Notes under the pieces: model-generated
What the model was told of the DNA's origin: nothing
The model's input: the letters and a program-made list of their open reading frames with translations, nothing else
The model's database searches: none
Program-made: the position numbers and the translations under genes
Source: Trichosphaerium sp. ATCC 40318
Lineage: Eukaryota; Protista; Tubulinea
NCBI GenBank assembly: GCA_038496445.1
Contig: JALMLS010000507.1
Span: forward strand, 620,001-684,000
Direction: 5' to 3'
DNA length: 64,000 nt
In this document: piece by piece, positions 1-64,000 of the stretch
How positions within the stretch are numbered: position 1 is the first letter of the stretch
Layout: the number at the start of each line of letters is the position of its first letter

Positions 1-969
1 GGTTTTTGGCAATAGACAAAGAAAATGAACAAGTTGTTCTATGCTTCCGTGGTTCAACAGACTATTATCAAATCGTTGATGAAGTGCTCCACTCGTACGT
101 TAAAATAATAAAGACGAAAGTTATTAACACATTTCGTAGGTACGGTGTTAAATATCCATCGTTCCCAGGTAAGTATCCAACCAACACTGTTTTTAGAAAC
201 TTTATCTTTGCCGTATTTCACCAAACCTACACGCTACAGGCGCATCAAAATACCGCTTGTGACCTTTAAAGGCATCATTTTTTGTTAACTTTTTTCTTCA
301 GGATTTCCTGCACCTCCTGGAGTCACTGTAGTCGATTACTTTTTAAGTGCGTGGAAGGGAATATCAGGAGACCTAGAAGCAAGTCTTCCGCAAGTAATGA
401 AAGATCATCCTACCTATAGACTTTTAATCACAGGCCATTCTTTTGGTGGAGCAATAGCGTCATTGACAGCTTTTGGTTTAGTAAGAAGAAACTTAGTAGA
501 CTCCAAAAAAGTATCCCTCTATACCTTCGGCCAACCTAGAACAGGAAACATCGCTTACGCTAATATGCATAGTAAACTCATACCTGATGCTTATCGGGTA
601 GTAAATAATCGTGACCCTGTTCCTCACGTGCCAATATGTACACCAAAAGCAGATACAACAAAACAAGAATGTGAATTTACACTTGATTCTTTCCAACCTT
701 GGCATGCAAAGACAGAGATTTATTACGATAAGGGTGAGTATGAAAAGGGAATAATGTGTACTTACAGAGAGTGCGTATTACCGCCAATGGGTGAAGATCA
801 CTCATGTTCGGATGGACTTATTGATTTCCCTGCTGAAGTGTTTTTACCTGGTCTTACGATTGTGGAGAGGATAAAACTGATTGTTGATTGGGCAGGTGAT
901 TTAATAGATCAACATTCTGAGTACTGGGATGTACTTGAATACGGATTTTGTGGTATAAGAAAGCCATAA
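1..969 (+). CDS. Class 3 lipase (alpha/beta hydrolase), 5' end outside window; 2 visible introns
   Basis: VLCFRGS oxyanion region, TGHSFGG nucleophile elbow, YTFGQPRTGN and RVVNNRDPVPHVP motifs; exons join in frame over GT-AG introns; AATAAA just after the stop. Confidence 0.92.
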
Positions 970-1957
970 AGAATAAAACAAAAAACTTTGTTTGTTTTTT
1001 TTTTTCTAATTGTTTGAAATGTTTTTACTCACTATGAACGAAATAACTGGTCCTAATGCCTCGTGCAAGCGAGTTACTAAGTATTTAACGTACCCTTATC
1101 CAATATATATCGGCTCATAAGATACATAGAGGTGTAAGTAAGTGAGATTACCAAACCAAAATTGTTTTAGTTATCCCAATTACTTTGTACATAGTTTTTT
1201 CTGTGTGCCAGTCTCTGGAGGGACGTTGACGTTGTTGTATCGAATTACACTTGTACCACTTAATTCTCGATTGGGAAGGGCACTGGAAAAGGTCAAAAAG
1301 ATGATGGCGAGTTTGAAATTATACAGAATTTCGCTAAACGAGGCGAAGATAATTAGAACCCTGAGCGACTGTACTAGTTCGTAGTTAAAGAAAAAAAAAA
1401 CAGAAACGGCTAGCGCTTGCAACGAAAAGAGACAACATGACGCAAACAAGCGTTTGGGGAATCAATATAAACAGCAAGAGACATTAATGCGGCGTACGAC
1501 TAACTTACGCGCGTAGTCACTATACATGCAGCAACGTTGAGAACTACACAACAATAAGACCTACAATGTACTATCTTCCTTCTTAGGACATTTTTTACGA
1601 TAAAACGAGTTTCGAAAACAACGACTAGTGTGTGAATATACCTAATCAATAGTAGTAACACGTCACAAACCTTGTTGGCTAACAAACAAAGGTGAGTTGT
1701 ATGTTCGTTTTTTCACTTGACGCAGTTCTGACAGTTTTTTCTTTTGCTTTCAAAACCTCTAGAACGCAAGTGTATAAATGTGGCTAGATGTATCTACCAT
1801 GTATTACCTCAAAATTTTAAGCTGTTCCTATTTAGTACGTACACAGTTGATTTTGAGGTTAGTTTCCTTATTAGTAAACACAAAACTTATACACGGCGAA
1901 AGCAATTCTTGCTCTTTATCGTTAACTCAAACATCAAATACGTAGTAGTTAACCAAT

Positions 1958-4900
1958 ATGAGCACAACGGACCTTGACAGTACGTATCTCTCTTCTTGTG
2001 CAATTAAAAACAAGTCTGATACCTTATAATTCCTTTACAAAGACCCAGCACCAACAGAATGGTCTTGAAAGCTCCGCCTTTTTGTTTTTTTCTACCTATG
2101 TCACCACCACTTTGTATTGCAAGTTCCTAATTGCCTTCTACTAGGTCCTCGCACATATTCCCCAAGCGGGTACTCCGATTCGGACTCAGGCAATAGCAAA
2201 TGCAAGGTCGGAAAAAAAACGTTCATCGCAGTGATTTCCACTTTGACCTTCATTTGCGTTTTGTGTCTTGCTGGCACCATTGCAATCGGGTCACTTCACT
2301 CATGGAAACACCTAAGCCAAAACGAACCAACCACCAACGATCCTGTCGTTGTATCGGAAGTTCCACAAACATCCTTCTCTCAATCCTTGGAGATTGATGA
2401 AACACAATATAACGAAGAAGATACCATTGCTGCGGTAGCCGAATCTCTCGGCGTCGATCCTTCCCAAGTCACTATTGACACGAGCAGTTCTAAACGTCAA
2501 ACAACAACTACTATCATTATCGTAATTACTGTACCTGAATCGGAAGGCGAAAAGCTAGAGGAAGCAGTAACAGCAATGTACGTCCAAGAATAGCTTTACA
2601 TCACACGTTTTTCATCTTGCTAACTCGGATATAGGAAGGATGATATGTCTGCTTTAAAGGCCGCTCTTGAGAGACGTGGTATAGATGCTACTTCGATTAC
2701 TCTCCCTGGAGAACTGGTTCACAATACGAACAGCACTGAAGTACCTACTTCAGCACCTACAGTGGCCATACAACATGTGCCTTTGGATATGTACACTGCT
2801 CTCGTGAACGAGTTTACAACTTTGCAAGCCAAAGTAGAAAAGCTTGAAGAACGCGCTCCTGTAGCTGGACCACAAGGTGAACCTGGACCACAAGGCGAAA
2901 CCGGAGAGAAAGGATTGTGTGTTGGCTTGTTAGCTGGTAATGTTATCCCAGTTGGTGGTAAAATATTCAAATGGGGCGGACATGTTGTGTCAGGAGGAAC
3001 AGTTTTAGTACGACGTCTTTTTTTATTTTCCTTTATTATTCCAGGTTTTTGTTTCGTTCGAGTTCTTACACTTTTTTACAGGATTTTCCAACCTATGACG
3101 TTAAAGTAGGTGATATTCTTCGTTTCTCAGCAAAGACAACGGCTGAGCACGTATTTCAAATCTTCGACATGGATGACTACACAAATTGTGTTAGGAACAC
3201 GAGCAACTTTGCAGTACTTGCTCTCAACGGTGTGATTCGTGGAACAAACTTCTTTGACTACAGAATCACTGAACTAGATTTGCAAAACACACCACTCATG
3301 TTTGCCGCTCTTAGCGGTTCAAACAATCCTCCTGCTACCCAATGTTTCAAAAATAAGGTGAAGACCCTAGTCAATGTTTTCCCAAGAACACAGGTCTCTA
3401 TCGCCGGCGGTGATGATGATTTGGCCGCAAACTCAGAGACAGTCCAGAAGCTCCAAGGTGTTGTTACAAAACTCTCACAGACTCTTATCCTCACACAACT
3501 TGCCATTGAAAAGCTTGTTAGTAGTAAGGGTGACTCTGGAATTACAGTAACACGCGGTGTTTACCAAGGTATGAAATCTTACAAAGATGGATCTTGGGGT
3601 ACATCTTCACTTCTCAATATCCACAATCACAACAACTACCGTGATTTGATTGGTATGGGTGAAATCTCAGCTGCCCTTAACGGTGTCGAATTTCAAACAC
3701 GCCACAACGATTACCAACTCGTTACACCATGTACCAACTCTGACGAGTATCATTGTACCGAGGTTATCGACTACCCAGATGTACCTCCAGAGGTACTAAA
3801 CGCTGGTACTGTTGATGAGCAAATCGCTGAGATGCAAGAATGGTTCAGAGCTTTCAAAGATCAAGTACGTTAAATAGAAAATAGAAGTGGTTTTGCTTTT
3901 TGCGGTTTGTGGAAGCTTACTCACTCTTTATTAAGGATTACTCAGTCCGTGACTACCGCCCATATTTCAGACCTGTACTGTCGTACCTCGAAGGTACTTG
4001 GGTTACTTCAGACTTGAAGGAACCGTTTGCTTCTGATCGTCATTTCATTGATGCAAAGAACTGGAAAGACTTGTATGATAAAACGACATACTTGCACAAT
4101 TCAGGACACAAAGACAGAAGAGAAAATGTACCATACCTCCCAAGTACGCTTATTTTTTACCTTTCTTATATATTTGCCGTCTTTGTGACCACTCGTTTGT
4201 TACTTACAACGCCCTAATAGCTAGTATTCGCGGTTTGGTTAACGATACTGATCCTATTGTTGCCAACTGGGAGTATCGTATTGTTACTGTGCCTCTAGAA
4301 GAAGATATTCCTACAAACAAATTACGTGTTTCTCAGGATCTTTCAAGACAACTTCTTGAGAATGTACCACGTACATTAAATCAGCTTAAATTGTCTCGTT
4401 CTGCCAGGTTCGAATTGAATCGCGCTGTATACAGTAACGGATCAGTAAGATTCACAGATACTTTTGATGAATGTACGTACTTTGCACTGCACTCTCGAAA
4501 CATTATGCTCACTTTGAAAACCTTAGCTCGCCACAGTTGGGATTACCTTGATTATATTATGGAGCAAGTTCCTGGTAAAGATAACGCTGGAGCTTTTATT
4601 GCCGATTCCTACGGACAATTCGCTACACTTCACCCAAGAACAAATCAACCTCTCAACGCTGCATACTACAACAGATACTACAAGTCTCTTCAGAATGATG
4701 CTATGGGCGCACCTGTCTTTGCACGTGGGTTCCATGATATGAACCTCTTCGTTGCAAGAACAACACAAGACAAAGTATCATCAAACTCTATGCTTGATGC
4801 AACTTGTAACGTAACTGCTGACCCTGATGAGTGTTCTGACAGTGACTTTGGTAGTGTACGTACAACAAAATGGAGTTATGCCATTCCACTCGGTACGCTT

Positions 4901-5727
4901 TTATAAGCAAAAGTTCAAGCGATCATCTACTTACACTGTTATTAGAAATTATTTACACAACTCCTTTGACAAACTGGAATCCGTATGACTTACCTCTGCT
5001 GGAAGAACCGAAAGAGTTGAAATTTGTTCAAGGCGGACAAACCCAGAAAAGGTTTGGTAGGGGCGCTACAGTTGACGGGTGTAATGCATCAACAATTGCT
5101 GATGCTCTTAACGGAACCCATTCTTCAAAGTTCTTTTACAGAACACCTCCGAAATTCTACGCCGAATTTGCCGACAGAGACCCTGCTGATACAGGAAGCG
5201 TCGGTGGTTTGTGTGTCTTGGATAGTAACGGTGACCCTCAACATGTTGAGTCTTCTGGTCACTGGATTGCAACTCGTCCTATTGGAGGTGGTGTTGGTCA
5301 AATCCGTCAACGTTATCCAATTGCACCAGTACACGTTGCTGGAAGTGCTACATGGAAGGAACTTGAAGCACTTAAGCAAGTTGTTCTCCAAAACTATCCG
5401 ACATACGAAAGCGATCCAACCGGATTGTTTGGGGCTTCGGAAAGGTCACATGGTGTAGAGCTTACTATCGTTGGTGGAAGTCACGACCACACCTTGTTCA
5501 TTTCAGCCACACAAATCAAAGCCTGGTGGAGGAACCAGTCACAACCATTTACTGTGACTTCATCAACTGCTAATGGACATGAGCATGTAGTCCAAATGAC
5601 AAGATCAAGACCAACCGATAACTCACCTTGGGAGTACAAAATTGCGTTGTGCTCTTTCGATTTCCCAGGTTCAGAAGACCAAGTTGGAGGTTGTTCTGAT
5701 GGACATACTGCCATTCAGACTGTATAA
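1958..5727 (+). CDS. Large uncharacterised type II membrane protein: TM, short collagen repeat, cupredoxin-like module, conserved IHNH/TRHNDY domain, C-terminal HxH motifs; 7 introns
   Basis: ORF pieces 2117-5727 splice into one frame through GTACG..AG introns; TM FIAVISTLTFICVLCLAGTIAIG; GPQGEPGPQGETGEKG; VKVGDILRF..H..DYTNC; SHDHTL..NGHEHVV. Confidence 0.85.
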
Positions 5728-6011
5728 ATACGCTAGTATATTTTTCATTGCCAATAAAACCCATTTCAAACAAAGAAGTATTTGTTTCTCTCATTTTGTT
5801 ACAAGCAAATAAATGGAAAGTATTGGGAAGTGCGCTCGCTGACCTCACGTGGTATTTTTGAAAACAAATTAACTTCCCCTGATTTGTGTTTGTTTAGGGC
5901 AGTGACCTAGTCAAGGGGGCTGAGGTTTGAATTTTTGAAACTGTCAACCCTTGTCAAAGTTGCAGCATTTTGGCTCATTATTGCTCGTTGCGTATATTAG
6001 TATTTGGTGTT

Positions 6012-7204
6012 ATGTTGTTTTCCAGAGCACTTCAGCGACATAGGTTAACGCGTTATGCTTATGGTTGGACATTTAAACGCGGACAATTACTTACGAGTGA
6101 ATAGGGGCACGTACAACATCCAGGGGCATACAAATACGCGTAAATGATACACCAAATGAGCACAGTCAAAAGTTTCTGCCTGGTGTGGCCGTTCTAGGCG
6201 ACGTACGTTCATTGGAACTACTAAAGCTCGTTTGACGTGCGTAGGAAGATTCTCTCAAGTCTGTAGACTTTGACAGCGCTTTAAAAGCGGTTAGATCACC
6301 ACTTGCTAAAAAACTCTTCAGAATTAACGTATGAGTTTAAATGTGAATTCGCACCGTTATTTTTCTTTCAATACGCGTTTATAACAACTACAAGGGCGTA
6401 GAACGTGTGTTTCTGGCAAATAATTTTATCAGCGTTACAAAAGATAGAAACCTGCAATGGGACGATCTTCATAGCTCTGTGCGTCTAAAAAAATTATCTG
6501 TCAAACCTAATATTCCCTCAAAACAGATTTTTGCTGCTATTATGGAATTTTACTCTTCAGGCGAAAAAGTTCTTGATGAATCTCAAGTACCAGAAGATAC
6601 AAAGGTTGAAGAAGATGATGACGAAACTGTGGCTATGATCAAGGTATTTTTAATGTCTATTTCTACCTTTTTTGTAAAGGAAAATAATGCAGTGATTACA
6701 AATGTTTTACGGTGTTGTAGGAGTTGCTTGAAACCCGAGTGAGGCCTACAGTACAAGACGATGGCGGTGATATCACGTTTATTGGTTTCAGAGATAGTTA
6801 CGTGTTCCTACAACTGCAGGTACAGCTTAAATTTAGAAACAAGTTAAATTTTATTTTGGAATCGTTTTAACATTTACTCAGGGATCATGCTCCGGTTGTA
6901 GCTCATCTCAAATTACTTTAAAAAATGGTATTGAAAAAATGTTACAATATTGGATACCAGAGGTCACAGGTGTATACGAAGTCCAATCAAGGTTAGAGTT
7001 ATTTTGCTGACATTTTGAATTTATTTTGAATTATAGGGAAGAATTTAATAATATGATCTTAAATTCTAAAGAAGGTACATATACAACTAGTGTCCTATTC
7101 TTACTTATCTGTACTTACTTATATTAGGCGATGTAGCCGAGAAAATAAAGCAAGAAACAGGTCAAGAGGAGGCTAGACTTCTAGAAGATAATGAATCACT
7201 TTAA
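6012..7204 (+). CDS. NFU1: Mitochondrial Fe-S scaffold NFU1
   Basis: [14 protein letters not shown]-domain; [20 protein letters not shown]; [29 protein letters not shown] with CxxC; basic N-terminal presequence. Confidence 0.95.
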
Positions 7205-7284
7205 TTGCTGTTATAGATAAATAAAGACATTTTTTATTAGTTTTGGTCTAAGTCACATAGATTAAGTACGTTGAACTAATATTT

Positions 7285-9045
7285 ATGATGGAGCAGTGTT
7301 GGGAATCTAGATCTTCAGTTACCATTGGCGATCATCCGATAGAAACCGACGGAGCTTACCACGTAGAAGTTATAGTAAAGGGTAGACTTCCAGAGCGTCT
7401 AGCTTGTCTCAAGATACGGTACGCATGAGATTAGGTTCGTTTCTGAGCAATGTAGAGAAGCTATACTATCGTTAGTGCGGCGAGTAGACAACGCTTTGTG
7501 GAGAGAAGGGGCACTTGTCAACTTTTATGACGTAAAAACGCTTGCAGAATGTGTAGAGCGTATAACTATAGCAGAGCCAGGTGAGTAGCTACGCTGAATA
7601 ATCTGACGAAATATGTAGCGCCCTACTGGTCTGCTGACTTAATCCATCTTTACTCTATCGCAGAACCTGTGCAAACAGGTCGTAATCTTGATGACGACCA
7701 AAGCGTTTTCAGTGTTTCCCGACTACCTTCTATTTCCTACCAAAGCTTATGGGATGCGTACGTTGTTATTGCGACGAAGTACACTTTCCGTCTCATCTGC
7801 GAGTAGTCTTATCTATGAGCACAATACAAAAGAAAATCTGTTGAATCAAGTGGAAACAATTATGCGTCTATCTTCAGCAAACGTTAACGCCAATCTTGTT
7901 TGTCTTAGTCGGTACTCTACAAAAATATCAGAATCCTAACTGACAATCGACAGGCTTATACTCTTGTATGGTCCTCCAGGTACAGGAAAAACAACACTTT
8001 GTAGAGCGCTAGCGCACAAGGCAACTATCAGGATGAGCGATAGGTACTGAAACTTTCGCCATTTATTCATCTTGCTTATACATCCTCTTAGATACTGTCG
8101 AGGATTGCTGTTGACTATCAATACAGAAAGTATTTTTTCTAAGTTCTTCTCTGAAAGCGGGAAGATGGTTGCTCGCTTGTTCGATACTATAAGGTACTTA
8201 GTTTGATAGAACCAATTGAATCAAAGCGTAGAAGTAATTTATTTGAAGAGAACTGGCGCGGAATAAGCATCAAGTGGTATACGTTCTCATTGATGAGATT
8301 GAAAGTCTTTTAATGTCACGACAAAAAGCGACATCAGCAGACCCTACTGATGCCATAAGGGTAAGTGGTCCTTCTCAGATATACATATTAAATAGTGACA
8401 CGAAGGTTGTGAACACCATGCTGACACAGATTGACAAGTACTTGTTTTTTCACTACTTGATATCTTACATATTTCTGTAGGTTGCAGTCGTATTCCAATG
8501 TAGTTGTGTTTGCTACTAGTAATCATACACAAGCTATTGGTAGTCTTCAAAGAACTGCCACATCGACTCATACTTTGATTTAGACTCTGCTTTCTTAGAT
8601 AGAGCAGATATCAAGCTCTTTGTTGGATTACCTGGTCTTAGAGCAAGGTATATAATCCTTCGTTCGTGTCTTATTGAACTGGAGAGAATAAGTGTAATCA
8701 AACCTGGACACAGTCTAGTACGTGCTTGTAATACTGCAGAAAAACTAAAGTATGCTAGATGAAGCAACCAACGATACTGTTTGGTAAATCGTGGCAGAGT
8801 GGTATGTATCAAAACGAGATAAGCAAGCAATTACTCCTTGTGGCTGAACTGTTATCTGGGATTTCAAGCCGTGCTCTGAGGAAACTCCCTGTAGTTGTAC
8901 TAGCAACCATGCCATACAAGGTGCGTTTCTTTTCTGATGTCACTAATTTCTCTTACAATGATAGCGTAATTGGGAAATGCCCGAATTCATTAGTGGTTTG
9001 AAGAGTGCTGCAACAGGATACACATCTCCTGTGGTAGAAAATTAG
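7285..9045 (+). CDS. PCH2: AAA+ ATPase PCH2/TRIP13 (HORMA remodeller)
   Basis: [22 protein letters not shown]; [12 protein letters not shown]; VLIDEIESL; [17 protein letters not shown]; [11 protein letters not shown], reconstructed over about 11 short introns. Confidence 0.95.
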
Positions 9046-9219
9046 ATCATTTCAGTATGTACAGAGCCAAAGTGTATTACTTCCACGTGTTAACTGTTTT
9101 ATGACAATAAATATAGTTCAGTGCTTTTCTTCGCCGGGTAAATAACAAGGACGGCAGAATTAAAGCCCCTTTTCTGTGAAAGTAACTCCAGCCAAATAAA
9201 TTTAGTCAAATAGCAGAAT

Positions 9220-12200
9220 ATGACAGACGTGACGTCACCTCGAGCGTTACGCGATTCAGCGCGTAGTGCCAATAATAATAAAACAAAGAATGTCGAAGTT
9301 AAAGCACGAGTTGTTATTCTAGGAGGTGGTATTGGTGAGCATTATATTCATGTATTGAGTTCATTTTAATCGTTTAAAATGCAGCTGGCGCTTCTGTGGC
9401 TAAAGCTTTAAGTTCTCATGCTAAAGATGGGCTTGAGGTAGTCCTCGTTGAAAAACAAGTGCGATAGCGTGTTTTACAGACCTCATGATTTTCGTGTTCG
9501 CTAACGGGCCTTTAGACAGAATTTATACTAAAACCAGCCATAATGCGCTGTGTAGAAACAAATATACAACAATTCAAGACCGAAGCTATAAAAATAATGA
9601 GAACGTACCCAGCATTCTTACCAAACTGCAGAGTGGTTCACGACAGTATTATCAAAGGTAAAGCAACGCACAATAATGACCATAAAATTAATCTTGACAC
9701 CATAATTAGTCAGCAAACAGAAAATCATCCTATCCAAAGAGACACTCGCGTATGATTTTCTCGTAATATGTACTGGAACTCGCTTTTCAGTTGACCCGAA
9801 TTTACAAAACGTGTTAAATAAGGACTTTTATGATTACTCTATTTCAGAGGTCAGTGACTCATCCCTTGATACAAAAAATGCAAGTCACGTACTTGTAGCG
9901 GGTTCTGGTACACTTCAATAGTCTTTTTAATCGCTGTAAGCTAAGATCTGTTCGGTTAGCTTGGCCAGGCATGCAAGTTGCAAGCCATATCGCGTGTCAT
10001 TATCCAGACAAGAAAATATCGTTGGTTGTAAGAGAAAAAGAATTAAGAAAAGAGAACAAGGTATGGTAGTACGGGATGAAATTCTATATGTTGATATTTT
10101 CTAATTTAGACAAATAAATTACTCAACAAATGGTTTAATAACCACAATGTCACTGTATTCATGGGTGACAGGATCAAAAGTACGCTTAGTTTTTTGATGC
10201 ATTTTTGAGGTATTGACCTCAGTGTGTTCAATAGGTGCTGCAGCAAAGAGCGAGAACAATGATACAATAATATATAAATTAAAATCTGGCGAAACAATAG
10301 AGGCGGATAAGGTAGAATTTGGTTGCTATGGTTTCGTTTTTAAAGGTTTCATTTAGCTCTTTTGGCTCGGTAATAAAGTGGGAAACACGGAGTTCTTGGA
10401 TGACGAGTGTAGCAAGGCATTAAACAAGCATGGACAGATAAAGGTAAGATTTTCCAAACATCACTTGTGACCGGGTGTTTATTTGGCCGGTTTCGTCTGT
10501 GGGTTCTAAAATGCCATAGGTATCTTCTAATATGCAAGTGAAAGGCTGTAAAAATATATTTGCGTGTGGTACGTACTAGTTAGAAAGCGGTTAACGGAAT
10601 TTATTCTATTCTAGGAGATGTTGTATCAGAGTCACCTTCACAGGCGGATGTTGCTTTAAAGGAAGCTAAACAAGTAGTAAGGAATATACGGTTATTATTA
10701 AAAGGAAAGGAAGCAAAGTACAGAAAGGTACAGTTGCGACACCTCTATTGATTTGAGATTTACAAAAAAGCTTAGAAAACCAAAGCAACTTGTTTGCTCA
10801 TTCCACTGGGTACAGATATTATGTTGACTTATTGTGGAAAGTATGTGGATTCCATTGTTTTCTTTTCTAATTCCATACTCTATAGATACATCAAGGTGGC
10901 CCAGCAAGCTTGCCCTAAGATGCTTAAAAATTATTTTGACCAGTTGTTGACAACTGTTACAGAAACATCAAGTACGTTAATCCTACACCTCATGGCATAA
11001 CAAGCGACCTAGAAAATTGGTGCTCTATGGGTAAGATTACGCCACCTTCACAAACGCCAATAGCCAGGACCTCATCAAGAGGTCAATTAAGCATTGGAAG
11101 AAGTGGTAGTATTAGTAGTCGTTCTAGCTCTTCCAGTGTACGTTACCTTCTTATGCTGTTTTGTTTGGTTTTTTTTCTTACATTTTGTTCTCAGAGTTTA
11201 TTTGATTTACCAGTGACGCTTGTACTTTGGTGCCATACTCACACATGCAAGTATTTATGTGGTTATCTTCTATCAAGAGGCCACAATCTTCGTGTTGTAG
11301 TACCACCATTATCAGGTGCTATTGAGGAATTATCTGGGTTTGAATACGCTATAACTACAATGCCTACAACACAATTTGAACAAAAGAAATTATTCAAAGG
11401 TACCGCTTTCGGCTCTAGAAGTTTATACGCCGTAGTTTCTTCGACACAAATATTGTTTTCTAACCATATTCTAAGGGGTGGATAAGATTATTGTTTCAAC
11501 AGATAACGGACCTGTAATGGATGAACTTCTTCCAAGAAAAGCTGAACTTATTGAAAAATATAAAACTGATCAACTGGAGCATATAGTTTTTCTCTCAAAT
11601 GGTGGAGAGTTTGACGACGAGTTTGATTTGAACTATTATCTTTGTGATATTTATATCAAGTATAAAAAACTACTGGAAAGCATTGGAATACCATTAACAT
11701 GCATATCAACACATGGAACTCACATAACGCGAGCGAGGTTCTTTGCTCAGACTTTCAGCCAGTTAAAAACCTTTGTATACCCAGCAGTCCCAGTTAAAAC
11801 ACAATCAGTACGTCAGCCCAAGAGTTTTAAGGTACTAAAGTTAACGAATTGTAGGTTGATGAAAGCGATTTATCCGAAATCATTGAGCGTATCCTAGATG
11901 AAGGCAAACCTCATTATGATAAAGTATACTCCCTTGTAAATAGAGAAGAGATAGATCCAAAGTATCTACTAGCTTCTATTGGCGAAGCTCGTACGTAGAA
12001 GTATAAACACCCTATCAAACAACTTATCATTTCATCTCAGTTGGTGAGGAAGTCCTAGCTCAGGAGATACCTATTGATTTATACATTGAAACTTTACAAG
12101 CAATGCCTGGTATGAGCACAGAATGGATAGAAGCAGTACGGCACGTAATTACAATCACAGTGCTGTCTGAAAAAACTGACTAGTTTTTTAGTGTAATATT

Positions 12201-12309
12201 GACTGATGAGAGATCGTATGTGAGTTCTAGTGATGTTAAAGACTTGCTTGGACGAGAACCAAGAAATTTTCATGATTGGGCTCAAGAAAATGCTCATTTA
12301 TTCCTCTAA
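9220..12309 (+). CDS. AIFM2/FSP1-like FAD oxidoreductase fused to a degenerate NmrA-like Rossmann domain
   Basis: VVILGGGIAGASVA, YDFLVICTG, QVKGCKNIFACGDV; after a Ser-rich linker a C-terminal domain ending VSSDVKDLLGREPRNFHDWAQENAHLF; joined in frame by intron 10972-11012. Confidence 0.75.
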
Positions 12310-12455
12310 CATTCCGATGAGAAATCTTTGGGACAAGATGACTTAAACAAGTTTATCTGACTTAGATGCGTAGAGAAAAACGGTTTTCAAAAAAAACAAA
12401 GACCTACTAAATTCCTCTCTATGTATTGTGAATTGTGAATAAAACAATTCTGGAT

Positions 12456-13784
12456 TTAATCGATGACGTGTTCCGTCATATTGTTCTCCTTGTTGTAAAC
12501 ACGTTAGTAACAACTGCGACGCCGAGTTTTTGGTACTTACTTCCTTGGCTTTAGATAGATTCTTTCTAAGAATAAAAACGTATATTACAAGTCCAACAAT
12601 AATAATTAGAGCAACAATGATGATAAAAACAATCAACACTAAGAAATAACTTAAAACAGAAATAGAAAAACAAACGCACGTATTAAGCCAGTAGATGAAA
12701 TACCACTTGGATTCGAGCTAGAAATTCCTTGAGCAGGTTCTACAGGAGAAATTGGGGGTTCAGGTGGTAACGTAGACGAGCGCGTAGGTAATTCGGTTGG
12801 CATAGTTGTCGAACTAGTCAGTGCTGGAGATGGTTCCGCGGGAGTTGCAGGAATACTAGTAGGAGCAATAGGTTGTGGCGTGCTTGGCGGTATTGTAGGA
12901 GTAAAATCAGTTTCGTATGTAACTGCTAGTTCTGGTTGACCTTCCTCTGCTTCTCTTGAAGCTATACGAAGTGTATCACCTTCCACTGCCTCATTTCCAA
13001 GAAGAATCCAACCAACATTATTGTTGTCACCACTTATCCACGTGCCAATATCGTGTAACATGGACTCTGTAGCTGGGATAACAACTAAAGCGCATGAACA
13101 GTTGGCGTAATTTTATAATTATCCGACAATCTCTGTTACCTTTATCAGGAGTTGCTGGAACCTCTGCAGAATTTCTTTCCAAAAAATCACCGCCTGGTCG
13201 ATTCCAGTATGTGGTACTATAATAAGTATGAAGCCAAGTGGCATCAAAACGTTGAGCTTGTGTCCCTTCTCCACCTGTTGCACTAGACGTCCCTTCGCCT
13301 AGTAGAAACATTATTGTGAAACAGATGTGACAAAGTTCACACCCCAAGGTTGTACCACGTGATGTACTGATACATTCCACGATGATCCACTATGTCTCTG
13401 GACCGTAAGAGATAGCGAAGCTGATAATACAACAGCCGTCTCAGGAATATTAGAAAAGTCAAACTCAAGCAATGCTCTTCTTATGCCATGTGTTTGTGTT
13501 CTACCTTTGGATTGTTTAAAATTATTACGTAATTTACGGATTGAAATTTCCAAAAGAAACCATACCAATGAATAGAGATGATCCCGAACCGCTTGCTGTC
13601 TCCCCTTGTAAGTCTTCAAACAAGGTTGCGTCCCTCATAGGTCTTAAAACGGCATGCTTGGCGCAAGTCACGCTATCTTTAGCAAAAAAGAGTTAGAACA
13701 CCTTTTCAGGTTCCAAGGCATCATTTACGCTTACGTACCGCACAATGTAATGAGGAGAATGAGTATAATGAATAGCTTGCCCAT
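12456..13784 (-). CDS. Type I membrane protein: signal peptide, DNRLRE/CBM96-like domain, Pro/Thr/Ser stalk, TM
   Basis: MGKLFIILILLITLC signal; RDATLFE; RRALLEFDFSNIPETAVVLSASLSL; WNRPGGDF; GWILLGNE..IASRE..PELAVTY; TM LIVFIIIVALIIIVGLVIYVFIL. Confidence 0.8.
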
Positions 13785-14078
13785 AGATATTGTGAACCAG
13801 TTATTAGATAGCCTGTAGTAGTTTAAAGATACTAAGACTGCAAATGACAAAGACCATAGTTGACAACATAACACGTGATTATAAACCGACATTAAATTGG
13901 TTTTACTCGTCGCCGAATTTACCCGGCATCACGTGATTTATTTAAAATTAGAGGTACGCGCTAAAAGAGGTATTATACCGCTAGTAAAAAAGCAATTGTT
14001 TACGACCCTATTAATCCAACGAAAACTGAAAAAAATAACTGAGGAGTAGTACAATAAGAGAATTCTCGTGCAGCAACA

Positions 14079-16881
14079 ATGTCTATTAGTCATATGGGCA
14101 CAAAAGTCAGTAAAATGCGTAACTGGCTTGGAGATGTTATAGACACTGTAAAGAAGTTAGTGGCTCTATGTATTAGGGAGACATTAGCTGTAAAAGACCT
14201 GCAGAAAGTAAACAAAACGTACCCAAAAACGCTATCATATGTAATGCAAGGTAAGACGCGCACCACACTCAAATTAGAACTTTTTTTTTTGTTTTATTCA
14301 TTTTATTTATGGTTGGTAGCGCTATCGTCTGTTCAAGTTGAAGGATGTCCTATAGCCTCCAGAAACGACTACGAGATTATAGCAAGGACTAAAGATGCAG
14401 AAATAATGAGGACAGGTTCGTACAATTGCTTTTGTTCATTTACTGCAGAAAAAAAACTCTGTCTTTTTTTGGCTCGTCATCAAAACGTTGAATTAATCAA
14501 CCTGCAGCACTTGTGAATGTAGTAAAAGAGATACAAGAAAAGATTGGGCATATTTACGTCACATACAAGGACGCTGACCCTATAGTTCTCGTGTCGTATG
14601 CACGTGCCATGAAGATTGCGTATGAGGTAACTTTTAGAAAGTTACATTTTTTGTATTAACGCTATCATCCTTGTTGTTTACCTTATTTATTAAGCTTTTG
14701 GCAAAAACAATGGAGGTGAACGAACTAAAGGGAGCACCAAATCACAGAGTTTGGTTGTATATTAAGAGTACGCCAAATACTGTCTCACGTTAGTGTTGGT
14801 GTTTATTCTTTTAGTTGCTGAAGCTAAGGACTTGAGGGCTATGGACTTACGTGGTACAAGTGACCCTTATTGTCGTATTATGGTTGATGGTAAAAAAATA
14901 TTCCGTACTAAAACGATAAAGAAGAATTGTAACCCAGTGTGGCTTCAGGAGTACCACTTGTGCGTTTTAGTTTCAACTTTTTTTTTTCCTTTTATTGAAC
15001 AGAACAAGATTGTGAGCTAATTTGGAGTGTTTAGCCAAGTTGATAATCATGCTCAAACACTTATGTTACGCGTATATGATAAAGATAGAATCGGAACAGA
15101 TGATTTTATTGGAGAAAAGACGTTTACTATGAAGGTGCTTTCAAACAAAGAAGAAAAAACAGATGGATGGTATACTTTAAAACCAAAGACTCAGGGACAT
15201 GTACAGTACGTACTATTTGTTTAATATATCACATAAGCTTCTGTTAATAAAGGATATAGGACACTGAGATATAAGAAAAACAACAAGCGAGATTTAGGCA
15301 AAATTAGAGTCACAGTAGAATACACAGTATGCACCGATTTTTTTTGGATTTTTTAAAACCTTTGTCTTAATGTCACGTGATTTATATTTTAATCCCAAAT
15401 TATAGGAAGCTTATGTACTCCCTAATAATTTATATTCAATGCTATTTGACGTAAGGATAGTTCAGAGTAACCTAAAACTTTTTAACCTTTTTTTGATTTT
15501 ATTTTTCTAGGTTTGTATTGGAGATTCTACAGTTCCAAAATTGATAGATTCTATTATTAAAGGTATCACGTGCCCTCAGCGAATTTTTCTTTGACTCAAG
15601 TTTTTGTCAGGACCTGGTGCAAAGAAGGCTTCGATAAAATCGTTTATAGCAGCATTACATCATAAAGGTAACGCAGTGGAAGTCATAGAACAGCTTGTTT
15701 GTGAGGAAATAGCAAACACACGTAAGTAATTTCCGATTAAATAATTCCGTAATAATAAAAAAAACCCCAAGGTACAACGGATGTTATCTTTAGAAGTAAT
15801 TCAATCGCCGCTATTTGCTTTGAAGCGCTCATTAATCTTATTGGATACGATATGTTACGTGTCATTCAACCCCTGATATTGGAGCTGTGTAGGACTGAAT
15901 GCTCCTGTGAGGTAAAAAATAACATACTCTTTTCTTCGCTCTAATGTTGTTAGGTTGATCCAAATGTTCTTGGTGATAAAGCCAAGAAAAACCTTAGCAG
16001 GAATAAAAAGAGGTTAATAAAGCACTTGAAGACATTCTGGAAAGCAATATCAAAAGCTCCTTTTGTTGTACCACAGTACGAGCACGTTATAAGTTACGCA
16101 GCTCGCTAAAAAAAAATAGGCCTATAAAACAAATCTTGGCTGTAATTCAAACCAAGGTGAGAGAAAAATGGCCATCAGACGAGTCAGCAATGTACAGTGG
16201 TAAGCAAAATATTGAGCATGTGATTTTAATTACTTAATTACTGCGCAGCATCTTCTGGATTCATATTTCTTCGATTTTTCTGTCCTGCCATTCTTGGACC
16301 TAGTTTATATGGGATTATGGAAGGTATTCTTATTGTTCATTCAAACGATCACTCGAGTTTTTTTAACTCCTGTATAGACCGACCATCAGACATGAATAAT
16401 AGGAATTTAACACTACTCTCTAAAGCAATGATGGGGTTCGCAAACCTTAAACTGTTTGGTGCCAAAGAACCCTTCATGAAATTTGTAAATGATTTTATTG
16501 AAAAGAACAGAAACAGTGTCATTGATTACTTGGATACTATAGCAGTACGTACACAATGTAATCCATATTCAATACTGATTATACAAATAGGACGGCACTA
16601 AAGGCACTATATTTTATTTATCCTATACGGAGTGCTAATACATAATGTTTAGGACCTAAACCGACAATGAGGATTCGAGGTAAAAAAGTTCAATATGGTG
16701 AAGTTATGTCACACGTACAGTCTGTACTTTTTGATAACCTAGAGGCTATTGGAAATTTATCAAGGGTACGTGTTTAGTATATAAATTAGAGTATTATTCA
16801 TAAACTATTAAATAGGGAAACGCCAGAATTGCACAAGTTAAAGCACAAGTTGAGCGCCTTGAGTACGTCACACGTGCGTGA
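14079..16881 (+). CDS. C2-domain Ras GTPase-activating protein
   Basis: C2 motif EAKDLRAMDLRGTSDPYC; RasGAP arginine finger IFRSNS; GFIFLRFFCPAILGP; KEPFM. Start codon uncertain (14079, 14094 or 14115). Confidence 0.9.
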
Positions 16882-17054
16882 TTCAGTGACATGATACAAA
16901 CAAGAATACTTAATTTAAAAATATATATAAACAAGGCTATGGATTATGTGTAGACATTGTAGACGTAAAATGGAAACAAAGAGCTCAGGATTGTTTTGCT
17001 GTAGAATAAAAAAAATGAAGAAGAAAAAAGAATTTACATTGTTTTATTATTTTT

Positions 17055-17787
17055 TTAGTTTGTAAGATCAGTAGTTAGTACACTATATCTATGTGTTCGT
17101 CCACGATACTTGAAAATCAATAATGTAGTAAATACACCACACCACGTGTCCGTTAAAAACTTGAAAAATGATTACAACCAAAGGAAGTCAAAAGGGAAGT
17201 CAAAAGTAATAAAAAAAAAACTTGTAGTGTACCTTTAACACAAGAAGAAATAAAGAAAACACCCATAGCTCAGCTGAGCTGTCATTCTTACGACAGCTTT
17301 TGTTTTTAGCTAATAATACACAACCAAAAACAAGCCAGATGACGGAGAAACAAGCGTAAGTTATGTTCCACACAGCAATCAAGTACACGCCCGTTTTTTC
17401 TGCTGCACAGTATATGAAGGATAGTACGAGCATCGTACCACCATATAAACAAATAAAAAAGGCATCAGCAACAACCCAATTTGACAGGCCAATTGCTAAA
17501 GGAATTGAGAAAAACACTTCCATTGTAGATTATCAAAGCCAATTTCAACGCGTTAAGATGCTCGAATGGAGAAATGCTTGTTTTTGAATGTGCCACCTGT
17601 TGTACGCGAAGTTAGGCATTGGTGACGTACAGTAGCGATAAGGGAAAGTGGTACAGCGAGCTTCGCTGTGTCTGTAGCCAATAACTAGTTCTGTAACAAC
17701 CATAGCGACCGTTAGGCATAGTAACGCAATTCCGAGGCAGCTAGTGCCCAATGTAGTTATAAACTGAAATCTTTTTGATGAGAACAT
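17055..17787 (-). CDS. Small multi-pass membrane protein of unknown function
   Basis: Three exons splice in frame and give four to five hydrophobic segments with Cys in loops. Confidence 0.65.
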
Positions 17788-18036
17788 TCCTAGTACTTGG
17801 CTGTAAGCAACTAAATACGCGCAAATGGATCAAAAGTGAGGTTTGGGAAGCGTCTACGTACTTATAGAAAGTTGCAAGCAATTCTAAATTGTTTACGGTG
17901 TGCACTATGGTGAACGCCAAATCACAATGCCAATTTGCGTCAAACGTCTTCTGAGTTAAAAGTGACACTCAAACAGTACAACTTTTGTTTTGTCAAGTAG
18001 CATTCTGTTATAGCGACCCCGTAGCCTCCATAGTTA

Positions 18037-19599
18037 ATGGCAAGCGAAGATATAAAGCTTCAAGGCGTTAAAGCGTCAAACCAACAATTTAGAAAATATG
18101 AAGGCGTAGACAAGAAAGTAAGAGCGTTTCAGCGTTAACACTGATGTAACATTAATTGTAGCAAGACTATAAGTTGTCAGAGGGTAAATCTGATAGCGCT
18201 GAGCAGTTTGATGACGAATTTACCATTCGCACAGTAAGTACAGTGTCATTTTGATCATTTGACGCGTGCCCAAACGCTTTTCAACCGGTAACATCCAGTG
18301 TAGGTGGATTTAAGTAAGTTTTTAAACGGCAATGACAAGGATAAAGCGGAATTCGCCAAGGACTTAGTATGCTGACCCAATGTAAGTTTGATTCTAACGC
18401 CCAGTTAGGGTGAGTCTCTGGAAGAGATTGGTTTCGCTGTCTTGCAAAACCATGGCGTGGATGCAAGTATTTTACAAGCGGCTGACAAAATGGTAAAGAA
18501 TGTGTTTGAACGTCCTGTGGAAGAAAAATTAAAGTTTGACGCTTCGCGTGTTGGTTCTATAAATCAAGGTAATTACCCAAAGGCAAGACACGTTTCATAC
18601 ACGTGGTTTACCAACCTTTTTTTTCTTTCGAACTCATCTTGTCACTTCCAGGCTACTTCCCAATAAAAAACACATCGAACATACATCCAGATTTGGTTGA
18701 GGGTTGGGTTTTTTGTAGAAGAGCTTTTGACTTGCCTTCACGTGATAGACAAGAGTCAACAAAGTTCGTTTCAGATGACTTTTGGCCAGAAAAAGAGCAT
18801 GAACTCTTCTTCAGAAACTACGTCATTGAGAGTACGATAACCTACCTTCACAACCTCTGATCAACTATACGTAGTGGAAAAGTTGATATTACCAATCATT
18901 CAGAGTATGCTGATGCATCTAAAAGCTGATCCACACTCCTACGATAAAAAACTGACTCAAACTAATATTGGCTTGAGACTAAACTGTACGCGTTACCTCT
19001 AAGCTGGCGTTCTTGATTAATAGTTATAACTAGATTATCCACCTGTATCTGAGGAGGATGATAAACTTGGCGCCGGACGATTACTGGGTCACGAAGATGT
19101 ATAGTAAACTGTTTTTATACTGAACTAACTTAGTTTTGAATAGGTTACAATGTTCACCTTACTACCTGCACCTTCTATAGAGGGCCTTCAAGTACTAAAT
19201 AGGAAAAACAACAAATGGATACGTCTCTCACCACCACCTGGTACTATCATACTTAACACAGGTACTTTAAATAACACTTGTCAATAGCTCAAACATTGAA
19301 CTTTTATAGGAGATTATATGCAAAGGATAACAAATGACGTGTTCAGTTCAACAACACATCGAGTTAGCAAACCACGTGACACTGATCTTCGACGATCTAC
19401 ACGCACATCATTCCCCGTAAACGTTTACCTCTGGGAAGACGAGATGTTAGAGGTACAACGCCGCTGTTACTTCAAAAATAACGTAAACAAGGTTTTGCCT
19501 TCGCTGAAGAATCCTAAGTACCCAAAAATTAAAGCTATCGAATTTCATACAGGTATTACTGCTAAATACTATGGGGATGCGTACAAAGTAAATAACTAA
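18037..19599 (+). CDS. 2-oxoglutarate/Fe(II) oxygenase, isopenicillin N synthase-like family
   Basis: SLEEIGFAVLQNHGV; LRLNYYPP; GHEDV (HxD); EGLQV; LNTGDYMQRITND; STTHRV; RTS 2OG-binding motif. Confidence 0.92.
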
Positions 19600-19839
19600 A
19601 AGAAATAAAAATATGTTCGCAACTAAAATAGCCGTGCTGCAGCTAAATTATATTATATTTCCATCGATGGTGCACTCGCAACGTAAAATGGAGTATCTTC
19701 AAGCCCACAAGTATGAATTCTAATTTTACGCGAGTTTTCCACGGGATGTACTAAAAAGGATGTTCCGTGGAAGGTTTTGACGCCCAAATCCGATTGTAAT
19801 CAAGCCAGTTAAAATCAAAATCAACAAAAACTAACAACA

Positions 19840-21053
19840 ATGACAACAGTAGCAATAACTGGTATTTCTGGATACATTGGCGCATGCCTTGCAGCTAAAT
19901 TACTTGCTAAAGGCACAATAACGAGAAACAACACATGCCTAATCTAACAATTTAAAAAGGCTATAAAGTACATGGTACAGTGCGCACACTATCTAACAAG
20001 GCGAAAATTGCTCCATTATTGGCATTAAAAGCGGGAGACAACTTAAAACTATTTGAGGCCGATTTATTCTCCGCAGAAGCTTTCATCGCCCCTCTTACAG
20101 GTATAAATCGCGTATAACCTAGCTTCTAAAAACATTCAAGGTTGTGATGCCGTATTTCACGTAGCTAGCCCTTACATTTATACTGCTGATGACCCAGAGA
20201 AAGAAATTGTTGGAGCAGCTGTCGCTGGTACTCGTAATGTTCTTGCAGCTGTCAAAAAATGTGGTGTAAAAGAAGTTATTTTTACGTCCACATGTCTTGC
20301 GGTCTTCAACAGATTTAAGATTGACCAAGAGAAAGTCTACTCTGAAGGTACGGCAATAAAGCTTTTTTGGGTCGGTTAGGAACTAACAATTTGTCAGATG
20401 ACTGGAATGAAGAACCAGGAGATGACTGGTATCCAAAATCTAAAGTTGCCGCAGAAAAGCTCGCTTGGGAGACTTCTAAAGCTGATAAATCGTACCGCTT
20501 GGTAGTTGTTAATCCTGGTTGGGTTATTGGACCTGTTCTAGATGGATGGGAAGCCAATCTTAATACAAGTACGACTTTATCATTCTTTGTGTACACCTTC
20601 TAATGCATTTACAGGTCTCAGCCGCTTCACAACTTTTATGGGCAAAGACAACACGCTACCACCTATCGGACTTCCTTTAGGAGACGTTAGAGATATTGCT
20701 GATGCCCACATTGTTGCATACGAAAACAAAAAGGTACAAGAAAGTCACTCCTTAGTCTATCTAATAGTCGAAGGCATCTGGTCGTCATATTTGCATCTAC
20801 GGCACTGTATCTTTGAAAGACTTGGTTCAATGGGCTAAAGATGGTTACCCAAAGCGAGAATTTGCAGCAAATGATCATGGTATGTTCGAACAGTTTTGAG
20901 TAAAGTATTCACCAACTAACAATCTTTATAGAAGTTAAATCCATGCCTAAGTTTGACAACAGCAAAATAAAAGCACTTGGTGCTACTTTCAGGCATCCAA
21001 AGGAATCAGTTGTTGATACGATTGCATCACTAGTGACTATAGGCAAGATGTAA
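19840..21053 (+). CDS. NAD(P)-dependent epimerase/dehydratase (DFR/CCR-like extended SDR)
   Basis: ITGISGYIG, VHGTVR, GCDAVFHVASP, YPKSK (YxxxK), VNPGWVIGP, DVRDIADAH; first intron is GC-AG (19913-19959). Confidence 0.93.
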
Positions 21054-21097
21054 ATCAGAAAAATAAACATACACTTCGTTTGTAAGATTTACTTGTT

Positions 21098-21739
21098 TTA
21101 TTTCTCTTTTTGTTTTAGAATCTCTTGCACTGTTGAAGCAATCGTATTTACTACATCTTCTTTTGTTTTATTTGTTGTATTTATCAATATACAGTTCTTA
21201 TCATGCCTACCGCCTTGGTCTTCAGGGATATCCCATATTTTGTTTCTTTGGTTCTATTGCGTACAGTCAGTTCATCTTTTCTAAGTGTTACTCACCATTT
21301 CTTGCCTACTTCTTGGTTTCATATCTCTTGCAACTCTTCTTTCAACATTTCGTTGGTAACAAACCTTTAATAAAAGTTGGAAAATTTTCCACTTTTGAAC
21401 ACGTGCCTCTTGCGAACAGGTAAATTCAAAACCAATAACTTGGTATCCCAAAGTATCAATATCACTCTTTAACGCTTCTATAAGGCACTTCCTTGACATT
21501 TCTTCTATCATTATATGCCTCTTGTGTCTCATTACAACCTTGAGACTGGCGTGAAGACACTCTTTACCCAAACTTCTTCTATTTTGATCTCCAAGGTTAA
21601 CAAACATCTTTTTTAATGCTACGAAATCTACAAATGCCCATTCTTTAAACAAAGCAAGGTCGTGAAAGGTTCTGTATGCTGTAGATTTTCCTGACGCCAT
21701 TTTTCCGCGTAGTATGACAAGTAGCGGTTGTTTTGACAT
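21098..21739 (-). CDS. Small P-loop kinase-like protein (AAA_33-type)
   Basis: LVILRGKMASGKST Walker A; IMIEEM Walker B-like; CYQRNVERR lid; terminal exon ending CILINTTNKTKEDVVNTI. Confidence 0.8.
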
Positions 21740-22172
21740 GACCTATAGTGTACTTGTCCATTTGACCATCAGGGACTACTCAAATAACTGTTTTTTTCCT
21801 CAAACATGCAATGAATACGTCAACATACGCAGTCTATGGACAACCGTTAATATTACACTCGATTAAGCTATGTTTCATATTCTTGTGGTACCTGTGAGGC
21901 AGACAGCATCACCCGAAAGTAAGCCTTATTCACATAAAAGAAATTACTATTTGGAATAAGCAGGAACTTTTCAATAAGAACTTGTTTTGTAAAACTTAAA
22001 GATACTACTTGAAACGTTAACCTTCGAAATATTGGAAACATTCCCAGGGAATTTTTGTAACGTGCAATAGTTTATCCAGCTAAGTTATGAATCATTGAAA
22101 GAAAGATGACGTCAAAAAAAAAAGGAAATTCGACGGTTTCAAATTTCTCATTCCTTTTTTGCTCTGTTCAAC

Positions 22173-24194
22173 ATGAAAGCTTGTCGTGTTTATCGCATTA
22201 CAATTGGCGAATGCTCTCTAGAGCTAGCAGATGCAAAAGAAAAGACAAAGCCGTACGTGATTATAGCTATGCCTGATCAAAAACTTATAAAAACTAAAGT
22301 AAAACATAAAGGTGCGGTTAAAATTGTTTATCACGTGTACTTATCCTTTTTACGTACAGACTCAGCGACGTGGCGCATACAGAGAAGTGTTATTATAGAA
22401 TCTCATAGTGATACATTTGAGGGTTCCATAACGGTACAAGCGTACCGCTACCGTGGTCATGTTAAAGCAGACGTTATGTTGGGTACACCTTATATTGTAT
22501 TCCTATCTAACAATGAAATAAAGGCTCTGTTACGCTGGAAGTTAGTAAAATAATGCGCCAAACGGTTCACTACGACTTACCATTAGAGGTAGACGGCGTC
22601 GCTACAAGTACGGACCCATGATGCTCTAACCACTAATTCTCTTCGCAATTTAGAGTCTCGGGTAAAGTTTGATGCAGAAATTGAAGAAGTACCACCTGAA
22701 AAGACGTTTTCGGCTTACTCACGTGAGCATAGGTATTCGCTCTTACGTGTGTAATACAACATGTTGAGGTTGAAGCAACAACACCTTTCTTATCAACATC
22801 TAAACCAAATGATTATTTTTTGCGCTATAATCACGCTTCAAGGTACAACGCGCCTTCTTGTAGTTTACAACTTACACTCACCAAGCAAAGACCGCATTTT
22901 ATCTGGTCGTGGTATATTTATCAACAGCTCTAATCTAAGATTCGCATGTCCACCACTAACGCAGCGAACAACGATGACAGGTTAGAGTAAGATATTTTAG
23001 GAGTTTTTAAATAAAATATTAGATAACATGCTTTGTGACATTACATTCGAGCTTCACAACGCGAAATCAGGGAAAGGATGCAGTTGTGTAGGATCTAGTG
23101 CAGTGGTACAACTATCAGGATATCACGTGATAAGCAAAGCTAACTTCATTTGTAGGTTCATTTCGCAGAGTATTTTTGTTACCGTGATGAACTGGTACGG
23201 TTTGAAGTGCCTCTCATCAAAGGAGAAGTTATTGTTGGTAAAATAAGTGGATGTACGCACCTCTCAAAAACATTACTTTTCTGATTAGGAATCCAGATAT
23301 GGAGTTCTTAAACGTCCCCAATGTCATTCAACTAGTTGGTGGCGAGACAACAGAAAATGGAGTTAAAGGTATGACGTTTGATTTTATCACCTTTCGTTCT
23401 AACACGAACAGATGCTGTACCTTTGATAACACTCGTTGAGCGACCTTTTGGCGTTTACAACGCGCTACCACATCACCCAAAAAGTACGAACGGAAAGCTA
23501 CAGTTTGCAACTAATTGCGATATAGAAAAGCCGCTACTAAACCCGAAAAAAATGAGAAGGAGAACAAAATCACGCTCTGGCACAAGGGCACGTTCAAATT
23601 CTGCAAGATCTGACACAAGCGATAAACAAGTCAACGAAGATATAGCTATTCAACAACCTACAAGTAATGATACTGTTGGCGCTACGTCGTTGCCTGTAGT
23701 CACAGAAGATAAACACAACAGGTCACAATCTGAAGGCGCACTATCCAAAGAACGAAAGGATACCATAACAGCCCCATTTATCAAGGTTCATTTTTCGTAC
23801 TGTTTCGTTATACTAACGCCAGGATAGCCACCATTTAATAGGCAAAAGACTGGTATGCAAATGTCAAAGATTCTGGCGCGTAAAACAACATTTGAAGCAT
23901 TCAATAAGAAGCGTGGTGAAGGCATTATGTCAGATGGTAAGTGGCCAATAGTTTTCGCAGTCAGGCTTACGCGCATCGCTAGATGATGTAGAACTCGCTG
24001 ATGAACTTGAAATAACACCTGATACGCCTGAAGAGCGAAGGCGTGAGTTAAGGTTTAACAACCAGAATTCAATGCCGCGCATTGAGTTAACCAATGTAAC
24101 TCGCGTAAAGAAACGAATTCTTGCAATGAGCCAGGAAGATTTGCCTATTGATGGTTTGCTTCGCGCTCATTTTAAAGGCACATTCAACACGTAG
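22173..24194 (+). CDS. C2-domain protein (one clear and one probable C2) with low-complexity tail
   Basis: KPYVII..KTKVK..ATW..ITVQAYRYRGHVKADVMLGSV; second beta-rich region ITFELHNAKSGKG..GKISGYMEF; exons splice in frame. Confidence 0.7.
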
Positions 24195-24407
24195 ACCTAC
24201 GGACTGGGTTGTACATAATGTAGGGAATTAAATTATATCGTTAAAAAAGCTGCCCAAGGTAGTGGTAGAGCCAAATTATTATTGATCAATTAATGCATGT
24301 TGCTGCTCATGTTGCAGCTGCCTAAATAAAACAAATTTGACAATTATTGACGCAGCGTCGTTTTTCTTTCGCTTTGCCGCTTCATTGTTCCCAAGCAGCA
24401 TATCACC

Positions 24408-27400
24408 ATGGACGAAGATCTATATGATGAATTCGGTAATTATATCGGTCCTGACCTAGATGACGATGAAGATGATTGGGACGACGATGAGGACATGGAA
24501 GACGTTGAGGATGAAGACGAAGACGCGATTGTAGAAGACGCTACTATAGGTAAAACTTTTGCAGCTTTGGCTAAGAAAATGCTTCGCCCTAAATGGGCTT
24601 GTTTTTGCGTCGTACAAGTTATTTACGCGAAGTAGACCCAGGAAACGCCATTGTACTACACGAAGACAAAAAATACTATCCAAACGCACTAGAGGTGTAC
24701 GGAAATGACGTGGAAGTGACAATTCAAGAGGAAGACAACCAAAGAATCGATGAACCTATAATCAAACCAATTGTTGAAAAAAAATGGGCGTTGCTTGAAG
24801 ATGTCAAAGAAGGAGACTTTCCACCAACTACTTACACTAAAAAGTGCGTGAAAAGAAAAAAAAGCTTTAAAAAAAAACCCAAACGAATATTAAGAGCGTA
24901 ACCAACACCCCTATAGGTTCTATTACTACATGACACAATTTCCAAACCTTATGCGTTCAGTTACATTTGCTGGAGCACTACATCACGGAAAAACCTCTCT
25001 AGCTGATTTACTAGTGCACCAAACACACGAATTTCGTTTCGCACTCGAAAAGAAGGTACAATAAGTGTTTTAAGAAGAAAACAAGCGCAATGTTTGCTTG
25101 TTTTTTTTTTTTTTTAAACGTCACTGACGTTAGCGTTAGGACCGTTTTACAGATACACGCCTTGACGAACAACAACGTGGAATCTCAATCAAAGCAAATC
25201 CTGTCACTTTATTATTGCCTGACTCACGCGGTAAAACATTCATGATCAATTTGATGGATACACCAGGACATGTTAATTTCTTGGATGAAGTTGCAGCATC
25301 CATGAGAATCTCAGATGGTGTTGTTCTTGTAGTAGACGCTATTGAAGGGGTGCGTGGCAACAGTAAAGATTAATGACACTTTAATTTATTTTTATTGCTT
25401 TTTTTGTATTTTTGGTTACGAATGGGAAAATCTTTTGATATTTGTCCTGACACACTGTTAGGTTGCTATGCAGACCGAAAAAATATTAAAAGCTGCTATT
25501 CAAGAACGTCAAGCTATTGTTGTTGTTATCAACAAAATCGATCGTTTAGTTCTAGAATTGAAGCTTCCTCCTGCAGATGCTTACTTTAAACTAAAGCACA
25601 CAATTGACACACTCAATGAGATGTTAATGTACGCTTTCTAAATAATGATAACCTTTAAATCCTCATTTACTGGTAGTGCTCTTGATTCCGATATTGTACT
25701 TGACCCTAAACTCGGAAATGTCACATTTGCTGCTTCTGAGCAAGGATTCTCATTCACATTATTCCAATACGCTGAATTATACTCAAACAGTTATGGCATA
25801 GAATTTGATACAAAAGAATTTGCAGATCGTTTATGGGGTGATATTTATTTTGATGAGCGATCAGGGAAGTTTGTTAATGAGAGACCTTCAAAGACATCAC
25901 AGAAAACGTTTGTTCAATTCGTTCTAGACCCTATATATAAACTAATTTCGTCTGTTGTTGGAGAAGACGCCAAAGTATTAAAGGTAAGCTCAATCTTTTT
26001 TTGAAAGATTTTTTTTGTTGAAGAACCAACGCGTTGTTTAGGGCGTTATTGCTGAAGTAGGCATTCACTTAAATCAAAAAGAACTACAAATGAACGTTAG
26101 GCCACTATTGAAGCTTGTCATGAGGCGATTCTTTGGTACTTCTACAGGTATAGTTGATATGCTTGTTGAACATGTACCATCTCCAGAAGCTGCAACAAAA
26201 AAAAAGGTATTTTAGTTTGATTGCGTTTTGTATCTTATAGTTGTGGCTAGGTTGAAAGCACATATACTGGCGATATGGACACTGATCTTGTTAAAGCTAT
26301 GGTGAACTGTGACCCTGAAGGACCTCTCATGATTAATATTGTAAAAAATTATCCAGACAAAGAATGCGATAGGTATTAGACAATTCTAATCGTCGCTTTT
26401 GTTCTTACACCTTTCTTTTCGTTAGATTCTATTGCTTTGGTCGTATTCTAAGTGGTACAGTCAAAAAGGGCATGGATGTTAAAGTACTGGGCGAGCGTTA
26501 CTCTCCAGAGGACGAAGAAGATATGGCATTAGAAACCATTGAAAATATTTACCTATGCAATTCAAGGTAAATATTACTGTTTTTTTATAATAGAAGCTTA
26601 CGTTTGGTTAGATACAACATGCAAATTGACGAGCTTTCTGCTGGTAATTGGGTTCTTCTCGAAGGTATCGACAGGACTGTTGTCAAAACAGCGACTATTA
26701 CTAGTGCTGATGCCAGAGATGTTTGTATATTCCGTAACCTACGGTACGTAAAAAGTAAGATTATATTCGTGCTAATGGTTTACTCCCTTCAGATTCCCAA
26801 CAGAGTCAGTTGTCAAAATTGCCGTAGAACCAGTTAATCCTTCTGATTTACCGAAAATGTTGGACGCTTTGCGTAAGATTGATGCAACGTATCCACTATG
26901 CACAACAAAGGTAATTTTGTGTAATTTAAAAAAAACTCAAAAAAATTAAATGCCCTGATAGGTTGAAGATTCTGGCGAGCATGTTATCAGAGGTACTGGT
27001 GAATTGTATCTCGATTCCATTATGTACGATATGCGCCGCCTCTTTTCCGATATCGAGATCAAGGTGGCAGATCCAGTTGTTAAGTTTTGCGAGACTGTTG
27101 TTGAGACATCCTCTATTAAATGTTACGCTGACACATTGAACAAACAGTACGTGTCAAAATGTCACCTTTTATTTGACATTACTTACCTTTCATAACAGGA
27201 ATCAACTCACTATGATCTCTGAACCACTTGAAAAGGGACTAGGAAGAGATATTGAGGACAACAAGGTTAAAATTACTTGGGATAGACCTGTACTACAGAA
27301 ATGGTTTCAGAAAAATTATGATTGGGGTACGTTATGCAATTGTATTGCTAAAACTACATTAACAAAATCAAACTAACTTATTTCTCTAGATATCTTGGCT

Positions 27401-28470
27401 GCTAGGAACATCTGGGCTTTTGGACCTGATAAAGAAGGTCACACAGAGCAGGGAGCTAATGTTCTCCTCAACGACACGCTTCCAGCTGAAGTATCTCATG
27501 CACAACTTAACTCAGTTAAACCTGCAATGATAGCTGGCTTTCAGTGGGCTACACGTGAAGGTCCATTGTGTGAAGAACCTATCAGAAATGTTAAATTTAA
27601 GATTCTGCACGCTGTACGTGAATAACTTTACCTGAATCATGTCAATTTGTATAACCTTCTTGTAGGAAATCTCACAAGACCCAATTTCTCGTGGTGTCAA
27701 TCAAATAACGCCTACAGCTAGGCGTGTAGTATACAGGTACCCTTGTCATTTAAAATAGTTAGCTTACCAATGTACTAGTTCATTTTTGACCGCTACACCG
27801 CGTTTGATGGAACCTGTGTACGCTGTTGAGATTCAAGCACCATATGACGCTGTTTCATCTATTTACAATGTATTGGCAAAGCGCAGGTACGCCAAACTTT
27901 TTTGTTTTTCATCAAAGTCACTAAATACGCTCTAGGGGACATCCGACAGGCACTGCACCGATCGCTGGTTCACCTTTGCATTGTATCAAGGCATTTTTGC
28001 CGGTAATCGATTCATTCGGTTTTGAAACAGATCTGAGGTCGTACACGCAAGGACAGGTACGGTTTACGCGTTTTGTAGAATGCTTTCGGGTTTTTGTACT
28101 ACGTGTTTGCTAAATGCTTTTTAGGCGTACTGCCAAAGCGTATTTGATCACTGGGCTATTGTTCCTGGCGATCCTCTAGATAAATCAATTTTATTGAGAC
28201 CACTTGAACCTAGCCCTCCACCACACTTGGCTAGAGATTTTATGGTCAAAACGCGACGAAGAAAAGGTAAAAAAAAACTTTTCGGCTTTCCTCAGCGTTT
28301 ACGCCAAAAACTCTTATTTTGCGGAAAAAATTATTCCTGCGTACGTAGTGATGATTTACTCACTTTTTCATAAAGGTTTGACAGAAGATGTGTCTATTAG
28401 CAAATTTTTCGATGAAGATCTATTATTGGGCATAGCACAGATGGACATTGACCTTTCGTCCTATTTGTAA
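24408..28470 (+). CDS. EFTUD2: U5 snRNP GTPase EFTUD2/SNU114, 18 introns
   Basis: [15 protein letters not shown]; [10 protein letters not shown]; GALHHGKT; [11 protein letters not shown]; NKID; [22 protein letters not shown]; [18 protein letters not shown]. Confidence 0.99.
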
Positions 28471-29232
28471 AACCGCAAGTTGTGTTTAAAAGAAATTAAA
28501 ACACTAATTAAGTTCTATGTGTCCTTGGTGCTCTATGAGTAAATAATAAAAAAATGGACCTTCGAGGCCCTTTTGCATCGAACATCGGACTTTTTTTTTG
28601 GGCTTTTCTTGTTTTTTGGTATTTTTGAGCCGAAAACGAATAAACGGAAAGTGGGAAATTCGTGCAAAAACCAACAAAGTGGAGTTATTAAAAATAGAAC
28701 TGTCATAGTTCTCTTTATGTTTAATAGATATGGTACGTATGCTTGCGCTCTTTTAGAGCTATTGAATAGATTTGGTGGTTAAAAAAGGTGTTTAGTATCG
28801 TATTCGATTAATCTATCGGGAAATTGATCAATGACGCTATTGTAATAAGTCCGGCGTAAGTCTATGATAGTTCTAGGCGTAATAGAAGACTTAGACACGA
28901 ACTCGCATAATTCCCCCGCGAATGTGTTAAAAATACCGCCAATAATTTGTTTCGGTAGTACAATACCTTTTTATATCACTTTCGTCTCTGCTCATTTTCA
29001 TTTAGGTTTTGAGAAACGTTGCAACGTTTTTTTTTCTTCCTGTTGCTTCTGTTAATCCATACGACATTAGTTATCCGCCAAACGTTTTAATAAAAGATGA
29101 AACGACGTATACAAATGAAGAAAAACGAATTGCAATCCGAACAGTTTTTCCTTTTCGAGCCTCCCCGAAACGGCACGCAGTTTTTCTGACTAAGAGACTA
29201 TTATTATCATTAAATTAGCAATCATACACGCA

Positions 29233-30532
29233 ATGCAACTCCTCAAGCTTTTAACAATAACACTGGCTTGTATCTATGTCGTACAAGGTGGCATGTTCGG
29301 TGACCCTTTCGGTTCGGTACGTTGACTCTTTGACGTACAAATAGCTTAAAAACGACCCCACTATCTTTAAAAACAACTTACGAATGTATAGGGATCAATG
29401 CCACAAGGAGAAGAGGCAGTACGATCCATTCTTAGGTACGTTCCCAACAACTTTTTATCGGCTTTTCTCTTTTCCTTGTTCTGAAGCTGTTTGGCTTATA
29501 CGCGCCTTTAGAAATATCTTTGATGGTGTTTGGACGCCTAGAGCTCCACTTCCTTTATCTGTAGCTGGCGCAAGCTCCTTTACTATCGGTGATAGAGCAT
29601 ACGTCGGTTCTGGTGCAACTGGTGAAGAATACTGTCCTGGTGAATTGACCAGAGACTTCTACGTTTTTGATATGTTGAGCAACTCATGGAGTTCCATCGC
29701 TCCTTTACCAGAAGCTCGTGTCGAAGGTACTTCCTTTAGCTTGAACGGCAAAGGCTACTTTTTCGGCGGAAGAAACTCTTCTTGCCAGGACGTCGATACA
29801 CTCTTTGAATACAACCCTGATCTCGGTACGTACTAATAGTAAATCTACAAAAACGACAGGTTCTTATTTTCTTTTTAGATGAGTGGCGTGAGATTCAAAC
29901 AGCTTCTGCTCCTCCTCCACCACAACACGATTTGATGTCTTTCATTTCTAAAGGTGTCGCTTACGTCGGTTTGGGTTTCGCTAAATACGGACCAATCCGT
30001 CAATTGTACTCTTTCGACGGATTTGACTGGACCCCTATCACTCCAGCTTACCCAATCAGTGTTGGTGCTACTGTTGTACGTGTTCTACTACCTTCACGGC
30101 TTTGTTTACAATTTCTAATGGACGCTATAGCACTTTCAAATCAAGGGACGCACATACATCGGTGGTGGTATCCATCAAGATTCCCAAACTCTCGTCGTCA
30201 AATTTTACGAGTTCCAAAACGAACACGATACTCCTCGCTGGCAAAAAATTAGCTCAATTCCAGCTCCAGTCGGCGAAGGTATTTCTTTCTCCATTGGTCA
30301 TTTCGGATACGCTGGTACTGGATACAAAGATGTCAACACCCACACATACCGCCAAGAATTATACCGCTATGACGCCGAAAAGGACTCCTGGAAGTTAGTT
30401 GGTAACTACCCAGAAGGCGAACATCTTGATGGTACTTCTTTTATGATTGGTGACAGAGCTTTCGTTGGTCTTGGTCTCAAGGCATACTCTTATGAAAAGA
30501 CCAGCACCTTTTATGAATACCAACAAATATAA
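29233..30532 (+). CDS. Secreted Kelch-repeat beta-propeller protein
   Basis: Signal peptide MQLLKLLTITLACIYVVQG; repeated F-x-I-G-x-x-Y-V-G-x-G...Y-x-x-D...W blades. Confidence 0.88.
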
Positions 30533-31318
30533 AGCTGCAACACTAGCTCATGTAAATAAACGTGCACATTCCAAATAATTGTTTCGGTAGATTGAACCCA
30601 ACTTGTAAAGTACTTTGTTTGGTGCATCGAAACCAGTCTAGAGCGCGCTCGAGCTGTCACAAACTGGAATAGTTTCCACTTTTGTTTTTTTGAATGTCTA
30701 GCCAAAACATTTGTGCGTTTCGTTATAGCTGTCGAAAGTTACAATGGTACAGATTGACGTGTTATTTACTTTCGGTTTATACCGAGATGTTGTGCATTCT
30801 TTGTTTATGAGAGATAAATTCGAGGTTACAATAATTAAAACGATCATCGCTGAGATATCTCCAGTCAGCATCTCGACGGATTTCGTTTTGCAAGTACGCA
30901 TGGTTCATATTCGAAGCCTCCTTGTCTTCGTTAGGTGGTTAAAGTGAGAGCGAATGTAATCCTAGCAGCGTTTTCAAGGCTTTTGAACTGCGGCCATAGC
31001 AGATACTACGTATAGGTACAACCGAACAACAGTTTACTGCCTCTCAGTTCTTGGCATTTAACTGTTCTGCATTATTAAGTTAGCAAGTTGCGTATGGTAA
31101 CCACATGCTGTTGTTGCAGCCATGAAGAAGAAATAGAACAATGTGATCTTTACGGCGAAGTTAAGTTAAGTACAATAAATTGACGGTTCTAATTTAGAAG
31201 ACAAGCACTTTCTTTCAATAAAAATTGCTAACTTTTATTCGTTGCTGGTTGTCTTTTTGGGTTCCCATTTACATTCTTTAAACAATTGGGCATAAATTGT
31301 CATTAGGAGCTCTAATAA

Positions 31319-33286
31319 TTACTTCGGCATTGATGTAAACTCTGTAATTTGGTCTTTGATTTTTGGCTTGTTAATCTCTCCAGCCTTGTCTTCCCATATT
31401 TTTTTGCGTATGAGAATAGAAGCTCTTCTCCTATCTTCATGTGCCTTGTCATCTCTACCTACTGCCTAAAACACAGACTGTTAACAACAGGAACATTGAA
31501 TGTTAACAAAAAGTTTTCATCTTTTTTTTTCTTCTTTTTTTGTACCATCCAAGCGTCACAGCGATCTTGCCATGCATGAACAAGAGTTGGATCTTGTTCG
31601 ATTGCTATTGTGTTATATTTTATTTGCTCCCAAAATTTACCATTTATCATTGCAATCTTTCCTTTGCACATGTACGCCATTGGCTTTAAAAGAAGTTAGA
31701 AAAAAAAAAAATATAAACGCAAACAATTCCATTGTGCGTATCTCTCAAGATGACTTTGGCATATAAAGAAGAAAAAAGTGGTGACATCTCACCACATGTC
31801 CCACTTGGATACACATCATATTGTTACTAGTTCATTCTCAAAAGGTTTGGGTTTTTTATTTTTCTTGCTTTTTTTTTAAATGTCAAACGACGTTTGAAAA
31901 GTTAACGTACTGTGAATTTAGGGTGATCCAATTTAATTACAGCATCGATGTATATCCCACCCAATGTATGGTCATTGGCATTAACAGAACAAGTTGCCAT
32001 TTTCAATAATATGTCAGAAAGTACTTCATCTGAAGTGAGCACTACAATGGGTGAGCAAAGGTAAAAGAGCTGAAGCGAATGTGAGATTCATTTTGAGCAC
32101 AAAATGATACGCTTGTACAACTAAACAATTTATCGATATTGAGTCATGTGTCAGATATATAACATATCATCTGGTGTCTATGAACTGAATACCAAGAAGA
32201 AAAAGAAAGTAAAAATTAATTCAATAAACATAATAATTCTTAACCTCTCCTTGGCTTGTCACTGTCAAATTTTTGTTTGCGTACCACGTGATAAAGTGCC
32301 ATTATCTTTAAAGTAACTTATAAACTTATCTAGATAATCACCATAGTACACCTGTGCCGCTTGGAATTTATCTAAAACAACACCTTCGTAAGCTACTTTT
32401 TTTGGCAGTTAGTTGGAAAATAACCGCACCCATGTAATGTAGAGCCTCTCCAACTCCACGAAGACCTGGTACAAATCCAGGGTCGTATTCTACGCATTGC
32501 ATCATGTATTTGTAAGCTTCATCATAATGACGAAGTGTCATTTCTATTGAACCTTGCATGTACAATATGATTGTGCGTATTTTACTTTTTTGAAGTGTCA
32601 GTGATGGTGAATTTAATCAAATAGCTGAATTTCCAGCCTACAACTCGCGTACTCGTGTGGATAACAATGCCATGCTGTGTCAAGAAGTGCTAGAGCTTTT
32701 GCGCCGTATTCAAGTTTATCTTGTACATTTCTCGTTTTAAGAGTTAGATTGACGATACCTAAGCTTCCACTACGCTTGGGGTTTAGTAATTCAAGTTAAT
32801 ATGATCAAAATAAAATACAGCGTGTAAACCTGCTGTTCAGGCGTACTGTAGTATTTCAATAGCTTCTAGATCCTCCTTGGTTCGTTCAAAGTCGTTCTCA
32901 TCACCTGAAGGCACAATGTCATCTGGATTTATGTCTTTGTCGCCAATTAACTCTTTATTATCTTTACTGAGATCTAGAATATCCTCTAATAACTTTTTGC
33001 GTTTAACTGGATCTTCTACTTCTGGTATTCTAGCCCATGCTTCATTTAGTTCTGGAGGAGGTGGTACGCCACCAGGGTGGCTCAAACCGGTCTCATCTTC
33101 CATATCGTCGTAATCATCCACATTAAAGTCGTCCGCATCGAATTTTGATGCATCTGGGTCACCTGAGTCACCAAATGGTGATTTAGTACATCTTAACCGC
33201 CTGACAGTCGTTTGTACAACTTTCGATGGGACGATGCGCCGTTTGGTACTCCTTTGCAATGTCCTTGCGCGTAGTAAGCACCTCAT
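31319..33286 (-). CDS. TPR-repeat protein with predicted mitochondrial presequence
   Basis: Arg-rich N-terminus, acidic patch, TPR-like helices (YDEAYKYMMQCVEYDPGFVPGLRGVGEAL; AIEQDPTLVHAWQDRCDAW); two unusually long introns. Confidence 0.75.
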
Positions 33287-33366
33287 ATGGTGTTTGAAGC
33301 GTATTCAGCTGTGCACATTGAATAAGCTAATACCGACCTTAACTTGTCAATTCTAGAAGCCATAAC

Positions 33367-34601
33367 ATGGAACCGCAAGGCTTCTTGCATTCTGCATGGC
33401 GTTGGATAGCGTCTAGAAGCCAACAAACTCCAATACAACACCCAAAATACAATCTGTTCGCTAATCCCATACACACGAGAGGGCTACCTGATAACACAAT
33501 CCTATACCTTGTTGACAACTTTCTATCAGATAGAACCGCAAATGCTCTATTATGTTCTTCTAAACGTCTAAATCGCCTGACACACTTGACAGAGATGATA
33601 AAGGTACCCTGCAATAATGTAAATATGGCACACAATTCTTACAGTTTTAACAGAAAAAATGGATCGATAACAAAGTACAAACAATACAACTTATGCCAAA
33701 AGGTTTTTTGCTTGAATTCTTAACTGTATCAGAACACGGTCTATTGTATTGCTGGAATCAAACGAAAGGCGATATTCATAGTTTTGACATTAAGAATCCT
33801 TCTCTTGAAGCTAAACTTGTTATTAAAGAAGGCTTAAGGTATTATGCAGATACTCACGTGACAATCACGTGTGATGGAAAATATTTAGTTGCAAGTCAAG
33901 AAAATGGAGATAAGGGAGATTTGTTTCTAATCAATTTGGAAACCAAGGAACGCGTACAAGCTTACCCAAAGTACGAAGGTGAAAATGTTGTATTCTCAGA
34001 TACTAGAATAGTTACTATACCAGGTAATGCTACTGGTATGTACTTGGTGAGCGTTAATGGTATGTACAAGTACGATTTTAGATCTGATGAAACTTCATTT
34101 ATTGCTCACCTTCCGGCAAATGGACAACATAATGACTATGGAACTACATTAGTTGCTGAAGTGTTTCCTTTGTCTTCATCTCAAGAAGCTGATTTCGCGT
34201 TCATGACTGACAAGACTGAAGGTGGTTGTAGTATGGCTGAATTATTTATGGTTTATTGCGATAGTAATACTTGTATTCATGTTCCTACTTGGTTTTCAAA
34301 TTACTCTTCACACGAAACTATGGGATGTGCTTCAAGAATATTGACGGCGCCAAGTGAGAAAATAGTTTTTAGAAACATTCACAGGTGTTGGACAGAGTAT
34401 AATGTCACTACAAAGACGTTAAGCCCCTTTACAATTAAAGACATTCGTCTTCACCACGGGAGAGATATTTTCGAGTGGAAGGGAAGACTGTATTTGTACG
34501 AAATTGATAGAGATTTAGCTATTACGTTGCACGTGCTACCTACTGATTTAGACCCGTATATTACAGAGACTGTTGAGCGGTTTCCAGTTATACGGTTTTA
34601 A
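33367..34601 (+). CDS. Protein with F-box-like N-terminus and beta-rich (propeller-like) C-terminus; one intron
   Basis: GLPDNTILYLVDNFLSDRTANALLCSSKRLN fits the F-box pattern; an intron at about 33604-33653 joins it to the 302-aa ORF. Confidence 0.7.
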
Positions 34602-34941
34602 CAATGCAAACAGCTAATATTTGTCATTTCTAGTTTTCTCGTCATTGTACACAGCAGGTAGTGTAAAAATTCGTGCTATAAGATTACGCGAGTGCATTAA
34701 ACATGCTATAGTGTATTAAATAAAATTCTTGGATGTTTTACATAAGTTCACATAACGAGCAGAGAATACTTGTCATAAAACGTACTTCATCACGTGTTGT
34801 ATTAAGGGTTTTAAGCAACTTGCGCCTTCTTGAAATTTTGCAAAAGCTCTTTCCTAAAAAATTGAGGTCTGACTAAAATGTTTGTCCGGACTACATGATA
34901 CTATCGCGGCGTAGTAGACAATAGTCAATACATCTAATTTT

Positions 34942-37900
34942 ATGACTGCTAGGTATATCCGCACAAATCACGTGGCGTACACATCCTGAGTTTTAGGGAC
35001 TGAACAAAAAAGCAGATATTTTTCGTACATTTTTACTTAGTACGCAACAAGGCGCTCAGTTTGGTTACATGTCGAGCAATTTTACGTTGGTTAGTAAATG
35101 GAACATAGGTTTTTAATTATTTTCGGACTTAATGACACTCGGCGATAGGCACCTCAAGCATCTGATGTTGACTACAAACGGGGGTTTCTTGCCGCTCCGT
35201 TCTTAGTTGTTTTATCACTGGTTTTGTTTTTTTTGTGGAACTGCTGTAGGTCATTAGCCATATGCCGGAGGTGTAAGCGACGCAAGAGACAATGTACGTT
35301 ACGTATTTCTCAGGGCAGATAAAAAAGGAAACAAGATGGTTTTTTGACTATTTTGTAGCTGCACATATTCCTCTTGCTGGTGGCAGTATCCAATCTTACG
35401 ATGGTGATGAAGTTGTAATGGCGCTTGGTGGACTGAAACCAAAAGATTTTACTTTCGACATTGGTTTTAAAGACTTAGGGCTCACATTAAAAAAGTAAGC
35501 TACTGAAAAAAAAAAGAAAGTTTGATTTAAAAATAACTGGTGACGCTGTTGCAGGAATAAAAAAGTGGTGCTATCTAATGTAACAGGGCAGATACGGCAC
35601 GGAAGAACAACTGCAGTAATGGTACAATTGATTGAACGCACTTACATACTTACAAATACCCCTTAGGGACCTTCTGGAAGCGGCAAGGTTGAACTAAAAA
35701 AGTAGTATTTTTATTGTCATTGATTTCTAACAATATCTGAAGACGACATTCTTGACGACATTAGCAGGAGAAGCGAAGTATGGTGTTGAAAGTGGATTGA
35801 TATTACTCAATGGCAAAAAAGATAGCCTTCGGAGATACAAAAAACTAATTGGATTTGTTCCACAAGACGACATTATGCACCGTGATCTAACTGTCAGAGA
35901 AGTGAGCATCCAAAAAAAAAATACAAGAAAAATGAAAGCCTAACTCTATTCGTATCTAGACTTTATTGTTTTCAGCAAGAAATCGATTACCCGTCTCAAT
36001 GTCAACTGAAGAAAAGGAAAGAATAGTAGACGAAGTCATAGATATGCTTGGTCTTACAAGAATTAAGAACGACATAATCGGTGATGAAGTGAACAGAGGA
36101 ATAAGCGGTGGTAAGAGAGTTTCACAATCGAACACGTGCTTCAACTATAGTAATAACGTGCTTTTAAGGACAAAGAAAGAGAGTTAATCTAGGCATAGAG
36201 ATGGTAGCAGACCCATACGTCATGTTTCTTGACGAACCAACAAGTACATCTGAGCCATTCTTGTACATCTTTCCTTACTCATTTTTGCAAGGTGGTTTGG
36301 ATAGTGCAGCGTCTATGGAAGCTTGCGCAGGTACTTTTATTGATGCAAGTCTTTTGATTAAAATTGTTGTTTGTAGTTTTGCAAAAACTGGCTGGGTTCG
36401 GATTAACTATTCTTGCTGTTGTTCACCAGCCACGTTATGAGATTTTTTCAAGTTTTGACGATGTTCTCCTACTAGCCACTGGCGGACAAACTGCTTATAT
36501 GGGTAATCTTACCAAAAAACAAGGCGCTTGTTTAAAGAATTTTAGGTCCGACAGCAGATGCCCTTGAGTACTTTGAGCAATTCGGCCCTAAATGCCCTGA
36601 GCACGTGAACCCAGCCGTAAGTTATGGAGGTGCTGTTTTAAGCTAATAGTTTCCAGGACTACATTGTCGATATGGTATCTGGTTCAATGTCAATGCATGT
36701 TACACCTGAAGAACTTGTTGATGCATGGAAGGAACGAGATGGTAGAATTGCAGAAGAAGAGGAACTTGTCTACGAAACAGAAGATAGCATAAGCGAGAAA
36801 AGCCGATTCTATTTAGGCACATGGGCTGAATTTGGGTTGGGTTTTTTGATTTGTTTCGTCATGCCTCTCCTCATGCCAATCACATTGTACGAATTCCAAA
36901 TCACCCATGTTAGAAATAATGTTAGTACAGGTATTTAAAAGCGCGACAATACAGTAAACGTTGGAGAGCGGGTGGTCTTATTGGAGGAACTTTTATCTTG
37001 TTTTTGATTACAATATTCACAGCTAATAACATGCTTTCCCATGACATAGTCGCTATAGGAATTATAGTACTTGCCATATCAGCTTTGTTTGGTCTTACAT
37101 GCTGCGCACTAGGTAATTGCTGGGAACTATATCACGTGATAGTAATATTTCTTTAGTCGTTCAATCTATACGTGGTAGTGAGCTTGTATTGTGGGGACAT
37201 GCTACTTGTGGTATGGTACTTGGTCCTTTCTTTATGTTATATATGTGGAGAAGAAGGGAAACTACTTCAAAAATAAGATATTCAGCTTTATGGGGATTTT
37301 CTTGTACGTTTTTTTTTCGGCTAAAGGATTTAGTTGCATTGCTAAATTATTTTATAATTTAAGGTTCTTTTATTCTGTTCGGCATCCTACTTTTACTGGG
37401 AAATCTTCAGATAGAACAAGCTCGTACTTATAAATTGTACACATTTTTCTTGTACGCAATACCACCTCTTCTTGGGATACTTATGCTTGCTGTATTCTTA
37501 ATGAGGTATGTTCTTAAATCTTACTTGAAAATCAACTTGTGTTCTTATCGTTTTCAACAAGGTACAACAAGCTGCCAACTTTTGATAGAGAAACTGCTGG
37601 ACTACGCACTCAGGTACTCACAAACAGCCTATTCTTTTTGTTTTCTAAACCTTTTGCAACAGCTGTGGTATTGCACTCACCGCGCGATTGTTCAGATATC
37701 ACGTGGTTGGGTTGGAATAACATTCGATCTTGGGTTACCCGTATGTGCTGCATTATTCCTTGGTGTTATTTATTATGGCCGATACTATGAAGTAGGTTCA
37801 CTTTAATCCTTATTTGTATCTTTTGCTAAATCATACTACAAAGGGGCCGTTAATTGATATGTTGCCATTTAAGAAATGTCCCGATCAGCTTCCAACAGAG

Positions 37901-38773
37901 ATATGTACTTTTCTGGAGCTTCCTAAATCGAATCCAATCCGTATGGCGCAGTCGCAAAATCCGTTATTAATAATCCAAATAGCTGGAGAAGCATCTCTCA
38001 CTTGCCTTTCTGTTGGTCTTGCTGCTGTAGCATCGTCGCTTCGAGTGTTTGGTGATGAACAAGTAAGCATCTTTTTCAACCTGTTGTTTTGTAGTATGCT
38101 AGTAACACGTTGTCCAAAGGTTGTTTTCAAGCGTGAAACACGCTCTGGGATATCTACGGAGGCTTATTATCTGGGAAAGACTCTTGGACACTTACCTATA
38201 GTCACTATTAGTTCAGTATTTTTCACTCTCTGTTTCTACGGTATTTTACAGCCAGAGGCAGACATTTGGCAGTACTTTGTTCTCTATTTCCTTATTTATT
38301 TTGCATGTTCTGGTTTGTCTTATTGTATAAGCATCGTGGTACCCAGATCAATTGCTCAACTAGTAGGCGTGATTTGCATTCTAGCGTTCATGATGTACAA
38401 CAGCTCTCTTCATTTTGATGTTTCTCTTATGCATCCAATAGGTTTAGTGGAGCTAATCCAACTTTAATTCAATTAAGAGAAGATTCACCAGTACCAGGTG
38501 CACTGTATTACCCTACTTATTTGTCTGTATTTCGGTACGTGCCCAGTGACTTGTCAGATTTTTATGTTTTTATTGTTAACAACATTTAGGTGGTCGCAAG
38601 AGCTTTACTACATTATGCAAGTATCACCTTACAATCCAGACCCAAACGGATTTATGGAAAATATTTTAGACTACCACAAACAGAACTACGTGCAATGCTG
38701 GGTTATGATCACATGGCTTGGTGTACTATTTAGACTACTTGCATATCTTGCACTTGTGTACAAGGAAGGATAA
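34942..38773 (+). CDS. ABCG (White-family) half-transporter with N-terminal TM and an inserted multi-TM module
   Basis: [58 protein letters not shown]2 membrane domain (VFKRETRSG). Start codon uncertain. Confidence 0.92.
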
Positions 38774-39404
38774 AACAAACAAAAGCACGCATAACAATAA
38801 ACATATGAAAACACTTCGGCTCGTCACCATGTGACCCAACACACAATGACAATATTTTAAAATCAGCTGAACTGCAACCTATTGAGGTTGGTAGAGGCTT
38901 TTCGTAAATAAAGAAATCGTATATTACCGAATGTCAAAACAAACACGCAGGTCATTTTCCATTAAAACAATCCCAAATCTGGGTATTTCCTGAAATACTG
39001 AAAACAAAAAAAGGATGTTTAATCCAACCGTTAATTCTCATAGAAGATTACTAGATACTAATGTGATAACATCCGAGGAGGTATCGGGGCTAGACCACAC
39101 TGATTAAGCAATATAGAATTAAGCCCGCAATATACAGAATTCGCTACGCACTAATCGCACCAATCACACGGTATCGACTACAGGATAACGAAAGCACAAT
39201 ATACTTAGGTTGTTGCACCCCCATAAAACTCCTATTCTCGGCAGATAGCGCTTTCAACATCACCAACCTCATACAGTACGATTGCAGCACGTAACTATCG
39301 CATCTTTCCTAAATTCAGTAGCAAAGCACTAAAAACGCGTATTGAACACTTACAACACTTTCAAACGCTTACAATACCTCTATTAAACTAAAAAGAGCAA
39401 TAAA

Positions 39405-40173
39405 ATGGGTAACGAGAACATGAAAGCATTGCCTGAACAATGTAGCCCACGATGGACTACCTTACCTAAAAAAGAGTTGAAGAAATTCACAAAAAACACA
39501 GAAAAAGCAGAACCAAAGGTTTTGGATAACTTTACAAGGAATCCACTTGATAGCTTTCATTATCTTACTGGACGTAATGTTAATGTTTATAAATGCATGA
39601 AAACGGAACTTGAGGATAAATCAAAGACGTGTTGTCCAGATTACGACTTCTTGATTCTAACTAAAGCGTCTTGTACAGAAGAGCATGGCGGAGAAAGTGG
39701 CTCTTTAGTTTTCAAAGCCTTTTGTGATGACATGTTTCCAGGATCCAAAAGACCTGTTATTTCGCTTTTAGGCGAAATAAAGATAAAGTATAAAGTCAAA
39801 ATATTAACAAAGAAATCAAGAAAGGTAAGCAATCCGACATAAAACCAAAATGTAAAAAAAAACCGAAATGACATGCCAGTGTCAGTTTCATTCCTTTTAC
39901 CAACTTCACCAATATCATGCTAATTTGTTCTCTTAGGATTCCATGTCAGTCACTGTACTTGAAATCAACGCTTCTTTTGCTGAGAGGTTCGGTACACTAT
40001 TTTATAACGCATCTTGTAAGCCTGCCTTCGAGCAACTCGATTTTTTATCTGGGCTGGAAGATTTTAAAGAACTTAAAGATGGCATGAATATTATTGTAAA
40101 AAAGAAACACTGGCGTGTTCATTATTCTGATATGAACTACGATACAGCATTTGATATGCTGAAACTTGTATAA
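39405..40173 (+). CDS. Hypothetical protein, two exons
   Basis: 145-aa and 76-aa ORFs joined in frame by a GTAAGC..TTAG intron; no recognised motif. Confidence 0.6.
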
Positions 40174-40476
40174 CAAAAAAAAAAGAATTATTTTATTCGT
40201 ATGACAATACAAGAAAAGGTGCAACGTTATAGTAATATGACAAAAGCAACATCCTTCCAAAGCTGAATGTAACTATTACAAAGAAGGGCTAACATAGTAC
40301 TTCATCTTCACTTCGCAAATCCCGCACGCATTACTTCTACTTCATAAACCGCTGTAAAAACAATACATGATACTATAGTTGTCACAATAAAATGAGAATG
40401 ATTCGAAAAGGTTATTCGTAAATGTTCACTGTTCAAATAATATATCTCTTTACTTTTCAAGAAACAACCGTCAGAA

Positions 40477-41364
40477 ATGACCACCTCTCTCCGGTTATTT
40501 ATTGCAACATGCATTCTTACTACTGTTATTGCGTATAATAGTTGCCGATACCTTAGCTCGTGTGGATCATGTGTAGACACTATTGGATGCTATTGGTGCG
40601 ACAGTGATTTCACATGCTACGACGAACAGTTTGGCGGCAGCAGTAGTTGCTCTGTTAACTCAAAAACATGCGACTGTACGGTTTTTGAATTTAACGCCGC
40701 CAAATAGCGCATCTAACGTTGTAATAGTTTGTTTTGAGTACGATTTTTCATCTAGCTGCAACAACGATATTTCCTGCGATTGGTGCTAGTACGTTCATTT
40801 ACTCGTTTTAAAGTTATCTAGTATTACTCCTCTCTCTTTTGTTAACAAAAGATAGCCACACCAGTACATGCAAACCATTCTCGTCCACTTGCTCTAGCTA
40901 TGATGGTGGCGAAATCGGTATATACGTTGGTGCTAGTATTGGTTCATTGTGTTGCTTTATTATTGTCGTGGCTATCATTATTGGAGTCGTTAGACGTAGA
41001 CGCAGGAACACTCAAGTCATTTACACAGGTACAGTTATTTTGTCTACAAACACCATTCCGAACAACAAAAGAGGGAATTTGTATAGTTTTGCGTTCTCGC
41101 CTATTACACTTTGATAGAGGCAACGAAAAACCTAAAAAGTACAATTCCGAAAACTGTTATTACAGTGGGAAGCCATTTTGTATTTTGTACTTTCTGAGGT
41201 CTAACACATGTTGCATAGTTTCACAACCTCAATACGGTGCTGTACCTCAAAACCAATACCAACCTCAGGCATACCAAAATGGAAACCAACCAAGTTACCA
41301 AAATCAATCTGGTTACCAAAACCAACCTCAAGCTGCTGTTTATGCAACACCAAATTACGCTTAA
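40477..41364 (+). CDS. Type I membrane protein with PSI-like Cys domains (PTTG1IP-like) and Gln/Tyr/Pro-rich tail
   Basis: Signal peptide; CRYLSSCGSCVDTIGCYWC; second C..C..CDWC; TM followed by RRRRR; QPQYG/QPQAYQ tail. Confidence 0.75.
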
Positions 41365-41594
41365 AGTAAATAAAAATATCATTGTGTTTTTGTTGCGAAA
41401 ATTAAGTTTGATTCACGTTTGGTGTATTGTTTTAAAAACATATATACAACTGATGACAATATATCTATTTTTTAGTATGTCGCAGGTGAAAAGAATTTCA
41501 GTTCACACATGTTTTTATGGGTTGTATTTTGTACATAAAGTTTTCTTTTTTTCATTCTTCTTCTTGTATTTGCGCTCTTGGAGGTTTTCGTTTA

Positions 41595-43275
41595 CTAAAA
41601 ATTAAATCGTCCAATCCATACATCTACAAATAAAAATATGAGAACAATCCTGGAGTTGGGCGAATAACAAAACCGTACAACTGGAGCTGTCATACAAAAA
41701 CTCGCAAAGGTGCCTAGAATGCACACAAGCCATGCAGGTAGTGGTGTAGGTACAAGTGCTATTTTCGAGCCCATCCAACTAGCACTAAGCATAGACTAGC
41801 GAGGAAAAAAAAGGTTAGAACAAAGCGAGAAATCTCTTTCCACCAAAAAGAGATTCTAAAGTGGACATACTTGAATGAGTAGACGATAATGTCGGAATGC
41901 ATCTGTCCAAAAATATTTTGTTCCTTGACGAATAACGTTAGGAACAACATCCCATGCGATAGTAACGCTTGTATAAGCGACAAAGCACATAAAAGATGAG
42001 TATCCAGATAAACTCATACTAATCTCAACACCTCTTGCACATAATGATTTGATTAAAGCATTACCAAGTCTCATAGCTAAACCCGTTGCTTTAAACTTTT
42101 TTTTGGTCACCAATAGCATAAGAATAGACTCATAAGCTACACTTACAGCAAAATCGCGCAGTACAACTAAAATACAAAGTTAACAAAAATCACTGATAAA
42201 AAGTTGGTACAAATGACGTGCCTTTTGTGACACCTCCAACAAACGAGTTCCATTGGTGCCTTTCAGGCTCCAATACAATTTCCTTAATATCTCTAGTAGA
42301 TACATTACATTCACTATATCCTCCTTGTGGCAGTAGTTCATCAAATAAAACTCTTTCAGCAACAGCATCCCCTTTATAAGCCTATGTAGAATAAATATGT
42401 CAAAAAAAGACTTCACCAAAATGGAACCAATGGACTGACTCCAATGTCTTCAAACACCTACAAAAAAACAGTGCGCACCTGTGTATACAATTCTGTTTCT
42501 GTACTTTTCAAGTGATCTACAGGTACCATTTTAAAAATACCTACAGGCTCATCAGCTCGTTCGGGTTTTTTTTTGGTTTTTTTGAAGACAAAAACTAGTT
42601 TATTATCACAACGTGCCTTCATATTTTGGATTTTTTATATGGTACACCCTCTTCTGCAAATCGCTCCAATTCTTCATTTGCCACCCTTGGAGCACGTTGT
42701 CGTTTGAATCTAGTGGCAGGATTTTAGAACAACAAAAGATGACATGTATAAGAAAGGTGCTTTTTCAGGTAAATTAGAAGGTACGTTTGACGTACCAAAC
42801 AGGATAATGTCAGCTATCTCTGCCATCTTGCTTGAATGATCTATAATATCAGCGTACAGCTAATTTATTGCGTTGGGATGTATATGGGACGTTTACAACA
42901 CGACGTACGTTACTCCACGCAAGTTGCTCATTTATACGCGTCGCTACTTCGTGTGCATATCCCAGTTCTAGTAGAGATTAGATTCGTTGGAATAATGCTA
43001 CAAACCTTGCACCATTGCAAAATTTGTGCGGTCGCAAAATGAAAGTCGTTCTACGAGGTGTGCATCGCCATCAATACGCTATGGCATTGTTATTACAGCT
43101 TAAAAACCGTCTTATACATACCATGAACAAATCGTTTGCCATTGGCAAATATGGCCATGAACTAATGCTCCTAGTAGATAGTTAGGTTTGGTTGTAATAA
43201 AACTTTTCGAACATACATAACGGCATCAATCCACCCTGTTTGGCTGTAGGCATTCTTCAGACGTTTTTGTGACAT
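41595..43275 (-). CDS. Hypothetical multi-exon protein with C-terminal hydrophobic segments
   Basis: Exons with canonical splice sites give a continuous frame from MSQKRLKN to WIGRFNF; no recognised family. Confidence 0.55.
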
Positions 43276-43376
43276 CACTGAGGTGAGTTCGTGCCCTTTC
43301 AAAATACTGGAAGCTTTTTTTCGCTTTGGTCAACTTCTCGTCAATCTTTCGTTCATAAAAAAACAAACTCCACACT

Positions 43377-44344
43377 ATGGACATCACCGCAGTTACCAAT
43401 CAAGTAGCCCTTAAATTAGGCCGGGCGATTATGTTGCAAACCGTACGCGCCACAAGCTAATATGTTATTCCGTCAACGCCATAAAATTAGGACCAGAAAC
43501 AACTAAACTATTTTTTGGTGTAATTGTAGATTTATTAGTTAACTCGAGTACTAGGTATTCTCGTTTGTTATTCACGTTATGGCTCTAGCCACTGCCTCCA
43601 TATGCACGGAGCTCAACATGTATCTCATTGCTTGGTACTAATATTTGCTGTGTTACTTCAATTCTAACCGTCCCACTTAGGTACCTCCTCCTCATCTTTG
43701 GTCAGATCGTTGCTCGCAAGCGTTCAGTTTGCCTACTCGTAGTTGTGCGTTATTTTTTTATTTAAATCGTCATTTCCCGTTTTAATCGCCTGACAATAAT
43801 ACCAGAACGCTGTCATTCAACTATCTTTGAATATTTTGATTCTTATGGGTATTGGTTACGCCGTATTTGCCTTCGGCACTTCTGTTAAAGCCACCCACAA
43901 ACCATTCGTATTCCACTACTGGAAATTATACGTCAACGTATTTGCCTTCGTTATGGTTATTGTATCCCAATGGTTGAACATTAAACACAGTTGTTTACTC
44001 GCAAGATTGATCATCCAAAAAGCTAAAGAAGAAGAAGAGGTACGCTTCCACGCTTACACTTTAAGCTTATTTTGAATTCCATGTTGTATCGTTTAATTTA
44101 TTCTCTTTTGCAGGTTGAAGCCCAATGGGAAGATATTGAAGCTTCATCATCAAGCGAAGAAGAGTATGAAGAATCAGAGGTACGCATTTGCTATCGTCCA
44201 AACAGAAGTTTTTTTGTATTTTATTTTTTTGGTTGCTTACGAACCCGTTTTTAGGTCCCAATGCAACCTGTAATGTACGTAATGCAGCCACCAACTGGCC
44301 ACTACGCCCCACAAATGTTGTACCCTCTACAACCTGTAAACTGA
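43377..44344 (+). CDS. Small four-TM membrane protein with acidic and Pro/Tyr/Gln tail
   Basis: Six exons in frame; four hydrophobic segments; tail SSSEEEYEESEVPMQPVMYVMQPP. Confidence 0.7.
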
Positions 44345-44539
44345 GCTTGCCTCTAACCTGACCTCTCAATCGGTCAAAACGTCATTAAATACATATCATT
44401 GTTCACTTTTGGTCTTGTTATTATTTTTACACTTTTTGGAACAACTGATTGAACTGAATAATCATTCTGAACGTCGCGTTGACAGCAGTTGACTTTTGTT
44501 AGCCTTTTGCTTTTCTGAGTTGCCTATTTGTACAGGTTT

Positions 44540-47257
44540 ATGATGGGAAAGCTTCGTACCAAAAAGAAGCGTCGCGCTAGGCGTTTGGCGGACCCAATGG
44601 GGCAACGTCAACAACGAAATGCCCAAAGCAATAAAAACGCAGGCGCAAAGGTTCTAAAAAACGTACGAATGCGTAATAAGTGTAAAAATTTGCCAAATAG
44701 TAGAAAATTGAGAAATAACGTGTAAACCAGATAGACAACCCAGACGATACGGAAAGAGAATGGGCACTCAAAACTCTTGCCAATGACGTTGACGGATCAG
44801 TATTGCAACACCTTTCAAAAGATGACCTTTTACGTATTATCAAACGCGCTTGTGATCCTGTAACGGCCGTTAAAATTGCAGCGTTTGGTGCATTGAGGTA
44901 CAAAAAATTGTGACACAAATTTCATCCAAAAAAAAAGCAATTTGAGTCCTTTCGTGGTTGCTACCTTGCAGTATTTAAAATACTTTCCTTCATTGTCACA
45001 TGATGCACATGGCCGTTAATGTTAGCCTAGAAACATCTCTATTGTGGGAGGAGATAGTGTAATAGAAACATTGGTTTCTCTTGATGTTATGACACCTTCA
45101 ATCGCCATGTGGCAAAAGGTTAGAAATTAATGATTATTTTTTGACACCTGTCACTACTTCCAAAAGAAAAAAGAACATTTTCTCACCACCCCTTTGTTAG
45201 GCTATGACAGATGTAGCATTAATGAAGAGCAAGACTCCTCCAGAAAACACAGGAGGTGTAGAAGAAGTGCTTGCCAATATTTTGGCATTGATTAGCAACG
45301 TGTGGTAAGTACACCTCTTCTCCATTTTAATTTTTTTGTTACTCAACTAATGCTGGAAAAGCGAATCAAGTGATGTTGCTGTTACTGCGTTCTTTTCGTC
45401 TAATGCAACGGCAAATATCTTTGGACTACTTAAACCAGCTCTATACACACCTAATATTATTGTACGCGCAGGTATGTGTTAAAACTATTTGTTTTAGAGA
45501 TTTGGTGTTGAAAAACTAATTCCTTTTAAAAGTGGAATTATTATATGTTGTCAGTGAATGCGAAGTGATCCAAAACGTTCTTTCAAAAGACGATATTCGG
45601 CTACTACAAATGACAATGGCAAATCAACGTAATCCAATCTTGTGTAGAGCCTCAGTTGCAGGTAAAACGTTGCGTAATTGTTTTTAATTAAACTAACATT
45701 AAAATTTCTTACAGGCGTATTGTGTAATATTACACCTGTCAATAAATTGAAACAAGTAGTTGAATTGAGTGTAAGGACATGTTTTGAACAAGCACTCAAG
45801 TTCACTCAGCTTTCTATTGCTGATAAATTCACTCCAGATGTCCTAGCAACTAAAGTAGTAAGTAACAAGAGTTGCCATTATCAAATAAAAATCGTAACGA
45901 GATTGTTAGGTCAAAGGTCACGGAGGTCATTTAGAACTTACAGAGCAAGGAACTCTTGATATCAGAGAATGGCAAGGTTGGTTAAGTGCGCAAGCAATGA
46001 CATTAGAAATTCTCGCATACGTTTGTGGTAAATGTGAAGGTAAACCATTGCTTAGCTCTTTGATAGTATTTTTATCTGTTGATGCTTACTCTATCTACTA
46101 GAGACAATGTCTGAGCAAGGTGGGATGTCTGATATTCCAGTGAGCGTCATAATGCAAGTTATTGGTCTCTACGATAACGTAAGAAGCTTTATACTTTTAA
46201 TGTCTACTTGCTATTTATTTTACTGAAATGTCATCTAGATTGCTTCTCTTTGTCAACTCGACAATGACAAAATGACTGCAGTAGTAATAGCTGTTCCAGT
46301 TTTAGAACAAAGCTTAAGACAAATGGTACCATTCGCTACTTTCCTGTTTATGACGATGGCTTAATGTCTTGTTAAGGTACACGTCCAATCCTTGGCTTTG
46401 GCTTGTTTAAATAATGTCGTTTTGGCTGCTCCTGATCTTCCAGGTACGCTCAGTAACACTTAATACACGTTTCTTAACGAAATCACAAAAGGAAGCCCAG
46501 ATACGCTATGGCAATTTATATGTACCGTCTTGGCGCGTTATATGACCACAACGCCTGACATGGACACATTAGAGGACTTGACATCTATACTTTGGACACT
46601 TCTTCGTCGTGTTGAAGAAAACCTCTCAGCAGTGGTACGTTTCGCAGTTTGTAAATCTCACAACCCAATTTAACGGGTAGCTATGCAGTTTTTTAACGTA
46701 TTTTTTTTCTATTACAGAATCCGAGCGAACCGCAAGTAGCAGCTCTAACGCAGGTCGCTACGCAATCTTCTTTCGGTCAAGTACGTGCCAACACTATTGG
46801 TTGCCTAGGCATCCTAGCACGCAAAATACACAACAATAAAACGCAACTGGCGGTACGTAGTTACACTAAAAAAAAATTCACTAGGCTAACCCCGAGAAAG
46901 GCTCTTGCAGAGATTTTCTTGCGAGGTCTTACAGACAGCGAACCAAGCGTTGTAGCAGAAGCGCTAAACGCTATTTTCGATAATTTCGCGGAGGTTAATA
47001 ATAACGATGTTTTTGCGAAACTAGGCATGATGCCACTACTCATGCAATCAGGCGCTAACGCTGAGAAATGGGTACGGCTTGTTTTCTCTTAGTAGTGTAG
47101 AGAACCATTTTTATACCTTTGTTTTTAACCGCGTTGTTTTTAGCTTCAGGAGCAGTCAGTGAAAGGAGAGACAAGCAACTTTACGTTTGCGAGAATGGAG
47201 GAAGCTTTTGAAAATCTGCAAAGCTTTGTGGACTACAAAAAACAGCAAAACATGTAA
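44540..47257 (+). CDS. HEATR3: HEAT repeat protein 3 / symportin Syo1
   Basis: MGKLRTKKKRR basic start, AAFGALRNI, DVMTP, VVAEALNAIFDNFAE, EAFENLQSFVDYKK. Confidence 0.85.
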
Positions 47258-47574
47258 AACTGCGAACCCCATTAACGCTATATGGCGCGTATGTGTGCCA
47301 ATGAAAAAAGCACGTTTGTAAATAACCCTAAAAGAAATGCACGTTTTTTTTCCACTTCGCGGGTTATCCTCGCTTGATTAGCTGTATTTATACGTAAGAA
47401 AGATGATGGAAGCGTTTCGGTATTATTTTAAGGGGCTGGTAGCCTCCTGAGGACAAGAAAAACGAGCACAAAATGTGATCAAACACTGTGTACCAAAGTT
47501 CTTCGCAGCGTATCACAATTAGTCGCAACGTAAGGGACAAGCATCTCGTCTGTTTAACACTTAGCTAACAAGAA

Positions 47575-50068
47575 ATGACTGATACACCATACGGAAAGAG
47601 AGGAGGCGGGTAAGACGCATAGTTGAGTGAGAGTATGCTTCTCTTTACTGACTTTTTTTCTCTCTCCTAGTCGCGCCGTTGGACAAGTACAAGTCCACGC
47701 TGGACACTCCGGATCGCATTCCTACGACGAGGAAGAGAAGGTTGCGTTTGTTGACTGGATAAACGACGTCCTCGCCGATGATCCTTTGTGCGGTAAGTAC
47801 CCTGTCCATACACCATAGCCCTCACTAAAATACCGCGGTTGCTACAATGTGAGCGGTTTTTCCCTTTTGCCGTTTATCAACGGTCTTTTATCTCTTGATA
47901 GCGTATTCTTACTCGCTGTTTTAGCTCCTAAATTGCCAATCTCTATTGAAGGAGATGAGTTCTTCAGTGCCGTACATGACGGTATCCTTCTCTGGTGCGC
48001 TATATCTCGTTTATATAAATAAACACGCTAAAAACTCACTCTTATCGCAGTAAACTCATCAACGACGCTGTCCCAGATACTATTGATGACCGCGCTCTCA
48101 ACACAAAGAAGTTGTCTACTTTTACAATACACGAGAACCAAACACTAGCTATCAACTCTGCTAAAGGTATTGGTTGCTCTGTTGTAAACATTGGACCAAA
48201 AGATTTGATGGATGGCACCAAGCATTTGATCCTCGGTCTTGTTTGGCAAATTGTCAAGGTACGCACGTGCTCATGTAAAGAGTATCGCTCATACGAGCGT
48301 TTTTTGAAATAAGACACGTGATGATGTGTTTAAACTAATCTTTTTTTTTTAGATCGGTTTGCTCTCAAAGATCAACCTTACTGTACACCCAGAACTCTAC
48401 CGCTTGTTGCAAGTACGTTTTTACCTCTTTTTAGTGAAAACTAGAACGAATTGAAAAAAAAATATCACGTGACTAAATTGGTTTTTTTTTTCTAGCCTGG
48501 TGAGACTTTGGAAGATTTGCTTAAACTCCCTGCTGAGCAATTGCTTCTCAGATGGGTTAACTACCAATTGGCTCAAGCTGGATCCAGCAAACGTATCAAA
48601 AATTTCCAAGGAGATATTGCTGATTCTGAAGCATACTCTATCCTTCTCAAACAAATTGGACCTTCTCGCTGTGGTGTACGTAGTCAAACCAAAGAACCCA
48701 AAAAACGGCTATTTAACAATTGAACGACAAAAACTACAAAAAATCTTGAATAATTTGTGATCTTTTTGTTATTCTTGAGTGACAATTCAATAATATCAAA
48801 TGTGCACGTGGTTTGGACTTACGATTAATTTAGGTTGATATGTCCGCTATGAACGAGAGCGACAAAGTAAAGCGTGCTGATAAGATGTTGCAGCAAGCTG
48901 ATAAACTCGACTGCCGTAAGTTCGTACGACCAAAGGATGTAGTAAACGTACGTCTAATATTCAATGTACTCAAAGTTCTTCAAGTCTAATCGCTTCTCTA
49001 GGGTGTACCAAAATTGAATTTGGCTTTCGTTGCTAATTTGTTCAACCACTACCCTGCTCTCGACCCAGTCGAAGAGGAGATCAAAATCATCGAGGAGACT
49101 CGCGAGGAGAAATCTTTCAGAAACTGGATGAACTCCTTGGGCGTTGACCCATACGTTGACTCTGTACCATTGTACCTCGATCTCCAAGATGGTCTCATCA
49201 TCCTTCAAGTTATGGACAAGGTAAATATTAACAAAAGAAAAAAAAAACAATTCACAATTATTACCGATCACATGTGTTATCACGTGATAAAAAATTTTCT
49301 ATTCAACCAAAAAAAGTTTTCTAAATCGCTTTAAAAAAGGTTGATCCTGGATGCGTTGACTGGAACAACCGTGTTACCAGAAACTTCTCCCGTATTGGAG
49401 CTAAAGCCAAGATGGAGAAATTGGAGAACTGCAACTACGCTGTTGAGCTCGCCAAGAAACACTTTAACTTCTCTGTCGTCGGTATTGACGGTAACGACAT
49501 CAGAGAGGGAAAACCAATGATGGTTCTCAGTACGTCAAAAGCCTTAACTTTTTTGTGGTCTGTCTTTCTTTGCTAATTTGTTACTCTTACAGGTATTTTG
49601 TGGCAACTTATGCGCAGAAACGTACTCAACATCCTTCACGATATTGCTGCCAAGAAAGGAAAGACTGGAAAGATCGAAGAGCACGAAATCATTGCTTGGG
49701 CTAACGACAAGGTACTTGCTCTTGCAAAAAATATAGTTGAAACAATTTTGTATTCTAACCTTTTTTTTTCCTATTAGTTGTCTGGCGCTGGTAAATCAAG
49801 CTCATTCAGGTCATTCTCCGACCCTTGCTTGGGTGACTCAACAGTAATGTTGGACCTCATTGACTCTATTCGTCCTGGTTCAGTCAACCCAGACCTTATC
49901 CTCACTGACGGATCTGAAGCATCCCTCGAAAAGAACGCCAAGTTGTGTATCACACTTGCTCGTAAAATCGGTGCTGTTGTCTTTGCTTTACCTGAAGATA
50001 TCATCGAATCAAACAAAAAGATGTGCATGACTGTATTCGCAAGTCTTATGGCCGTAGATCTCGCCTAA
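47575..50068 (+). CDS. FIM: Fimbrin/plastin actin bundler (4 CH domains) lacking the EF-hand headpiece
   Basis: [85 protein letters not shown]; 10 coding introns. Confidence 0.97.
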
Positions 50069-50349
50069 ACAAAAAATAGAGCTTGTTACTGACATAAATA
50101 AATAAAAAAGACTTTAAAAAATCCAACTCCATCTTTCTTGTTTGTCTCTGGCTCCAGTGACTGCACAACCCTTAGTCAATCATATAGCACTACATACAAT
50201 CTATGTAGCTCAGGCCGAAGTAGACAGAGCGAGAAATAATACATTTGGTTGGCAAAACTATTTGAGTGAGAATTTACCTTCTAGAATGTAAATATGAGTT
50301 TTTTGTATTTAATTACATGTTTATTTGGTGTTTGTTGTTACATTTATAC

Positions 50350-52698
50350 CTAGTTGCTCCATCCGTTGATTTCGGCTTTAGAGCTAACACTTTGTACGTC
50401 ACATGTCTCAGCCCAAGCAGTAAGTTCAAATACATTGAAATTGCTTAGAGAAACACGACGAGTGTCCTTTGAGATATGGAAACCTACAGCATCAGGATGA
50501 CCTGTAGGGTTTGCGAGTTGCTCAACAAAAGATGAACCAGCATCAAGTTTACCTGCTGTAGCCATCTTAATGTCAACATTCTTTGAATCAGTGAGTACAT
50601 CAAAACCGATGACATCACCGTGATCAGAAGAAAGGTTTCTTGCCCAAGCACGACGGACAGTGACTTTTTGTGATCCAGCGAATGTGAAACCACGTGTATT
50701 AGCACCACCGTAACCGGTGAGTGTAGCAGCTGGATGGGACTTGACATATCTGTCGCAAAGTCCGGAACCTGCTTTACCGACGTTGTGGAGACCGTCAACG
50801 TATACGAATTTCAAATCAACGTTTTTGGCACCATCCATCTTGAATCCAACAACACCCTTGTTGACGTGGAACATTGAGTCTCCGTTACATAAGTAACCTT
50901 CATCAGAAACAAGTTTTTCAAGTTTTGCTTTGTTGCTGTTTGGATTTGCTTCAACCCATTTGATGATGTCTTGGTTGATAGAGTTACGAGATACATCAAT
51001 TGGTGTACCAGCGAAGTCACCCTTTGAGATAGCCTATGAAGAGAAAGTTAGGAAACAACGAAGAAAAGAACCAGAAAGAAGAAAATTCAGCAAAAAAAAA
51101 CTGTTGAGAAACGAACCTTAGCTACGAAAACTTGAGCGTTAGCTGCTACGTTACCAATGTATGTGGCGGTAGCATCATCACTGCTTGATACAGTCAAAGG
51201 GACATCGGTATCTGGGTGGTTGTTTTTGACTTGGAAAACGGATCCAATTGAATCAATGACAACTCTTCCATCTTCTTTAAGAGCAACAATCTCGTTGATG
51301 TTGCAAGTGCTGTTGGTGACGTATACGTCTCTGAATACAATGTTCTCAGCGCGAGATATCTCGTCAGGGATGCTTGGGAAACCGTTGATAGCAACACCAA
51401 GTTTGTTTACGAGGAAACCGTAACAAGTACCGTCAACGACTCCGAGTTTGTTATGGAACAATGCATATTCAGCAGGGTGAGCGTTTTTATCGATAGAAGG
51501 CAAGTCTTGTACGATCAAATCGTGGTGTACGTTGTTAATGGCGGCTTTCATAGCAGCTTGGATATCAGTTGCTCTCATTTGAGTACCTTAAAGGTCATCA
51601 GAACAATGTCAAAAAAAGTTGAAAAAAAAAACTGATCAACCGAGCCTGTTCGTACCTTGAATCTTTATCTTTGTTGATGACCCAATATGGACAAGGAAGT
51701 CAACGTAACGTTGGATGAAACGAACAGAGGAGAAAGTTCCCAAAATAGGAACATCCTTTCTGTTAGTACCAGTACATTGACGTACATCTAGTCCTTTAAC
51801 ACCGTTCAAAGCAATTGCAGCTACTTCATAGTCTACGAATTGAACGCGGGATACCTTAACGTTTTCATTCTCGTTACCATGGATACCATGATGAGAAGCT
51901 CTACCAAGAACACCTTAAAGGAAAGTCAGAAAAAGAGGACAAACTTGATTCTGAGTACACAAAAAAAGTTTTCGTAGAACCAAAAAAAAAGCTAAAAAAA
52001 GACTTGTTGGGTGTTTGTTTTGGATCTATTTACTAAACTACTAAGAAGGACGTACCGTTTTTGATAGTAAGGTTCTTAGAACCGCGAAGCTCACCGAAAC
52101 TTTGTGGACCTTGTCCACCAAAGAAAGGTCTGTCAGAACTTTCAATGAGTGCGAAGAAACGTTGCATTAAAGCGTGTTCTTTGCTTTGTGAAAGAGTGAA
52201 ACCGTTCAAGTCAATTACGACGTTATCAGCTGCAACTGCGATAGCAGCAAAGAAACCGAGCTGGTAGGCAGCATCTGGGTAGATACCACCGGCAGAAACA
52301 AATTGAGTAGGAAGTGGAAATGAGGAGTCGTAAGCATCTTTTCCAAGGTAAGCAGCGTTGTTTGGGTTGAATTCAACGTCCTCAGCTAGTCTGTACTTTC
52401 CAGGGGCTGTTATTATGTATGTGCCATCAGCGAAGTCGGCTTGGTGTAACAAGGTAACGCCTGAGGAGCCGCCTGAGCCACCAGAACCGCCAGAGCCGCC
52501 TGAACCGCCGTCACCACCTGAGCCGCCTGAACCACCAGAACCGCCGTCACCACCGTAAGAACCGTATGAGCCATGGCTACCGTAGGTACCAGAACCGGCA
52601 GAGCAACCTAGTGAATAGTTAGACGCGTTTTGTTGTACTATAGTTAGCGTACCAATGACAATAACCAATAGAGTTATTAAAGCTTGGCGGTACAACAT
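50350..52698 (-). CDS. Secreted/anchored parallel beta-helix-like protein with Gly/Ser linker
   Basis: Hydrophobic N-terminus; GTYIITAPGKYRLAEDVEFNP; LGFFAAIAVAADNVVIDLNGFTL; GVLGRASHHGIHGNEN; MFHVNKG; 3 introns. Confidence 0.82.
52459..52598 (-). repeat. Coding (GGSGG/GSY)n low-complexity repeat
   Basis: Translates GTYGSHGSYGSYGGDGGSGGSGGSGGDGGSGGSGGSGGSGGSSG. Confidence 0.9.
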
Positions 52699-54197
52699 TT
52701 TAGTATGTTTAAGAGTTGTTGTACTGCAAGTTGCAAAGTAATATTTATGTTCCAAATCGGGCTCTTTGCACAAAAAAACTTCAGCTGAAGTATTGACGTA
52801 ACTGATGCCTTAACTTGGCTTTTAATCCTGAAAAACACTGTGTAGGTCACCACGTCATTATACAGGGTAGTCAGAAAAAGTTTTTATTCAGAAAGTGCGA
52901 AGTGGCGAAGAAAGCGGTCCAAAAAGATGAAAAGTTTACGATTCTTACCCTTCTTTTTTATGAAAACAAAAACTGTACACAAATAACACAAATCTTCCGT
53001 AGCTGGTATACCAAATAAACTAAACGTTCACACCAAATTATTTTAATGTAAATACGGTTCTTATTTCAAATTACGTCATTTTCTGTAAAAACAAATGTCA
53101 AAGTGTCTTCTAACACGGTTTTGTACCTATACATAAACTTTGGCTGCGATGTATCACTTTTTCTTTTTTTTTGTAGATCGGGTATTCAATCCAGTATTTT
53201 CTGAAAACTCGGTTTTATTTTGACTTTCAAGCTACAAAACCCGCTCGATTAGCACCTAAACTTTAGTCAATACTTTTTAATTTTTTGTAGAATGTTCGTA
53301 CAATACAAAACTATCACACGTATAAAAAATGCTCCCTGAGTTTACTTTGCTTTGAACGTACTATGTAATTGTTGGACATTTTGTTTTGTTTTTGTTTGAT
53401 AGCTCACTGACTTTTCTGTTTTATTTTCTTGGTCTACCAGAACTTTCACAACAAGCAATCCTATCTGCTTGTCAGTGTCGATAGTGTTATCGGTTCGGAT
53501 ACAACGCAAGAGACAGTGCACTTTATAGACTTGTTCATGTCGTACCCAAAAAACTAGCCTACGAGACTAACCTCCTCAAAATAAAGTGTGCCTTTGATGA
53601 TGGCTATGAAAATTATAAAAGCGACATTTAAAAGTGTCAATTGAAGAGTACCAACTCAAGCAATAGTCAACTCTTTCATCACATTGCAGATATAATTCAA
53701 GCCATGAGCCTTTAGATAGGCTTTCTACGCACGGAGTATTGTAGTAACTCAAATAAAAAAGTTCCGCAGTTTTAGCCAGGTTTATGTCCATTGTAGGCGA
53801 GCGTCTTCAAATCTGGATAGTTGTAGTTTCTAATCTTGCACTACACAAGGAAAATTTACATAGGCACGAAATTTCCTTTTCAATTTGGCGTGTACGCTTT
53901 TTGCGAGCCTTGGTTTAATTCACCAAGATGTCGTACACTTATCTAACTTTCAATTATAGTTTCCCTCGTAACGTACCTTGGATGAAGCGCAGTTACACGT
54001 CCATCGTGCTAGACGCTGTTCTATTGTTAGCAGTAAAACAGTACGTACAAAGATCTAAATATGGTTCTTGGCTAACGGTCTGATCACAAGGTGACTGCAT
54101 TGGTGTATTGAAAAACTATTGGCCATGAGTTATAGTGGAAGGATACTCAACGCCAGAGCTATTGGTTCGGAGTTCGTTTGGTAGTTAGAAAGGTTTT

Positions 54198-54230
54198 TTT
54201 GGCGCGTTTTGAGAACATAAACGCGCCAAA
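54198..54230. promoter_or_regulatory. Perfect 12-bp inverted repeat made of two E2F-like TTTGGCGC sites
   Basis: TTTGGCGCGTTT-9 nt-AAACGCGCCAAA, about 345 bp upstream of the PRRC2-like ATG. Confidence 0.5.
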
Positions 54231-54573
54231 CGGTGTAAAAATGTTGAATAATGCTCACCAGCGCTTTGTATGTTGTATTTTTTTAATTTCTTAACTGACT
54301 GTTCCAGAAATGTGCAATAGACGTTAGTTAACGACTTTTTTGCGCCAGCTGGGTGTCATATCTGTCCTTGTAGTTTTTGTAAACGTAGAAAAAGAAGAGA
54401 TTATTACAACCAATGATCTCAGATTCAAAAAGCGGAAACTCTTGAGCTGGTACTCTGTACGCGTAGAGATTTAGTATTGCAACCGAAAACCGCAAAAAAG
54501 CGAAACCAAAAGAATTCAAAATAATTCTCTTTTTGAGGATTCGACTACATGAACATTCGATACAACATCATCG

Positions 54574-57500
54574 ATGAAAAAAAATACAAGCAACCAGAAT
54601 GTAGCAGCGAAGCCAAAATACACAAATACAGCTGTAAGATTTAAGTCGGGTGGAGGCCGTCAAAATGGTGGTAAGCGGAAAATACTGAGCCCACGAATAT
54701 AAAATACGCCGTGGTGTGCCGTTTATGCTATATTTAAAGCGAAATAATCAATTCTTGGCTTTTTTCAAAATCACTTGCTGTTGGGCGTTCTACCAAACCC
54801 ACTCGTTCTCAAAACCCACGAATTTTTTGTTTCTTATCAAGTGATCTTGTCTCAATGAATTAATCAGCGTTTTTTCTGGTTGGTTATTAGTATTTGGGTT
54901 GCAACCGCGTATACGTATAAATTAATGTAGTTAATCAAAAATGTAGGTTATGCTCATAAAAACAAGCGCTACGTTGTTCTGGGCAATACACGAAAATCCA
55001 ACAGAGACAAGCGCGCTGCACCGTCTGCTCCAAAGCCAATCCATTTGGGTTCTCTCAAAAGCGAGAATGCCGGAGTTGATCCTACTGTCACTCTTGTTAA
55101 GGTACGTAACCGCACTAGCGCAATACAACGAATCCGTACATATTTTTTGCACCACTTTAAAGGGTTTTGATTGTGTTGGTATTTTTTTTTTCCTTTTTTA
55201 CGATGCCTTGCTAACTGTTGATAGCCTGGTGGTTGGGGAAGCGTATCACACGAAGGAAATGTACGCTAAATGAAAAATTTTCATTTTAAAGATTTTGGTT
55301 TTTTATTGCCTTACGCGCAATACATTGATTTTGACTCATATCACAGGAAGGAGAAAGCTCAAACGCGAACACAAGTGCCGATCACGAAACACAACCTTCG
55401 CCGTGGGGTAACGTAGCGCCTGATGCACCTCCCGAGGCCCAACAGAGGCCGCAAGAGGTTAAACAGCAGCAAAATACAACTCAACCCAAACCACAGCAAA
55501 CGTCAAGTTTATATAAACCACCTACAAAAGGCAGAGGTGGTAGAGGTATATAGGATTTTTTGTAAACTCATTTTTATTCTAAAGACCTGATTGTAGAATT
55601 ACCTCCTCGCCGCGATGGCTTTAGCGTCAGTGCTCACTCTTTTCCTACACTTGGCGATTCTAAAGAACCTGAGCAACAACAACAAGCTCAACCTCCTGTC
55701 CAAGCGCCAATGCAAAATGAGCGCTTCCGTGGACATGATTCTTATCGTCCTCCAGGAGATCGTGATGGTGGATCTCGCTTTGGTGGATCCCGTTACGGTG
55801 GTAGAGGCGATCGTGGTGATCGCTATGGCGATAGATACGGTGATAGAGGAGGTGACCGTCGATATGGCGGAGACAGATACGGTGATAGAGGTGATAGAGG
55901 TGATAGATATGGTGACCGAGGTGGTGATCGTTATGGAAGATATGATCGCGGCTATGGTCGTTCTGATGGTTATAACAACGGTTACAGGAATGACAAGTAC
56001 GACTCAAATCTTTTTTAATAGTGAAAACATGCTATATGTATGTTTCACTGCAGCACATGCATTTGTTCTACGGAATAGTATGAATTCTTTATTTACTGAA
56101 TTGTTTTATAGCTCCATGTTTAATGAACCAGGAATGCGGGACCCAACTCGCCCTCAAGGTGTCGTTATAATGCAAAAGCGAGCCAGAGGAACCAACAAAA
56201 AACACAAAGCAGAAGAAAATACTAACACCAACAAAGATAAATCAGCTAGTACACCACAAAATACGCGAGAGACGGTTACAAAACCTGTTACAAAATCTGT
56301 TACAAAACCAAGTAAACCAGTAGAAAAGCGTATTTTAAAGAAGGAAAAACCTCCTGCACCAAAACCAAAGCCTAAACCAGCTCCAATTCTACCAGATATT
56401 GAAGAACGAGCTAAATCTAGTATGAGTTGGGCGAACATGGGAGACGACGATGAGTACGTGATTATTTGTCCAAGATGTTGATTATCCTGATCCTTACGCT
56501 ATTTCTTTTTTGTAGATTGGATGATATAGACTTTCCAAGTGATCCTGTCGTTGAAGAGCCACGAGCTCCAAGCCCTAAGAAGACACAACCACCAAAGGAA
56601 GTACAAAAACCAATACGTACTCCTCAAGAGCAAGATCGTCAGCGCAAGCTCGTACGCCCCTTAAATGACTTTTATGTCAATCCAGAGATAATATTAACGC
56701 TCTAATAGGCTGAAGAGCGTGACCGTGCTGAAGAGGCCAGGAAAAAGCGTCTCGAAGAAATCAAGACCATAGAAGCTGAGCGAAGGGTTTTACTTGAACA
56801 AAAACGCAAGGAAGAGGATGAAAAACGGCGTGCACAACAAGCCATTATGGCAAAGAAGCAAGAGGAAGAGCGACAGCGCTTATCTCAAATGCCAATTCTC
56901 ATGAAAGAACGTGCAAAAGAAAAAGCACGCCTCAGGAAGCAAGAAGAAGATCGCATAGAAGCTGAAAGAAAAGCAAGAAGCGCAGCAAAACTACGTGTAT
57001 GTAAAAGGTGATTTGTTTTTATGGTTATTGATAGTATACTGTAGGAATTGGAAGCTAGAATCAAAGCTGAAGAAGACGCAGAGCGTAAAAAGCGAGAAGA
57101 AGCAGCAGCTGAAAGAGCAGCTAAACTAGCTGCTCAAGCACCTATTAGAATCAAGAGACGTGAAGCCCAACAGCCTCAAGAGGGTGATAAAGATAGCAAA
57201 GGCGATGACAAACAAGATAAGAAGTTTGAGCGTAGGAATCCACAAGATAGACGTGATAATCGCCGAGACTACAGAAATGAACGTAACAACAGAAATGGTG
57301 AAGATAATAGAGATCGCCGATCTGGAAATAGGCGTGGTGACGATAGAGACTATGATGGCAATGGTCAAGGAAGAAGAAACGATCGTCAAGATACACGCCA
57401 AGCGCGTGAACCTACAGAAGCTGATAAAGCATCTACTTGGCGTTCTGATCGACCTGCTAAGAAGCCACAACCTAAGTCCCAACGTAACACACGCACGTTC

Positions 57501-60500
57501 AAGGATGGCAAGCGCAGAGGCGATAAACAAGCTAAGTTTGGTGGCAAAAAGCGCGAAGAAGCCAAGCCAGAAGAAAAAAAAACAAAGCTTGTTTACAAAG
57601 CCAAGGAACCCAAAATGAAATATGTTGCAAAGAGCGAGCTTCGCAAGATGGAACAGGAGAAAAAAGAGAAGCTTGAGAGTGAAGCTGGAAAAGAGAACAA
57701 AAGCCAAAACGAAAAGCAACAACCTCCTCAAGAAAAGACCTCTAATGAAAGACGCATGAACAAAGAGCGCAACAACAGAGGTAGAAATCAAAGAAATGGC
57801 AATCAAAGAGATAATAATGATGGCGATTTCGAAGACTCAAAGCCAAGAAATGACAGGAATGACAGAAATGACAGAAACAACAGGCGGAATAAGGACAGAA
57901 AATCGCGATACGAAAAACGTGGTACGTTTTTTTTTTCTTACTTTTACGTACCAAAATCAAATGTCAACTGAAGTCTGACAATACTTTCAATTATTTGCTT
58001 TGTTCGCAACACTTAAAGCTTATTCTACTACCAGATGGCCAAAAGAAGCCAAAAACTCGTATGGCCTACGTGCCAAAGGCCAAGGTGCAGATTACAACTG
58101 TATCTGACTCCAAACCCACATCAAAGGCTACAAACGTGTCAAAAGCTGTAAAAGAAGTTACGCCACCGCGGAAAACTGACAAACAGCAAAATACTGAGCG
58201 TAAACCTCAAATCGTCAAGGGCTTTGATTTAACTGGTGATGCTCCTATTCTACCTTCAGGCGTAGTAGTGGTGAACGAACAACCTGGTATCGAGCATAAT
58301 GATGACGATGGCGAGTGGAACGTCGCTAAGACCAACGGTCAAAAACGACGTGAAAAAGCGCTTGAACGTGCCAAAGAGCGTAAAGGAGTACGTTCTATTT
58401 TTTTACCATATTTTCTTCACTTTTTCCATTTTATTGGCGCTTTTTTACCCTTTCTTTTTGATAAAAATGATTACGAGCGATTAACGCTCGGCGAACTGCT
58501 GAACCTCTGTGAGCACAAGAACTTTCTCCCTGATTTATTTTAAAAGCCATACAAGTTTCGACTGTTTACTCGCTTTGTGTCAATCCTAATGTCTTCTTCT
58601 AGAACCGTAACGCTGCAAGAGCCAAGCGTGGGGATAACCACTACAAGAAAGACCAAAAGAAGCAGCCTCCACGGCAACAAAAGAAACAAGTTGTAGCCGA
58701 ACCACAAACGGAGGAAATCTCACTTCCTGTTGTTACTGCCTCGACACAAGAGAATGTGGTCACTCTCAAGATCTCTGTATCTCAGAACAGTGTTGTAGAA
58801 GCTCCATGGTCGGTACCTGCTACGCCTCCGAAGCAAGCAAAAGTCTTTCTGTCTGAAATAATGCAAGAGCAAATTACCCAAGCTGATGAACCTGAACCTG
58901 AAAAAGAGGTCATTGCTGAAGTTGAGGTAAAACGCGAAAAGCCAAAGCGGAATAAAGACCGTAAGCAGAAAGACAGAAACACCAAGGGCAATGCAAAGGG
59001 TAATAACAACGAGAACCAAGGCAACAGAAAAGGTACGAAAGAGCTCTTTTTAAAACTTGTTTTATCTCCTCTTTTTTTTTTCTTTTCGTTGCTGCAATGA
59101 TGTTTGTGGAAGAGCCGTCAGAGTTTATGTGCTGATATTTTTCCAAAATCGAAGAATCTAATAAAACTGCTGAAGTAGCATAAAACACCAAAAATCTATT
59201 CTCTTTTTTCCTCTTTTGCTTCACGTGCTGATATTGTTCAAAGGTCGTCAACAGGCAAAGTTCAAAAACGAGAGAAAACCAACGAAGCAAAAGCCTAAGA
59301 AGACTAAACCTAAAACAACCAGCAAGTGGCTGCCAAAGGCTAAGAAACCCGTTGAACAGCCTCAACAAGAGGTGAAGGCAACCGAGGATGCACCTGCAGT
59401 TACAGAGAAGCCTGTTAAAGCCGACAAGCCAGTAGCCGAAACAAAGCCTGTAGAGGCTCCTATCGTGAAGCCATCACCTGTTCGCCCTGTAACAAATGCT
59501 CCAATTGCAAAAATCACTGTACACAATTCTGCAGTTATAAAGAAGGATGAGCCTGAAGTCAAGCAAGAACCTGTTGCTGCTCCTGTACACAGACCTTCTT
59601 CTGCTGGAGGCGAAAAGCAACCTGCTCAAACACAGGCAGCTGTCCACGCCAACCGTGCTCCTCAGCGCCCTGTTTCAGCACCTGCACGGTACGTCTTTAA
59701 ACCTTTTTGCTTTTTTTGGACTTTCATGTCCATGAATTTCGAAAAACACAACTTCGCGATGATTATCTATTATGCTGTTACCCGACAGACCTTGCAGTGG
59801 TGACCATTCTCTCTGAGAAACCCTACTGAGATCTAAAAAAAAACCAGCTTTTTTTTTGTTCCTTCGTTATCAATGCTCTGACGTACCTAATAGGACTCAC
59901 CAGCCTCAAATAGCTGCTGTCAACACACTTTTGACACCGTCGCCTATCAGACCACTCCCGAATGAAGCCTACAATCCTCCTTTGGGACAAGATATGCGAA
60001 CAGCTGTTGTTCAACAACAACAACCTTATAATCCACAAGCAGCTGGTGCTTGGGGTACTCAGTACTACACTACACAAGCTCCATTCCAAGCACAAGGTTA
60101 CTCTCAGCCGTCCATGTTTGTTCACTTCTCATCACCTGGCGCCTTCACGACACCATACGGAGTTGCTTACGCTCCTCAGCAACACTCCAATGGCGGCATT
60201 GTTGGTTATGCTCCTCAACAACAATTCATTGCTCCTGGATCAACCCAGCACACCATGGCTGCGCAACAAGCGAACTTGGGCATGGAACAAGGTATGTTAA
60301 AGCAACGTTTTATTACCTTTTATGTTCACTTCTCTAAATTTTCTTTTAGGTGCTAAGTACTCTAACGATCAAGGTTTACTCCGTGCTCGTTGGTCTATGG
60401 GTACTTCTATTGCTGTTCCTCAGCAAGTCATGTCTGATAATATGGCAAGACATCACGGTGCCCAGATACGAGCTCAGCCTATTGAGAGGCCACAAACACT

Positions 60501-61154
60501 CGATACACAACCCACATCATACCAGGATGGTAGACTTACCTCCAACTTGACACATACTGCTGTTGGTCCTCGTGGCGGCAACACTCGCTCTCAATTTTAT
60601 AGGCGAAATGCCAATGTCCATAGAGAACATGGTAGAGATCAACCTCAACGACAAACTGCAACGAATCAAGGGCTATCTCAAGCGCAAGTAGCTGGACAAG
60701 TGCGGTCCCAGGGACAGGCCCAGAACTCTTTTAAAAAGTCTGATCGTGACGAACCAGTTCGATCAAAGAATAAAAAGAGAGATGCTGCTCCAGATAACCA
60801 ACCAAATCCACCTACAAAGTCACGACAAAACAACTCACGTTCAAAGCAGTCTTCATCCTCTGGGAACAACTCTTCAGATCAGAGTGGATCATCTCGAGGT
60901 AATAACCGAGGGAACAAATCTAACAGAGGTACGTTTTGATTCTTGCATCGATGCCAAGTTTTTTTTGTTGTTCTGTTCTCTAAATGATTTCTTCAGGACG
61001 AAATAACCGTGGCCGTGGTAGAGGTAGAGGGAAAGGGCGTTCTGGACAGAAAACTGGAAATGCCAATTCGCAGACTCGCTCAAAGAACACAAAATCGGGC
61101 AACACCAAAATGGTTTACAAACCAAAGGCGAAGCCTACCGAGGCTACGAAATAA
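54574..61154 (+). CDS. PRRC2: PRRC2/BAT2/MOS1-like disordered RNA-binding protein; snoRNA host
   Basis: BAT2_N motif APKPIHLGSLKSENAGVDPTVTLVKPGGWG; SWANMGDDD; coiled coil ending ERKARSAAKLRELE; RG/RGG-rich and Q-rich regions. Confidence 0.8.
55755..55990 (+). repeat. Coding (GDRYGDRG)n repeat
   Basis: Repeated GGTGATAGA/GGTGATCG units translating to GDRG/GDRY. Confidence 0.9.
58461..58538 (+). ncRNA. Candidate intronic C/D-box snoRNA
   Basis: ATAAA/TTTAT terminal stem, box C ATGATTA (58467), D' CTGA (58499), C'-like GTGAGC (58509), box D CTGA (58530), inside intron about 58389-58602. Confidence 0.65.
59090..59180 (+). ncRNA. SNORD49: Intronic C/D-box snoRNA, U49/SNORD49-like
   Basis: 6-bp terminal stem TGCTGC/GTAGCA, box C ATGATG (59097), guide GGAAGAGCCG (59108-59117) complementary to conserved LSU CGGCUCUUCC, D' CAGA (59119), box D CTGA (59170). 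Confidence 0.8.
59753..59819 (+). ncRNA. Candidate intronic C/D-box snoRNA
   Basis: Box C GATGATTA (59758), guide CTGTTACCCG before D' CAGA (59786), box D CTGA (59813), short TTC/GAA stem, inside intron about 59689-59893. Confidence 0.65.
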
Positions 61155-62526
61155 TAATGTATCTCTGTAAAACAACTTGTACTTGTAAAAGAATATTCTG
61201 TGTTTTGTACCATATTCGTCTTGTTTTCTCTCAATGTTTCAATAGCAACTTTGTTCAAGTACTTCATTATCAAATGCTACGTACGTGGGTGTGCTACACG
61301 AATACATGACATTCTTTTTTACACAAAAGAGCTATGTGCGAGACTTTGGCGTTCTATTTTATACTGCTTATTTGTGAGGTTTTTGTACAGTGTGATTGTG
61401 CGTTAGCTACGGCTTTTTTCTGTTTTAGGTAAGAGAGATGGAGAATCTGGTTCCCAATCCTTTGGTACACTATTCCCACTTTCATGCAGCCGTACTTTTC
61501 TTTGGTTTAAAAGGCTTGCCTTTTAGGCATTCACGCTGCCGTATTAGTACTCCTAGAATAAAATGCAAGTGCGACCTTGTGCATAAGACACTTAGAGAAA
61601 ATGACGCCTTGAGATTTTTTGCGTTGCGCTGGTGACACCGGTGAATGACAAAAAAGAAACCGAAAAGCTCTAATGTAAGGTTCTGCTACCGCTTTGGACT
61701 TTTAACAGCCTCTAAGCTACAGGGCGTAAGTTAGACAAAGGGTAGGTAACATTAAAACCAACGTTTTTTCGATCGAGTCAGTAATAGCGACATTGACTAG
61801 AAGTTTTAATATAGTACGAGTGGGATCGTGCTGCAATGTGAATGCCACTAGAGAGTCTTTTTACGTATTACAAAGAGCTTTTTTAAGTAGCTGATGTACG
61901 ATGACATCACCACGCACCGAGCTGTTTTTTCTTAACAACTCAATAAAAAAAGCACAAGCAGTATTGTTATAACTTGCCAATGAACAGCACATGCTTGAGA
62001 AAACGATTGGTCAAATATAGCGTGTAGTTATATTATTTGAATGTTAACTAATATTGGTGAATCACGTGCACCGTGTTGTTTCGAGTTTTATCGTGGCGAA
62101 CTACTATATGCCCGCAACTTTCGGTACGAGATGCGTCGTGTGTTACCATAAGTACTGTAGAGTGATGATAATCACTTTCATGGTAGGTTAGGACAACATG
62201 TTGACTACAAAAAAAGAAGAAGGAGAGCGGACACTGTGTATGGTGAAGAAGTACCACGATAAAGTACTACACAACTTGGAGAGGTATGGATGCGCATTAT
62301 GATAGGAAGTAGATATGCATTGAATATACGTATAACCCATACAAACCCATATAACCCGAAGAGTTTTTGAGTTCGCAGTTTTTTGTGAATTTTTTGAAAA
62401 AAAGAGGTAGCAAGTGTTCCCAAGTTTGACTTGCAGTTAAGTTACTACGAGGGTTACTAAATAAAATAATCATATTGACGTCACAACAAGTCAGACAAAA
62501 ACTCTAATAAACCCCAACTAGTGACA

Positions 62527-63590
62527 ATGTCATTATTCCAAGACTTCTTTAGTTCACAGACAATGTATAAAAAAGATACATTAGCGTCATACAAGCTATC
62601 ACGTACACTTGGAGATGGAAACAGCGCTAAAATAATTTCTGCCAAGACAAGCAGTAAAGAGAAAGTGGCTCTAAAGGCATTTAAAAAGGGACACCCTGAA
62701 GAGTTTGTTCTCCGTGAGCTTCAAATACTACAACGTTTGGAACACCGAAACTTGCTCCGATTACACTCTTGTTTCTTACATCGAGGTACCACGCCTTGTT
62801 TCTGAGCGAAATAGACTCTATTTCCCTACTTTCCTCTATTTCTCAACGCGTGGAGGTTTTTTCTTACTCTAGTTTGCCTCAGGGTCGCCTATTCTTGTAT
62901 TAGAGAGATGTCATAGTGACGTTATGTCATTAATTGAACGGCGCGTGCGTCTACCTGAACCTCTTGTCAAAAATATCATTCTACAAGTTCTACACGGATT
63001 GGTTATTATGCATTCATCTGGTATGATACATCACGATATTAAGCCCGAGAACATTCTTATTGGTTATGATGGTTATATAAAGCTAGCTGATTTTGGTCTT
63101 TCTCTTACTTTTGGAGAAGCACAGGCAGGCGAAGCAGATAACCTAAGAGGCACTTTAGAGGTAAATTAACATTAAAGAAACCCACGAGATTTCGTAATTC
63201 TGACGATTCTTGACTAATAATTACCCGTAGTATTGTGCTCCCGAAGCGTTTGGTTCCGATAATTGTGAGAGGGATGGAAAATACGATGTGTGGGGTGTTG
63301 GTCTCGTATTGTATAACCTGCTTACAAGGTCACATCCACAACAACAAAGGAGTATACCAGAGATGGTATCGATAAGTAAAGGAAAGAAATTATCTCTTCC
63401 CAAGAAAGTTAAAACAGAACAATATAAATTCTTACGAAGTTTACTTACACCTTCACCGGAGCTAAGGCCTTCAGCATCAGAATGTTTATCATCACCTTGG
63501 CTTAAAAATATACCAGTACAGCAGCTAGATGACCTAGTTATTGGGAGCACTATCTCTTCAAACATTGTAAAGCGCTATTTTTGTAAATAA
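62527..63590 (+). CDS. Ser/Thr protein kinase (CAMK-like fold, non-RD)
   Basis: LGDGNSA loop, VALK, HHDIKPEN, IKLADFGLS, GTLEYCAPE, DVWGVG; 2 introns. Confidence 0.93.
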
Positions 63591-64000
63591 ATGTAAAATA
63601 AAATTATTGATGACGAACCGTTATTTTGGTTTTTGTCACGTGATGAAAATGTATGCATAAAGGCACTTACTTTTATATTCCGCTTATTTGCGAGAGCGTT
63701 CCCAATCAAGCGAGTAAGGCATTACCTGCCGTGTGAATTGTAGGTTAGTTTCTATAGCGTGCAGAGATATATGCATGTATGACCACGCAGAAAGGTGGGG
63801 AAGTGATACTAGTCTGTGCTTCGGCACAATTATTTCGCAATTTTTAATAACCCGATTACCCCGTTCTCTTTGATTGTTACTTACCCAAGAGATTGCTGTG
63901 ACTGTGCCTCATTGATACACTGGAGATTTGACCTCTGTTTAAAATGGCGAACATTTTTACATAGTTAGCGAGAATCAATGATAAGGGAGATAGTAATAAG

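Follow-up and report, generated by a model that had tools for sequence, protein, structure and literature searches.

Host genes with consecutive introns that each hold a single snoRNA are known from animals and plants and include GAS5, RPL13A and PRRC2A (with SNORA38). In vertebrate intronic box C/D snoRNAs, the distance to the 3' splice site is 70-80 nt, a figure that Hirose and Steitz reportedly gave in 2001. In yeast, snR52 is independently transcribed. This RNA guides modification of 18S A420 (PMC9418376). SNORD104 is listed for human 28S C1327 (PMC3766210), and C663 of yeast 25S rRNA is named as a site whose methylation yeast and human share (PMC9418376). For human 28S Cm4456 (Cm4426 in the old numbering), the assigned guides are SNORD49A/B (PMC9941101).

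We analyzed a stretch of 64,000 nt (hereafter the window) from Trichosphaerium sp. ATCC 40318, contig JALMLS010000507.1, positions 620,001 to 684,000. Three consecutive enlarged introns of one gene in the window very probably hold three box C/D snoRNA genes, designated sno1, sno2 and sno3, which are of a known kind but occur in a little-studied lineage. The arrangement resembles that of the animal and plant hosts in having one RNA per intron in consecutive introns. However, introns of this organism appear normally to be very short, and the snoRNA-bearing ones are about four-fold longer. Judged by guide and site, sno1, sno2 and sno3 are the predicted functional counterparts of SNORD104/snR58, SNORD49 and snR52, respectively; none is a sequence-level member of the corresponding Rfam families.

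In the mechanism that we propose, each enlarged intron would encode one box C/D snoRNA, which exonucleolytic trimming would free from the intron once it is spliced out of the BAT2/PRRC2-like transcript. Snu13, Nop56, Nop58 and fibrillarin, bound on the C/D and C'/D' kink-turns, would protect the RNA. The 5' guide upstream of D' would then pair with the organism's own rRNA, and the rRNA nucleotide that faces guide position five, counted back from the box, would enter the fibrillarin active site for 2'-O-methylation. The sites predicted in this way are LSU U831 for sno1, LSU C3323 for sno2 and SSU G721 for sno3.

Host gene and its introns

Contigs from four public runs, which were assembled and are probably poly(A) libraries, were placed on positions 57500-60700. 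Spliced contigs skipped five GT..AG introns on the + strand in this interval (Table 1). The initial annotation had singled out three consecutive long introns of about 200-215 nt, and the contigs bear this out, with lengths of 215, 211 and 205 nt; other introns of the same gene are shorter (58 nt for the downstream neighbor, 113 nt for one upstream and about 47-62 nt for three more upstream introns read by eye). The 113-nt intron was considered as a further snoRNA host and rejected: it has two CTGA motifs but neither a C box nor rRNA complementarity.

Table 1. Positions of the host gene, its introns and the candidate snoRNA elements within the window
Feature	Position	Strand	Basis or remark
Host gene	54946..60939	+	Stop codon ends at 60939; exon translations open in one frame each
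Intron	57922-58034	+	113 nt; spliced contigs
Intron 1 of cluster, sno1 host	58388-58602	+	215 nt, GT..AG; skipped by spliced contigs of runs X1, X2, X3
sno1, candidate box C/D snoRNA, ~78 nt	58461..58538	+	Boxes, own-rRNA guide, paralogs
sno1 C box AUGAUUA	58467-58473	+	Motif (ATGATTA)
sno1 D' guide	58485-58498	+	14-bp LSU match
sno1 D' CUGA	58499-58502	+	Motif
sno1 C' GUGAGCA	58509-58515	+	Motif
sno1 D CUGA	58530-58533	+	Motif
Intron 2 of cluster, sno2 host	59033-59243	+	211 nt, GT..AG; skipped by spliced contigs of runs X1, X2
sno2, candidate box C/D snoRNA, ~91 nt	59090..59180	+	Boxes, own-rRNA guide, SNORD49 likeness, paralogs
sno2 C box AUGAUGU	59097-59103	+	Motif (ATGATGT)
sno2 D' guide GGAAGAGCCG	59108-59117	+	10-bp LSU match
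sno2 D' CAGA	59119-59122	+	Motif
sno2 C' GUGCUGA	59129-59135	+	Motif
sno2 D CUGA	59170-59173	+	Motif
Intron 3 of cluster, sno3 host	59689-59893	+	205 nt, GT..AG; skipped by spliced contigs of runs X1, X2, X5
sno3, candidate box C/D snoRNA, ~70-83 nt	59750..59832	+	Boxes, own-rRNA guide; no terminal stem
sno3 C box GCGAUGA or AUGAUUA (ATGATTA)	59756-59762 or 59759-59765	+	Two readings
sno3 D' guide	59773-59784	+	12-bp SSU match
sno3 D' CAGA	59786-59789	+	Motif
sno3 C' GUGGUGA	59797-59803	+	Motif
sno3 D CUGA	59813-59816 or 59826-59829	+	Both within CUGAGA
Intron	60292-60349	+	58 nt; spliced contigs

The exon translations give a long, basic, low-complexity protein, which had been described as PRRC2-like. 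Pfam was searched exon by exon. BAT2_N (PF07001), the sole match of the N-terminal exon (54946-55104), would agree with this description but falls short of the 25-bit cut-off (E 0.04; 14.7 bits), and six other exon pieces, each searched singly, gave no match. A PRRC2/BAT2-like identity of the host gene is plausible but unproven. Vertebrate PRRC2 genes host other snoRNAs, SNORA38 and SNORD62, than the amoeba gene does; any link through the host gene would therefore be coincidence or convergence rather than orthology. A literature search turned up no paper on PRRC2B and SNORD62, and PRRC2A and SNORA38 occurred together in locus lists only.

Transcript evidence within the enlarged introns came from a 166-nt contig of run X2, which has adapter at both ends and spans 58450-58576 inside intron 1. 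This contig lends weak support to the persistence of an intron fragment that includes sno1. In the four assembled runs, which are probable mRNA libraries and consist mostly of spliced mRNA, no contig covered sno2 or sno3, and discrete small RNAs were not seen.

Layout of the three RNAs

A common plan was found in all three RNAs: a C box, a guide, D', 6-7 nt, C' (GUGNNNA), a spacer and D. The internal D' and C' boxes, with a short loop between them, are present in each, the gap being 6 nt in sno1, 6 nt in sno2 and 7 nt in sno3, and the terminal box D is CUGA throughout. Each of the C boxes is one position off RUGAUGA. A box C variant, an internal CTGA or CAGA and a terminal CTGA, as the initial annotation had claimed, were thus located in all three introns. 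Its claim of pyrimidine-rich 5' spacers was borne out as well, with 62-79% pyrimidine in the three introns compared to 49% in the window. From the end of box D to the 3' splice site, where about 70-80 nt had been proposed, we measured 69 nt (sno1), 70 nt (sno2) and 64 or 77 nt (sno3), which fits the vertebrate distance of 70-80 nt.

A closing stem had been suggested for each RNA. It is present in sno1 (5 bp, AUAAA/UUUAU) and in sno2 (6 bp, UGCUGC/GUAGCA), but sno3 has none. In sno1, the spacer between C and D' is 25 nt long and holds the guide; in sno2, the guide spacer is 15 nt and the spacer from C' to D is 34 nt. A CTGA at 59132 was considered as the D' box of sno2 and rejected, as it has no target and fits better within the C' box GUGCUGA. 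Three points speak against sno3, namely the missing terminal stem, the ambiguous D box and the lack of a paralog.

The case for a lineage-specific box C is weak. The sno2 box (AUGAUGU) is near-canonical and that of sno3 can be read as GCGAUGA. In addition, the Rfam SNORD28 consensus also has GAUGAUUU as its box C, so AUGAUUA also exists outside this lineage, and these sequences give no clear sign of a lineage-specific variant. In sno1, the C box departs from the consensus at a position that costs stem II its G6-C1 pair, and a 6-bp hairpin (CGAGCG/CGCUCG) covers half of the guide. We think it unlikely that these features represent a lineage-specific snoRNP architecture, with a kink-turn that tolerates loss of the G6-C1 pair and with a guide-masking hairpin, rather than drift. 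If it were true, methylation of LSU U831 would need unwinding of the sno1 hairpin and could be regulated.

Guides and their predicted rRNA sites

The organism's own rDNA, one unit on contig C592, was reached with the predicted sno2 target GATGTCGGCTCTTCCTATC as search pattern (17 occurrences in the genome) and typed by Rfam, giving an SSU of 2652 nt and an LSU of 3621 nt. A 515F-type pattern was not found in the genome because the 530 loop of this organism differs. Guides were scored as ungapped duplexes with this rRNA anchored at the box. In all three RNAs, at least 10 nt of antisense lie beside D', and the predicted target base faces the fifth nucleotide upstream of that box; all three duplexes begin at the second nucleotide before D', leaving a 1-nt gap. 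The comparison with the organism's own rRNA, which had been suggested as a check, gave perfect duplexes in each case: 14 Watson-Crick pairs with LSU 828-841 for sno1, with U831 at the fifth position before the box; 10 pairs with LSU 3320-3329 for sno2, with C3323 as the site; and 12 pairs with SSU 718-729 for sno3, with G721 as the site. These three nucleotides are the predicted 2'-O-methylation sites, and C3323 would belong to the peptidyl-transferase region.

As a control, every CTGA and CAGA on both strands of the window (n=894) was scored in the same way. A match of 14 bp was seen at one motif, that of sno1, which is the best of the 894, and matches of 12 bp at two, sno3 (tied second) and an AG-rich coding site. 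Two further motifs reached 11 bp and sixteen, sno2 included, reached 10 bp, so that matches of at least 10 bp occurred at 21/894. By these ranks, sno1 and sno3 are significant alone and sno2 is not; the case for sno2 draws on the near-identity of its guide to that of SNORD49 and on its paralogs. Unanchored 13-15-mer complements of rRNA elsewhere in the window occurred at about the expected chance rate; they were AT-rich and without boxes, and were rejected as guides.

We compared the predicted sites with known modified positions. U831 lies in the context ...GAAACACGGAUCAAGGAGU[U]CGCCGAGCG... and is preceded at 14 nt by the A in GAAACACGG (ACGG), which we take to be the U18 target. The same 14-nt offset presumably separates A649 from C663 in yeast and A1313 from C1327 in human, and on this assumption U831 would be yeast 25S C663 and human 28S C1327. 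C3323 lies in GAUGUCGGCUCUUCC (context GAUGUCGG[C]UCUUCC), 42 nt before the UGU of the A-loop, and is assumed to match human U4498 minus 42, that is, C4456, the SNORD49 site. In the Rfam SSU model, G721 corresponds to position 422, where the consensus GGAAGG has its first A, and we take it to be yeast 18S A420 via the U14 guide for C414. The three equivalences are inferred from letter and offset checks, all of which were passed. Both the base to be modified and the adjoining rRNA depart from the consensus at U831 and G721, and the guides fit the amoeba version.

Rfam gave no match in the window at the gathering threshold. The Rfam search of the three introns that the initial annotation had called for accordingly assigned no family, and the candidates gave sub-threshold snoRNA matches only. 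E-value mode on 2.8 kb returned noise (lncRNA, glmS, E 0.4-8). When each RNA was searched alone with permissive settings, sno2 matched SNORD49 (RF00277; 11 bits vs 37 needed) and Plasmodium snoR28 (15 bits), sno1 matched SNORD28 (13.6 bits vs 50), and sno3 gave weak matches to SNORD65 (14 bits vs 41) and Afu_294 over the boxes only.

Of the three RNAs, sno2 has a guide close to that of a described family. The guide GGAAGAGCCGUCAGA is 1 nt off the SNORD49 and Plasmodium snoR28 consensus; it reads GGAAGAGCCGU followed by D' CAGA, compared to GGAAGUGCCGUCAGA in the consensus, and the single base difference from SNORD49 makes the sno2 duplex with its target perfect. For sno2 as for SNORD49, the target would be the C in GUCGGCUCUUCC, human 28S Cm4456 (old 4426; PMC9941101). 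SNORD49 is also intronic. The rest of sno2 is unrelated, and its 3' half is longer owing to the spacer between C' and D. On guide and predicted target, sno2 is a putative functional analogue of SNORD49; by score it is not a member of the Rfam family.

The sno1 guide points at the position homologous to that of yeast snR58 and human SNORD104 (25S Cm663 / 28S Cm1327; PMC3766210, PMC9418376), but the target base is U here, not C, and the C box is AUGAUUA. Since the guide pairs with an rRNA stretch that differs from those of yeast and human, sno1 has no sequence similarity to snR58/SNORD104 and no Rfam match. Unlike snR52, which is independently transcribed in yeast and has a second guide (25S U2921), sno3 is intronic, and no second target was found for it in the organism's own rRNA. 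Both RNAs point at the position aligned with the first A of GGAAGG in an 18S hairpin (PMC9418376); however, the base is G in the amoeba, whose hairpin has changed compensatorily, and the sno3 guide follows this change.

The 3' guides before box D showed weak matches only (9 bp including a G-U pair; 10 positions including a mismatch; 8 bp + 3). For sno2, the 3' guide matches best at SSU 1743-1752, where position 4, adjoining the would-be site, is mismatched. A second SSU guide for sno2 was therefore dropped as unsupported, the match before box D being weak and its positions varying among paralogs. As the positions just before box D vary among the paralogs, the 3' guides are probably idle, with no convincing target. 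An alternative is that these are genuine box C/D RNAs of which at least one serves mainly as a pre-rRNA folding chaperone, or acts on snRNA, tRNA or mRNA via its 3' guide. The poor rRNA matches of the 3' guides, the mismatched position in sno2 and the internal hairpin that masks the sno1 guide are consistent with such a role. We nevertheless consider it improbable: the 3' guides differ among paralogs exactly beside box D, which argues against a conserved target there, whereas the 5' guides do not vary and follow the D'+5 rule at sites already known.

Copies in other introns and significance

Additional copies of two of the RNAs were found in the genome. For sno1, there are two more on contig C22 (86-87% identity), and for sno2 there is one on C39 (98%) and one on C2 (94%); no second copy of sno3 exists in the genome. 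Among the sno1 and sno2 paralogs, neither the four boxes (C, D', C' and D) nor the D' guides vary. In both alignments, identity starts at the terminal stem and stops just past box D, and the flanks are unrelated. The terminal stem of sno2, UGCUGC/GUAGCA, is replaced by AAUAC/GUAUU in paralogs, a compensatory change. At least 3/4 of the paralogs, namely both C22 copies and the C2 copy, lie in introns of the same layout, with 67, 73 and 100 nt from box D to the acceptor, and the host of the C2 paralog has a PPP-type phosphatase motif. Across the three copies of sno1, the AUGAUUA form of the C box is unchanged and the hairpin is conserved. A metagenome scan with the sno1 guide plus D' returned 96 loci, all of them chance matches to unrelated DNA (at most 22/65 flanking positions identical), and found no relatives.

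These copies, together with guide complementarity to the organism's own rRNA and the window-wide control, support the initial claim of one box C/D snoRNA per intron. The introns could instead be merely long, with box-like motifs and complementarities due to chance and no stable RNA. This would agree with the lack of an Rfam match at the gathering score, the short and degenerate boxes, the 10-bp anchored matches that are common in the window and the lack of contigs over the candidates in introns 2 and 3. However, chance is a very improbable explanation when the 14-bp and 12-bp anchored guides top 894 boxes (sno3 tied second), all three predicted sites are positions methylated in yeast or human (on the equivalences given above), and paralogs in unrelated introns keep exactly the RNA body, with covariation of the sno2 stem. 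That the long introns carry elements for splicing regulation or autoregulation of the host gene, with secondary snoRNA-like parts, would suit the uniform 64-77 nt to the 3' splice site and the pyrimidine-rich 5' spacers, but has very little probability, as copies of sno2 and sno1 lie within introns of genes unrelated to the host (the PPP-family phosphatase on C2 and the C22 gene) with no similarity outside the RNA, so that the conserved unit is the RNA and not a host-specific element.

Reading the introns as snoRNA genes adds three predicted methylation guides and their paralog copies to the annotation in a case where the Rfam gathering threshold gives none. It also predicts three sites of rRNA modification for a marine amoeba that has received little study. 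For annotation, a reliable pointer to snoRNA genes in this genome is an intron roughly four times as long as usual. The current understanding of snoRNAs is not changed by three new RNAs. Nevertheless, the locus would provide a clean example of a modification position that is kept while the base and the nearby rRNA have changed, with the guide following. This fits the view that selection maintains the position of 2'-O-methylation and not the local sequence.

Copies of two of the intronic candidates

Further copies of two of the candidate box C/D snoRNAs carried by introns of the BAT2/PRRC2-like host gene, sno1 and sno2, were detected on other contigs of the same genome (C2, C22 and C39). The two sno1 copies on contig C22 lie approximately 9 kb apart, each in its own intron, with box D located 67 and 73 nt upstream of the acceptor, and both introns probably belong to a single gene for an acidic-repeat protein. 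The intron with the sno2 copy on contig C2 interrupts a PPP-family phosphatase motif (...SAPNYCYR / CGNVAAILEL...).

In sno1 itself, a perfect 6-bp hairpin (CGAGCG-AUUAA-CGCUCG, window 58474-58490) was present immediately 3′ of box C, and its 3′ arm forms a portion of the guide. A 5-bp version with another loop was kept in both sno1 paralogs.

Locations of snoRNA copies and SSU rDNA features in other loci of the genome
Feature	Location	Context
sno1 copy	L010:1500-1575	contig C22, intronic
sno1 copy	L011:1500-1572	contig C22, intronic
sno2 copy	L013:1501-1584	contig C39
sno2 copy	L014:1501-1582	contig C2, minus strand, intronic
Own SSU rRNA gene	L005:4453 to L006:1104	contig C592
530-loop region, own SSU rDNA	L005:5290-5330	contig C592

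The SSU rRNA gene of the organism

The organism's own SSU rRNA gene spans 2652 nt compared to 1831 model positions, and therefore contains large inserts; several 13-15-mers of the window match its AT-rich parts by chance. Conservation of the 530-loop is almost universal. However, GUGCCAGCACCCGCGGUAAC was found at this site in place of GUGCCAGCAGCCGCGGUAAU, which explains why a genome-wide search with a 515F-type pattern yielded no matches. The partner stretch upstream of the loop was also altered (GGAGGACAAGUUGGG versus the consensus GGAGGGCAAGUCUGG).

Host gene variation and an intron 1 fragment

Another intron of the host gene (window 57922-58034) is 113 nt long, twice the usual length, and contains tandem CTGA motifs; neither a box C nor complementarity to rRNA was found in it. 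Contigs assembled from two public sequencing runs, X1 and X2, carried a 3-nt exonic insertion (AGC) at window 59433 and several exon substitutions relative to the window, pointing to strain or allele variation between the organisms coded A-D.

In addition, a 166-nt contig from run X2, flanked by Illumina adapter at both ends, aligned to window 58450-58576, entirely within the 215-nt intron 1 (window 58388-58602), and covered sno1 together with its flanks. This contig may represent either a processing intermediate or part of a lariat.

Follow-up and report, generated by a model that had tools for sequence, protein, structure and literature searches.

In the 64,000-nucleotide stretch of Trichosphaerium sp. 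ATCC 40318 DNA that was analysed here (the window), positions 59090-59180 of the plus strand are a box C/D small nucleolar RNA (snoRNA) of ~91 nt, all parts of which can be read from the sequence (Table 1). The genome from which the window comes measures 70 Mb in 642 contigs and carries many rDNA copies. Spliced RNA-type contigs of two studies (runs X1 and X2) skip the 211 nt at 59033-59243, indicating that the snoRNA is located within a real intron of an expressed gene. The splice junction is ambiguous by 4-6 nt in these contigs; the intron edges read AAAAG/GTACGA at the 5' end and TTCAAAG/GTCG at the 3' end, and the 3' splice site lies ~63 nt downstream of the snoRNA. Assembled contigs of four runs, as opposed to raw small-RNA reads, leave 59055-59151 uncovered. 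A Pfam search with four exons of the host gene returned no family and gave no support for the label "PRRC2-like", and the gene is therefore left unnamed. Both adjoining long introns hold C/D snoRNAs as well, one with a perfect 14-bp guide to LSU ~830 and the other with a perfect 12-bp guide to SSU ~714.

Table 1. Features of the box C/D snoRNA and its host intron in the window.
Feature	Position	Strand	Remarks
Host intron	59033-59243	+	211 nt, GT..AG, in an expressed protein-coding gene; spliced contigs of X1 and X2
Terminal stem, 5' half, UGCUGC	59090-59095	+	Pairs with 59175-59180
Box C, AUGAUGU	59097-59103	+	Read from the sequence; last base departs from RUGAUGA; invariant in the three paralogs
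Spacer, UUGU	between box C and D' guide	+	Read from the sequence
D' guide, GGAAGAGCCG	59108-59117	+	10 perfect bp with native LSU, L004 4827-4836; invariant in paralogs
Box D', CAGA	59119-59122	+	Letters and register as in the SNORD49 consensus; invariant in paralogs
Box C', UGAUAU	59133-59138	+	Degenerate, putative assignment; invariant in paralogs
UUUUCCAAA	between box C' and accessory element	+	Read from the sequence
Accessory (extra base-pairing) element, ATCGAAGAATC	59148-59158	+	11 perfect bp with native LSU, L004 4814-4824; invariant in paralogs
A/U-rich spacer, 11 nt	59159-59169	+	Holds most of the proposed SSU guide; variable in paralogs
Box D, CUGA	59170-59173	+	Read from the sequence; invariant in paralogs
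Terminal stem, 3' half, GUAGCA	59175-59180	+	Pairs with 59090-59095; compensatory changes in paralogs

The generic hallmarks of a box C/D RNA are present in the form of a box C with one deviation, a box D and a 6-bp terminal stem, and those of a methylation guide in the form of a pairing of at least 10 bp to rRNA beside box D', with the target opposite the fifth base upstream of the box. A single unpaired U separates the D' guide from the CAGA, such that the string GGAAGAGCCG-T-CAGA occupies 59108-59122 of the plus strand. The degenerate box C' has an alternative reading, UGCUGA at 59130-59135. The locus thus holds a genuine intronic box C/D snoRNA.

The native rRNAs of this organism include an SSU rRNA of 2653 nt, which is very divergent, and an LSU rRNA of ~3.8 kb. 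The LSU sequence at the target reads ...UUUUUGAUUCUUCGAUGUCGGCUCUUCCUAUCC... and contains GATGTCGGCTCTTCC at L004 4822-4836. The D' guide pairs with native LSU CGGCTCTTCC through 10 perfect bp, with the partner strand being CGGCUCUUCC. Hence the starting claim, that GGAAGAGCCG-T-CAGA is antisense to a conserved LSU segment, holds for the rRNA of the organism itself. The nucleotide that had been selected by the D+5 rule, the C after CGG, is likewise the one that is found in register: G59114, the fifth base upstream of box D', lies opposite L004 4830, corresponding to ~LSU 3330. We take this C to be the equivalent of E. coli C2510 in the peptidyl-transferase ring.

The guide and its D' box agree in 14 out of 15 positions with the SNORD49 consensus of Rfam, AGGAAGUGCCGUCAGA, and do so in the same register, and with the target present in the native LSU the proposed U49/SNORD49-like identity of the guide is upheld. 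The consensus of Plasmodium snoR28, AGGAAGUGCCGUCcGA, differs from the guide at one base only. Both consensus sequences have U where the present RNA has A. This A makes the guide-LSU duplex perfect, whereas the vertebrate and Plasmodium consensus U stands opposite an rRNA U. Recognition by the Rfam SNORD49 model, by which the assignment was to be checked, did not follow. When the whole window was scanned, no Rfam family passed its gathering threshold, and the SNORD49 model (RF00277), whose gathering score is 37, gave 11.0 bits (E = 1.3 on 111 bases); permissive scans yielded only sub-threshold matches, to SNORD49 and Plasmodium snoR28. Because the RF00277 score falls below the threshold, we name the RNA U49-type by its guide and target and not as a scored member of the family.

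Methylation of human 28S at Cm4456 (Cm4426) is guided by SNORD49A/B (PMC9941101), and Cm2869 of Arabidopsis AtU49 is tabulated as the equivalent of human U49 Cm4426 (PMC3511168). The present RNA has in common with the SNORD49/U49 snoRNAs (RF00277, clan CL00062; plant AtU49, RF00337; Plasmodium snoR28, RF01604) the D' guide, the D' box and their register, the intronic box C/D architecture and the predicted target, the C after CGG in GAUGUCGGCUCUUCC that is methylated as human Cm4426/4456 and Arabidopsis Cm2869. By contrast, its entire 3' half is different. A second LSU site is tabulated for U49 (At Cm1510 / Hs Cm2409; PMC3511168). No box-D-adjacent pairing of at least 9 bp that could serve such a site was found anywhere in the native rRNA.

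Two further copies of the snoRNA are present in the genome, on C39 and C2. All three copies lie on the sense strand in introns of three different genes, the host gene on C2 being PP2A-family phosphatase-like as judged by eye. The cores of the three copies are 92-97% identical, while their flanks show 42-60% identity and are unalignable; the retention of the core beside diverged flanks indicates that the guide match is more than chance. Among the three copies there is no variation in the guide, in the 11-mer accessory element or in any of boxes C, D', C' and D. Of the seven variable core columns, four, including one indel, lie within the 11-nt spacer that precedes box D. In the terminal stem, 17 of 18 cells are paired over the three paralogs and both sides have changed in three of the six pairs, compensatory changes that point to selection on the RNA structure. 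Overall, the paralog pattern argues for a selected box C/D RNA that does not use the bases adjoining box D as a guide.

The region between boxes C' and D contains a second complementarity to the LSU. The element ATCGAAGAATC, which is set apart from box D by the 11-nt spacer, is perfectly antisense over 11 bp to GAUUCUUCGAU (L004 4814-4824), and this LSU segment ends two bases 5' of the D' target. Together, the two helices render 21 of 23 consecutive rRNA bases pairable. Of 20,000 shuffles of the internal region, 6 gave an 11-bp match no more than 40 nt from the target (p ~3e-4). The element is invariant across three close paralogs of one genome.

Such extra base pairing is known from other snoRNAs. 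In van Nues et al. 2011 (PMC3116282), extra pairing is described as comprising 4-11 bp with sequences immediately flanking the methylation site, with most such elements lying either between D' and C' or in a second guide region that is not in use, away from the D box, and as stimulating methylation 2-5 fold in yeast; the examples include yeast snR75 and snR76 and human U16 and U49, so that human U49 is itself among the named carriers. Measured against that description, the present 11-mer likewise flanks the methylation site, lies in the unused second guide region off the D box and, at 11 bp, stands at the top of the reported range. The RNA comes from another lineage, that of a protist, and its likeness to human U49 is one of description and not position by position. 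By analogy with this class, the most likely role of the accessory helix is to stabilise binding to the target or to make it faster, and it would direct no methylation itself.

These data lead us to the view, to which we assign a probability of about 0.7, that the locus encodes an intron-borne U49-type methylation guide with an accessory LSU helix. The ~91-nt RNA would be freed from the host intron after splicing and would join the common box C/D proteins fibrillarin, Nop56, Nop58 and Snu13. The D' guide would pair with the peptidyl-transferase ring strand CGGCUCUUCC and thereby place fibrillarin on the C after CGG, with the predicted methylated base, ~LSU C3330, being the site of human 28S Cm4426/4456. 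Pairing of the 11-mer with GAUUCUUCGAU would loop out the C'/D' motif, which would be clamped between the two snoRNA-rRNA helices. From its sequence, the snoRNA most likely guides methylation at the U49 site, helped by the 11-bp helix.

To set the RNA among its relatives, metagenome contigs were scanned with a pattern consisting of box C and the U49 guide, and the same pattern was run on prokaryotic genomes. The metagenome matches listed are mostly compact archaeal sRNAs together with several eukaryote-like snoRNA families. The amoeba-type 11-mer is in none of the eukaryote-like families among these listed matches, and their second halves all differ. In L096 and L039, both from the metagenomes, the D-guide position is complementary to CGUUGGAUUG, ~45 nt downstream of the target.

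The lack of an equivalent element in the other U49-type snoRNAs among the metagenome matches listed would fit a U49-type snoRNA with one guide and a neutral 11-mer, the latter being left over from an ancestral second guide, for example, or matching by chance. The invariance of the 11-mer fits it too, being a weak sign of selection in three copies that are 92-97% identical. We regard a neutral 11-mer as unlikely, however, because the shuffle probability is ~3e-4, because the differences among the copies cluster in the adjoining spacer and spare the 11-mer itself, and because its position and length fit exactly the class of elements described by van Nues et al. An 11-mer that assists target binding thus remains the preferred reading.

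The prokaryotic genomes yielded 71 matches to the pattern. Approximately 35 of the 71 are bacterial and lack sRNA features, with ~28 expected by chance by our estimate, and approximately 35 are archaeal, from Nitrososphaeria, Nitrosocaldus, Nitrosopumilales and the Asgard Njord- and Promethearchaeota. Of the ~35 archaeal C/D sRNAs, nearly all have a clear C', D and terminal stem and an identical GGAAGAGCCGUCUGA. LSU rRNA was sought in five of the archaeal genomes that bear the sRNAs and was found in one, that of Nitrosocaldus. In one class of the archaeal RNAs the D guide, AAAUCGAGGA, is antisense to CCUCGAU, which in the Nitrosocaldus LSU lies directly 5' of the target. As this class pairs beside the target, pairing to both flanks of the site recurs outside the present RNA.

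These archaeal double-guide sRNAs share with the present RNA an identical GGAAGAGCCGUCUGA. They differ from it in being compact (~55 nt, compared to ~91 nt) and in the placement of the second element, which in the archaeal RNAs abuts box D and would guide a methylation of its own, whereas the present 11-mer lies 11 nt off. The archaeal and protist RNAs may resemble each other either through descent or because they converged on a universal target. According to Hoeppner and Poole, ancient snoRNAs have very few counterparts in archaea, and the cases taken up by these authors do not include U49. It is conceivable, although distinctly unlikely in our estimation, that the accessory element is the relic of an ancestral archaeal-type double guide that shifted off box D and now acts as a binding clamp around the two unpaired bases. 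In that event, the U49 guide would join the small number of guide RNAs that can be followed across the archaeal-eukaryotic divide, and part of what is termed "extra base-pairing" would represent fossil double guides.

The coverage of 21 of 23 consecutive bases in a functionally central rRNA strand, and the pairing of some archaeal sRNAs with both flanks of the same spot, also bear on a different function, in which the RNA would serve the peptidyl-transferase ring mainly as a chaperone of its folding or as a timing device, holding both flanks of the two unpaired bases away from their native partners, with methylation secondary. The boxes and the D'+5 register are nonetheless intact and match a known methylation guide, and no feature of this RNA separates chaperoning from guiding; we therefore consider a primarily chaperoning role very unlikely and retain methylation guidance as the main function.

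The copies might also be non-functional, that is, mobile or retroposed snoRNA-like sequence the expression of which has been lost. Their three dispersed loci are compatible with such an origin, as is the lack of read evidence for the RNA in the assembled contigs of four runs. Mobile sequence of this kind is highly improbable in view of the boxes, guide and accessory element, which are invariant where the flanks have diverged past alignment, of the stem changes, which are compensatory and indicate selection on structure, and of the placement of every copy in an intron on the sense strand. The copies are thus better understood as probable functional snoRNA genes.

The original prediction had further proposed that the element before box D, ATCTAATAAAA, is antisense to the conserved SSU motif UUUAUUAGAU and that the RNA may therefore be a dual guide. 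The element is present at 59156-59166. Many eukaryotic SSU rRNAs carry the sequence to which ATCTAATAAAA is antisense. In the 2653-nt native SSU, however, UUUAUUAGAU is absent, and the sole near match with at most two mismatches is an unrelated U-rich stretch and not in any plausible place. Moreover, ATCTAATAAAA ends 3 nt short of box D, and its first three bases, ATC, belong to the conserved ATCGAAGAATC. When the 15 nt upstream of box D were compared with the SSU and LSU, the best pairings were heavily mismatched, with at least five mismatches in the best of those to the SSU, and none of the helices of at least 9 bp to the whole rDNA unit abuts box D. A comparison of the native U2 snRNA with the region from C' to D revealed no helix of at least 7 bp. 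We also considered LSU ~1902 as a target of the 15 nt next to box D and rejected it, as the pairing (11 of 13 bp) is A/U-rich, contains an internal mismatch, falls in a variable region and is unconserved in the paralogs. A D guide that methylates the SSU at UUUAUUAGAU is hardly tenable, given that native SSU, the mismatched pairings and a stretch that varies among the paralogs, with an indel and with ATCTAATAAAA altered in copy C2. The absence of complementarity from the native SSU, which the prediction itself had treated as decisive, refutes the combined LSU and SSU guide, and the stretch adjoining box D is a spacer without a target.

If our main reading is correct, the locus adds a little-studied protist lineage to those with a U49-type guide, and the accessory helix of this guide is unusually long and clean. 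It would support the view that methylation of this cytosine of the peptidyl-transferase ring is ancient and would extend base pairing beside the target past yeasts and animals. With two unpaired bases of the catalytic centre lying between the two helices, the RNA may also offer a convenient natural test case for how snoRNPs gain access to structured rRNA. The fate of the SSU assignment, in an organism with a highly divergent SSU, underscores that proposed second guides need checking against the rRNA of the organism itself.

Within the native LSU, the D' guide could also pair with an expansion segment at ~161 (L004 1655-1668), where the alternative target C would be L004 1661, through 12 bp consisting of 10 Watson-Crick and 2 G-U pairs. 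With the chance of such an rRNA match estimated at ~5%, pairing of the guide near LSU 161 is a possibility.

The eukaryotic U49 guide with its adjoining box, GGAAGAGCCGUCUGA, recurs exactly in ~35 archaeal box C/D sRNAs in our pattern scan. The carriers belong to the Nitrososphaeria, Nitrosocaldus, Nitrosopumilales and Thermoproteota, and, within the Asgard archaea, to the Njordarchaeota and Promethearchaeota. Among the bacterial entries in the prokaryotic genomes, matches to the U49-guide pattern occurred at the frequency expected by chance and were without sRNA features. The presence of the exact guide and box in archaeal sRNAs suggests that archaea and eukaryotes share this methylated C in the peptidyl-transferase ring.

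The D guides of the archaeal U49-guide sRNAs fall into at least five classes. In one of these, the D guide AAAUCGAGGA (or AUAUCGAGUA) abuts box D, and its antisense partner, CCUCGAU, is located immediately 5' of the D' target in the LSU rRNA of one Nitrosocaldus genome (L203), which served as the rRNA reference. Judged by this complementarity, the class is a double guide whose predicted pairing covers both flanks of one rRNA spot, the same flank-pairing geometry as that of the accessory helix of the amoeba U49-type snoRNA.

Eukaryote-like U49-type snoRNAs with a D' guide identical to that of the amoeba were also found among the metagenome matches listed, on contigs L096 and L039. In both, the D-guide position is occupied by AUCAAUCCAACG, which is followed directly by the box D CUGA in L096 only. 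The antisense partner of AUCAAUCCAACG, CGUUGGAUUG, is an LSU rRNA sequence located ~45 nt to the 3' side of the U49 site, indicating that the partner of the U49 guide varies between lineages.

In the amoeba itself, the D' guide of the U49-type snoRNA could also pair over 12 bp, two of them G-U, with a second LSU segment, UGGUGGCUCUUCCA, and the C at ~LSU 161 is predicted to fall in the methylation register of this pairing. By our estimate, ~0.05 matches of this type are expected by chance per rRNA.

Both adjacent long introns of the host gene contain one box C/D snoRNA apiece. A 166-nt contig assembled from the RNA-type sequencing run X2 is confined to window positions 58450-58576, within one of these introns, and carries sequencing-adapter letters at both ends; thus, a short fragment spanning the neighboring snoRNA occurs in an RNA-type library. 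No comparable short adapter-flanked contig covers the U49-type snoRNA (59090-59180).

Coordinates and sources of the rRNA segments, neighboring snoRNAs and archaeal sRNAs
Feature	Location or source	Strand	Details
Neighbor snoRNA 1	window 58460-58548	+	guide 58484-58497, 14 bp perfect to LSU ~830, then CUGA
Neighbor snoRNA 2	window 59757-59836	+	guide 59773-59784, 12 bp perfect to SSU ~714
UGGUGGCUCUUCCA	L004 (native rDNA piece) 1655-1668		LSU ~155-168; species-specific LSU segment
SSU rRNA	L001 (native SSU piece) 320-2972		2653 nt
Archaeal U49-guide sRNAs	prokaryotic-genome matches among L133-L201; metagenome L012, L026, L046 and others
Archaeal AAAUCGAGGA/AUAUCGAGUA class	L141, L160, L193; metagenome L046, L058, L070, L086, L109, L127

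The native SSU rRNA is strongly divergent, its 5' terminal helix included. The rDNA units lie close to the ends of many contigs of the amoeba genome (C481, C592, C6, C34, C75 and others), and those on C481 form an inverted pair.

On the paralog-bearing contig C39, a GUGAUGA-containing stretch is present 3' of the copy (amoeba piece L008, 1610-1735), either within the intron that hosts this copy or in the exon that follows, and may represent another snoRNA.
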